The position numbers and the translations under genes are program-made. A stretch of 63,246 nt of DNA, filler included, from Atractiella rhizophila (lineage: Eukaryota), in assembly GCA_021432655.1 (NCBI GenBank). It is 5 parts of 5 records of this genome, joined end to end, with 100 filler letters (N's around TTAATTAATTAA, not from the genome) between each part and the next. Parts side by side here need not be neighbours in the genome. Positions count along the whole stretch, not along the records: positions 25,492 to 38,024 come from MU272003.1; 4 more parts are not named here. One strand, given 5' to 3'. The notes under the pieces were generated by a model that was not told where the DNA came from, did no database searches, and saw nothing but the letters and a program-made list of their open reading frames with translations. Positions 1 through 63,246 of this stretch are shown here, in pieces. How positions within the stretch are numbered: the first letter of the stretch is position 1; each line of letters opens with the position of its first letter.

Positions 1-285
1 GAGAGTGTTGCTACCGTTTTGTACTGTCAAGCTGCGATGGAACAAGAGTTGTCGGAGGAAGATGGTTTGGTTTGCTGCCTTCTATCGACACTTTGGGATC
101 AACACTTGAATGGAGCACTGGAGCGACTGAGGCGAGACTAGTCAGAAGAAGATTCTGGTCTTACATTGGACAGGCACCAAGTGTACAAAGGAACCTCTGA
201 CTTCTTGTTCTTGATGAGCCAGCCGACCTGGCCTGGTTGACTAAAAGATCCTACATAAATTGCACAGCTATAGAAATCTGGAGCC

Positions 286-3200
286 ATGTTAGGAGACGTG
301 TTGGCATACGAAGACGGGAACACTCCTTCATGTCTGCCGCATGTCTTCCCATCCCGTCAAAAATGTGTGCGGTTTGAGACGTGTTTACTGAGCTCTACAC
401 ACGCCAAAAAAGACTGGAACAAAGTACGGGTTCCGGACCCGTCACACCCCGTTGTGCATCCCTACCCAGTTGCAGGAGTAGCCAGGACAACCGTGGGTAA
501 CTGCGGAAGAACGAGAGAAAATATAGATGAGCCAGAAGCAACAGCTTTGAAGGGAAAGCCCATGTCAAGGAGGAAGCATCACGCTAGAGTGAGACGATGC
601 AAGAAGAGGAGAAAGAACACAAGGCATGCCAGCCGCAAACCAGACGCATCAGATCCCTCCTCTAACTCGGAAGCATCAACAGCGTTGGAGCGTTCGCACC
701 AGAAGAGACTAATCAAGGAGGCAAAACCTCAGAAGGACTGGAATAGCGATGTCAACAAGTATGACGCTCGTGGGTACTTGTGGAATAGGTACCCGGGCAC
801 AACAAGTTACAAATCAGCTACAGAGGGTAAATTTTCATCAGGGTACAATTCGTGCTCCCTGCTAAGTATCTAAGAGTACTCGTGAGCATATGTCCTGAAA
901 TGGCAGGTACCTGTGGGATACTCATTTGAAAGAGTTAAAGAGAGTTTTATATCAAATTTTTTATCTTTTTCACAATCAAAATGGCACTATCTGGCTCTGA
1001 GATACAAGTAATAGTGGTGTTTAAGCCATAAGTAATGTATATTAAGTCATCTGTGTAAACTAATGTGCCTAAACTGTAAAAATTATGTTGATGAGTAGAG
1101 TCTAAGTTAATACAAGGGTACCCGTGAGTAGTACTCATGAGTACAAGGGTACATGTGTCAAAGGTCACAACAAGTTACCAATCAGGCTCTAAGCTGATCA
1201 ATACTGGTGAGTAAGGGTACCCGTACTCGCGAGTACTACTTGTTCGCATCTCTACCAACACCATAGTTGACAATGCTAGGAAACGCTTCATCCACGGCTA
1301 CATCTAAGAGGAGAACGCCAAGGAGAGAAACTTCGGACCCTATAACCGGGAGGAGGTCTCTGAAATATTCGGTGGCAAGGGCTGGAGGTCGAATCCGCTC
1401 AACACCGTCCCAAAGGCCGGTGCCATGGACGAATTTAGGCAATAGAGAATGCCTCCAAAGGTGAGGAGAAGACCGTCCCTTGGTGAACGACCTCATCGAC
1501 TCTGACGTCTTCCCAACGGAATGGACCACCTTCTCACAGGCACTCCTCGACTTTGCACAGCTCTTGAAAGACGCCGAAGCAATGACTATCGACATAGCGG
1601 AAGCCTTCAAGACTATCCCTCTTGACGAAGAGTCAAGGCAGGCTTTTGTCATATGGGTGGACGACCACGGAGTAATCCAGTCAAATCACTCAAGGTTTGG
1701 GGAACAGAGGAGGACTTCTTCAACGGCCTCGATGGTCTGAGGATACGGTGGCACCACCAGAAATGTGTGAAGTTCTCTCACCTTGTCAAGTTCATCGGTT
1801 TCGTTTAGGACTTCCACGAACACACCATTTCACTCCCTAGAGAAAAAATTCTCAGAACACTCCTTACGGTCCAAACATGGCTCCAACTGAACGTCATAGC
1901 AACCTCAGCAGAAACTACCCACCTCCACAGCTACCTCCAACATGTTGCCTTTGTCATGTTCCCGTACAAGCCATATCTCACAAACCTTATAACCTTCCTT
2001 GCCTCATTCTCGCATGCCTTAGGGGAAGACAATCCCTGGCTCCTCAAGCGTAGTACACTGCATTTCCCCAAAGGAGTCCAGAAGGACCTTCTCTACTGGC
2101 ACGAACAACTAACAAAGGGACCACCTATCCGCAGAGTCACCAAAATCGACAAACTAGTCTCATTAACCTGGTTTGGAGACGCTTCCCTGGCGTACGGCAT
2201 AGTGGTCCAGATCTACGAACACTGGAGCGTTTGGACTTGGGCTGAAACTACTAAAGAGGAAAGGAAGATAGGCTGTGGCGAAAGGCTAGCGGTGGAACTA
2301 GGACCGTCAAGCTGTCATTGTCAACGCAGACAACCAGGGAGTCGAAGGAATCCTCCATAAGCGGCGAGCAAGGAACCACAAACAAAACTAATCACTCAAG
2401 AGACTGAATGAAGTCACACAACAACTTGGCGTCACCCTAATACCCACATGGATCCCTTCCAAAGAGAACCCAGCAGATCAACCTTCAAGAGGCTCCTTTT
2501 CCCATCTGAAATATCAACTTTTCGTCTCTATACCGGTTCTACAACTAGTATCCAAGTTCATTGTAAGCCACCCTTCTGTTCTCCTCACTCTTGGAGGTCT
2601 CGGTCTACTCTTGTGAAGTGAATGATTAATCATTGATAATATATCAGATACATGCCATGTGATTGCTATGTAAACTTCTGGGTACTGGGAGGGGAGAAAG
2701 TGAATAGGCATGTGCAAGTGAAACCCATCTTCAAAACCACCATGAGCAATAAATGAAAGGCAAGCAACTCTAAACGCAAATCCAAGGAATGTGGCCCTAG
2801 GAGAGCACAGAAGCCTAACCCTCCACCATGGAGAACACGAGAAGAACTAGACAGAGACCTCAGAGCCTACAAGACCTTTGTTGGACAGAACGCTTCATTC
2901 AACTAAGAGTTGGAGGATAGCTTCATCCCTTGTCGAGCTGGAGACCGGCTACGTTTATGATGCAGTGTCAACAACTTCTCCCATCTCTTACTTGACATGC
3001 CCATGTTCAGGGCAATTGCGTACGCCACAAACGTGGCCTTTCTTGCCAAATCCACCTAGAATTCATACGGCTCGGCACTAGCCAAATGGAACGATTTTTG
3101 CAACAAGTTTTGTATACCCTTCGAAGACAGATTTCCCGTTAAATCCCGACAACACCTCATATCCTTCTGCCTTTGGGCAGCAGGCCCTCCAGACCTCTAT

Positions 3201-4000
3201 CCCCAAGTATTCCGTCCTCTTTCAACCATCAGGACCCAAACTCTCCAGAACTACATCAGTTCGCTCAGATCATGGCATGACCTGCACGCTACTCCGTCAC
3301 CCTGGGAAAAGGATAAGCCCATAGTCTTAATGAAATGACTATCAGGAATAAGCAATGTCATGGGGCAACCCACGAAAAAGACTAAGCAACTCCTGACTCA
3401 CTTCCCTGGTAGACCATGAGCACCTGTTTCCCAAGAGATGATGGAGTCCCTAGAACGGAATCTGGACCTCTCAAACCCTTTTGACGCTTGCATTTGGGCT
3501 GCTGCTGTCACAGGGCTGTACTGGCTCTGCAGACTCAGTGAACTCTCACTGAAATCAAAACCCTTGCAGGACAAAATTTTCCCAGAATTCGACATAGAAG
3601 GACTCCCCAACCTCTGCCTCCTCTGCCTCCACCTGCCAAAAGACAAAGTGTCCAAAGGAACACCAGTCGACATCAGTGTCCTGAAAGTATCTCGCTTGAG
3701 GCCATTCTCAACCACCTCTGCATTAACTGCACGCTTAGTGACTCAGACCCATTGTTCACCTACTGGTCCCAAAAGAAATACACCATTCTGCCGCTCACAA
3801 AAAGAGCCTTCCTGGATAGATGCTAGAACATATCGTCTCAGGACACAGAAGTATCAGGAGGTATCGATAACATGTCAGTGATAGCTTCAGAATTGGCGGC
3901 GCAAGCAGACTGTGGGCTCTTAAGATAGGCATAGAATTCATAATGATGGTGGGCACATGGAATTCGATCTCCTGGGAACTCTACATCAGAATGAAGGCAC
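286..4000 (+). mobile_element. Degenerate DIRS/Ngaro-type tyrosine-recombinase retrotransposon (gag-like, RT, RNase H, YR), with frameshifts and stops
   Basis: RT motif AMTIDIAEAFKTIPL (~1580-1625); RNase H motifs WFGDAS..YG (~2170) and WIPSKENPADQPSRG (2449-2493); YR motifs DACIWAAA..LCRLSEL (~3480-3545), DSFRIGGA (3880-3903) and GTWNS....LYIR (~3950-3990). RT-RH-YR order is typical of DIRS-order elements. Confidence 0.85.
744..1254. mobile_element. Non-autonomous hAT-like MITE inserted in the DIRS relic
   Basis: Left end TAGCGATGTCAACAAGTA versus reverse complement of right end TAGAGATGCGAACAAGTA (15/18 match); repeated GGGTAC/GAGTAC and CACAACAAGTTAC subterminal motifs; AT-rich core. No 8-bp TSD visible. 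Confidence 0.65.
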
Positions 4001-4899
4001 AGGTCACAGTAAACGAGAACCCACCGTGGCTTTGAAACCACTAATAACTGCCAACACACAGACATCCATGAACACGAATTGAGTCAACCAAGAAGAGGCA
4101 AACCAGTTGCCAAAGCTGCTCCTCATTGTGGTGTGGCGGTTGGTACAGCATCAGGAGAAATGGCTAGTTTCTCCTCCTGTTAGGACTTCGGAACTGCTTT
4201 TATGGTGAACCTTTTGTCTTGCTTACCACCTCGTTTGGGTGCTTTCAAAGCTCACAAGTGATGGACATTTGTGCATTCCCATTTCTCACGTTCTACGTCA
4301 TTTTGGTCTTGTGACTTTTCCCTTTCCGTTTTTCTACTTCTATTGCTTGATAATTGGCTCAAGGAACAGCGATGGGCTACAGTGATATTTCTCACAAATA
4401 TACAAGGCCCCTGCAGTGCGAATCCCATCGCTTTTGTGGCTCACACTTGCAGCGCTTACAGATCCGTATCTCGCTAAGAAGCTCTTGTTGGCTCACAGAA
4501 CCCTCGCAAGCCAAACCTCAACGCATGGGCCTAGAACCAAACACAACCACAGAGCAGTTTGAACACCTGAGTGCCCAGAGTGTTGGCAAAAGACAAAATG
4601 CGTTCGAATTACATATAGACCTTAACTGACACCTTCAAACCCACTTCTAGTCAGAGCGATACCAGAACTGGATCAGCGTGCTTGGATAACACAGCTCTTG
4701 CAGCGACAACGATCTCATGTGAGGGTGTCCTATAAATTTGCTGAACACTTCTTAAGTTTGATACTATGTTTCAAAATCCAGCGCAATACCCATGCAATAC
4801 TGTGATCAATTCCAAATTCAAATCGATGACCTGAAAGTCCTGAGCCTGAGCGTTCCTCGAAACTTGCAGCCGCTTATCGCACAGTACCGGTGTTGAAAT

Positions 4900-5000
4900 C
4901 AGTGTTCGCACTTTACTAGTAAAGCAACCCTGATCTGGCTTTACCATACTTTACCTGGTAAAGTAACCCTAGTAAAGGTAAAGCTCCGCTTTACTTACTG
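4900..5000. repeat. Cluster of CTTTAC/GTAAAG short inverted repeats, possibly a DNA-transposon end
   Basis: About 8 copies of CTTTAC or GTAAAG in 100 bp, starting at CAGTGTTCGCAC. Confidence 0.4.
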
Positions 5001-5124
5001 GCACGTGACTAAGTGAAGTGCCTCCAAATATCCTTGGTAAGTGGTGAAATTAATGCATCAGTGGTAGAACGTTATAAGGAGTATCTCAATAAGTAAGTAG
5101 TGGATAGTAATCGATGGAATTTTG

Positions 5125-6585
5125 ATGATCGGACTCGCAGATGAAGTTGCTGGAGCCACTACGGGCAGAAAACGCATACGTATGCTCGCCCCGATCCAAG
5201 AATACTCAAATCGTCTCGTATCCGATTCAAGGTCTCCTTTTATGGAACCTATTTCGTGGTCTCTTCATCCACTTGTAAACCTCCAAATGCAGGCAGCACT
5301 AGAAAATGCCGAAAAATTTGAAGCCAAAAAGGAACAAACGGTTTTTCTGCGCTTCCAAGAAGAATATCTGAATCTTGAGCAGGTCCTCTTCTCAAGTATG
5401 GAGCGCCTACCTGAACATCAGCGAGTCCTTGATTTCATCAGGGGCATGGGGTACTTCTTGTGTTTAAGCGGTTTCTCTTCAGCTCGTCTATTCACCGCAG
5501 CACTGAGTTTCAGCTACAGCCTCCATGAGGAGTCAGTCTTATCGGCTGAATTGATCTTCTTCCTTGGGAAAATAGAGACTCTAAAAGGTATCCTCCAGGA
5601 AGGAGTCCATCATCTAGAGAAAGCTAAGGAGATTCACGCAGTGGCTGGCGTTCGCAATAAAGTGGTTGACTGTCTCAATAGCCTAGGGCATATCCACTTT
5701 CTTTGCGGGAGGAACGATGAGGCTCTGGAGGCGTTCAAGAATGCAATGGAAATTTGCACTGAGATTGAGGACCGTGAGGGAGCCGCTGGCTGCTTCAAGG
5801 GTATCGGAGACATCCATTTTCGATATGGAAGGAATGATAAGGCTGTGAAGGCGTTTCAGTAGGCGAGGAAGATTTACGTTGACGTGGGGAATCGCAGTGC
5901 ATTGGCCGAGTGCATAAGGAGCATGGGAGAGGTTGAGGGTAGACGGGGGAGGAACGCAGAGGCTCTGACTGCGTTTCAAGAGGCGAAGGAGATTCACTTC
6001 GAAGTCGGGTCCCGAGGGGGGATAGGCGACTGTGTCCACCACTTAGGACTTATCTTTTTGGCCTGCAGGCAGAGCGATGAAGCTCTGAAGAGTTTCAAGG
6101 AGGCGAAGAAGATTTACACCGAGTTCGGTTCCCGCCGAGGAGTGGCTCACAGCAGTCATAGGATCGGAGACACCGAGTTTCGGTTAGGGAGGAACAATGA
6201 GGCTATGAAGGCATTCCAGGAGGCCAAGGTGATTTATGAAGAGGTAGGTTCTCCCGCGGTATGCGACTGTGTCCAGGCAGTCGGAATGGCCGAGTTGCGA
6301 CGCAGGAGGGTGGATTAGGCTCTTAAAGCTTTGTGAGAGGCGAAGGAGATTTATACAAAGGTTGGGTCTCGCCATGGAGCGGCCGACTGTGCGAAGGCCA
6401 TAGGAGAGGCCGAGTTTGGGCGGGGTAAAACCGATGAGGCGCGGTAGTCGTTCCAAGAGGCGAAGAAGATTTACATGGAGATAGAATTCCACATGGGAGT
6501 AGCTAACTGCATCAGGCAGATCGGCATTGTCGACTTTCGATGTGGGAGGAGCGATGAGGCTTTGAAGGCGTTCAAGGAGGCGAAG
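5125..6585 (+). pseudogene. TPR-repeat protein (fungal NLR-like sensor array) with in-frame stops, 3' truncated
   Basis: At least 8 tandem 120-nt (40-aa) units GR(N)DEALxAFxEAKxIxxExG; stops TAG 5860, TAG 6316, TGA 6334, TAG 6445; no frameshift. Confidence 0.8.
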
Positions 6586-6649
6586 GGGGGTTCAAGGGGC
6601 CATGCCCCTTGCGAGTGGGTTGGCGGCCTGAGGGACGAAGGCCGCTGAT

Positions 6650-9600
6650 ACACTTGTAAGTCCAAAATGAAAGACCGTCAACATTCACACAAAGTGCACA
6701 GTGTGAGGGGACGTTCGATGAGGGGTTGTCGCTTTTGCTCTTTTTCTTCCCTGTCAATTTGTCAAACGAGGCCCTTGCCCGAGTGTGATTGAACGTTGAA
6801 GGACGATAGCCACTCCCACATACCCCACCTACCACAACCGCTTTCTCCTTCTTCTTCAATGTCGTTGAGCAGGTGCCGTCATTCAAACCGCAGAAACCAC
6901 AGCTGAAGAAGCCAACCTAACATAACAAGATCAACACATCAACACATGGAGCACCAGCAAGAGAAGTGCACAGATACATTTTTCTCGCCAATCTTAAAAG
7001 TGTTGCAAGGATGAAGTGGAATGAGGTGTGGTGGCCGTTCTTTGTGTGTGGGATGTAGGAAACTCAGGATATGGGCGGCTACATGGGATCGCATATGATT
7101 GAGCTTCACGGTCGCTTTATAGCCAGCGACCTTGCATGGTTTCATGTCGTAGACAGTGGAAGCAGAGCGGAGGAGTAGTGCGTTTGAGGTTGAAAGACTT
7201 ATCCGCTCCGTGCCTGGCATAAAATCAGTGTGCTAGAGTAATGATGTGGAAGCACGGACCAGATTGATATGGATAGGTGGTGCGACAATGGAAGCTCTGC
7301 ACTTCTTGGTCAAGTTTGTGTGCCTGATCAAAGACTCGCTCCAGAGCAACATCTAGCTTAGGCCGCTCAAACACCCAGGTTGACCGAATGTATCCATTTG
7401 GTTCTGATCGTAACTGAATTGTAAAGTCTGTGTTTGCTACCAAAGGTATGACATGATGAGAGGAGATATCAAATGCTTCGTGGAAGGTGTTGGAGCATGA
7501 TGATGCGTCCGCAACTGGAACGTAGCAGTGGTTCCATATCCACTCGACTGAGGGTGTTGAGATCGTTGAGGAAGCTTCCAGAGAGGAAGAGACAGGTGTT
7601 GATTCCATTGGTGTTGGATCAGGAATTAGTTGAAGAAGTCAAACTCGTAGGGTAGAGAAAGAAGGGTTTCCGAGTTTTGAGCGAGGGATGAAATCCCTAA
7701 CTGCCCCAAAACTCTTACATGAATCAAATACACAAATAGCCGGTGTGTATCCTTGTCCGACTTCGAGCAAGGTAGCTACCAGATTTCCATGATGAAGTAG
7801 ATCAGGGTCCTTCCTCCACGCCTCGTTCCGCGCAATCAAATCTGCATTCACTCCAGTTCCATACTTCAGTTTTCCCTTATACTTTCCTTCCCTGTCTGCA
7901 CTCAATGCCACCCATGCCACGTTCATGATATACCTTACAGCTGTCGCAATGTGAATCTCCACTCCATCTTCATCCTTGAAGAAAAACTCAGACCGCTTCC
8001 GCTTCCGTTGGTAGTCAACACAGTCCTCAGTTTCATCCATATCCATCTCATCAATGACACCATGTTTAAAGGATCTGTCAAATCCACAACCACTTCGGCA
8101 TCCTCATCAAAGGAAGATGCTGAAGGAATGATGTCAGGTGCCGAAGTGGCATGGAGATCACTGGTCGAAGTTATAGATGATGCGGGGGGAGGAACAGCAA
8201 AGAAGTAGTGACTGGAGAAGTCAATGAGCTTGTGAAGGTGGGGGATAGCCGAATTGTCGGAGTAGACTCGGAAGTTATGGACATGCTATGACACGGAAGA
8301 GGGGGGACTGAAGGTGCAGATAAAGAGTACGAAAGAATGTGAGTTGACGAAGCAGGTAAGAGTTCAGTTGGGGAAACAGCTGGTGCCAGATTGTTGATAA
8401 TGTCGTCATCATTTGCGCCACCGTTCGGAGGGAAGAGTTCAGCTTTTCCCATTGGATTACAAATATCGATGCCTGAATCCTCCATCGATGCCCAATCCGG
8501 AACCAAATCCGGAATGCCAGAATCCACCAGGATCCTTTCACAGCTGAACCGTCCTGCCATCCAGGCTCTTCGCATGCCCTCTTTCTAAGTAATCTCTTCA
8601 CCATCATCCGCGAATTCTTTTCCTATCGTACTGACACGAATATCACCTTTGACAGCTGCAGTGCGGAGGTGATCAGAACCATCTCGACTCTTGACATTGA
8701 GGCGCTGATTAATTGACTGAAGGTCTGGATGTTCGTGCCATATTTGCTCAATCAGAGTGGCAGTCGAAGTCCGGTCAATAATCTGGATGGCATCGCAGTT
8801 GGAATCACTCCCCACCATGGTTCTCAAGATACCGAAAAGCTTCTCCAAGGAATCGGTCCCAAGCCTGATAATGTAAAATGGATATTCGGGGTCCATTCGG
8901 CATGCACGAGCCACTAGTTTAAAGATGGTGGATATGTCAAGAAGGATATCGAGGAAGAGTTCAGGATGCATGAAAGCATTGCCGTACTTGTTGACAAGAA
9001 AGGTGCAAAGGTGAGCAAAGGTTGATAACTTGATCAATTGTTGAGCCAAGCTGAGATTGACATCCGTAAACGAGTCGTAGTATTGCTCTATCATAACTCC
9101 AACGAGCTGCCAAGCTCTCCACTCAGCCTCCACTAAAGGAGACTCAGTTGGTGCCTCTTCCATCTGGGAAATGTCAACGAGGCGCGCGAGTAAGCGGGTA
9201 GCTTTAGGCACGTTCTGGTGATCGTCAGGGTTTAGAAGCTGTTCCAAGTGGTGTTCAGACATGGACGGAAGGATTGACCGAAGGTGCTGTCGAAGTGATG
9301 TGGGAGAGAGATGTATGCCTCCAATGTAGACCCCCTTAGAAGACCGTATCCAGGCAGCGGATGTCTTAAACTTGTGCAGAGTGTCCATGAATCCAAGAAC
9401 ACTGCAAATGACGGCGGCAGCCACCTGCGAGGAGGCCAGTGTGAGAGTCAAAAGCAAACTTCTCCGCCATCTTCAGTTCGTCAATATCAATGCCCACACC
9501 GAAGCATTGTCCTGTCTGCTGGAGCGTTGACATGGGGAAGAAGACATCAAGGTTATGTCTAGCCTCAAGTCGAGTGTGGTAGCTGGGTGAATTCGAGCAT

Positions 9601-10586
9601 TTGCGTTGTGGCGCCAGATGGTTGTTCGCAAAGGTAGTTGGTCTCCGAACTGTTTGCAAAGGACTTCGAGAGGAATCCGCCCACCGTAAGCTTTCACGAT
9701 TGTAGTGACCTTGATGATCTTGTCACTATATGAGCACAGGCGGTAAGCTCCTTCGGAAGCTCGAATAATGAGATCTGTGATAGCCTTCATGCCCATTTTT
9801 GCCATCCGTGACCGTCGAAGAAGCTCCGGGATACGAGAGAAATGGCTGGCTCAATGGCAAGGATGAGGGCGTGGACTAGTTCAAGGCGTTTCAGGTGCTG
9901 TTTCTGAGTCCGAGTCACATTCAACATCTTCTTCTACAAATCAGCAGGAACCTTTCACTCAATACTGATTACTGACCTTCAGACGCTCGAGCTTGATCTG
10001 CAATACAAGTTCCCGATTGCGCTTGGATAGGTAGACTGAATGCTGACGGATGGATGGATAGTTCTTCAGAGGCTTCCTCTTCCTCTTCTGAATATTCTTG
10101 ACAGAAGAATGAAGCAGCAGCTGTTGGCATTCGCTGCACCGTGTTTCTCGAGTTGCGATATCTGAGGCCGACAGCTTTTTGCAGCATGGGGTTGAGAAGA
10201 GTACAACATGGTTTCTGTCAAGGACATAGATGAAGGGATCTGGGGGATCTGTAGCTGTGCGAATTGTTGGAACGAAACCGGACGTGAACGATGGATCCGG
10301 CGGCGAAATGAGGACCCCTTGACAGATTCCTTCATTTGAAGGTGTTGGTGGCCTATCACATTCGTTACAACGAGGTTGTAATTTCCATCTGACACCACTC
10401 ACCAGCAACTGGTTTGCCTGGATGCTCGTTTGTTCTCCACGTTGTAGGATGCCATCCACGCATTTTTAATGTCTCGTAGGTTTGCTTGCAGCCATTACTC
10501 AACTGATGATTAGCGAGCTGCTTGAGCTTCGCGGGTTCAGCAATGCCACATTTGGAGCAGTAGTCACGGTCAGCAACCTGCAACAC
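6650..10586 (-). mobile_element. Degenerate intron-containing P-element-like (THAP9-like) DDE transposase gene with Cys/His-rich N- and C-terminal domains
   Basis: GIDIDELKMAEKFAFD (~9450-9495), DTLHKFK (D-x2-H-x2-K, ~9365-9388), DHQNVPKATRL (~9195-9225), LGTDSLEKLFGILR (~8822-8865); C-terminal HVAAH, CGFCG and CALC motifs; frameshifts. Confidence 0.65.
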
Positions 10587-10879
10587 TAATGAGACTTCGC
10601 TTCATGCCGACAAGTACAACATACCAAAGAGGATTGTGCATAAGGAGCCGATATTTCAAATGGGATGGAGGAGGCAGACAGATTCGGAGCTGAAGACAGT
10701 GACAATGCGGGAGGAGACTAGTCTCGACATTCAGCACTACCTAGATCCCTATAAACACTTCAAAAAACGGGAATAACAGGAAACAGACTGATTGTTGGGA
10801 ATGTGATGCTTCTGACATTCTCGTGTTGTTTGTGTCAATGTTGAGTGTACACTCCTTTCTCCAGGCTCGGCCCCATCAT

Positions 10880-12500
10880 TCCTTCTGATTTATCCATTGT
10901 GTTTTGAGGTAGGAAACCCACTCCGGTTGAAGCTTCCATTTCTCCTTCAAAAGTTTCCACTCCTCTTCAAATCCACACTCGGTTTCCTTATACAAGAGTT
11001 AGACAAAATCCTTCACCCCACTATTTCTGTTCTCTGCGTTGAGCTCGAGTTGTTGCTTACTTGGTTCTTCCTTTTTGAAGCGGCTTGATCTTGTCCTTTG
11101 ATTGTGCAACCAGACTTTTGAGGAGGTTCCAGTAACAGAAAAGGATACTTGCAGTTGGAAACACCTGAGCAATTGCAGCAGCTTCTGTGTCAGAACTGTC
11201 GATCATCCATTGTAAAGGCTGAAAGGAGGGGGCAAAATATCTGATCCAGCGAAGGAAATCGATTATGGGGCATTGATGCTCTTCAGTAGTAATGCAGAAT
11301 GAGGCTGGAACACCCCTTCCAGCTCCGTGGTGCTTAATCACTACTGTGTAGAGGAAGACCTTCGATCCTTTCCCCTCAATTGAGAATACTGTGTTGTGAG
11401 TTTAATTGAGGCAAGCTGTCTGTCCAAACTCTGATAACAGCTCGTTCTGCCATTTGTCCATGAAACAGAACACAAAAGGCTGTGTCTGTTGGCCAGGATC
11501 ACCATTTCCAATACACTCTTTCAGAAGAGTATCCCATCCTGTTGCAACTCTCCACTCCACTCTCTCAGCTTCCTTTGCTAACCACCCATCGAACTCATCA
11601 ATAGAAACTTTAAATTTCTCTCTTCCATCACTGGCTTCTATCTGGTGTGTTGGAGTACCCTTCCGTGTCCTTAAATATTTCTCCGCAGATGCTGCATTGT
11701 TTTTGAGCAGCATCAGTGCAGTTGCCAAAGTGTCAATATGTTGAGCTTGTATGCCAGATTTATTTTTTTGGAAGCTCATCCGGCCGGCCTTCCAACCAAA
11801 TGAGGCCTGGGAATTAAGCCCACCCCCTCTGTTTCGCCGCACAAATTTTCGCAAAACTTGTTCACCAGTTTTAGACCAGACCTTAACCCCGACATCGCCG
11901 ACCCGGCGACGGGTCTGCTCACACACTCTCTCACGCGTCAAAGAGAGCAAGATATCGCATTGTTCCTGAGTTTTGTGTGTTGAATGTCAAGCGTTTCTAC
12001 ATGGTCGAAGAAAGAGTCTCTGGAGGTCCTGTGAGTCTTAAATTTATAGCCTGGCATGTCGACCTTGAGATGAGGGATGAACTTTGTGTTCTCCCTTGTC
12101 AATTCGATATTGTGCAGCCTTCATATCTCCATCAGAAGCATAACTTTAACTTATCCACAACACCACTTCTTCTTAGGATCCCCCTCCGCTGCGTTAGACA
12201 AGAGTTCTTCAGTGCTGGATGGTTCATAGTGCCATCCTTCTTTTCCCTGGCATTCGTTCCTCCGTCTTGCGAGTTGACAAATTGTTCGAGTTGCCCTAAG
12301 CTTACCTCCCCTTCTTATCCTCACATCCTCATATTCGTCTGGATTTTCTTTCATGCCTTCGTACGTGCGGATCTTTGGATCGGCATGTGGCTGTACTGTG
12401 TTCCGTATTCCTTGTTTCTTCTTCCTCTTCTTCCTCTTCTTCACAGCCAGTCGAGTATTCTTTAGCCGCTCTCCCTCCTGATAGCTCTAGTCCAGATCTA
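10880..12500 (-). mobile_element. Degenerate MULE/Mutator-like transposase
   Basis: CLN*THNT (consensus CLDxTHNT), LYTVV, GRGVPASF, WMIDSSDTEAAAIAQVFP and FCYWNLLKSL match MULE DDE-domain motifs; in-frame stop at 11402. Confidence 0.75.
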
Positions 12501-12670
12501 ACACGCATTTCCTCAGTTTCGCTCACCGTTCAACAAGGAGTTCTGCGCCAATTGTCATCGATGTCATCTCGTGCTCTAAGCGATGGAGGACTCAGCTTCC
12601 GAAAAGACGCCTAAGCCTTCTACATCAAATCCCAGCAACCATGAAGACCCTGGGAATTTGTCTGATGACG

Positions 12671-12770
12671 NNNNNNNNNNNNNNNNNNNNNNNNNNNNNN
12701 NNNNNNNNNNNNNNTTAATTAATTAANNNNNNNNNNNNNNNNNNNNNNNNNNNNNNNNNNNNNNNNNNNN
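12671..12770. other. Artificial scaffold linker N44-TTAATTAATTAA-N44
   Basis: Six-frame-stop 12-mer centred in a 100-nt N gap. Confidence 0.97.
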
Positions 12771-14676
12771 CGATAGGATCCGCTCCTCATCTCCTACAGC
12801 TACTCGCTTCCCCGGTTCCTCAGTTTCTGTCTGTGGTTGCTCTGCACTGGAGAGGAGGCGGTGTAGAGACTGCCACCAATTTCTCCATTGACCAAACAGA
12901 GCGTGATCGTACGTATCCTTCAAGTGAGAGAGGACAACTGACGGATCGTAAGACTTCTGCACCTCAGTCATAATGGCGTCTGAATCCAACCTGGCTGTGT
13001 CCAGAGATTCTTCTTTATTCCTTTGAGCGCCTACTAGAGCTGGGTGCTCGAGCAGTTCGTCGACTTCCAAGAATGGTGCTGGGTCCTTCCACGCAAGAAA
13101 TAACATTTTACTTCGTCGTCTTCCTCGAATCCGCCTTAGATTTGTGCTCACGCCAATCTCTGCATTAACAATTTGGAAGTAATGTGACTCTAGAAGGCAC
13201 TTGGCTCCTTCTTCTCCATCCTGCCATATCCGATTTGTTAGCCAATGGGTCAACCAAGACCTCTCTCGTTTCAACTCATGGTCCAGTATCTCTGTTTGGT
13301 AAAGCAGGTCATCCCAAGGCTGCAGAGATTCACTTCTTCGACTGGCGTGGCCGACGTGATGGATATAAGACATCATTGCCGCTGGAGGGAATCGAAGCAT
13401 ACTTGGTCGCGTATCTGTGGTAACATTGATCAGGTCGGGCACTGGATCATTCGCCCCGAGGTGACGAAGTAAGCTTTCGAGGAGGCGGTGCGAGGAGACG
13501 TGATCTTGAATGGCAAGATGAAAATAATGACGAGCGACAGTGTCACTTGGGACGTTCCCTTGTCGTAAACGTCGAACGCGATGAGCGTAAGTATCCAAAA
13601 TGATGCTGTACAGTTCTGCCGTCAGCAACGGGTTAACAGAACCTGTTTATGGCACTTAGATGCAAGGCGAGTGAAAATAAAGCTATCTCACCTCCTTCGG
13701 GGCATGGAATGCTCTGGTGAAGAACCCCGCTTTGAATCTGCGAGCGCTTTGGGAAACGAATGGCTTCAAAAACAGCCAAGAGACGCTCCTTATTGCCGGT
13801 CGATGCCAGAGTAGAAAGGATGGAAACAACGTCCACGCCAGTGAGCTTGAGAAATTTGTCGGGCTTCATCTTGGATCGACTGAGCAAAGAGGGATCTTCG
13901 TCAGGAAAAGCGATGTCGAAGTTGTAAAAGTCCTTGAGTGTGTCTTGAAATACCGAATAATGATCGCGCATTCCCACCAACCGAAGCAGAGACGCTTGAA
14001 GAACGGTACGTGCCTTATCTGAAATGGACTGTGACATGACTTCTACAGCACTGTCTACCCAAGCAGGCGCTGGCGACGGGGCTCCAGCCCGTTTGTGAGG
14101 CTCAACATGAGCCCTATCGCGTCGGAGATGAGTATGCTTTTCTGAATCTCGAACGAAAGCTTCTATCGCAGCTGAGACATGATGATCTGATATAGCTCCA
14201 GGATATTCTGTCGCAATTCTGCTGAAAATACTTTTGGCACTTTGAGCAAATCCGAAGGTGGCGCAGGCATTCAGAATAATGGTATAAGCTTCCACCGGTA
14301 GCCTCTGCGGCGCAATGCTCTGCCGAATAGCTCGAATGCGTTCTTCGTAACGTCTGAATCTGCGGTTGTTTAGAAATTTCTCCCCAGGAATGTAGGACGG
14401 CGTGACGAGGTTGATGATGCGGGTAATGTTCTCTGGAGGAAGTGCCGAGAGAGAGCCTTCGTCTAAAGCGCGGTTGATGGCTGAAACGAGCGTCTGAGGA
14501 TGAACGTCATCGCTTAGGAGAGGAATGAGCCTCCTGAGCGGCTTGGACAGTGTGGCTTCAAATCGAGAGGTTGATGGACTTGCGTGCAGTGCAGCTTCGC
14601 CTAAATCGACATAGGAGAGGCTAAAGGAGGACGAATGACGCCGGGATATGTTAAAGATGCGTGCGTATGGACGCAT
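12771..14676 (-). CDS. Mitochondrial PPR protein, Aep2/ATP13-like; 3' end cut by scaffold end; intron near 13630-13690
   Basis: Arg/Ser-rich presequence MRPYARIFNISRRHSS; PPR-like EAYTIILNACATFGFAQSAKSIFSRI and ELYSIILDTYA. Confidence 0.55.
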
Positions 14677-14982
14677 GCTTATGGGACCCTTGAGCTACTA
14701 TCGTGCTCGCAACGAGGCAAATTACCTCAGAACGCACACTCTGAATGGAAGCCCGCTGCTTCTACCAGTCTCTCTCTCCCGCCTTTATCCTGGCCTTTAT
14801 CTTCGTGGCAAAGTCGCGTCGCTTGAAGCCAATAGTGTAGCTGAGGTTGCAGGTGGTTGTGTGGTGTGCATTCAGAAAATTGGTAAAATAAAAAGTTTCA
14901 GCTGCTTTGAAAGTTGCCCCAGGTAAACACGACGAAGCTACACATCCAACAGCAGCGACTCTATCGAAAAAGCATTGTGACC

Positions 14983-16177
14983 ATGCAGCTTCAGGTCTCG
15001 AAACGCCGGAATCCCAAGTCCAAGGCACCTGCTAAACCAGCACACTTGCTCTCCCTTCCAGCGACAACTACAGTACAGGAACTCAAGCGCCAACTCGCCC
15101 CTGTGTTCAAGGCGAGTAGTCTCGCGGTCCTTTGAGTACATAGCCTGAATGGGAACTGAATAGGTAACCCCTCTTCGCCAGCGACTCACAGTTTTCGTCA
15201 CAGCGGCAGATGGAGGCAAGGTGGTCCTGAAAGACGATAGGCAGGAACTGGGAGAAGCTGTCGGAGACAGGCGGGAAGAGAAGCAGTGGGAAGTGGAGCT
15301 AAAGGACCTTGGACCGCAAATTGGGTGGAGGACAGTCTACATTATCGAATACGTACATCTTCAGCTCTCTGTCAGGCTTTTGTGAACAATGTGGCTTAGT
15401 TGGGACCTCTTTTCATTCACGCATTCTTCTACTCTTCCTTTGCACAGACGTTGCTGTATGGCAAGACTTACAACCATACGCTGGTTCAGAGGTCTGAAAC
15501 ATTCCTTACGTCGCACAGACTATTCGCTGACCGAATCGTTCTTAGGGCGGCATTTTTCATGATGGAGTCTCATTACCTTAAACGAGAGTTGGAAACAATA
15601 TTTGTCCACCGCTTTAGCGCCTCTACTATGCCGTTCTCCTACGTCTTTCGCAATTCATTCCACTACTGGATACTCGGAGGGTTGCTTATCGCGCCGTTCG
15701 TCTACCGACCGTCTTCTTTCGAGCTCCCCCTGAATGCCGTTTATCTCTTTGCAGGATTTTTCACAGTGCGTGTCCCGCTATTTCTCCGCTGAACTGAGCC
15801 AAATTTTGGTGAATCCACAGTTTTTCGAGCTGAGTAACGCAAAGACGCATTGGACACTTCGAAACCTGCGTCCAGTCAACAATCCAACAGCAAGAGGCCT
15901 TCCTACTGGTTATGGGTTTAATTTCGTCAGCTGCCCAAACTACTTTTTCGAAAGCCTTTGTTGGCTTGTCCTTACGGCCATGACGAGGGAATGGAGCTGT
16001 CTGTCATCGTCTCTCCTTGCCTCTCCTTAATTGACTTAGAGCACAGTGGGTATCTTTTGGGTCGTGGGCACTTACACCATGATGGGCTGGGCAGCCAAAA
16101 GGCATTCAAGGTATATCAAAGAGTTTGGGAAGGATAAAGTGAAGGGCAGGAAGAGAATGTTTCCTTTCCTTTGGTAA
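14983..16177 (+). CDS. TSC13: Very-long-chain enoyl-CoA reductase (multi-exon)
   Basis: LKDLGPQIGWRTVYIIEY, HYLKRELETIFVHRFSASTMP, FRNSFHYW, GYGFNFVSCPNYFFE; ends RKRMFPFLW*. Confidence 0.93.
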
Positions 16178-16270
16178 ACCGGTACATCTTACTTTATGCT
16201 GATCCCAAAAAGTGGTCTCGCTATTTTCGACAATATCATGTTCATTCTTTATGACCTTGCAGAAAAGAAT

Positions 16271-17010
16271 CTAATAACGCCGCCACCACGAGACTGTTTG
16301 CTCATTCTTCTTGTACAACTCTTCTGGGATTTCCAACGGCCGCCCATACTTGGCGGGATCGACGCCGTGGTAGGGATGACTAGTTGGATGTTCAGAGCCT
16401 TTCGCCAGTGATCAGGAAGACGATGCTCACTTGACGAAATTCGCAATAGGGATAATGTGGAAGATAAATTGGCCCCAGATGGAGTTGGCATGGGCGACCC
16501 GTTGGATGAACTCGCTCTGGGTGCTCTTTCCCCAAAGAGGCAATCCCTTTTCATGGCGAGCGGAGAGTTCCTCGTGGTCCTTGATTAGCTCTCTCCTGTT
16601 CTCTCGCAATCCCATGAACCTGACTAGCAGCTACTCTCGAACCAGAACCGCGAAGAGAGGGAGCGAGCTTACAGGATGAATGATTGTACGCTAAAGAGAA
16701 GCCGAAACTGGCTCCTAAAGCCGTCGCTACTCGGTTCGCAGAGAGGACAGACCGCCGCGTGAGCAAGATGCCTGGCGTTGAGGCCACTACGCACCATTAC
16801 CATCAATGCTCTCCAAGATAGTGAAACTTGCTCACGGGTCGCAAATAACAGTGCAGGTCCGGCTAGAGTTCCAGCAGCGATAGTGACATAGTCAGAGAAG
16901 CGGAAGTATCGCAAGACACGAAAGAAATGAGGGTCATTGTCAATCACTGCAAAAACGTAGGTCATTAGGATTTCGGCGATAAAGGTGCTCACGAGGATAT
17001 TTTGAGCCAT
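16271..17010 (-). CDS. NUXM: Complex I 21 kDa accessory subunit NUXM (multi-exon)
   Basis: IDNDPHFFRVLRYFRFSDY, MGLRENRRE, GLPLWGKS, spliced NFVNHPYHGVDPAKY. Confidence 0.88.
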
Positions 17011-17215
17011 TGGGCAGCCTCTCGTGGGCTGCTAAAGGATGATAAGCTTGCACCTCTTGCTCTGTGGTGGTCGACATTTGGTGTGTGAGCAAATTGAGAA
17101 CCTTAATAGCTGGTCTTTGTCTAGTTCTGTTTGACTTGAAATTTCATCATAAAGGACAATCTCAGATAGGATAATCGGTTAGGTGACAGAGACAGGTGCA
17201 GAGAGTAGAGTAAAT

Positions 17216-19323
17216 ATGGCTGCGAGGGAAAGATGGCTAAGAGAAATAACAAGTACCGTAAGTAGCTGTCATTCCATTCTAGCTTCTCCAGCTTTCATCG
17301 TATACTGCGAAATACACACCCAATGTGTGTCAGCATCTGCATCTCTTCATATGGCTCATTTCCACAACTTGTACCTTAATTTCAGTTGCCTGAGATATCC
17401 TCGACGTATAGTATTACGCTCAGTCGTCACTCGTTCTCACGCACGCAAATTCTATACTAAATGCTCATCGCACGCTTTCTCCCAAAACCGATATGCACAT
17501 ATCCGACTCTGGAAATAGTGCTTTACTACTCTGTCTCCACGGTACAATCCCCGTAACTTTTCGCGGCTCAGTCTACCACATCCCTCTTGAGCTCTGGCTT
17601 CCGCTTGCATACCCTCGCGAGCCGCCAATAGTGTACCTCAAACCGACGGGGACAATGATTATAAGGAAGGGAGGTGAATCTGACGCGAATGGCAGAGTCG
17701 GAGGAGAATATATCCAAGCTTGGGAAAATAAATCAGAGGTAGGTTCGAACTTAATTCTCCGCGGTGCGACCAGTTAATCATAAAATGTGGGAAGGGAAGG
17801 GACTTAGAAGGCCTTGTGAAGTGGATGCAAGAAGCGTTTTCTCGTAATCCGCCATTATGGAATAAACCGCCAAATGAAACACCTTCACAACCACCAGGAA
17901 GTGCCGAGATGTCTGCTGCCCTTCGCTCAACTTCTGCACCCCCGCCGAGACCTCCCAAGCCACAATCTCCTGTTCATGCGCAAGCGCACAACATGTATAC
18001 GCGACCTCCACCTCCCATTCCTTCTTCTTCAGTATGTGTCTCATTTTGATTTCTTTTGTTGCCGAAGGTATGAATGTGACAATGCACCAGCCAGCGCGCT
18101 TGCCCTCAACACCACCGCATCCTCCAGGTGAAATATCAACTGCACCATCTTCACAAAGTTTGGTGTGCCCCATACTCTCGATTTTGATTGAATCTGAAAA
18201 CAGCACAGGCGACACCACCCATACCCTCGCGTGAGAGTCGTCCGTTGAGTACCTCTTATACTCCACAACTTCAAGGATTGGGACATGGACCACCAGGCAA
18301 GTCAGGTATTTATTTACTTTTCTGTGGTCTGACAGTAATCTAGCGCAATCGGTCTATGCCCAGCCGTTGTCGCAATCAACCTACAATGCTCCACAGCAGA
18401 ACGCTCAAAACCATCACTCCTCGTTCAATCCGCTTGTCAGTAATATATCTCAAATGCCAGTTGGCCAATCAGAAGCGACGATCCCAGTGTATTACACACC
18501 GCAAACGAGCACTTATAGTGCTCCCCCGCCACTAGCAGCTCGTCCTGCAGTATCCGGGCCTGAAGCGGAACCACCTCGTAGTCGCACTCATGTTAGAACT
18601 TCGTCGCTGCTGGACAGCCCGGATTTCCCTACTGTCCTAGTCGCGCCAAAGCGTCCTCCAAACCCGTACCTTCTCTCCCTCCGTTCGCAGCTATACGGTC
18701 GGTTACTATCCGCCTTCCAGGCCTGCGAGAATAGTGTTCGCGAAGCAGAAGAGCGGAATGGGATGATGTGCGCTGACCTGCTGAAAGGTACGTTGTGTCA
18801 TCTGTGCTTTACAATTCCTGATTGCCCGCTGATTTTCAGGCCCACCGGCTATTGAGGATGAGATGGCACGATTAAGGGCCGTGAAGGACGTTTGCGAGAA
18901 TGTACGAGACAGATATGCGACTGTTGTTTCAGAAGCAGAGAGCCAGATCGGGGAGTTGAAAAAGCGCGGGGAGGGAGAAGTGGATGAGCTTGTCTGTGGC
19001 ACAAGGGTTGTTCACAATCAGTTTGTTTATTCTGCCTTGAGCGTCATACAACTACTGAACGTTGAATAAGGTTGATTGAATCCTTAGCAGAAGATTTGGC
19101 CATTGAAGATACTGTCTACCAGCTGGAGCGGAGAGTGGACAAGGATGGCGACGAGCTGGAAAAGGTCCTCAAGGTTGGTTCCTCTCACAGGCTGCGTAGT
19201 TAGTCTGATAAATTGGGACAGCGGATCGGCCAGCTAGGAAATGAGCAATTTGCCAAGAGGGTAATAAGTAATAAGATTCTTTTGGAACTTGCTGTGAGAA
19301 GAGCTGAAGCATCAGAGGGTTAA
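17216..19323 (+). CDS. VPS23: ESCRT-I subunit Vps23/TSG101 (UEV, Pro-rich, coiled coil, steadiness box)
   Basis: LLLCLHGTIPVTFRGSVYHIPLELWLPLAYPREPPIVYLKPT; C-terminal VDELVCG..HNQ..LAEDLAIEDTVYQL. Confidence 0.92.
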
Positions 19324-19616
19324 CAACACTATAAAGCTATGGAATGAATTGTAGCCCAAGAAAGGGGAGACATTTCTTCGCCGTCTCAGTCACGATTGCT
19401 TCAAGTCAATGACGACCAATTCAAATGGAGTTTGGGAACATAGCTATATACATGGAAAGTTATAGGATGTGGTGTTGAGAGGTGTCGAAGCAAGCGGAGA
19501 CCTCTAACTCGACACTCACTCAGCCTAAATATGGAGTATGACTTGTGAATTACGTACGAGGCACTTCAAGTGTCATCAACACTTGGAAAATTTATTGTAT
19601 CGTTATTCGTGTTAAC

Positions 19617-22600
19617 ATGAACAAGTCGAAAACAAGGGCAGCCTCTAAGCCTCAAAAAGGCAATAAGGCGGCATCCTCGAAGCAAAAACAGAAGAAGATC
19701 AGACCAAAGGATAGAATCTATGTGTCGCAGCCTCACAACAATGCTGGCAAAGAAGATGTGGAAGTGGACATGGCTGTTGACGTCGAAGGTGTTTTTGGGG
19801 AGCATTTAGACATTAAGGGAATGACAAGGTATGCATCATCTAGCATGGAACTGCTATAACATCGGGTGTTCTTTTCTATGGAAGTTTTAATTATATAGCC
19901 CTCTCCGCTTCACCGATCAAAAAGCGTTGTGGTGCAAAGTGTCCAGCTCATTCATAGGGCAAATAAGCTGGTTGCTTTCTGGGAACGCTAATGAATGATG
20001 CCGCGTAAATGAGTGATAATGTTATGAGCGCATCACTAACTTCTGCAATGTGTTTCTTGTTTCGATCATCATTTTCTTCTTGTTACTATGCGCGCTATCT
20101 GCATCTGCTTGTGGTCTAATCAATGGTGATGTGCAGGACTCGACAATCTCTCAAAAAGGAACATCGCTTATCTCGTCCAAAAGAGAAGCGCAAGGTGCAT
20201 AAGTTCGAGTTTGAGAAGGATGAGCCGTTGTCAGCTCCTGTCGTGAGGGAAGGGGGTGATGACGAAGAAGGCGAAAAATTGAGCGATCTTGATGAGGATG
20301 ATTTCGCTGTGCTGGGGAGCGATTTGGGAAGTGACGATTTGAGCGTGTATCTGAGCGATGTCGAACGCGGTGCTGGAGGACTTGAAGACGGCTTGTTGGA
20401 GGATGGACAACTTGACCATAGCGAAGACGACGATAGTGGACTCAGTACGAATACAATCGATTCAGACGATGTGGACGGAATGAAACTTGATTCCGACTTC
20501 GAGGAGCAAGGAGACCTGCTTAAGATGTACCTTGAAACGTTGAACAACCCGGATGGTGGTAATTCATATGATGGTGTTGACGAGGACGCAGAAGAGGAGA
20601 TGGAGGTTGGACCTGAAGAGGAAGAGGAAGAGGACAGTGAGGTAGAAAAGGAGGAACAAAAACAGAACAGGAAGAAACCTGTGCTAGGTCCGTCTGCCGA
20701 AGTGGAATTACGACACGAACGGAAAGGTGGTTCAAAAATCTATCGTGTTCAACAGGAAGAGGAGGAAGAGCTTGATGCCGGCGAGTCACTTCGTAAACCG
20801 TTACCGGTCAAACGAGACGGCCGTTTCGTGTTCATGGAAGATAGTTCCGCTCCAGCCAGCAAACGACGAAAGGTACTTTTGGACAAGATGAAGGAACCAG
20901 ACACAAATCTCGAAGCAGAGGCAACGGGGCCTAGCAAGGCAGATGAGCTGGGCAGTCGTTGGGGTAGGCGGGGCATCAAGGACATTCTTCAAATCAAAGA
21001 TAAAACGGAGCGAATGAGCATTGCTAGAGGGGAGATTGCCATTTTAGGGAGGGAGATCGTGGCCGACCCAGAAAATTCCGTGAGCAATATACCATCTCGC
21101 CACATGATTTGACCAGTTGCAGTAGCTGAACTACCTCAAACGGCTCAGTGCTCTGACAGGACGCACTTTCCTAGATCACACATCGGAAAATAGTGAAAAA
21201 CATGTCCCAATTGAAATTCCAATCAGGGCGCTCGCTATTCTTAGCTTATTGGCAGTCCTTCTTGACATTATTCCGTGCGTAAATCCCTTCCTTTATTTCC
21301 CGTCCCGAGACAATTTGTTCCTAGGGGGTACCGCATCCGTCCTTTAACCGACTTAGAGAAAGCTGCCAAAGTCAGCCAGATTGTGCAACGGCAGAGAGAT
21401 TGGGAAGATGGTCTACTGAAGATATATAGGAACTTTATTGCTATGTGCGAAAAGGAAATCAAGGGTTTGTCTTTCCTTGACGTGGGGAACTTTGCTTAAA
21501 CTCGATAGAAAAAACGAAACTTGAGGGTGCAAGCATCAAGTGCCTTTGCGACCTGATGAAGGAAAAGACGTACTTCAACTTCTCACAAGAAGTCATGGAA
21601 GTCCTCACCAAAAGGATCTCCAGCCGACACTGGGACCAGGCGCGTTTCTTCATCTGTCATCCCAGTCGATCTGACACACCACATAGTCCTCAGAAATATG
21701 TCTCAGTGCCATTACCTCTGTTTTCGAGTCCCCCTTAGACCAGTCCTTTTCTTCGTCACTCAGTTTAGTGCGCCTTCTATCAAAATCAATCCGGGCAAGA
21801 TCTTTCTCTGTCAATCCGAAGCTTCTTTCCTGCATGCTCTCTCTTCAACTGCATGACGCTGCCAAAGGAGAGATTGCACAAGAAGGCAAACCCATCCTCA
21901 AGAACAGGGAGAAGGCTAAAAAGAAGGAGGTGTTGAGCAAGAAAGCGAGAAAGACAAAGAAAGAACAGGATAAAATACAGAAGGAGATTGAAGTGGCGGA
22001 GCTCACTGTCGACGCAGAGGAACGTAGTAGGAACGTAATGGAAACCCTGAAAGCACTATTTGCGCTCTACTTCCGAATCGTCAAGCTCCCAAACCGCACA
22101 CCGTTATTACCGCCAGCTCTCGAAGGATTGGCGCGTTTCGGGCACCTTGTCAACGTTGACTTCTTCAAGGATCTGATGACAGTCCTTAGTTCATGGATTC
22201 GAGGTACCGTTTCTGAACCGCAGCAAGAAGGAGTCGATGCGATGACGACGAACGGGATCCAATTGAATACGAAGGAGAAACTTCTCTGCATTGTTACCGC
22301 CTTCCAGTTACTTTCTGGCCAAGGCGAAGCCCTCAACATCGATCTAACGGAGTTTTCTACCTGTCTGTATGGCCTGCTGCCTTCGTTGGCGCTCTCCTCC
22401 GGTATTGAAGATAAAGTCGACCGTACAGATCCTAAATACGCCTCAGCCCAGGTTCGTTATTCTGAATCGCAACTATTATTTCGTGCTCTGCACGCAATAT
22501 TCTTTCAGTCTCGTCTGGCTCCGTCACCGACTCGCACTCTCGCTTTTACAAAGCGACTATTACTAAGCGCACTGCATTGGCCGCCGTCCACCATCGTCGA

Positions 22601-22835
22601 TGTCCTGGAATTCCTTAAGAAGATGCTTGTCAAAGAGTCTAGGCTGGCTGGTATGCTGGATACAAGTGATCGCAAAGGTGGTAGTGTATGGAAGGGTGAA
22701 GCTGAAGTGGAATGGGAGTCAGGAGCGGAATCCACTGTTTGGTGGGAATTGGCCTTGTTGCAACAGACACATTATGATGCTCGGGTTCGAAGACATGCCT
22801 CCGAGTTAGCAATGTGGAATGAAGCGTCGCGGTGA
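19617..22835 (+). CDS. NOC3: Nucleolar complex-associated protein 3 (CBF/Mak21 domain)
   Basis: Acidic/basic N-terminus; DIIP|GYRIRPLTD, YFNF, LFALYFRIVK, LEGLARFGHLVNVDFFKDL, LLCIVTAFQLLSGQGEALNIDL. Confidence 0.9.
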
Positions 22836-22888
22836 TCAATCTTGCATATTCTGTAACAGGCAGAGAAATGGAATGAGGCACATGCTTG

Positions 22889-24853
22889 TCAAGTCCAACA
22901 CGGCCAACTAGTGTAAATCTCAGAAGTTTGACTGAAACTTTGGACAACGATGCGAGGATCAAGGTGTTCGGCGAAGGCAAGGTCTGAGCCATCGTCGAAC
23001 ATCCATATCGAGAGTCGCTCCAAATTTTCTCCACCTTTAACCATGGCGAATAAATTGTCGACAGCCTGCAGTGTCAGTTCCGCGTGTTTGGTACCTGGAA
23101 ATATGAACTCGACTTGGCGGTAAATGGAGGTTGGCTTCCAATAGTCCTTGAGCATATAGTATAACGAGTTCGGAGTGGTGGGTATGGACTCCACAGTGTG
23201 AGCTTCAGCATCCTCCGTTGTCTCAATTTCCATTGACACTTTCTTTGCCCTGTTGGCTGTCGGGACAATGAAATGGCGAAACTGACTCCTCGGTATATAC
23301 CCTACGAATCGTACGACATCCAAGCTCCTCTGACCGAGCAATTCTCCCAGAACATCAAACGTCTCTGTGCCCTTTATGTTTTTCAACTCTAGCACCTTTA
23401 AGGACTGTGCTGAACTTTGCAAGAGCTGCTGCACAGAACTCTTCCTCCACTCCACATTGACAGCAGAAAACGACGTAAGTTCAAAAGCGCATGGCCCTTC
23501 GGTGAAAGCTCCGTCTGCAAACAGTGAGAATGAATGCGCGAAACCTTCTAGAGCAAGATCCTTCAGGTAAATCATGCGTGCCAGGAAGTTGGAGAAGGGA
23601 GGAAAGTACAAGTCTTCATGGGCCTTGTTGACGCGTCCTAATCCAGATAGTTTGAGGGAAACAAGCGAAGTGATTCCCTGTAGAATGCATAGACCGGAGC
23701 CGGCAGATATTCCTAGCAAGATTCATGAGGGCCTGTTCGACCATTGAACAAATGTAGGCTTACGAGTAAGGTTGACGACTTCTAGGCCAGTTCTCTCGTC
23801 AGAATTATACGGTTCCAACGTCTGCAGGATCTCAAAGATAATTTGCGGACCTTCCTTTAGACCCATAGCGTGATCCCATCGTAGTGCCTTCACGAGAGAA
23901 GCGAGGAATTTGTTCTTCCTGATCGTGTTGAGGAAGAGGGAGTACTCGCCAAGACCATATGGGGTCGACCACCCACGAAGACATGGCGCATAGTACAGAG
24001 CGCGTTGGGCAATCACGCGTAGGCTTTGACATGTTCCAATTAGGGACGCAAGCCCTTGGCGCTTCAGGAGAGCCTCCACGGTTGCCTCTTCGACGTTGTC
24101 TGTGAAAGCATCAGAATCAGGCGTTGAATAGCCGATGACCCGTTCCACGAGTTCACAGGGCAGTTCCTTGAAAGGACATTTATCACTAATAGGGATAGCC
24201 AACGGTTCACGTGGAGGAGTCTACAGATTTGTCAGATTCAGCTTACAACGGGCAAATTGTAGCACTTTAATCTGGTGCGAATTAACCATCATGTGAGGCT
24301 GAAGTTCATCATCCCAATCAAAGCTTCCGAGTCTCATGCCCTTTGATCTGAGGCGTAGTAACGTCTGATTATTGAACAGGAAAGCGGTCTCCTGCTGGTC
24401 GGCAAAGCCTTTCATGGCATTGAGCTCCCTTGATGCGTGTAGGCGACGAACATACCCTTCCAGGCAATTGGAAGAAGTTCTTCGCGTATCGTATTGTCAT
24501 TGCCATAGAGGCGGTGCCATAGAGAGTTTGGACGGTATTTATGAAAGAGGGAAATGCTCGCAAAGTTCTCCCTTTCATTGTCGTGAGCAATCCAACTTTC
24601 AGCGAAACAGAACAGGACGAGCATGCCATTCAGTGCACCATCCTCTTGGGAGCCATGAATCTGGAATGAGGGGCCAGGCTGATGTCCTGATGGACAATAT
24701 AGTAAACTCCTCAGTCACTGAATGTTCTGGGAGCGCCATTGGTAAAAAGCAACAGAGATCTCCTGGCGATCGAACGTAGGCATCACACGTATAACAGAGG
24801 GTGTCTTCACGACGAACTGCTTGGCCGAATCGAAGGGAGGTAGACGAATCCAT
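22889..24853 (-). CDS. Hypothetical F-box-like/LRR-like protein (multi-exon; 5' part uncertain)
   Basis: PFKELPCELVERVI F-box-like start, LVKALRW and LxxLxL repeats; the 159-aa and 276-aa ORFs can be joined by an intron at ~23712-23763. Confidence 0.5.
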
Positions 24854-24972
24854 GTCGCATTGCTATCAGTTACTGTAAGGCCACCAGAACAAACGAATCG
24901 AAGTGGCTTCCGAGGTTCTTTCAGGTGTTGCAAGGCACAACACGATCAGATGGTTGAGGAGTGATGATGACT

Positions 24973-25290
24973 ATGTCGGACGCGTGCGCGTTTCTGCCCA
25001 ACCAGCATTGTCTACTTCAACGACCTCTGCCCTCTGCCCTCGATCTATCCTGTGCGTCACAATTGTCAGGTACTTCACGCTGATGACAACAGCTCACAGA
25101 CAATGACTACACTCACCCCACCAGTCGCACACCTCAAGAGTGGAGAGGTCAACCTGGGTGTACGCATAAGCCTTTCGATCAAGTGAGGAGAGAAGTGATA
25201 AGGACGTTGTAGACCAGTATCATGGCTGTAGCTTACAATGGAGGTGTCGTTATTGGTGCTGATTCCAGGACTACGACGGGGTCATATATT
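24973..25290 (+). CDS. PRE3: 20S proteasome beta-1 subunit, 5' fragment (cut by scaffold end; start uncertain)
   Basis: Spliced [36 protein letters not shown], including the catalytic Thr. Not in the ORF track. Confidence 0.9.
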
Positions 25291-25391
25291 GTGAGTCGTC
25301 TGGTTGCACAATCTGTTCTGCTGGCGTTGGTTAGAAACATCGCTGTGTGCATGCAACTTTACCCATTTTTAAAGTTTATGTTGGTGTGAGC

Positions 25392-25491
25392 NNNNNNNNN
25401 NNNNNNNNNNNNNNNNNNNNNNNNNNNNNNNNNNNTTAATTAATTAANNNNNNNNNNNNNNNNNNNNNNNNNNNNNNNNNNNNNNNNNNNN
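25392..25491. other. Artificial scaffold linker
   Basis: N44-TTAATTAATTAA-N44. Confidence 0.97.
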
Positions 25492-28400
25492 CCTCTTCCA
25501 CTCCCGTTTTGTCTCTTCCTTGAAAGCTGCAATAAGTTCTTCCTGCTGTTTCAAGCTTTCCTGGACGCATTTGATATACCAATCCATGGCAGACATTTGC
25601 ATTTCGTCCTCCTTGGGTGGAGCGAAGGACGGTTGATCTGGTGGCGCTTCGTAAAGGGACGACGCAAGGTCAACTTTGAACGGTAGGATGTTCTTAGGGA
25701 AGACAGTAATGTTGACGCCGTCAGTCGACGGTGGTAGTTTCGTAATGGGCGAGTCAGTTTTCGTCTTCTTCACTGTGCTCTGTCCTGTTGGGGAAAAGAC
25801 GCCTTGCTTAAGGGGAGTGAGAGGTTCAGCCTCTGAATTAATGCCGCTTCTCAACTTGAGCTGCTTTCTGATAGTGCGCGGGTCATCTTCAGACTGAGTC
25901 GTGGAAGATGGCGGGTCAAAGCCTCGTCGCTTAGCTGATAGAACTTCGAAGCCGGTACTCGCAGTGGTAGCTTGAGTTGGCGGGGCAAATTTGGAGCCCT
26001 AGATACAGGAGTTAGGCAAAGCGAAGAAGATAGGATAGAATATACCTTCGAAGATTTTCGCTTCTGCTTCATCAAGACTTTGGCGACGTCGACATTCTCT
26101 TGGCTCTGAATCATATTTTAGCAAGAGAAGGAAGTGCAATACCGGAACGAACCGATGACACCTCATCCTCTGACAGGTCTAGGTCCCATTGTGGCGCTAC
26201 ATGTTTGATGGTAGAGTTGGTGGTTGTGAATTCCTTTTTCGAGTTCTGTTTTGCTTGCTAGACCGGATTTCAGACAGCTTTTCCCGTAAGATCAACAAGA
26301 CACTCACAGTTGCGGCATTCTCAAGCTCAGACCGCTTCATTTTTGGTCCCTTTGATACTTCGTCCTCCATCTCCATATCACCGGTAGCCTGCTCTCGCTG
26401 TCAGCGCATAACAAATAGAGAGAGGATCAGGTACTGAGGCTTGATCTAGATCGGAGTCAACAGGCATGTCTGATATTACATCGGTGGTATGACGGTGAGG
26501 AGCATGTGGCATTGTTCGAGCGACCTGTCATTTACATTCAGTTAAGTTAAAATGAGGATCGAACGACGTACATTGGAAGCCTGCCTATTTCGCGCTTTGG
26601 TCGTGCGCTCTGGAGGAGCAGAAGCGTCGCTAGCCTCAGCAAGCGCCTTACTCCTTGTCGTCCGCTCTGGGACAACGGAAGCATCCGACATCTCCCTCTC
26701 TACCTGAGCCTTGCTCCTCGTCTGCCTCATCGGCCGCTCATCCTTCGTATCCAGCTCGCTTTCCGTGACAGAGGACATCGCTGTATGTTCTGCGGACACG
26801 GCAAGTTGAGCTGCTTTCTTGCTCCTCGTTTTCTTCTGCGGAACAGCCTCCTCCTCCGTCTCAGCCACGCTATCAGGGAGGACGTTCAGACGTGATTCCT
26901 TTTTGGTCTTCCCCTTCGTGATGGGATGAACGGCAGATGTGTCCGAATCGACGTCTCTGGCGCGGGTGGATCGAGTTTGTCGCGTCGGTGGTTCATCAAA
27001 GTCACTTGCTGGGGCCGGTTGGGCTTTTTTCTTCCCTTTCTGCTTCACAGGAACTTGAACGGGGACTGATGCCATCTCTTCATCCTGTTCTTCCCTAGCG
27101 AGGACCACTTTCTTCCCCTTTGTTGAAGCCTTGGTGATGCCAGTCGGCCGCACTTCCTCTTCTTCCTCCGTCGGAGCACGATCAGCTGGTTTAGAAGACT
27201 TCCTTACAGACCGTTTAACCACGACAACTTCCTGTTCCTCGCTTTCATCTGAGACATCCAGCGCGAAAACTCCTCACACCTACTCTTTCCCTCCTTCTTC
27301 TCCTTGCTTCTCTACGAAGGTTCTTCAGCTTTATACTAATACACGTCCCTCTCCTGCAAGCTTCCACGTACCTCGTACTGTACCAGTTCCCCAGTCTTTA
27401 CTAAACACGCTGTGTCCACGCAAAGGAATGTAACAAACGCATTTCACCACCGAATTCCCATACAACGCTGGCCTTCTACCGTCGCCGACCCAAAATAAAA
27501 TTAGGAGAACTCTTTCCCCTACTGTGTCGAAGTACGGAAAAAACGCTCCGACGTGAACCTCCTACCCTCGGTAGTCTGCTGGGAAACCTTCTCGTGGCGG
27601 CGGCAAAGGGGTTGACAATGAAGAAGTGTAGAGGCAGGGGAAGAAGTCGGTGCCAGCAATGAAGTTTCGGCTTCGGAGGAAGCTTTGTCCGTTTGTTAGA
27701 GCTAAGGCGGCAGAGAGCGCTGAGAGAGCGTGGACGCTTTCGTTGCGCGTGTGCTTTCTTTCACCGCGGACTCGGTTGTCTTCTCCTCCTCCTTCTAAGC
27801 GAACGAAACCGAGGGGGAGGAGGGCGCTTTCGTTTTCGCAGTTTGGGCGCGCTTTGTTTCAGTGAGGGCATGGCTGACTACTACTCGAAGCTGGGGGGTG
27901 GAGGTGGTGGCTTTTGACGCCCCTCTTTCTTCCGCGGTGGCGAGAGAGGAGGAGGTGTTTTGCCTACTTCTCCGAATGCTGCTGCCATGACTTTACTCTT
28001 GCCTTGTTGGAGTTGGCGGCGTCTTCTGCTCCTCTGTCTGAGCCCGTTGGCGAAGACCACGACACCTTCTTTTCGTCCTTTCACGCCAACAACAATTCTT
28101 TCCTTGGTTCTTCTGCTTACGTCGCTAGTGGCTTCTCCTGCTCCGTGTTCTGCACGACGGTAACGGACGAGTCGGTTTTTTCGCCCGGTGGTCTCGTTTC
28201 TCTTCGTGACAGCAAGGTGGAGTTGTTCTATGGCTACCTCTTGTCCCGGAGCAAGGGCGATAAAGAGCGCAAGGCAAGCGTTGGGGCGGCTTTCGCTTTC
28301 GCTTCTTCTTCTGTCGTTAACTTTGTGTCATGCTTCTATACCTCCACCGGCACTTCCTGATACTACCTCTACCTCTAGTCCTCCTGAACCCACGGAGCTG

Positions 28401-28774
28401 TTCCCACTGCTCTTCGTCTTTCTCGAGGTACTCAAGCTTCTCGCCGGTACTACTACGGGTTAGCTCTAGTTCCTCGAACCGCCGGAGGAGAAGCTTTTTC
28501 TCGTCTTTTAGAAGAAGTTTTGCCTTGCCTCAGGACTGCCTGATGCTCTGTCTGAAACTCCTTCTCTAGTCTTTCGGTTCCTCAGCCTTCAGCAGACAGC
28601 GAAGCTTCGTGTCGTCTGTTTCGAGCAACGGGAGTAGCTTTTTCTTCGGATGGCAGCTACTACCACACCTTCTCCTCTCCCTCCTTCTTAAGTTCTTCTT
28701 CGGGCAGTCAGCGTTCAGCAGGCAACGAAGCTTCTTCTCCGTTTCATTAGAGGGCAGTAGTAGCTCCTTCTTCC
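25492..28774 (-). CDS. BIR1: Bir1/survivin-like chromosomal passenger protein; 27264-28774 is written in mirror orientation; both ends missing
   Basis: C-terminal helix QMSAMDWYIKCVQESLKQQEELIAAFKEE; long K/R/E/S/P low-complexity linker. The unreversed complement of 27474-27626 translates to a BIR domain: KMAAAGFYFNPLEKGDDTASCLFCEAALGGWEPSDDPLEEHRRRFPNCYFF. Confidence 0.85.
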
Positions 28775-29376
28775 NNNNNNNNNNNNNNNNNNNNNNNNNN
28801 NNNNNNNNNNNNNNNNNNNNNNNNNNNNNNNNNNNNNNNNNNNNNNNNNNNNNNNNNNNNNNNNNNNNNNNNNNNNNNNNNNNNNNNNNNNNNNNNNNNN
28901 NNNNNNNNNNNNNNNNNNNNNNNNNNNNNNNNNNNNNNNNNNNNNNNNNNNNNNNNNNNNNNNNNNNNNNNNNNNNNNNNNNNNNNNNNNNNNNNNNNNN
29001 NNNNNNNNNNNNNNNNNNNNNNNNNNNNNNNNNNNNNNNNNNNNNNNNNNNNNNNNNNNNNNNNNNNNNNNNNNNNNNNNNNNNNNNNNNNNNNNNNNNN
29101 NNNNNNNNNNNNNNNNNNNNNNNNNNNNNNNNNNNNNNNNNNNNNNNNNNNNNNNNNNNNNNNNNNNNNNNNNNNNNNNNNNNNNNNNNNNNNNNNNNNN
29201 NNNNNNNNNNNNNNNNNNNNNNNNNNNNNNNNNNNNNNNNNNNNNNNNNNNNNNNNNNNNNNNNNNNNNNNNNNNNNNNNNNNNNNNNNNNNNNNNNNNN
29301 NNNNNNNNNNNNNNNNNNNNNNNNNNNNNNNNNNNNNNNNNNTGCGGGTTGGAATTGTGTTTGTCTGGTTGCGCAG

Positions 29377-29510
29377 GTCGAGCATGGCCGGTTTGGATAT
29401 CGACAGGTTTTGGAGCTGGAAGCGCGTATTCGGATTGCAACAGGCTTTTCAATCCTGCTGCTATTCCTGGGTACAAGATTGTTGGACAGGAGGAAAAGAA
29501 ACCGTTATAG
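29377..29510 (+). CDS. MIC10: MICOS subunit Mic10, last exon (5' part in the gap)
   Basis: After a CAG acceptor: RAWPVWISTGFGAGSAYSDCNRLFNPAAIPGYKIVGQEEKKPL* with the GxGxG motif. Frame not in the ORF track. Confidence 0.85.
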
Positions 29511-31743
29511 TCTGGTGTTACATTTGGTATCGCTCATTTATCTCAAAATGTGCATTTTGCAGCACAGTTGACGTTGCAGGCAATTAGATTTTTGTTCTTG
29601 CTATCGACATGAGGTCACTTCTCTACCATGCGCGAGACATTTTGACTTGCTCATACACCTTTTTTCTCTTGCTGTTCATCACTTATGCTTGAGCTCTCAT
29701 TTTTACCAATGTGCAGGTCAAATAGCGCCTGCGATGCTTGTTGCGTCTAGGCAATTTCGTGGCGAATGCACGGAGAATGGAAAATTGCGAGAGCATCTCC
29801 TAGCTTTCCGCCAATTATCCAGGATTATCACGGTCACTTTGACCAAGTTATTTGGTGTATCGACTGTGAACAGATGCACTGAGGTCCTTGTTTAATAACT
29901 ACCATCGTAGCGGTGCCTTTGAGAATGATTTTGGGTTCCATACATTATAATTTTGCCCACCGAAACCGTCGTCGCAGTTCCTGCAATAGTTTTGTGTTCT
30001 ATTTCTTGTAATCTGCCTCGAAATTACCTCCGAAACCTCACCCAAATACACGAAATAAACGTGAAGCGTATTAAGCAGGTTGATCGTTTTCTTTTTGAAA
30101 TGAAAGGGGACCGAAGAAGGAGCCATGGAGTGAGAAGGAAACGAGGTCAATGCAGAGGAGACTTCACGCCACCGCGATATCCGGGAGTCTCTTGGGACAT
30201 CTCTGGCACTTGATTCCTACAATCTAGTGCAGCTTGACGAATTATTAGGAATTTATTACTTGCTCTCCACTAGCGTCCCAAAATTAATTTGCAGTAAGCG
30301 GGCCATGTGAGCCGCTGTGCTAAACATGGACAAACAAAGCACAGCCACTGCTGTTCTGCTCTTGGGATTGGATTGGAGCAGGGATTGGAGGAGCAATTTC
30401 GTAGACGGACCCAATTTTTCAAGTCCCAAAGCCATGGTTATGCGCCGCNNNNNNNNNNNNNNNNNNNNNNNNNNNNNNNNNNNNNNNNNNNNNNNNNNNN
30501 NNNNNNNNNNNNNNNNNNNNNNNNNNNNNNNNNNNNNNNNNNNNNNNNNNNNNNNNNNNNNNNNNNNNNNNNNNNNNNNNNNNNNNNNNNNNNNNNNNNN
30601 NNNNNNNNNNNNNNNNNNNNNNNNNNNNNNNNNNNNNNNNNNNNNNNNNNNNNNNNNNNNNNNNNNNNNNNNNNNNNNNNNNNNNNNNNNNNNNNNNNNN
30701 NNNNNNNNNNNNNNNNNNNNNNNNNNNNNNNNNNNNNNNNNNNNNNNNNNNNNNNNNNNNNNNNNNNNNNNNNNNNNNNNNNNNNNNNNNNNNNNNNNNN
30801 NNNNNNNNNNNNNNNNNNNNNNNNNNNNNNNNNNNNNNNNNNNNNNNNNNNNNNNNNNNNNNNNNNNNNNNNNNNNNNNNNNNNNNNNNNNNNNNNNNNN
30901 NNNNNNNNNNNNNNNNNNNNNNNNNNNNNNNNNNNNNNNNNNNNNNNNNNNNNNNNNNNNNNNNNNNNNNNNNNNNNNNNNNNNNNNNNNNNNNNNNNNN
31001 NNNNNNNNNNNNNNNNNNNNNNNNNNNNNNNNNNNNNNNNNNNNNNNNNNNNNNNNNNNNNNNNNNNNNNNNNNNNNNNNNNNNNNNNNNNNNNNNNNNN
31101 NNNNNNNNNNNNNNNNNNNNNNNNNNNNNNNNNNNNNNNNNNNNNNNNNNNNNNNNNNNNNNNNNNNNNNNNNNNNNNNNNNNNNNNNNNNNNNNNNNNN
31201 NNNNNNNNNNNNNNNNNNNNNNNNNNNNNNNNNNNNNNNNNNNNNNNNNNNNNNNNNNNNNNNNNNNNNNNNNNNNNNNNNNNNNNNNNNNNNNNNNNNN
31301 NNNNNNNNNNNNNNNNNNNNNNNNNNNNNNNNNNNNNNNNNNNNNNNNNNNNNNNAATCAGGAATCTCGAGCCTTACCAACAGTTCAAGGGTTTATTGGC
31401 AAACAAATAGGGTTTATGTGGTTTATGATATGTGTTGCCTATAAAATTCCAAGATCCATCCTGTATTTACTTATCTAGGCCAACAGTCATGACTGTGTTG
31501 GGGGTTGTTGTGTCAAGTGAGCTTTCTCGTTGTCGTACACCTTCGTTCGGCACTTCCTTCAAGTTAAGCTTCCTTACACTCCCGATGCCGTTCAGGTGTC
31601 ACTCGTGGCCTATCCTCATCTGCGCGAGACTTCCGTGTCGTGTCGGCAACCAACCCACCACCGAAACAGCAACGCGACGACTAAAGGCAGAGTGGACGCG
31701 CTTTGTGGGCAATAGTCTGGCACTCCGGCATATGTTTGGGTAG

Positions 31744-32308
31744 GCTCCGCGATTGTACCAGCAAATATATAACGTGCTTGAGCCTGTAAGCTTCACTCTC
31801 ACCACACCTGAAGAATTTGAATCATTGACCTTCTCCATACCAAAGCATCACTGCAAAAGAATGTTTCGCCCCCTGACGCAGTCCGTTTTCCAAGGCTCTT
31901 TTCGCTCACATGGCCCTTTGAACCGGCGACACTTCACGTCGGAAGGAATGCCAACAAATAAAAAGGGTGCGCCAACTTTTTTCCAGCCGCGTGGAACGGA
32001 GCTGATTTGGAAGACAAGGATTTCTTGGATTCAAGATACCGAGATGGCTAGCCTGGACTATAGCGATTGCAGGAACGATTGAATCAGGTTAGACATTTCG
32101 TTGTGTCATGAGAGTATGTTACTGATCCACCGGAGTAGCCTTCTGTAAGCAGTAAAGTTTTAACATGCCCCCTCCATCTGATTTTGGTTATTGGATCCCC
32201 TACATAGGGCTTAAAGTCTATCTCATGAAGCAAGGATCGGATGAGAGGAAGCGGTTAGAAAACGAAGGCGCAATGCAGGGCACTACCGGTGCAGGAGATC
32301 CAAAGTGA
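31744..32308 (+). CDS. Hypothetical protein, 3' exons
   Basis: 109-aa ORF after a TAG acceptor, then an intron-like break and an exon ending GTTGAGDPK*. No recognised motif. Confidence 0.35.
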
Positions 32309-32814
32309 CATGCTATTGCTCGACCTGGACGATTATTAGGAAGACTAATTAGTAGAAAGTCTCTTAACAGTCCGTCCTCCAATTAACATACATATTTTCC
32401 TGGTCGCGTACCTTTCGCATCCACTGTCTTTCGGACGATTATCACCTTTCTGAGCTTTATACCGCGTGAATTTTGGTGTTTAGATCTGCCATTTGCTGCC
32501 GTCTTGTCATCATTGGTGTTGGTGTTTGCCTAGGAAAGGTTTCACACAAAACAACCCTACATCATTAGAAAAAGGTTTCCTGCATCGGCATCATTGCTAG
32601 TTAACACATGGCATCTCAAGTTTTATTTAAGCAGCACTCACTACAGGCGTTACGGTCTTTAGGCACCTTTTTGATACTTCTGGCTTTAGAAACGAGCGAG
32701 CCTTGCTCCACATGAGGTTGCTCAATGCCGTACGGTCAAATAAAAGACGGCGCGAGAGTGAGACCGACGCAAACTGCACAGTTCACGTCTATTCGCCCTT
32801 CTAACTTCTGAGGC

Positions 32815-34395
32815 ATGTTGTTTTCTCTGACGACTGTGTTTGTCGCTTCTCTCGCGACTGGTGCTCTAAGCAAGCCCGTTCAGAGCTATAAACCGGAATC
32901 ATGCAACTCTGTAAGCCAGTTTATATTAAAGGTTTACATTACATTGTCACGGGACGCTGATGATGGGTGAACGTGTGTGTATCAGTTCTACTTTGACATC
33001 GAAGCCACATATGAACGCCTCAACTTCAATTTCACTCTCCCTACCACGAAAGTAGAGATACAAGCGCTTGTTGGCGGAATCTTTGCTGGAACCATCAATC
33101 CTGTCTCGGTATGAACATTTTATAGAGGGGTTGAAGCGTTTGAACCATTTGAACTTGGACAGGGATCCGAGAACGTAACCGATACGTACAGACATTTCGG
33201 GAAACTCTGTTATCCTCCCAGCCATGTCAAATCGAAACACCCGAATGCAATTCAAGTGTTGGTTCATGCAGGTTGGGAAGTGGAAGCTGAGTATGAAGTG
33301 TCATATCAGCCGGAGAAATACAACTATATCGACTATGCCACATCTCAAGGTAAGCTCATTGGAGAATGAGCATGAGGAGCTAATTTCATGATCGAAGGGT
33401 ACACCGTTTTTGCTTACGATCGATTGGGCCTTGGGAAGAGCGAGAAAATCGATGGAAGAAATATTCAACTGGCGCTAAATGTCGAGATTGTCCGACAAAT
33501 CATCACCAAATTAAGGAGTGGAACTTTTGGCCATGGACAACGCTGCAAATATGACCAGGTGAGTACCCATATCTAGAGACCAAAGGAAAGAATGCGACCA
33601 AATGCATACCCAACTTTTCACACACAGGTAGCACTCATGGGTCATTCAGCTGGATCAGCCATTGTGAATAGTGTCCTCGCGCACAGTCCTGAACTCATAG
33701 ACGCGGCAATCATGCTCGGTAAGCGATCACTATGATATTTAGGAGAGGTACTGACAATAAGATAGGTTATGGACACAACGTGAACCCAGACTTCATTACC
33801 GCCGCAGATATTGACGTGCCTTCTCGTAAGTCACGCCGACGTGATTCGAAGGCAGAGCTGAGAAAACTGATGCAGTTGCATCACCTCCGCTCAACTATCC
33901 TGCTTCTTTCGTTGCGATTTCGGGTATCGACGCCAAATTGGCTGCCTTCTACGCAAAGGAAGGGACATACGATCCCAAGGTCGCTAAGTTGACGTTCGAT
34001 ATTCCTGCACCTGCCGGCCTGGGAGAACTCATCACTCTTCTCCAAGGACAAGTAGTCGCAGAGAACTACAAAGGACATGCTGCTATCTTGATTGGGTATG
34101 CGCTTCGTTCTCTTGAGGAAAGGAAAAGCTCACTGCTGCCGGAACAGGGCTAATGACCTGGCATTTTGTCCTAATGGTTTCTGTGACGGGTTAGTGGTCA
34201 CCATTCGCCCCCTTTGAGCTATTCTGAATACGCCTGTACAGTGACGACAGTCTGGCTGGAGAGGCCGCTTACTTTCCCGCCGTCGCTTCCTTCAAAGTCA
34301 AAACGTTCAACAATACCGGACATGGCATTTTGAATCATTATTCATCGAAGGAAGTCCAGAAAGCTATCATCCAGTACTTTGACGGCGTTTTGTAG
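32815..34395 (+). CDS. Secreted alpha/beta hydrolase (many short exons)
   Basis: Signal peptide MLFSLTTVFVASLATGALS; YTVFAYDRLGLGKS; nucleophile elbow GHSAGS; C-terminal TGHGILNH. Confidence 0.8.
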
Positions 34396-36896
34396 ACTCC
34401 GTTAGTCAATATAAGGGTTTGAAAAGGTATCCCTAATGTTAGTTACATTTGAAGTAATACCGCGTGAGACGGTGAACTGCTCTGGGGATTTGAGGGATCG
34501 TTCCATCATAAAATACCAACAGGACGTTGAGAGGTTTGATTCCGAGTTCGAAATTAGGCGGGAGTATAAAACATAAAATACAGGACCCATGCTTCATCAT
34601 TACTCCTCCTTCTTCACCTTCTTCTTCCTGTCGGGACATTCAGATCTGCGCATGCGTGTCCCTAGAATTGCCTGCAAACACTCTTAAGACAGCCCAATGG
34701 AGAACACGGGGAAGGATACTGACGTCCCAATGAGTGAACCATGGTTGGGCAAAATTCTTCTTGATTCCGAAAGTCTGATGGTGGATATCATGATAGTCCG
34801 CATTGTTTCCACACATTAATTGGAAGGGGTCGAAAGGCAAAGCGTAGCCGCAATGATCGTCCACGGTTTTGGCGGTGCAAATACCAAAGAGGACGACAGC
34901 TTGACGGACGGACATGAATGACAATTGGTGAGCGACGACTCCTCCCAGACTGTCAAACAGGAAACCTTCGAGAGGATGATTGTACAAGGCCCCATAAGAG
35001 TAAGGAACGTAGAGGCGATGGTGCCAGGAATGAATGTGGCGATAAAGAAACTTGTTGGTGTGAAAGTATCGATGTAGAAAGTATTGCCATGTGTCCAAAA
35101 CAAAGCTAAATGTGTTGAGTTCAGCACCGAGAGACAAATGGCAAGGTTACAACTCACAATGCCCAAAGATATTGCGCAACTGGTACTCCCCACCAATACG
35201 TCCACCAGGTCAGGTTCTCTCCCTGACTGGTCCAAACGGATTTTGCAGTCCCTTCACCTAAAAGAGCGAACACAATGCGGCTGATCCACTTCGAATATGT
35301 GCTCATCTCGGCTGCATGGTTACGCGCTAACGCCTCCTCGTCGATGTACCACAGCCCGAGCATGGTCTGGAATACTTGCTGGAGCAGGACAGCTTTGACT
35401 ACTCCCCAACGTGTGACCGTATTTCGAGACTTGACTTCTTCGGACTCGTGAATCCTGTACTTCTCAAAGAAAGGCAGTTCAAGGGCGTCAATGACTGAAA
35501 ATATCCCTGAAACGAAAAATGCCGGAACAGGGCTAATGACCTGGCATTTTGTCCTAATGGTTTCTGTGACGGGTCAGTGGTCACCATTCGCCCCTTTGAG
35601 CTATTCTGAATACGCCTGTACAGTGACGACAGTCTGGCTGGAGAGGCCGCTTACTTTCCCGCCGTCGCTTCCTTCAAAGTCAAAACGTTCAACAATACCG
35701 GACATGGCATTTTGAATCATTATTCATCGAAGGAAGTCCAGAAAGCTATCATCCAGTACTTTGACGGCGTTTTGTAGACTCCGTTAGTCAATATAAGGGT
35801 TTGAAAAGGTATCCCTAATGTTATTTACATTTGAAGTAGTACGGGGTGAGACGGTGATCTGCGCCGGGGATGTGACGAATCGTTCCGTCATAAAATACCA
35901 ACAGGCCGTTGAGAGGTTTGATTCCGAGTTCGAAATTAGGCGGGTGTATAAAACATAAAATACAGGACCCATGTTTCATCATTACTCCTCCTTCTTCACC
36001 TTCTTCTTCCTGTCGGGACATTCAGATCTGCGCATGCGTGTCCCTAGAATTGCCTGCAAACACTCTTAAGACAGCTCAATGGAGAACACGAGGAAGGATA
36101 CTGACGTCCCAATGAGTGAACCATGGTTGGGCAAAATTCTTCTTGATTCCAAAAGTCTGATGGTGGATATCATGATAGTCCGCATTGTTTCCACACATTA
36201 ATTGGAAGGGGTCGAAGGGCAAAGCGTAGCCGCAATGATCGTCCACGGTTTTGGCGGTGCAAATGCCAAAGAGGACGACAGCTTGACGGACGGACATGAA
36301 TGACAATTGGTGAGCGACGACTCCTCCCAGACTGTCAAAGAGGAAACCTTCGAGAGGATGATTGTACAGGGCCCCATAAGAGTAAGGAACGTAGAGGCGA
36401 TGGTGCCAGGAATGAATGTGGCGATAAAGAAACTTGTTGGTGTGGAAGTATCGATGTAGAAAGTATTGCCATGTGTCCAAAACAAAGCTAAATGTTTTGA
36501 GTTCAGCACCGAGAGACAAATGGCAAGGTTACAACTCACAATGCCCAAAGATATTGCGCAACTGGTACTCCCCACCAATATGTCCACCAGGTCAAGTTCT
36601 CTCCTTGACTGATCCAAACGGATTTTGCAGTCCCTTCACCTAGAAGAGCAAAGACAATGCGACTGATCCACTTCGAATATGTGCTCATCTCGGCTGCATG
36701 GTTACGCGCTAACGCCTCCTCGTCGATGTACCACAGCCCGAGCATGGTCTGGAATACTTGCTGGAGCAGGACAGCTTTGACTACTCCCCAACGTGTGACC
36801 GTATTTCGAGACTTGACTTCTTCGGACTCGTGAATCCTGTACTTCTCAAAGAAAGGCAGTTCAAGGGCGTCAATGATTGAAAATATCCCTGAAACG
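34137..36896. repeat. Tandem ~1.38-kb duplication (34137-35514 and 35520-36896) of the hydrolase 3' end and SUR2 3' part
   Basis: Direct alignment at offset 1382-1383 with scattered substitutions. Confidence 0.95.
34600..35514 (-). pseudogene. SUR2: 5'-truncated second copy or allele of SUR2
   Basis: Near-identical to 35982-36896; lacks the first ~65 codons. Confidence 0.8.
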
Positions 36897-37090
36897 ATCC
36901 AGTAGGCAACAAATGGCGATATCACAGACATGTACTCGTCCGGGATTCCTGGTATGAGGGAAGGACGCTGGATATGATAGGAAGGATAGACCATCTCGGA
37001 GTTCGAGAAGACGAGCTCGTGCGTCGAGATATTCGAATAAGGCAGAACGCCTGGCATGGCACTTTTGAAGTCGACCGTAGCTTTTGACAT
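35982..37090 (-). CDS. SUR2: Sphinganine C4-hydroxylase
   Basis: DTWQYFLHR, HSWHHRLYVPYSYGALYNHPLEGF, KTVDDHCGY, YHDIHHQ (His boxes); ends KKVKKEE*. Confidence 0.95.
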
Positions 37091-37500
37091 TGACAATAAA
37101 ATCCTGGTGTCTTGAAAGAAGGGAGCGAGGTGAAATGAGTGCCAGTCTTCGGTGGCAAGACTTTGGATTGGTGTTCCCCTTCGCTCCCCGTTCGGACGTC
37201 GGCGGGTACAAACTCATGTGCTTCACATGACCAATTTCAATCTCAATCCAGAGAAGCAGCATCGACCATCTCCAGAGTGTCCTTTTCTTAACGATTAACG
37301 AACGACTATCCAGTTTCCCGACTGAAAATCCCACCCGAGGTCCTTTCTTTCGAGTCAAGCAAGGTCCGACCCCTATTGCGCGACTTTCACCGCTCTCTCC
37401 TCGTAATTTCTTTCAGCGACGACTTATAACGACACTTCTTCTTGCGGCTACATTCAAACAAAAATCCCACCTTCCGAACTCAGCAATTCACAAGTTCAGT

Positions 37501-37980
37501 ATGGGTCTATTCTCCTGCCAGTCACCAAACGCACACGATTCCTTGCCGAGGAGGAAGAGACCAGCAAAGTACAACATCTCCGACGATAAAGACGGTGTCT
37601 TCTCCCCTAAGCAGCTGCTGGAGAAGCCCAACTTCCCCTCCGAACATCAAGCGTCCGTCGAGGACTTCTCCCTACCACGTCCCCGCGATCCCGGAGCATT
37701 TGCAGCAGATTCGATCGGGAGATCGAAGAAATATGAAATCGACTTCTCGCCCACAGGAGGGATAGGCACAATTCGCAGGCAGGCCGGTAGAGCGCCAGGT
37801 CCAAGAGCTGCTACTGCTGGAAGAATTAGACCTGCTGGACCGAGACCTAGACCAGCAAGTAAGAATCTGGGAAGAAGTGGGACCGCGAAGAGGATTAGGG
37901 AGATGATTGGCAAACCTAAGGACTTTGTGCATAAGGCGCATGTGGGAGTTGGAGATCTGAAAGGCGTTAAGACACTCGAT
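37501..37980 (+). CDS. CRIB/PBD (Cdc42/Rac-binding) protein, 5' fragment
   Basis: MIGKPKDFVHKAHVGVGD CRIB motif; N-terminal MGLFSC could be a lipidation site; cut by scaffold end. Confidence 0.7.
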
Positions 37981-38024
37981 GTAAGTCTTTCTTTCATGAT
38001 TGGCTGAGGACTGTGAGTGACCGT

Positions 38025-38124
38025 NNNNNNNNNNNNNNNNNNNNNNNNNNNNNNNNNNNNNNNNNNNNTTAATTAATTAANNNNNNNNNNNNNNNNNNNN
38101 NNNNNNNNNNNNNNNNNNNNNNNN
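38025..38124. other. Artificial scaffold linker
   Basis: N44-TTAATTAATTAA-N44. Confidence 0.97.
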
Positions 38125-38295
38125 CTATGGCAAAATGGACCGTCGAAAGGTTGAAGCTGAGATAACGATACGGCCAGGGCACAGTGGTCGAGTCACGTCG
38201 ACCTCCGCCAACACGTCGACTCTCGCCGACACAGATTGTAATCCAGTGGCATCCGGTGACATCCACTCCGCTCAACTATAAAACGGGTGCCACAC

Positions 38296-39527
38296 ATGGC
38301 CTCGCACTCTCCCACCAGTCCCACATCTGCGTTAGAGCAGGGAGATTCTCCTGAGATCCTGTTGCACATCCTCGAAACGCGTCGCCTCGCATCACTCTCT
38401 AAACTCTCCGCTGAAATGACTTCCACACCGTTCGTCATCGTCAGTCATGACTCCATTGTCGACTTCTCGACATACCTCTACACAGCCGAAGGCGAACTCG
38501 ATACCTCGCGCCTGAACGCAGCTCTTGGAAGATCTCTCGAAGCAGATCTGATCAATCTGCCCATCGATCTTGACAAGGCGTCATGGACAACCGTCGAAGA
38601 TGGAGAGAAAAAGATTGTGCACGTCCATCCTCATTTATGATTTAGCAAACGTATTAATGCAGCCACAGTCTGGTAGCCGCCTTCTTCCGGGGTTACATCG
38701 GCATTTTTTCTCCTTCACCCATCGCTCCCTCCAGTCCAGCCATTCAAGTTCTAGCGCAACACCTCATCACAGATGCCGGCTTTGCGCCTACAGATCTGCA
38801 AACCATCGTAGGAGGTCGCTCTCTAGTCCAAGCGTTTCAAGAACATTGTCTCGAAGCCTACTCCATCCGTTCACCAGCAGGCGAACCTCATCCAGTCGTC
38901 CTCGCCAAACCTGTGCTGGCAATCAAAGGTGGAGCACTACGATCTGACGCCTTCCCGAAAGCTCGCTTCGAATCTCTCTTCGCCTCTTCCCCTCCAAATC
39001 ACTCGGTTTTGGCTCTAGAAGACGCTGTAGCTCTCGAAGGCATCTCGAGCGATGCAGTCGTGCGAGAGACGGGAAATTTGCTTGCCAATTTCGTCGCACA
39101 TGGGTCCGAGCCGTCAGAAGCGGCCAAAGCCGAGGCGCTGGATGGAGTCAACCGCTTTCTCTCTCGCAAAAGGAGCAAGATCTTTTGGGTCTACTTTATC
39201 CGCCAGGACGACAGCTTTTCCATTGCCGGTTATGCACTAACGGGTAGAGAGTCTCCTAACTGCATTGCGTTTCGGAATGTCTATGTCGATCCAAAGTTCA
39301 GGAAGCAGGGAATAGCGGAGAAAATGGTGCTTACTATCTCTAAATACAATTTGGAAGAAAAGGGGAAGAAAGAAATAAATCTGTTTTGTGAAATTGAGAA
39401 CGGCACTGCGATGCGCCTGTATGAGAGATGTGGATTCGAATGGATCCAACATGAAGCGGTGGATGGTGAAGATGGAACCTTCGTCGTTCAGCAAGGATGG
39501 GAAGGTGTGAAAAGGGCTCCATGGTAG
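38296..39527 (+). CDS. GNAT-family acetyltransferase (intron near 38620-38668)
   Basis: NVYVDPKFRKQGIAEKMV (motif A) and NGTAMRLYERCGF (motif B). Confidence 0.85.
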
Positions 39528-39664
39528 ATAATTAGAAGTAGATGTAAGAATGGATTATCAGGACTGTTGTGTTGCAATCTTTGATCGCGATTGTATATGC
39601 AAACTGACATGCAAACAATTCAAAAACAATTCACTCATGTGATGACAAGAAAAGTGATTTGGAA

Positions 39665-40668
<1,004 letters not shown>

Positions 40669-41256
40669 GTTAACGAGCTGCTCGGATTCTCTTGTCTTGT
40701 TCTCGTTTGCGAACCAAATACGCGAATGTTGCTGCACCGTTTTTTAGCCTCTTTGCAAACTTATACAGCAAATATTGACCTGTTGACGCTCCTATGAGTC
40801 CTAGAATCCCGAAAGCTCGTGCAATGGTCACAGTAGAGATCTTTGCTGACGAGCGCGGAACTGACTTCATCGTCGCGAAGAGGCCATTATAACTATCTGA
40901 CTAAAGTTCTCGCTTGCATGTGATTCTCTCTCACTGCCTTGATAGCATCTTCAAAATTCGACACTATGAGAGGGTGAAGATGTTAGAGAATATTGTAGAT
41001 TCTTTGCAAGTTTATCCTGGATTTATTGCAAGTCAAAGGAACCTCAGAACAATATGTTCGTAACTATCCGCCAATCTGGGACAAGCACACGTGACACAGC
41101 ACGACCCCTTGAGCAAGAACACACCAGGAATAGCTGCTGAAGCTGGAGATACAGTCTTCGATTCTCAAAGATCTCTCGAACGAACCCCTCCAGTCTCAGT
41201 CCAGCAAGAGGTGTGATTGCTCAGGTCCTTCATCTCCTAGCTCGATCTCAACTTCG

Positions 41257-43078
41257 ATGGCTAATTGCTTCACTTTCCTGATTTTGGCTTTCGTTGCTGG
41301 TTCTGTGGATACTCTGCCGTCCAAGACGCAACAGATTCCTTTAACGAGTTCAGCGAACCAGTTTCGAACGATAGGAGGGTATGTAGAAGGCTTCAGAGGC
41401 TGGAGTTCCTGGTCTTTGCAGGCCTATAGACATCCAGTGGGTATTTGAATTCAGGCTGGTACGGTTGATGCTCATTGTTCTAGGGATACGGATTTGATTG
41501 GCTCAATGAAACGAATGTTATGGAAGTGGCAGAAGTGGTTTCTACTCGCTTGCGACCTTTTGGGTATGTAACCACTGCATTCTCATATAGCGGAGCTCAG
41601 TTATTTGGAAAGGTACCGGCGCATAAATCTTGATTCGGGGTGGTCTGTAAGCCCACTATTCGTTTATAGCTCCTTCGGAGCAAGGCTGATTTTGTGTTAG
41701 GGCGGCGAGGACGAATACGGACGACCCATTCCCTCCCTCACCAAGTTTCCTTCGGGAGCTCAAGCTCTCTCGTCCTTCCTAAGCGATCGCGGTCTCGAAT
41801 TTGGGCTTTACTTCCTACCGGGAATTGTGTCAGGAGCAGTGAACAAGAATGCACGTATCTTTGGAACAAGCTACACTGCTCGAGAAATCATCCACTCTAA
41901 CGCTGCTTCGGTGCCAGCGAACGCCTTCACCCTCGGAAAACCGCTCAACTACTCTCATCCAGGTGCTCAAGCATATATTGATTCTATAGTTCGGCAGCTA
42001 TACGACTGGAACGTTTCCTTTGTCAAATTGGACGGTCTCGTCCCTGGCTCGTCCATCAATCAACGTTTCCCTCCGTGGCGTACGATGTCGACACATAGCG
42101 ACCTCTTAGCCTGGCGGAACGCGATAGACCGACTCTATCCTGGAGGCAATAAGAAGAAAATCTGGCTAGGCGGATCATGGGAGATTCCTCCTCACGATTC
42201 CGCCTGGATAGCAACCACTACAGACAGCTGGAGAGTTTCCATAGATGTGGAGGAATACGGGAAGCGCCTCACTACTTGGGATCGGGTCGTGAGAAACTCT
42301 AAGAAAGGTGCCTTGTGGACGAGCACAGGAGAGTGGGACAGGAAGGGGTTGCTGGACCTTGATTCTATTCCGATTGGGGATCTAGATTTAGAAGAAGCGA
42401 GAAGCATGATCACTATTTGGGCAATCATGGTGCTTCTTTCTTGTTCTTTCGCTCTCAGCTTTATTCAAGCTGATAACGCGGAAAGGGTGGGCCATTTTAC
42501 TCCGGTGATGACCTACGGACCCTCCCAGAATCCTATTTTACACTCCTGACAAATCCCTCCGTTCTGGAAATTCATCGACTCGCTGCAACATCCCCTGCTC
42601 GCCTGCTAGGTTTCAGAAAGGACCTCAGTGCCGAATCTACGCTGACGGTCGAGGAAGCTATGACACTAGAAGCGAAACGGAAGGCAGTTCGAAGGCTTGC
42701 AGGCGAGAGAGAAGGATCCCCAACTTTTTTCGCGTCGGCTACTACCATGAATCCTCCTCCCCATGAAATGGAATGGGTGCATCAGCGATGGTGGTCTCAA
42801 TGGGAAGATGGGACAGTCATCATTGCTCTAATAAATGCTGGAGAATTGACAAAGAGAGATCGCAAGTCATCAAACGCTGAATATGGTCATGTCTGACATG
42901 ATCAGTAGATGCTGATACAATCGCCCTCGACATCAAAGATTTCAATCTCCCCCAGACCTCCTACCATTTATTCGATGCTTGGGACACAAGGGAACTTGGG
43001 ATGCTCACCGTTGAGAGCCCGCTTTCTTTTTCCCTGGAAAGACACGGATCAATTCTCCTTCGACTTTCACCAGCATAA
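41257..43078 (+). CDS. Secreted GH27 (alpha-galactosidase-like) glycoside hydrolase
   Basis: Signal peptide; GWSSWSLQ, INLDSGW, GLYFLPG, FVKLDG (nucleophile Asp), SWRVSIDV, DLDSI. Confidence 0.82.
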
Positions 43079-43311
43079 TTGTTGTCCAAATGAAATTGTC
43101 AAATGATGAGATTGCTTTTCTCTCCTTTGTTATTTGTATGTACAACAGGATGTTGAGTATGTTTTGTTGTATCGAGTTCGAAACAATGTTGGAATTGAGA
43201 TTGGAGGCTTTCATATGAGCCTGATTCCCTTCGCACCATCTGCGATCGCTACAACTCGAGATCCGAAATCGAATGCATCTCCCTACAACAAAAGACTCGT
43301 CAGACATGCAG

Positions 43312-46300
43312 TTAGTTCAATTTTCCAAGTTGGCATACCTCGAATGCCACAAACTCGTTTATTTCACTTCCAACTTCAAATGTCTGTCTGCTTGTCGCAT
43401 GAACTCCAAAAATCTCCTCGACATTAGATGACACCCAGTCAAGCGCTTCTGACTTCGAAATCCGCCCATTGGAGTTGAGGTAGACTTGCGCTGCCTCCCA
43501 GAAAAGGTGACGCGCTTGCCAGGCACCGCCAGCTCCTAATGCTATTGTGACATTTCTGGTTGCGAGATAAACTGGGAGTGAATCCGGGGACAGTGGAGGA
43601 CCATCCAAGCTAAATCACAACTGAGCAACTATCGCGCCACCTGAGCTGAATAAAGAACAAACCATCTTCGAGTGTCCCAAGCTCCAGGATAGCAACGGGG
43701 ACGGGTGATCGCGACAGCAACTCCAGCCTCAGCCAGTTCGTCAGCGACAAGATGTGCCTCAGTTGCGCCACTTAGCACCAGCTTGAGTGAAGGAAACTCC
43801 TTCTTGAGTCTCAACAGGCTGGCTATATGATCGGCCTTCTCCACATCAACGACGAATGGTAGATCACCTTGGGCAGCCTTGCCGAAAGCGTCATCTCCAG
43901 AAAGGAGAGTACGGAGGGCGGCAATTTGTGTGCTGATTGAAACCGGTCCGTGTCTAAGAGAAACATGAAGAGCAACTTCCTCTTGAACAACTGCACCCTT
44001 TTCTAGAGCGTGGGTTCCATCGGTTTTGAAAATGGTAGAAATGCCGCTGAAAAACCCGCTGGCAGCAGGTGCAGAGATAGCCTTACTATAGGAGACACTC
44101 AGTAGATCATTTCGACTGGAAGGAAGTTGCGAACGTGATTCCGCTCTCGTATGTCGTCTTGACATTCTTTCCGCCGAAGGACAAGCCATCCACTGCTCTG
44201 ACCGGCGTATCCACGGCGAACAGTTCCTTCAGGTCCGATGCTTCAGTCGACGACGTTAACCTGAGACAACGGGTAAGAAAGGTGGCATAACCGGAAGAGC
44301 AAACTGACAGATCATACACAGCTCCGTCTGCAGTCAGGAACATCAGCGTGTTGCATGGCGGCAGGAAAGGGTAATCATACCGTTTGTAGAGGCTTCAGAA
44401 GGAATCTCTCCCAGACCCAAGCCTCCACCATAAACAGTAGCAGGAGGAACGATAGATCCAGATTTAAGATCTATCGATCTGCCACTGAAACCGGCAGATC
44501 TCGCGCAATTGATACCAATGCAAGAGATTTTCCCGTGATCTATAGTCAACGAAAGTGGTGCATCAACGGAAGAAGCCCTGAAGAACTGCTGGACCTTCCC
44601 GGATTGTTTGCTCTTGAAGAATACCTCGGAAATATTCGTGAAAAGAACACTGTCCACAAAGTCTCCTTGGACCACCATCATTGCCTCTTCGTTGTCATCT
44701 TCCAGTAATTCGGCTTGGACATCATAAGAAGCAGATGGTGGAGCATGTGGAGTGACAACGTTTGTCGTTTTCGTAGGATAGGTTTTCTCTATCTGAGGGA
44801 TTCCATCAATCCAGACCTGCTTTGGTGAGGCTCCAAGTCTAAGCGGGTGCGAGTCCCAGAGAACAATGTCTGTGATTTCATATGAGCCAAGAAAAGGAAA
44901 GAATTCAATCTCACCAGCATCATATCCTGGCCTCAAATATCCCACACGATGGTCCATCCCAGCAGCTTTAGCTGAAGTGGTCGTCACTGAGGATAGGGCA
45001 GCATGTTCAGGTAACCCAAAGTGATGAGCCTATGTCAAAACGTCACCGACAGTCGACTATCGAAGCGTAGAGCAAAGTACTTGAGCAGCTTCGTAGACGA
45101 GATACCTAATTTTGGTCAGCCAGCAAAAGGAAGGAGAGAGCACAGCATACCTGGAGTCTAAAACTGCATGATCGCTCTTGTAGACGACAGGAACTGCGCA
45201 TAAGGTCAGTCACATTTCATTGTTAGATGGCTACCGTACTTCCGTTCTCGTGCAAGATTTTACCTGCGAATTCTGAGCCACGGTAAGCCTCTCGTTTATA
45301 CCTGCCCACGGAACTATGTGAACGGGTCAAGGAGAGGAAGAAACTATAAACCTCATATTTGTCGCAAACATGGCGATGGCTGGTGCACCACCAAACGTCT
45401 CCTTCAGTCGATCGGGAACGAGGTATGCTTCGTGCGCGTGATGGAAAGCAGCGATAGGGAACTGAACTGGAGTTGGTGTGCATGTTCCAAGGAAGACGAC
45501 GCAAACATACTTTAAACTCATTAGAGTGACGGATGATAGCATCAAAATCTGTCGTTTCTGTTCCTCAAGTTCAAAAAAAGCGTTCTGTAAGGAGAGAGCG
45601 GAGGCGTACCGTAGCAGTGGGTGTTGAGCTACACATTGTAGCGTCATCGACCAATCACCACTGCAAACTTAACATGACAAACCTTGACTCTTCCCCTGAG
45701 CAAGTCTACCAGTGCTTCCCATTGCAAATCCTCTGGGAACTTCTCTTTCAACACCTCCTTCGATTCAGCAGCAGCGTATGCCTTGGAACAGTATTCGTCT
45801 TGTGATTCTTTAATGAGACGAGCCTTCTCAAAAGCAGAACGAAACTATATTCGGAGTCATTTGTGACGATGGAGCTTCCGTAGGACTTACGTTCCAAGCG
45901 AGGTCGAGACGGACCTGCCCGTAGACTCGGCGACTGTAGCAAAGGCATCGTCAGTCCTGTCCCTGCAGAGGAAGATGATGGAACGAACATATTTTCTCCA
46001 CATGCTCCTTTCATATGCCTCCACCTCAGATGTCCTTGCTCAGCGTACACCCTTGCATCCCTATCACTGGTTACATTCGGAATATTGAAAGGCGGTTCGA
46101 GAGTCATAGAAATGGGAGTGTTTTCTTGTGTTTTTCGATTTTTGAACAGAAACGCTTGACCACCGATCTGTCCTCAGTTCATGGTCTCAGATGGTACCCC
46201 TTTAGTAGAAAGAAGTTACTAACATTGTTTGCTGATCCAGGAAGAACTGAACTTGCAGTATCAGCACATGAAAAATGAGTGAGACAGTCCCACCAAGTGA

Positions 46301-47215
46301 AGTTGTAACACCACCACCCGCAATTCTGTGCCTGGCTAAATCATGGGTATTGTATCCATCCAAACTCCTAAGGTATGGAAGAATTGGATTCTGCCTCCTG
46401 TCCTCCCAAGTAAAGTCAATCAGTGTCCTATCCCTTCTAAATAGGCTAGCTGAAACGCACGAATTTGTATCACTCGCACCTGACAGACCAGGAGCGGCTC
46501 CAACTCCAGAGTGAGAGTGCAGATCGACCAGTCCTTCACGGCAACGACAACTGAGTGAGGTGAAAGACAACCTCGAAAACGGAACGTACCGGGAGTCAAG
46601 AAGGCCCCATGAGCGTCAATTTGGATGACATCTTCAGAGAAAGAGGTCAAGCCTTGACCGATTTCGACGATAACTCCCCCATCGAGGTAGATGTCGGTTC
46701 CAGACAACTAAACGTTTCCACAACGTCAACCAAACTATTTGGAGGGGAGAATCCAGAAGAGTCACGCACGAGTTCACGACCGTCGTCCTCTCCAGTCCAG
46801 ACTGTTGCGTTCTTGATAAGGACTGCCTTTGTGCCTTCCACAAACCTGTCGCTCTTTCTCCTCCCATCTGCGAAGTTAGCTACAAATTCATTTCGGTCAG
46901 TGCATCCATCCTTCAACAGACGAAACACCAAAGAAGCGTACCGGGAGCACCTGGCGTCAGAGCGAGTTGGTCACACTTTGCGAGTGAAGATTTGAAGCTG
47001 TCAATTTCATATGGTGAGAACACAGGGACCAGCTTTGATTCGAGCGTAGAGGATCGGTATCCGAGCGAAGTCCATGCCCAAAAGCAGAGAGGGATGAGAA
47101 TGGCTCCTTTGACGAGCTTATGGGGGGCAAAACGCTGTCTCTTCAAAGTCGAAGTTTGCGTGTTAACCAAGACCGGGTCGTAAGCTGGCAGCTCGAACTC
47201 TTCTGCTCGACCCAT
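43312..47215 (-). CDS. Membrane-anchored tandem amidohydrolase-domain protein (CE9-like fold)
   Basis: N-terminal TM segment; LIKNATVWTG, LTPG|LVDLHSH, KGACGEN, FHHAHEAY, KSDH, RVGYLRPGYDA|DIVLWDSHPL; second degenerate barrel. Confidence 0.85.
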
Positions 47216-47558
47216 CTTTCCTTTAACTGTCTTACACGCAACTGTTCGTTTGCAACTGGGGAGAGGCAGGGACTATGTAGTATCTTTTATCGAAGCTCAA
47301 TTTGATTTGCTCATCCCCAGGCCAAATTTGATAAGATGGCGCTTGCCGCCGTGTGCAACTCGTGCGCGAGAAACAAAGTCGCGCAGGAACGCGCCACAGG
47401 TCTTCATCCACAAAAGGATTTGACATGTACTTCTCTTCATTCAAAAGCAGTGTAAATCTACAGATAGAAACGTATAGAAACGAGTGCAATGGTTAACACA
47501 GAGTGCTTGGGATGACAACAACACAGAAGCAATGTCAGCCAAGGGACCGGAAGGACAT

Positions 47559-49404
47559 CTAAACAGCAGGAGCAGGAACAGGAACCTCAGATCTTCTTGT
47601 TGGTGTATTCTTCCTTTCTTCAGGAGGAACAGGATTGCAAGCATGAAGCAAGCGTTCAGCATGGGAGGCGTTGTGATGCTGGGTCCTACACGCATGGCCA
47701 TACCTTGAGGTGAAGATTCAATAAGTAAATGCGCTCCTAATGAACGAATGAAAAGACAAACCAGCACTTGGGTCGTTTTCCTACATCCTCTGGGATTTTC
47801 CCTTCCTCCACTAATTTGGGATATAGCTCAAACCTGTAACTGCGTTCATCGTTCGGACGGTTGGAGTAACGCAGTAACGAACCACCAGTTTCTGATTTGA
47901 TCTTGGGCGTTGATGACGTACCGGACACAATGTACGCATAACCTGCTCCCTTTGTTATATTCTGTTCCATCGCTCTGCAATGAAGCTAAGTCAACTTGAT
48001 AAGAACACCATGGCGAAGAACGAACATCATGTAAGGTCGTTTGAGTTGCAAAGTACGCCTGCAACAAGCCAGAACTTGACCCATCGGCTGTTCTCAAGTA
48101 GTCTGCCAGCCTGTAGCGCCAAAATCGATAAGTTGATGTTAGAAGGAAAAGTCGGAAAACGCACACTTTCACTTCGTACTTCCCCATACCTCGGTATGGC
48201 TCCAACGAGTCATTATGATATATCTGCTCCGTGTGACTGTAGATAGTTTGATCTGCACGATTTCCGGTTCGGTTTCATGAGAGCACACAACGAAAGGAAG
48301 AAACTCACCTTCCAACTTCTTCGGGCCTTCGCCACGGTTGGCACACGTCAAGAAAGCTGGGCAGTACCATTTCTCACACCTCTGACAGAACGTATCTTCG
48401 TCCTCTTCCCTCCGTGGGAAAGCGCCATTACAACTCGCACAAACTCGGTGACTGGAAGGGAGATCAGAATAAATCGAATACGTGTTCTCTGCCAAAGGTT
48501 CGGGACAGACGTAATTGAACTGGTTGTCGGCGTGACAGCAAGGGCACGGAGGGCGAAAAACTAGTGGTTCATCTTCATCTTCCTCCTCCTCCTCGTCTTC
48601 CTGGTTATCAGAGCAGATCTCAATCTGATGTACACAGATCAGAAACGAGCCTGCCTGGTTGATAAGATGGGAATATACCGTGCGCCCAGCCTGGTAGATG
48701 CCGTCCATATATGCGATCTCCTCTGCAGTTCGCTCCCCATGCAGTGAGGTTTCTTTGGAAAGGCTGGAATAGAGAGCGAGCATCTGTTTCGTGGGATGCG
48801 AATCCACGACTTTGTTTACTGTCTTCCTGCAAGTCGGACAGCTCGCATGCTCTTGCAGCCAAGTCGCCTGCGAACATCGAGAGTCAGGACGCTCTAACAT
48901 TCATCTCAATGAACCCCTTACAGCGCATGCTCCTGTAAACAAGGATCAGCTTGGGCAAGTCATGGGTGGTGAAAGGACGAACCACAATAAACGTGCAAAC
49001 AGGGAAGAAGAGCGACCTGAGCGTAGGCTATGAGCGGATCTCACTGAAGGAAATACAATGGACAGACAGGAACATAATAGAGATCGCTGCAAATTCCTAT
49101 CGTTATTAATTTCTCAGCTTCATTGTTCACAACAATAAGAGGAGAACAAACCACAGGTTAAATTGCTCAATAAATCTGCTTCAAATTTATCATCCTTACT
49201 CCCACTGCTGCTCACTTTACTATCGATCTTCGTCTCTGTTTGTCCGCCCAACAAATTGGGTTCAAGTTGTGTTGATGTGGACGCGGACGCTTCCTCTTGC
49301 AATTCACTGCCAGGTTCGTCGCTTCGAGGCATCTTTTTAGGAGGAGAGAGGGAAGATGTAGAGGACGTGGGAGTGAGAGCGTGTTTGGTGCCTGCTAAAG
49401 ACAT
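47559..49404 (-). CDS. CHFR-like RING E3 ligase with Cys-rich domain and C-terminal PBZ zinc finger; no FHA domain seen
   Basis: LTCG|ICSDLYY...WLQEHASCPTCRK; PCPCC, HRVCASC, CQRCEKWYC; spliced KCWYGHACRTQHHNASHAERLLHAC. Confidence 0.72.
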
Positions 49405-50058
49405 TGTGGAAAGTCCAGGCTCGTCGCTTTTGAAGGGAACTGGCGAGTCAGGTTGGAGTCAATTCCTCACGTGACTCTGACTCAATAACGTATTTTGTTG
49501 TTTCGCCCGCTGACATCGTAAAGTGATAGATACTAGATACCACAAACATCATCCTGTTGCAGCTTGTTGTGAGCTCGAACGTGTGTTATTATTTCAAGCA
49601 ACCCAACTTCATATGACAAAGAAGACCCTCCCCAAACCTACTCATCAAAAGATTACAACAGAACTTGAAATCAAAACTAAACTGGAAAAAAAGAAACTCA
49701 GATCACCGATATGTGGCTAGGCAATACAAGAAGCAAGAGCGTGTGTGAGACCATTCTCAATCACAAATGAATGAAAGGGAACGAGGGAAAGTATAGGAGC
49801 GAAACCAGGAACTGTCGAAAACGCAGAAAGAGATGTGAGGAGTATACCGGATGGGTACTGAATATTGCGAAAGATATATAGGATGTGAATCGTAATTGTT
49901 CATGTAGATGGAAAAGAATCCGGGATGTGTGTCGAATTCTCGTTTTCTTTGTTTTCGATTTCGCGATCTCTCAACTAGGGTAAAGTTTTGCTTGCGTGTT
50001 TTCTCCTCCTGTTGTCGTCACGATTCGCACTCTTGGCCGCAATCCCTAGCGAAAGCAA

Positions 50059-50646
50059 TCACTCCTCCTCGCTCTTTATCATCCTCTCACTCTCCAATAG
50101 ATCGCTAAAGCTCTCGGCCCTACTCCTCCCCCCGTCCTTTCCCGCACTCGTCACGCTCTCGCTCGCCGGACTAGTCAGCGGCGTATTCTCGACGCTCACC
50201 CATCCATCGGGCATCCCAACCCTTGAACCAGTCATCTTCTCCCTCTTCATCCTCTTGGGCGTGGATGATAACACGTTTGCCGGGCTAGGGCTCCTAGATT
50301 GATTCCGACTGGAAGGAGCGCTAGGTATTTCAGGAGGAGGGGAGGGCGAATCGTTGCTATTCATCCTCGTTCGGAACCGGAACACGTCCTTCCATCCCTT
50401 CTTGCCCTCCTTACTCTCCTTCCCAGCGTTCCCTCGAACCCAAGGATCGTTCCTCTGTGCCCAATTATGTCTGAAACGCTCGTATCCATCCCTGAACGCC
50501 GGCGTCACTTTCGAGTTGAAGATCAACTCGCCGCGCGGATTGGCTGACGGTGGAATGGGTGCCAGTGGCACTGCTTTGGCTGGGGATCGGGGAGTGGGGG
50601 AGGAAGAACGGGGTGGAGTGGTCGGTGAGGTGGGTCCCATGGGAGG
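50059..50646 (-). CDS. SPO7: Probable Spo7 (Nem1-Spo7 regulatory subunit), 3' fragment
   Basis: PIPPSANPRGELIFNSKVTPAFRDGYERFR resembles the conserved Spo7 C-terminal block (recalled similarity only). Confidence 0.5.
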   Translation of the reverse strand, partial: PPMGPTSPTTPPRSSSPTPRSPAKAVPLAPIPPSANPRGELIFNSKVTPAFRDGYERFRHNWAQRNDPWVRGNAGKESKEGKKGWKDVFRFRTRMNSNDSPSPPPEIPSAPSSRNQSRSPSPANVLSSTPKRMKREKMTGSRVGMPDGWVSVENTPLTSPASESVTSAGKDGGRSRAESFSDLLESERMIKSEEE

Positions 50647-50746
50647 NNNNNNNNNNNNNNNNNNNNNNNNNNNNNNNNNNNNNNNNNNNNTTAATTAATT
50701 AANNNNNNNNNNNNNNNNNNNNNNNNNNNNNNNNNNNNNNNNNNNN
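50647..50746. other. Artificial scaffold linker
   Basis: N44-TTAATTAATTAA-N44. Confidence 0.97.
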
Positions 50747-53121
50747 ATGAGCGCGATGTCATCAGCAGAGAAGAGCGATGTGAAGGCATGGGAGATGAAC
50801 GTCACGTCTTGCTTACACATTGATGCTCTGGAGCAACAAGAAGGGAAGAAAATCGAGCCCGCAGGTTCGTCCTCGAAGATATTGTGGACGATCAGCATAC
50901 TAAGAGAGGAGGGAACAGGACTCGCCAAGTGCTCAGCTTGTGATCTCACCAGCAACCTCTGGCTTTGTTTAACATGCGGAAATCTCGCGTGTGGTCGACA
51001 GCAGTTTGGTGGGGTTCTAGGTAATGGACACGGAATGCAGCATTGGGAGACACATGCACATCCCGTCGCCGTCAAGCTTGGTACCATCACTCCTGAGGGC
51101 ACTGCAGGTACGTTTTCGCGCCAGCTTTATTCGGTGGAGAAAGTTGCTGATGCAATAAAGTAGATATCTATTGCTACCAGTGCGACGAGGAGCGGACAGA
51201 TCCCAAGCTGAAAGACCATTTGGCCAACTGGGGAATCGAGGTGGCGGCGCTGACCAAGACCGAGAAGTCTCTTACAGAACTGGTATATTCTCCTCATCAT
51301 CCCAGAAGGATGCTCATATTTGTGTTGCATTCATAGGAACTGGAACAAAATATGAAATTCGACTTTGCAATGACGGGAGAAGACGGGAAGGACCTTGAGC
51401 CTCTCTTCGGCGCTGGGCTCACAGGTCTACGGAACTTAGGAAACAGGTTCGCGCCATTGATTTCCAATCAGCCTCTCTAAATAAAAGTGCACAGTTGCTA
51501 CATGGCTTCCGTCCTCCAAACACTCTACTCGCTGCCTAAATTCAAAGACCGGTATCTTAACAACTACGTTGCACATGCTCTCGCTTGCAAGAAGCCTCCA
51601 GCGACCTGCGTAGAATGTCAGATGTCCAAAATCGCTGACGGCCTCCTGTCCGGTCGGTATTCTGTCCCGCGACCCCTCACGGAGGACACTCACGTTGGGG
51701 AGACGGACGAGAAGCGATTCCAAGAAGGAGTTCGACCTTCCGCTTTCAAGGGTTTGATAGGGAAGGATCATCCGGAGTTCTCGACGATGAGACAGCAGGA
51801 TGCGGATGAGTTCTTGAAGCATCTACTTAAGGTGTTGAAAGTGGATAATAAGCGGCTGGAAGGCGGCGCAAAGGGAGAGGGAGAGAAGGTCTTCGACCCG
51901 ACTGCTGTGTTCGGGTTTGGGATGCTTCATCGCTTACAATGTGGGGAGTGCAAAGGTGTAAGATATCGGACAGATGAGGTAGAGGCGTTGAGCATTCCGG
52001 TTCCTGCACGGGAGGTGAAGGCAGAGGTGGAGGAGAAGGATGAGAAGCCCAAGAAGGTGAAATACGAAGAAGTGAGATTGGAAGAGTGTCTCGACTCATT
52101 GACTGGGACGGAAGCGCTGGAGTATACATGTCCTAAGTGTGAAAAGAACGTGATCGCCACCCAGTGCGTGCCTAAATGCTTTTTCTTCAAGGAACCGAAT
52201 CTAACTGTATATGCAGGACCACCAAATTCTCCACTTTCCCTGACGTCCTCGCAATTCACGCCCGCCGCTTCCAACTCGTCAACTGGGTCCCTCAAAAGCT
52301 CGACATCCCGATACTCGTACCCTTCGACTCCATCAACATGGACAAATATCTCGGTCAAGGAAAACAAGCTGACGAAACGGACCTCCCTGATACTGATGGA
52401 CCCTCCACCCCCGAAGTGTCCTTCAACGCTGAAGCACTTGCACAGTTGGAGGCGATGGGATTCCCAACTCTCAGATGTCAGAAGGCACTACTGGCGACTG
52501 GAAATGCAGACCCGAATGCAGCGATGGAATGGTTGTTTGCCCATATGGACGATGCTGGTTCGGAGATCTTCTGCTCCTTTCAGGTTTTGTTATAATGTTG
52601 TTGAACAGACATCGATGAGCCCATCAAATCTGCAACTTCAGGAAAAAGAAGCGACGAACCGTCTGAAGAGCAAGTGGGCATGATAAGCGAGATGGGATTC
52701 ACGCTCGCTCAGGCCAGGAAAGCGCTTCGTGAGACGGGAGGGAACGCCGAACGAGCCATCGAATGGCTGTTCGCTCATCCGGACGACTCTGGGGAAGAGG
52801 ATATGACAGTCGATAGGCTACCTGAAGGATCAAGTTCGGTTATTGCCGGTTCAGCCATTCTACCAGCAAATTATCGGTTGAAGGCTTTCATTTCACATAA
52901 AGGCCCTTCGGTTCATTCGGGCCATTATGTAGCGCATATTTGGGAGGGAGAAGAAACCGGATGGGTGCTCTTCAACGATGAGAAAGTGCGTTCTTCGTAC
53001 AATTCAGAGAATACTTGTGCTAATGTGGCTACGTGAGCAGGTCGTGAGAGCGGAGGGGGGTGCTCAGAGCGCAAAGGATTTGGCGCCTTTCGCTTATGTC
53101 TATGTTTACGAAAGGATTTGA
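50747..53121 (+). CDS. UBP14: Ubiquitin-specific protease 14 / isopeptidase T (USP5-like), 5' truncated
   Basis: ZnF-UBP NLWLCLTCGNLACGRQQ; Cys box GLRNLGN|SCYMASVLQ; QQDADEF; two UBA domains (MGF..AMEWLF); His box HKGPSVHSGHYVAH. Confidence 0.95.
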
Positions 53122-53562
53122 AGGACAAGAACATGTATCAAATGGTGTGGTGTGTACGCAAAGGAAAATACAATTGCATGTAGAAACATAACATAGGTCG
53201 TAAAGTATCACGTGCGTTGGTCATCATCATCATCAGGGAGCGAATTGGCTCGTAAAAACATCGAACAGGGTTCTCCCTCTACCCACTCACGATCTCCCAT
53301 AAGAGGGACGATATGGGCTTCTGAGATTCTCTCGTGATTGGGGGTCGTTATTCTTTTCATTTGTTTTTCTTTCGGGGCGATTCCTGGTTATCACTTCAGC
53401 TGCAGCAAGTACGACTCAACAAGGGTCGAACAGTGTCGCTCCTTCAGTTAAAACGACCTGTACTTCTTAAAAAACGATAAAATCAATCAAGCAGGAGGTC
53501 AATATCTTATTCTTGCATTCTCATTGTAGCTTAGCTTCACTGGCAAATTGGTGGTCATCACG

Positions 53563-54519
53563 ATGAGTGCTTGGTCTGTAGCAGCAGCTAGCTATTCTTT
53601 ATCTCCAATTACGACTCTTCAATTCGACTTCCTCCAAGAATTATTATGGTCCGGAAATTCTCAAGGTTACGTCTCTTCATGGTTCACGACAGACGATTCC
53701 ACCTCTTCCACCTTGAATCGCTATACCTCTTACAAGGCTCACAATCTCTCTCAGACCCATCAAATCCTTTCTAACGATCGCGGAATCCTTTCTTTGGGAA
53801 TGGATTCGGTCAAGCTAGCTAATCGCAGGGGATTATGCCAATGGCAATACCAGGAACGAAACATCGCGTTGTCGAACATGGCACATTCTCCCATCAAGAA
53901 CAGCGAAGTCGTGGTCGCAGCCTCTTCCACTAACTCCCTTCTTTCATCCAGCCTCGCACATAGGCATGAACTCCTACTTTTAAATGTTGCGACTGGCACT
54001 TTGCTCAAACGGACAGGGATAACAAGCCCCACTTCCCATATCAGAACATCGAAGAATCTTCTTTGTTGTGCTCAGCTCGATGGGACGATTGTTCTGCGTG
54101 AACCGAGGGAATATAGGATCTCGAGGACTTTGCCTGCTCACACAGGAGGGATATCGGCTTTGGAAGTGGGAGAGAACACCCTTTACTCCCTGGGCTACAC
54201 GATCCGGTAACCTTTTTTCGTTCATTTCTTTCACAATAGGACTTCATGAGCTGGGATCACAGACAAGGAGTCCCAATCATTGATCCGCACGTCAAGATCT
54301 ACGATATCCGGGCGATGAAAGCTCTCGCTCCTGTACCAACCTCAATCTCTCCATCTTTTCTCAAGGTTCATCCAAAAAAGTCAAATAACATATATCTTGC
54401 TGCGACCGATGGTCGATGGAAGTATATTGATGTGGACAACCAAGGAGACTTCGAGTTCAATCACGTATGGTTCCTAGTTCCTCCAACCCGATTTTTCTCA
54501 CCAGTCCGAACAGGTAGAA
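53563..54519 (+). pseudogene. PAN2: Duplicate 5' fragment of PAN2 (probably assembly redundancy)
   Basis: Same 220-aa ORF as 55674-56336; ends at the gap. Confidence 0.8.
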
Positions 54520-54544
54520 NNNNNNNNNNNNNNNNNNNNNNNNN

Positions 54545-55242
54545 CAACGCTGAAGCACTTGCACAGTTGGAGGCGATGGGATTCCCAACTCTCAGATGTC
54601 AGAAGGCACTACTGGCGACTGGAAATGCAGACCCGAATGCAGCGATGGAATGGTTGTTTGCCCATATGGACGATGCTGGTTCGGAGATCTTCTGCTCCTT
54701 TCAGGTTTGTTATAATGTTGATGAACAGACATCGATGAGCCCCATCAAATCTGCAACTTCAGGAAAAAGAAGCGACGAACCGTCTGAAGAGCAAGTGGGC
54801 ATGATAAGCGAGATGGGATTCACGCTCGCTCAGGCCAGGAAAGCGCTTCGTGAGACGGGAGGGAACGCCGAACGAGCCATCGAATGGCTGTTCGCTCATC
54901 CGGACGACTCTGGGGAAGAGGATATGACAGTCGATAGGCTACCTGAAGGATCAAGTTCGGTTATTGCCGGTTCAGCCATTCTACCAGCAAATTATCGGTT
55001 GAAGGCTTTCATTTCACATAAAGGCCCTTCGGTTCATTCGGGCCATTATGTAGCGCATATTTGGGAGGGAGAAGAAACCGGATGGGTGCTCTTCAACGAT
55101 GAGAAAGTGCGTTCTTCGTACAATTCAGAGAATACTTGTGCTAATGTGGCTACGTGAGCAGGTCGTGAGAGCGGAGGGGGGTGCTCAGAGCGCAAAGGAT
55201 TTGGCGCCTTTCGCTTATGTCTATGTTTACGAAAGGATTTGA
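54545..55242 (+). pseudogene. UBP14: Duplicate 3' fragment of UBP14 (probably assembly redundancy)
   Basis: Near-identical to 52424-53121. Confidence 0.8.
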
Positions 55243-55688
55243 AGGACAAGAACATGTATCAAATGGTGTGCGCCAACAGTGTACGCAAAGGAAATACAAT
55301 TGCATGTAGAAGCATAACATAGGTCGTAAAGTATCACGTGCGTTGGTCATCATCATCATCAGGGAGCGAATTGGCTCGTAAAAACATCGAACAGGGTTCT
55401 CCCTCTACCCACTCACGATCTCCCATAAGAGGGACGATATGGGCTTCTGAGATTCTCTCGTGATTGGGGGTCGTTATTCTTTTCATTTGTTTTTCTTTCG
55501 GGGCGATTCCTGGTTATCACTTCAGCTGCAGCAAGTACGACTCAACAAGGGTCGAACAGTGTCGCTCCTTCAGTTAAAACGACCTGTACTTCTTAAAAAA
55601 CGATAAAATCAATCAAGCAGGAGGTCAATATCTTATTCTTGCATTCTCATTGTAGCTTAGCTTCACTGGCAAATTGGTGGTCATCACG

Positions 55689-58600
55689 ATGAGTGCTTGG
55701 TCTGTAGCAGCAGCTAGCTATTCTTTATCTCCAATTACGACTCTTCAATTCGACTTCCTCCAAGAATTATTATGGTCCGGAAATTCTCAAGGTTACGTCT
55801 CTTCATGGTTCACGACAGACGATTCCACCTCTTCCACCTTGAATCGCTATACCTCTTACAAGGCTCACAATCTCTCTCAGACCCATCAAATCCTTTCTAA
55901 CGATCGCGGAATCCTTTCTTTGGGAATGGATTCGGTCAAGCTAGCTAATCGCAGGGGATTATGCCAATGGCAATACCAGGAACGAAACATCGCGTTGTCG
56001 AACATGGCACATTCTCCCATCAAGAACAGCGAAGTCGTGGTCGCAGCCTCTTCCACTAACTCCCTTCTTTCATCCAGCCTCGCACATAGGCATGAACTCC
56101 TACTTTTAAATGTTGCGACTGGCACTTTGCTCAAACGGACAGGGATAACAAGCCCCACTTCCCATATCAGAACATCGAAGAATCTTCTTTGTTGTGCTCA
56201 GCTCGATGGGACGATTGTTCTGCGTGAACCGAGGGAATATAGGATCTCGAGGACTTTGCCTGCTCACACAGGAGGGATATCGGCTTTGGAAGTGGGAGAG
56301 AACACCCTTTACTCCCTGGGCTACACGATCCGGTAACCTTTTCGTTCATTTCTTTCACAATAGGACTTCATGAGCTGGGATCACAGACAAGGAGTCCCAA
56401 TCATTGATCCGCACGTCAAGATCTACGATATCCGGGCGATGAAAGCTCTCGCTCCTGTACCAACCTCAATCTCTCCATCTTTTCTCAAGGTTCATCCAAA
56501 AAAGTCAAATAACATATATCTTGCTGCGACCGATGGTCGATGGAAGTATATTGATGTGGACAACCAAGGAGACTTCGAGTTCAATCACGTATGGTTCCTA
56601 GTTCCTCCAACCCGATTTTTCTCACCAGTCGAACAGGTAGAAGTCAACTCTTACCTCACAGCATTCGATATCTCCCCAACAGGCGACTATTTGGCATTTG
56701 CGGATGCAGAAGGCACCATCACATTGTGGTGTCACCCAGAGAGCGGCCCTAACTCCAGCCTGTACGTCAGTGAGATCGTCCTTCCAACTCCTCCAGAACC
56801 TATCCACAAGATTGCGTGGGATGATGCAACGTAAGTTGTTCCTTCCTGCTGGTATCAAAACCAACCCAAATACAGCCCATTGAGTTCGATCCCCATGCCG
56901 GAAGCTCGAGGTCCTCTACTTTCCGAATTTGCGCCGCAACATCTGAAGACGAAGTACTCCTTCCGGGCAGCGCCAAAGATCGATCCAGAAATTCTCGCCA
57001 ACGCGAAAACGGTTGACGGGGTGCGATATGCGACTTTACCCAAAAGGCAAATCCGTAACCAGGTCCCGCCTTTAGAAGCGAGCAGGACAGGAAGTGAGAG
57101 GAAGCTAGCTGTCCCTCTTTTCCGAAGCGAGAAAGAAAAGGAGCGTCAGAGAGATAAGGAGAGTCATGACAGGAAGAGGAAAGACTTAAAAGGAAAGGGC
57201 AAAATGAAGGTAAGTTGAGATTTGCAATGGACGAGAAAGCTGAAATGGTGTAGACAGGTGACGAAGAAGACGCCACAGAGGCAGATCTTACGCGAACATC
57301 TATACCTCCGTATTATGGAAAGGTCGAAATCAAATACAGCAAGTTTGGTATTGAAGATTTCGACTTTGGGTTTGTGTTTACGATTTGAATACAGCCCTGC
57401 TAAGTTTGACACAGGTTTTACAACAAGACCAAACTCAGCGGGTTAGAGACGCACGTCGTTAACTCTTACGTCAATCCAATCCTACAAGTCTTGCGCTTCA
57501 TTCCACCGTTTCGCCAAGTTGCCGCTTCTCACATTGCCGAGTCTTGCGCAAAAAACGGGTGTCTTCTGTGCGAACTCGGATTCTTGTTCAAGATGTTGAG
57601 GGATGCTAAGGGTCAGAACTGTCAAGCAAGCAACTTTTGCCGAGCGTTTACAGCTGATTTGAAAGGTATGTTGTACCCAGAGGAACCCAGCTTTGGCTGA
57701 AGTCCATCGTTCGGTAGCTGGCGCCTTTGGACTGTTGGATATAGACGAAGGAGCCTCCTCGAACGTTCCTTATTCTTCCCTGATCCAGCTTTTCAATCGG
57801 TACGTTGTCGAGACAACGAGCGTCGAATGCGACATTCCGAAGCCGGGGAAATACTGCTTGAATCGGTCCATGGTACATATGCAGACCTTGCCCAGCGTCA
57901 TCAAGCAACTTTTCGAGATGACTGCTCAAACAACTGAGATTTGTCAGACTTGCGGGAACAAAGCTTTTCGGGATTCTTCATCTCTCGTCACCGATCTGGT
58001 CTATCCTAGAAAGGCAAGCACGACTGCATATAACGTCCTTTACTGACTTCAACCAGCCCTTGTCCAACGAACCACCACCGGCGACCGACTTTCCTTCCAT
58101 TCTGCAACGGTCAATCAACCGCGAGAGCGTAGGGAACACGACTTGCGTTAATTGTCGTCGTCAATCACATCAGCAAAGCAAGAGAACTGTCTCCTCATCA
58201 TTACTGCCTCCGGTTTTGTCCATCAATAGTGGAGTTCAGGCACCAGAACAGCTTGAGGTCTGGCTCGATAGTCCGTCCAAAGGTCGCTTTCTTCAACCTC
58301 GAATCGAATTTTACAGGCTCGGTGAATCTATTGCGGTACGAAATGCTGCACAAACGGCAAGTAATACTGTGTATGAACTCAGGGCGAGTATCATTCTCTA
58401 CTTAGGCGATCTGCTTCTGAAATTATCACAGGCACTTGTCTTCCAAGTACAAACTGAAGAGGATCCAGCCCACTTGGTAGCTGCTATAAAAGGTATGAGG
58501 TGCCCCGCTGCATTATTATTCTGACAATGTGTCTGAAGTGCCAGCGGATTCAGATTCGGGGATCAAGAAGGATGCCTGGTACCTCTTCAATGATTTTTTG

Positions 58601-59989
58601 GTTCGCCAGATATCGGAAGAGGAAGCATTGTCTTTCTCAGGCACATGGAAGATCCCTTCGACACTCTACTTCACCAGGGTCGACTGCGATAACCTGCTGG
58701 ATTTTTCGACACTACCCATGAAGATCGAGCCATCTATTTTGTTTCATGAACACAGCGTTAACAGGTTCGTTCGTTTTTGACCGCAATAGAGTTGCCAAAC
58801 TGTCTTCGTAGGCCCAGAGACCCGAAGCTCCACCGCGTTTTGCAGCCAAACGAGTTACCACAGAAAGGTACCATAGTCGCTCTCGATGCTGAATTTGTTT
58901 CTCTCCAACAAGTCAGATTTTAGTCTACAACTTAGATATCAGTACTCATGTGAATTGCAGGAGGAAGTCGACTACTTTTCTGATGGCCGAAAGTTGGTCT
59001 TACGACCTGCAAGGATGTCGTTGGCTCGGGTGAGCGTGTTGCGTGGAGATGGACCCTTGAAAGGAACGCCATTCATCGACGACTACATTGAGACCACAGA
59101 AGATATTGTGGACTACCTGACTGAGTACTCTGGAATCAGAGGTAGGGTTCAACATTGTTAATACGTGGGTATTGAACATAAGGTAGCCGGTGATCTTGAT
59201 CGTCATCTTTCGCGAAAGTCGCTTGTTTCCATCAAGACTGCTTATAAAAAGCTCCGACTGCTTCTAGATCTTGGATGCATCTTCATTGGTCACGGCTTGA
59301 GCAAGGATTTCAGAATTATCAGTTAGTTCTCCTTTCCACTCAAATACTTTCTCATGAAGAATCGAGTAGACATCTTTGTTCCGCCAGACCAAATCGTGGA
59401 TACGGTCAACATTTACCACCTTCCACACAGACAAAGGCGAATATCCCTCCGTTTCCTAGCTTGGTACATGCTAGACCAGACAATCCAATCCGAGGGAATT
59501 CACGACAGTATCGAAGATGCCAGAACAGCCCTTAAGCTCTACGAGCATTATCAGAATGCCATCAAGATGAACGACGAGGAGTCTAGCTGGGAAGAGATCA
59601 TGGAAGGCATCTACAATGAGGGTAAACGACTGGTATGTTCAGCCTCATTTTGTGAGCCTTTCCAACTTGGTTCGTAGAATTGGAAGGTGCCAGGAGCAGT
59701 GCAGCCTCCTCCGCGTCCAGCTCAATCTCCGCCTCCGCTCTCCATCTCTCCCCATCAATCGCGTCTCATGTACTCTCCACAATACCATTCTGGCCCGAAC
59801 TTTTATCAACCGACACCGCACTTCGCTCAATCTTTTGCTCAGCTGAATCTAAGCGGTTCAGGGGAAAATGCGAATCGACGTCTGAGCAGAAGTTCAAGAT
59901 TCTCTGAACCGAGGAGTGCATCATTGAGCCCTCCTCCAAGTTGGAATCAGGCCAATCCGGCCGGTAGACGGTATTGGTCTCCTGGATAG
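55689..59989 (+). CDS. PAN2: PAN2 deadenylase catalytic subunit (WD40, inactive UCH, DEDD exonuclease)
   Basis: [96 protein letters not shown]. Confidence 0.96.
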
Positions 59990-60209
59990 CAACGGTTCGC
60001 ATTGTCATAGAATGAGTAGATACGTCCTCCTCCTGTTTGCTGTCAATGCAATGCTACTAAAGTGTGAAAACCACTTCTGCATCACTTGAAGAGAAATGAG
60101 CTGAGTTAGACATAAGGAGAAGAACGAGGGATTGCTATGCAATACAATAATAATATCAGTCCGTGCTACCTGGTATGTAACATCTGCAAGGGTCGAGAAT
60201 CGTTTACTG

Positions 60210-62818
60210 TTATACATCTTCCAACTGAACGTTCGTAGTACTGCTGCTGGGCAAAAGCGTATAATCTCCCCTCGTAAACTTCGCTCCTAGTCTTGCCCCC
60301 AATCCCTCCATTCTCCCACTCTGAGACTGGGCGACGCGCATCTTCATAGCTTTCGCAGCGCGGAATCCACCTGCGGCACAGATCGGCCAGTCAGTCAGCA
60401 CTTTATCTGAAGGACGGGAAGGATGAGGTTAGAGAAGAAACGAACCTGGAGGCACGTCATAAACCCTAGTATAGTCCACCCCCAGCTCCCTCCCCCTCGT
60501 CCAAAAGTCCATACAGTTTCTCCGAAATCCGAGATCAAAGGGATTCGCGGCGCTCTTGCTCTTCGCCAGACCCTCCGTAGCCTTGCCCCTCGTGAACCTG
60601 TCCAAGCCAAGCACGGTGAGGAGGACACCCATGCCTCCCTTTGAGTGGGCATGCGCATGAGGGTGCGCGTGTCCAGTAGAGGATTCGGAGGAGAGCGAGG
60701 AGAGGTGGTCTCGAGCTCCATGATGCGAGTGAGAGTGGGAGTGGGAGTGGGAGTGTGAATGGGAGTGTGAAGACTGAGCCGCCATGGAGGTTCCGCCCCT
60801 ACCGCCCATGTATCCGTACCGTCCGAGGTTTGACACTTCCAGCGTCGTCATTTGGGTGCCGACTTGGTAGAGCTGCGAGATGAGGAGAATGATGGTCCAC
60901 GTCAGCTGTAACGTCGCCCAAAAGGACACGGCGAGGGCGAAAGCGTCGTAGTTGGATGCGGAACAAAGGGGCGTGGGCATGATACATGTGCTGTCGAAGC
61001 CTTCGTTCGATGGTTCCCAGGCAGGTGCATATTCTGTGAAGTAGGCAATGAGGAGGTGGTCGAAAGTTATTATGCCTGATATGAGGAAGAGAATGAAGAG
61101 GAGGAATTGCCGGTGATTGTTCACTCCAACTAATCAACAAATGAGATTCTTGGGCAGAAGAGAAGGAGGGCCAAACGCACTGCAGCTCCACGTCCAAGGA
61201 CAGTGATGGTCGTGTCTCGCAACACAGCGATTACAACTCCTGCAGTGTTTGGATCTCAGAGGTTTCCGTGCCTTCATCACCGTGATTAGCCATCTTCCTC
61301 CATCTCGATATCCCGATGGAATATAAAAGGAACCTACCATACAAGCCAAACAGAAGTTCTGTCCGTCATACCGTCCCGTTATGACTAAGTTTTCAATCTC
61401 CTCCTTGAGCTCAGCATCGTTCGCTGGCTCCTTGACGAAACCAGGATCGAGAGTCATAGCTCTAAACAGGTTGTAGGAGCACAAGAGGATGGATATTCCG
61501 AATATGAAGTTTGCAACGGCGAATTCTGTGCTCACTGTTACAATCCAAACCTATCATTCAGCACGAAATTTGAGGAGGAGAAAGCGCACTGGAGACCAGA
61601 CGTGTGAGCCACACGTATCCGACCCAAAACACGGAACCGAAACGAGTCCAGCCAAATAAGGAGACTTGATCATTTTATCCGGGCCACCGCTCTTATGCAC
61701 CTCCAACAGGACCTTTACGACGACATGATGCATCGCGAACGCCTCTCCGGCAGCAGCGAGGAGTCCAGTCCACCATGGCAAGAGTGCGAGAGTGTAGAAG
61801 ATGAGGAAGAGGAAGAAGCCAGGGGCGAGGAAGACTGCCAACTTCGTGTTTCTCTCCGTCAGCGGTCCACTGCGCAACCGCCCGGTTTCGTCCATCCCCG
61901 CTTCCCGGAGTGCGCGATGGTAGGCAGCTTCGCTCTTCAGCTCTCTCGCCAAATCCAACGGCGTCTTCCCCTGGTTCTCCTTCCGTCTCACATCTCCTCC
62001 AGCTTCCAGGATCCGTTTGATGCAGCCACTGTTTCCTTTCACCACAGCCCAGTGTAGACACGTCAATCCTCCTTCGTCCGCTTTATTTGGATCCGCCCCT
62101 GCCCTCAGGAGGAGCTCTACAGACAGAGCATCGCCTTGATAGCATGCCCACGAGAGGGACGTATGTCCTTGCGCGTCGGACGTGTCAACGGCGAGCGGTT
62201 GCGACGTGAAGAGGTAATAAGAGACGAGCAGGGCGGAGGACGAGTGGACGGCTAGGTGGAGGGCGTTGAAGGATTGAGAGTCGGCCAGTGTAGGGTCAGC
62301 ATTGTACGAAAGGAGGAGGTGGACGATGGCAACGTAGCCATTCCTGAAATCCGGCAAAAAATAGCCGCCGTCAACACCAGACTTTCCCGCCAAGCAAGCA
62401 GCAGGAGAGAGACGAACCGAGATGCCCAGTGTAAAGGAGTAGCCTCCAACTCCCCTCCTTTTGCATCCACCTCCGCACCGTTATCTAGCAACAGCTTGCA
62501 CGCCATGAGCTGATTATTAATAGCAGCCCAATGCAAGGCTGTGATATTCTGTGCATCTCTATCGTTTGCTGTCGCGGTTGGTTCCTTCGGTGCATCAGGG
62601 AATAAGAGCTCTTGGAGAGCGTGCAGGTCGCCTTTCAGTCACGTTTCAAGCGTCAGCAGTTATACTTGGGCGAAAGGAAAGTACGGACCCCGCTGAGCGG
62701 CGGCGTGCAAGGGAGGGAGTGCGGGTGCCTCTTCGGCGGGTGGAGCGACGGTGGTCGTCTCGAAGCTGGTATCTGTCGTGGCGGATGACTTTGGTGACAC
62801 TTTCAGCGGACTGGACAT
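60210..62818 (-). CDS. AKR1: Ankyrin-repeat DHHC palmitoyltransferase
   Basis: Ankyrin repeats ([25 protein letters not shown]); [45 protein letters not shown]. Confidence 0.95.
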
Positions 62819-63246
62819 CGAAGTGAACAGGCTGTAGATGAGGTAAGATTCAAGGAGGAGTTGGAGTTCGTCACTTAGTTTCACTTTAGTCTGCTCTCAC
62901 TAACCACGGATATTCGCCTTTGCTTTTCGCAGCCAATGCAGCAATGGTAATTCTTATTAACATTGTTACTCTCAGAAGTGGTAATTTGTAAGAGGAAGAA
63001 CATCAATTGCGGACCGCTTATCGGGAATTTTTTCTTCATTGTCTAGTTAAAAGTCTCGACGCCTTTCGAAGCAATAGGTAGTGTCGTTTTGAAGTTGTCC
63101 ACAAGCAATAAAACGTCGCGAAAGCCTGGGTAAGCGCGAGAGACACGAAAATGACCAGAAATCCTATATCTTATTTCACTAGATGTGCTGAATTTGAACC
63201 AGTACTGCAACGGCAGACATTACAGTGAAACTACTCTAGCTAGCCT

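Follow-up and report, generated by a model that had tools for sequence, protein, structure and literature searches.

Bir1 and survivin bind INCENP/Sli15 and borealin through a C-terminal region or helix, and there are two yeast proteins with two BIR domains each. We take the BIR domain's (PF00653) conserved N-terminal portion to consist of Arg-x-x-Ser/Thr-Phe and a later Trp, followed by Ala-Gly-Phe before the zinc site. In the chromosomal passenger complex, yeast Bir1 corresponds to survivin (PMC5743930), and the spacing CX2CX16HX6C has been named as the BIR signature (PMC3630083). The locus reported here, from an assembly of the fungus Atractiella rhizophila, probably encodes a BIR-domain protein of the survivin/Bir1 type on the minus strand, judging from the sequence features given below, and a role as a chromosomal passenger complex subunit may be assigned to it. 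Its likeness to Bir1 and survivin lies in the same CX2CX16HX6C spacing and in an N-terminal BIR domain followed by a long tail. It differs from the two yeast proteins in that a single BIR domain is seen, and from Bir1 and survivin in that its low-complexity middle and its C-terminal exon have no detectable relatives.

Part of this gene is written in the assembly in an order that DNA does not produce. Inversion of double-stranded DNA gives a reverse complement and never a plain reversal, and we know of no DNA rearrangement that yields a plain reversal, given the polarity of the strands. The closest described assembly errors are false inversions, i.e., reverse-complemented contigs in draft assemblies, which likewise reflect a strand or orientation error at a contig or gap boundary; however, they leave genes readable on the other strand, whereas the block described here is readable on neither. 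The same transformation of the text is used in regulatory genomics, where reversed but not complemented controls are described (10.1101/2021.03.18.435942, PMC5909433). Those controls are deliberate, composition-matched negatives, while the block at 27264-28774 is an unintended error in a public assembly. Among the papers listed by phrase searches for reversed-but-not-complemented sequence, none deals with assembly errors, judging from titles and abstracts, a result that does not prove absence of a printed description.

The window, i.e., the whole stretch of DNA analysed (63,246 nt), consists of five scaffolds, the longest (12,670 nt) coming first and the shortest (12,500 nt) last. Between them are spacers (12671-12770, 25392-25491, 38025-38124 and 50647-50746), each made of 44 N, a 12-base linker with stops in all frames and another 44 N, and neighbours across the spacers are therefore unlinked in the genome. 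The block lies in the third scaffold (25492-38024), which holds two real gaps, one of 568 N (28775-29342) and one of 907 N (30449-31355). Pfam searches of long open reading frames elsewhere in the window recovered a ubiquitin hydrolase with UBA domains, an ankyrin-DHHC palmitoyltransferase, CBF/Mak21 and GNAT, hits that mark a eukaryotic, fungus-like gene set; the ankyrin protein had no match when compared with viral contigs. The features at issue are as follows.

27264..28774, no strand: plain-reversed block, delimited by mirror open frames, word asymmetry, codon score and the loose ends of relatives' contigs
28775..29342, no strand: gap of 568 N, adjoined by the block
27259..27264, no strand: joint; after 27259 the relatives' contigs go on with the reversed block, starting at its third letter

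The left edge of the block is uncertain by 4 nt (27260-27263). Reading the block backwards gives the true plus strand; the gene, which is on the minus strand, has as its sense strand the complement of 27264-28774 taken from left to right, hereafter the mirror reading.

The first-pass annotation had claimed that this segment makes sense as an unreversed complement and in no other way, and direct translation reproduces the peptide it quoted (block frame 0 over 27474-27626) as well as the end of its frame, with block frame 1 stop-free over 27886-28773. At 296 codons, this frame 1 stretch is the longest stop-free mirror stretch in the whole window, against 205 codons for the longest one outside the block, in a survey that listed 105 mirror stretches of at least 90 codons. 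The accompanying statement that none of the six ordinary frames makes sense needs softening, as open stretches of 160 and 148 codons are present there, but none of the 12 ordinary-frame open reading frames in or over the block reaches the Pfam cut-off (best 14.2 bits, cut-off 27). We also find that the mirror reading ends at 28774 and joins in frame to 27263 downward, as had been proposed, with the joined frame staying open.

A complete BIR zinc site had been reported within 27474-27626, and the spacing Cys-x2-Cys-x16-His-x6-Cys is indeed found there, at 27534-27617. It is the one stop-free match to this pattern in the 12 readings of the window, and it falls in the complement reading. Shuffled controls contain at least one such match in 13 of 200 cases, and low-complexity DNA yields long open frames in many readings; both points lend something to the view that non-coding or low-complexity DNA gave this mirror reading by coincidence. 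Against it stand the statistics that follow, in which the sign of the word asymmetry flips over 1.5 kb and the mirror codon score is the best of 12 nowhere but in the block, and the 30 of 30 letters matched by the loose ends of relatives' contigs, which contradict a coincidence outright. We consider chance an exceedingly improbable explanation.

In real DNA, a word and its reverse complement have about the same count, whereas a word and its plain reversal are unequal, so that the direction of a text can be scored independently of any protein. We summed log(count of a 6-mer/count of the reversed 6-mer), using strand-symmetric counts from the other scaffolds. Across all 234 windows of 500 nt the score averages +47.9 (sd 27.0), while the five that lie inside the block are all negative (-22 to -50). 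With 250-nt windows, 9 of 10 are negative inside the block compared with 31 of 466 outside, and the result is common to word lengths of 4, 5 and 6. Along the contig 25492-28774, the 6-mer sums come to +135.6 over 1772 normal letters versus -130.5 over 1511 block letters, and the cumulative score peaks at 27186, no more than 80 nt from where the block edge was proposed. We also trained a codon-usage score on 2594 codons of Pfam-supported open reading frames of the other scaffolds, and it gives the same picture: in each part of the block the complement read from left to right ranks first of the 12 readings, the frames being those of the peptide (+8.1 and +18.5, with runners-up at +0.2 and -10.1), and the ordinary minus frame ranks first of 12 in two control exons. 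When this score is slid along the window, 5 of 390 positions have a mirror reading ahead of the other 11 at a score above 5, and all of them lie inside 27264-28774, indicating that there is no second mirrored coding block in the five scaffolds.

Short isolated stretches at 1001-1375, which is AT-rich with palindromic repeats, and at 4876-5125 also have strongly negative word-versus-reversed-word scores. Both were rejected as mirror spots, being short and flagged by the codon scan in neither case; given the silence of the scan, each is probably non-coding or repeat DNA of an ordinary kind. At 31356-31730, on the right flank of the 907-N gap, the word scores are weakly negative (-7 and -14). This signal has neither the strength nor the length to count as a second mirrored piece, which was likewise rejected, and the codon scan raises no flag there.

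Four public runs (X1 to X4) share words with 25492-28774, X1 and X2 coming from one sample and X3 from another sample under another organism label. Fewer than half of the 363 sampled words are present in each of them (0.34, 0.33, 0.25 and 0.06), no RNA run is listed as sharing these words, and X4 covers 25636-25883 only. Contigs of X1, X2 and X3 are 95 to 99% like the window over 25492-27259. One X1 contig (record 7) has 15 other letters in 969, or about 1.5% difference, so that it represents a relative and not the assembly's own reads. In X1 and X2, two contigs each are found at 25946-26058 and at 26202-26320, one with 0 to 1 and the other with 4 to 6 differences from the window, which suggests a heterozygous, dikaryotic or mixed sample.

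At 27259, one contig in each of X1, X2 and X3 departs from the window text and extends past this point by 371, 105 and 371 letters, respectively. These loose ends have a 30-letter consensus that is identical in the three runs and differs from the window's own text after 27259. Over the 30 letters compared (by eye), it agrees at 30 of 30 positions with the window taken in reverse from 28772 to 28743. The relatives' gene therefore runs from 27259 straight into the reversed block, as seen in all three runs with contigs reaching 27259 (two samples), and the flipped version of the block, which the first-pass annotation had proposed setting against reads, is the one that the contigs of X1 to X3 carry at this point. 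Further in, 27362-28774 has no cover in any of the four runs (13 of 13 depth bins at 0), a lack that proves nothing by itself.

The restored window text has 6 letters more than the relatives at the joint (two codons, in frame; by eye). The join drawn in the first-pass annotation thus stands in that the frame is open across it, but includes two codons that the relatives do not have. The 6-letter excess could be a strain indel in a low-complexity region, or the piece could start at 27260 with a 2-letter overlap. Together with the absence from the window of any second copy of the block, either as written or reversed, this offset could be read as a sign of a chimeric misjoin, that is, a real piece of genome from elsewhere that was also mis-written and does not belong beside 27263. 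Such a misjoin is difficult to reconcile with contigs of three runs that go directly from 27259 to the reverse of the block end, or with a reading frame and an amino acid composition that carry on across the joint, and we regard it as very improbable.

The provenance of the contigs bears on a different question, namely whether this strain might truly have the DNA as written. The sole point in favour of such a natural mirror segment is that the contigs in support belong to relatives and not to reads of the strain. It is outweighed by the fact that plain reversal is unknown among DNA rearrangements, by the un-mirrored order in the relatives and by the word and codon statistics of the block, which match this genome only after reversal, and the odds of a natural origin are in our view negligible. 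The word, codon, zinc-spacing and relatives' contig tests agree, and the block is therefore an artefact and not biology. We put at roughly 95% the probability that 27264-28774 is an assembly or gap-filling artefact whose restored text continues the minus-strand survivin/Bir1-type gene of 25492-27263. The limits of this reading are that the supporting contigs belong to relatives (about 1.5% different), with X1 and X2 being one sample; further points against it are the 6-letter offset at the joint, the two frame changes in the block and a normal part without a homologue.

As to how an artefact of this kind would arise, a real piece flanked by the contig end near 27260 on one side and the 568-N gap on the other would have entered the scaffold in the wrong letter order, either by being reversed without complementing or, with the same outcome, by a minus-oriented piece being complemented without reversing. 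The real genome would then carry the block backwards, and the restored block would continue the minus-strand gene of 25492-27263. The absence of N at the left edge and the sized gap on the right would fit a partial gap fill that extended the left contig, and a small contig merged by overlap would be an alternative route. A strand-handling or gap-filling error had been suggested from the sequence, and the relatives, which leave the window text at 27259 and continue into the reversed block end, bear this out. It is a more tentative idea, and on balance an unlikely one, that the block is the trace of a systematic bug in scaffolding or gap filling that writes minus-oriented pieces as complement only.

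Duplicated stretches are also present in the window. At 52424-54519 and 54545-56642 there are 2.1-kb direct copies, 99.3% identical, that end and start exactly at a 25-N gap, and this duplicate splits a UBP14-like gene (UCH at 51481-52680, UBA at 54546-55154). Probably an overlap was left unmerged or a haplotype uncollapsed here, and the duplicate constitutes a second gap-side artefact in the window besides the mirror block. In addition, a tandem direct duplicate of 1379 nt (34137-35515 and 35520-36897; 97.5% identical) has no gap between its copies and may be either real or a product of assembly.

The part of the gene that is written in normal orientation (25492-27263) has the following structure.

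26572..27263, minus strand: normal exon of the same gene, from relatives' contigs and the spliced frame
26525-26571, 26389-26434, 26258-26307, 26106-26152 and 25999-26045, minus strand: five introns, GT..AG, 46-50 nt, placed by the X3 contig joints
26435-26524, 26308-26388, 26153-26257, 26046-26105 and 25492-25998, minus strand: five further exons, all in phase 0

An X3 contig of 2003 letters omits five stretches of 46 to 50 nt, each of them GT..AG on the minus strand, and so behaves like a spliced transcript, the type of this run not being on record. The first-pass annotation had let the gene end with an open reading frame at 26542-27222. This is incorrect: the stop codon (26542-26544) sits in the 47-nt intron 26525-26571, and five spliced exons continue to 25492. 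Spliced, the normal part has six phase-0 exons with 511 open codons between them, and no stop closes the frame before the edge of the scaffold. The X3 contig extends 110 letters beyond 25492, and the C-terminus of the gene is missing from the scaffold, as the frame runs off its start.

Within the block, the gene model would be as follows, all in the mirror reading.

27313..27383, no strand: candidate ATG and putative first BIR part in mirror frame 1, with Arg-x-x-Thr-Phe ... Trp at 27346-27383
27384..27457, no strand: candidate intron A, GT..AG, either 27384-27445 (62 nt) or 27384-27457 (74 nt)
27474..27626, no strand: BIR core, with the Cys-x2-Cys-x16-His-x6-Cys site
27869..27932, no strand: second frame change (0 to 1), with candidate intron B, GT..AG, either 27869-27929 (61 nt) or 27869-27932 (64 nt)
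27931..28773, no strand: 281-codon Lys/Arg/Ser/Glu-rich stretch

Both N-terminal pieces of the BIR domain are visible but lie in two frames (27346-27383 and from 27474 onward), and candidate intron A, of 62 or 74 nt, would link mirror frame 1 to frame 0. The second frame change may be either intron B or a one-base error within 27886-27965. The apparent single-base indels of the first-pass annotation are accordingly two frame changes, each of which can be bridged by a candidate GT..AG intron of 61 to 74 nt, with the second maybe being a one-base error. The composition of the stretch at 27931-28773 resembles that of the normal exon at 26572-27261, both being rich in Lys, Arg, Ser and Glu. Starting from the ATG at 27313, the mirror block and the spliced normal exons together give 944 to 958 open codons in eight of eight intron combinations, and the gene start may therefore lie within the block, ahead of the BIR domain, rather than in the N gap. 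A single restored BIR1 gene with its 5' end in the N gap had been proposed; the continuous gene holds, but its start need not be in the gap, with ATG 27313 lying in the block.

The gene would thus be laid out as one N-terminal BIR zinc domain, about 800 low-complexity residues rich in Lys, Arg, Ser and Glu, and a C-terminal part that is off the scaffold. The size of about 950 codons resembles that of yeast Bir1, and together with an N-terminal BIR domain and a long disordered tail it fits fungal Bir1. With respect to the normal part, searches with its 239 residues found 0 relatives among 1.84 billion representatives and 0 among longer proteins, and a test of orthology to known Bir1 on the same residues gave no match. 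The last exon (25492-25998) belongs to no Pfam family and has 0 relatives among longer proteins. Searches of metagenome contigs with the normal part of the gene returned 184 and 524 pattern matches, none of which was confirmed, and an Atlas search with the normal part including the last exon gave a best score of 0.78, with all scores below 0.8, which is a lead at most.

The mirror DNA described here is not a biological feature, and the practical interest of the block is limited to assembly quality control. Counts of k-mers versus reversed k-mers, together with a codon score over 12 readings, could screen whole assemblies with no need for a reference; in this window, the screen picked exactly the block at 27264-28774. 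If a systematic bug were behind it, many gap flanks in this assembly and in others from the same pipeline would hide genes in mirror blocks, and these would be findable in bulk by the word-versus-reversed-word test. Six-frame searches and gene finders miss a mirror block altogether, and this one hides the BIR part of the gene; read mapping would show a hole over it, and an essential single-copy cell-division gene would be counted as truncated or as being without its defining domain. For the biology of the organism the consequence is small, as A. rhizophila has an ordinary gene of what is probably the Bir1/survivin type.
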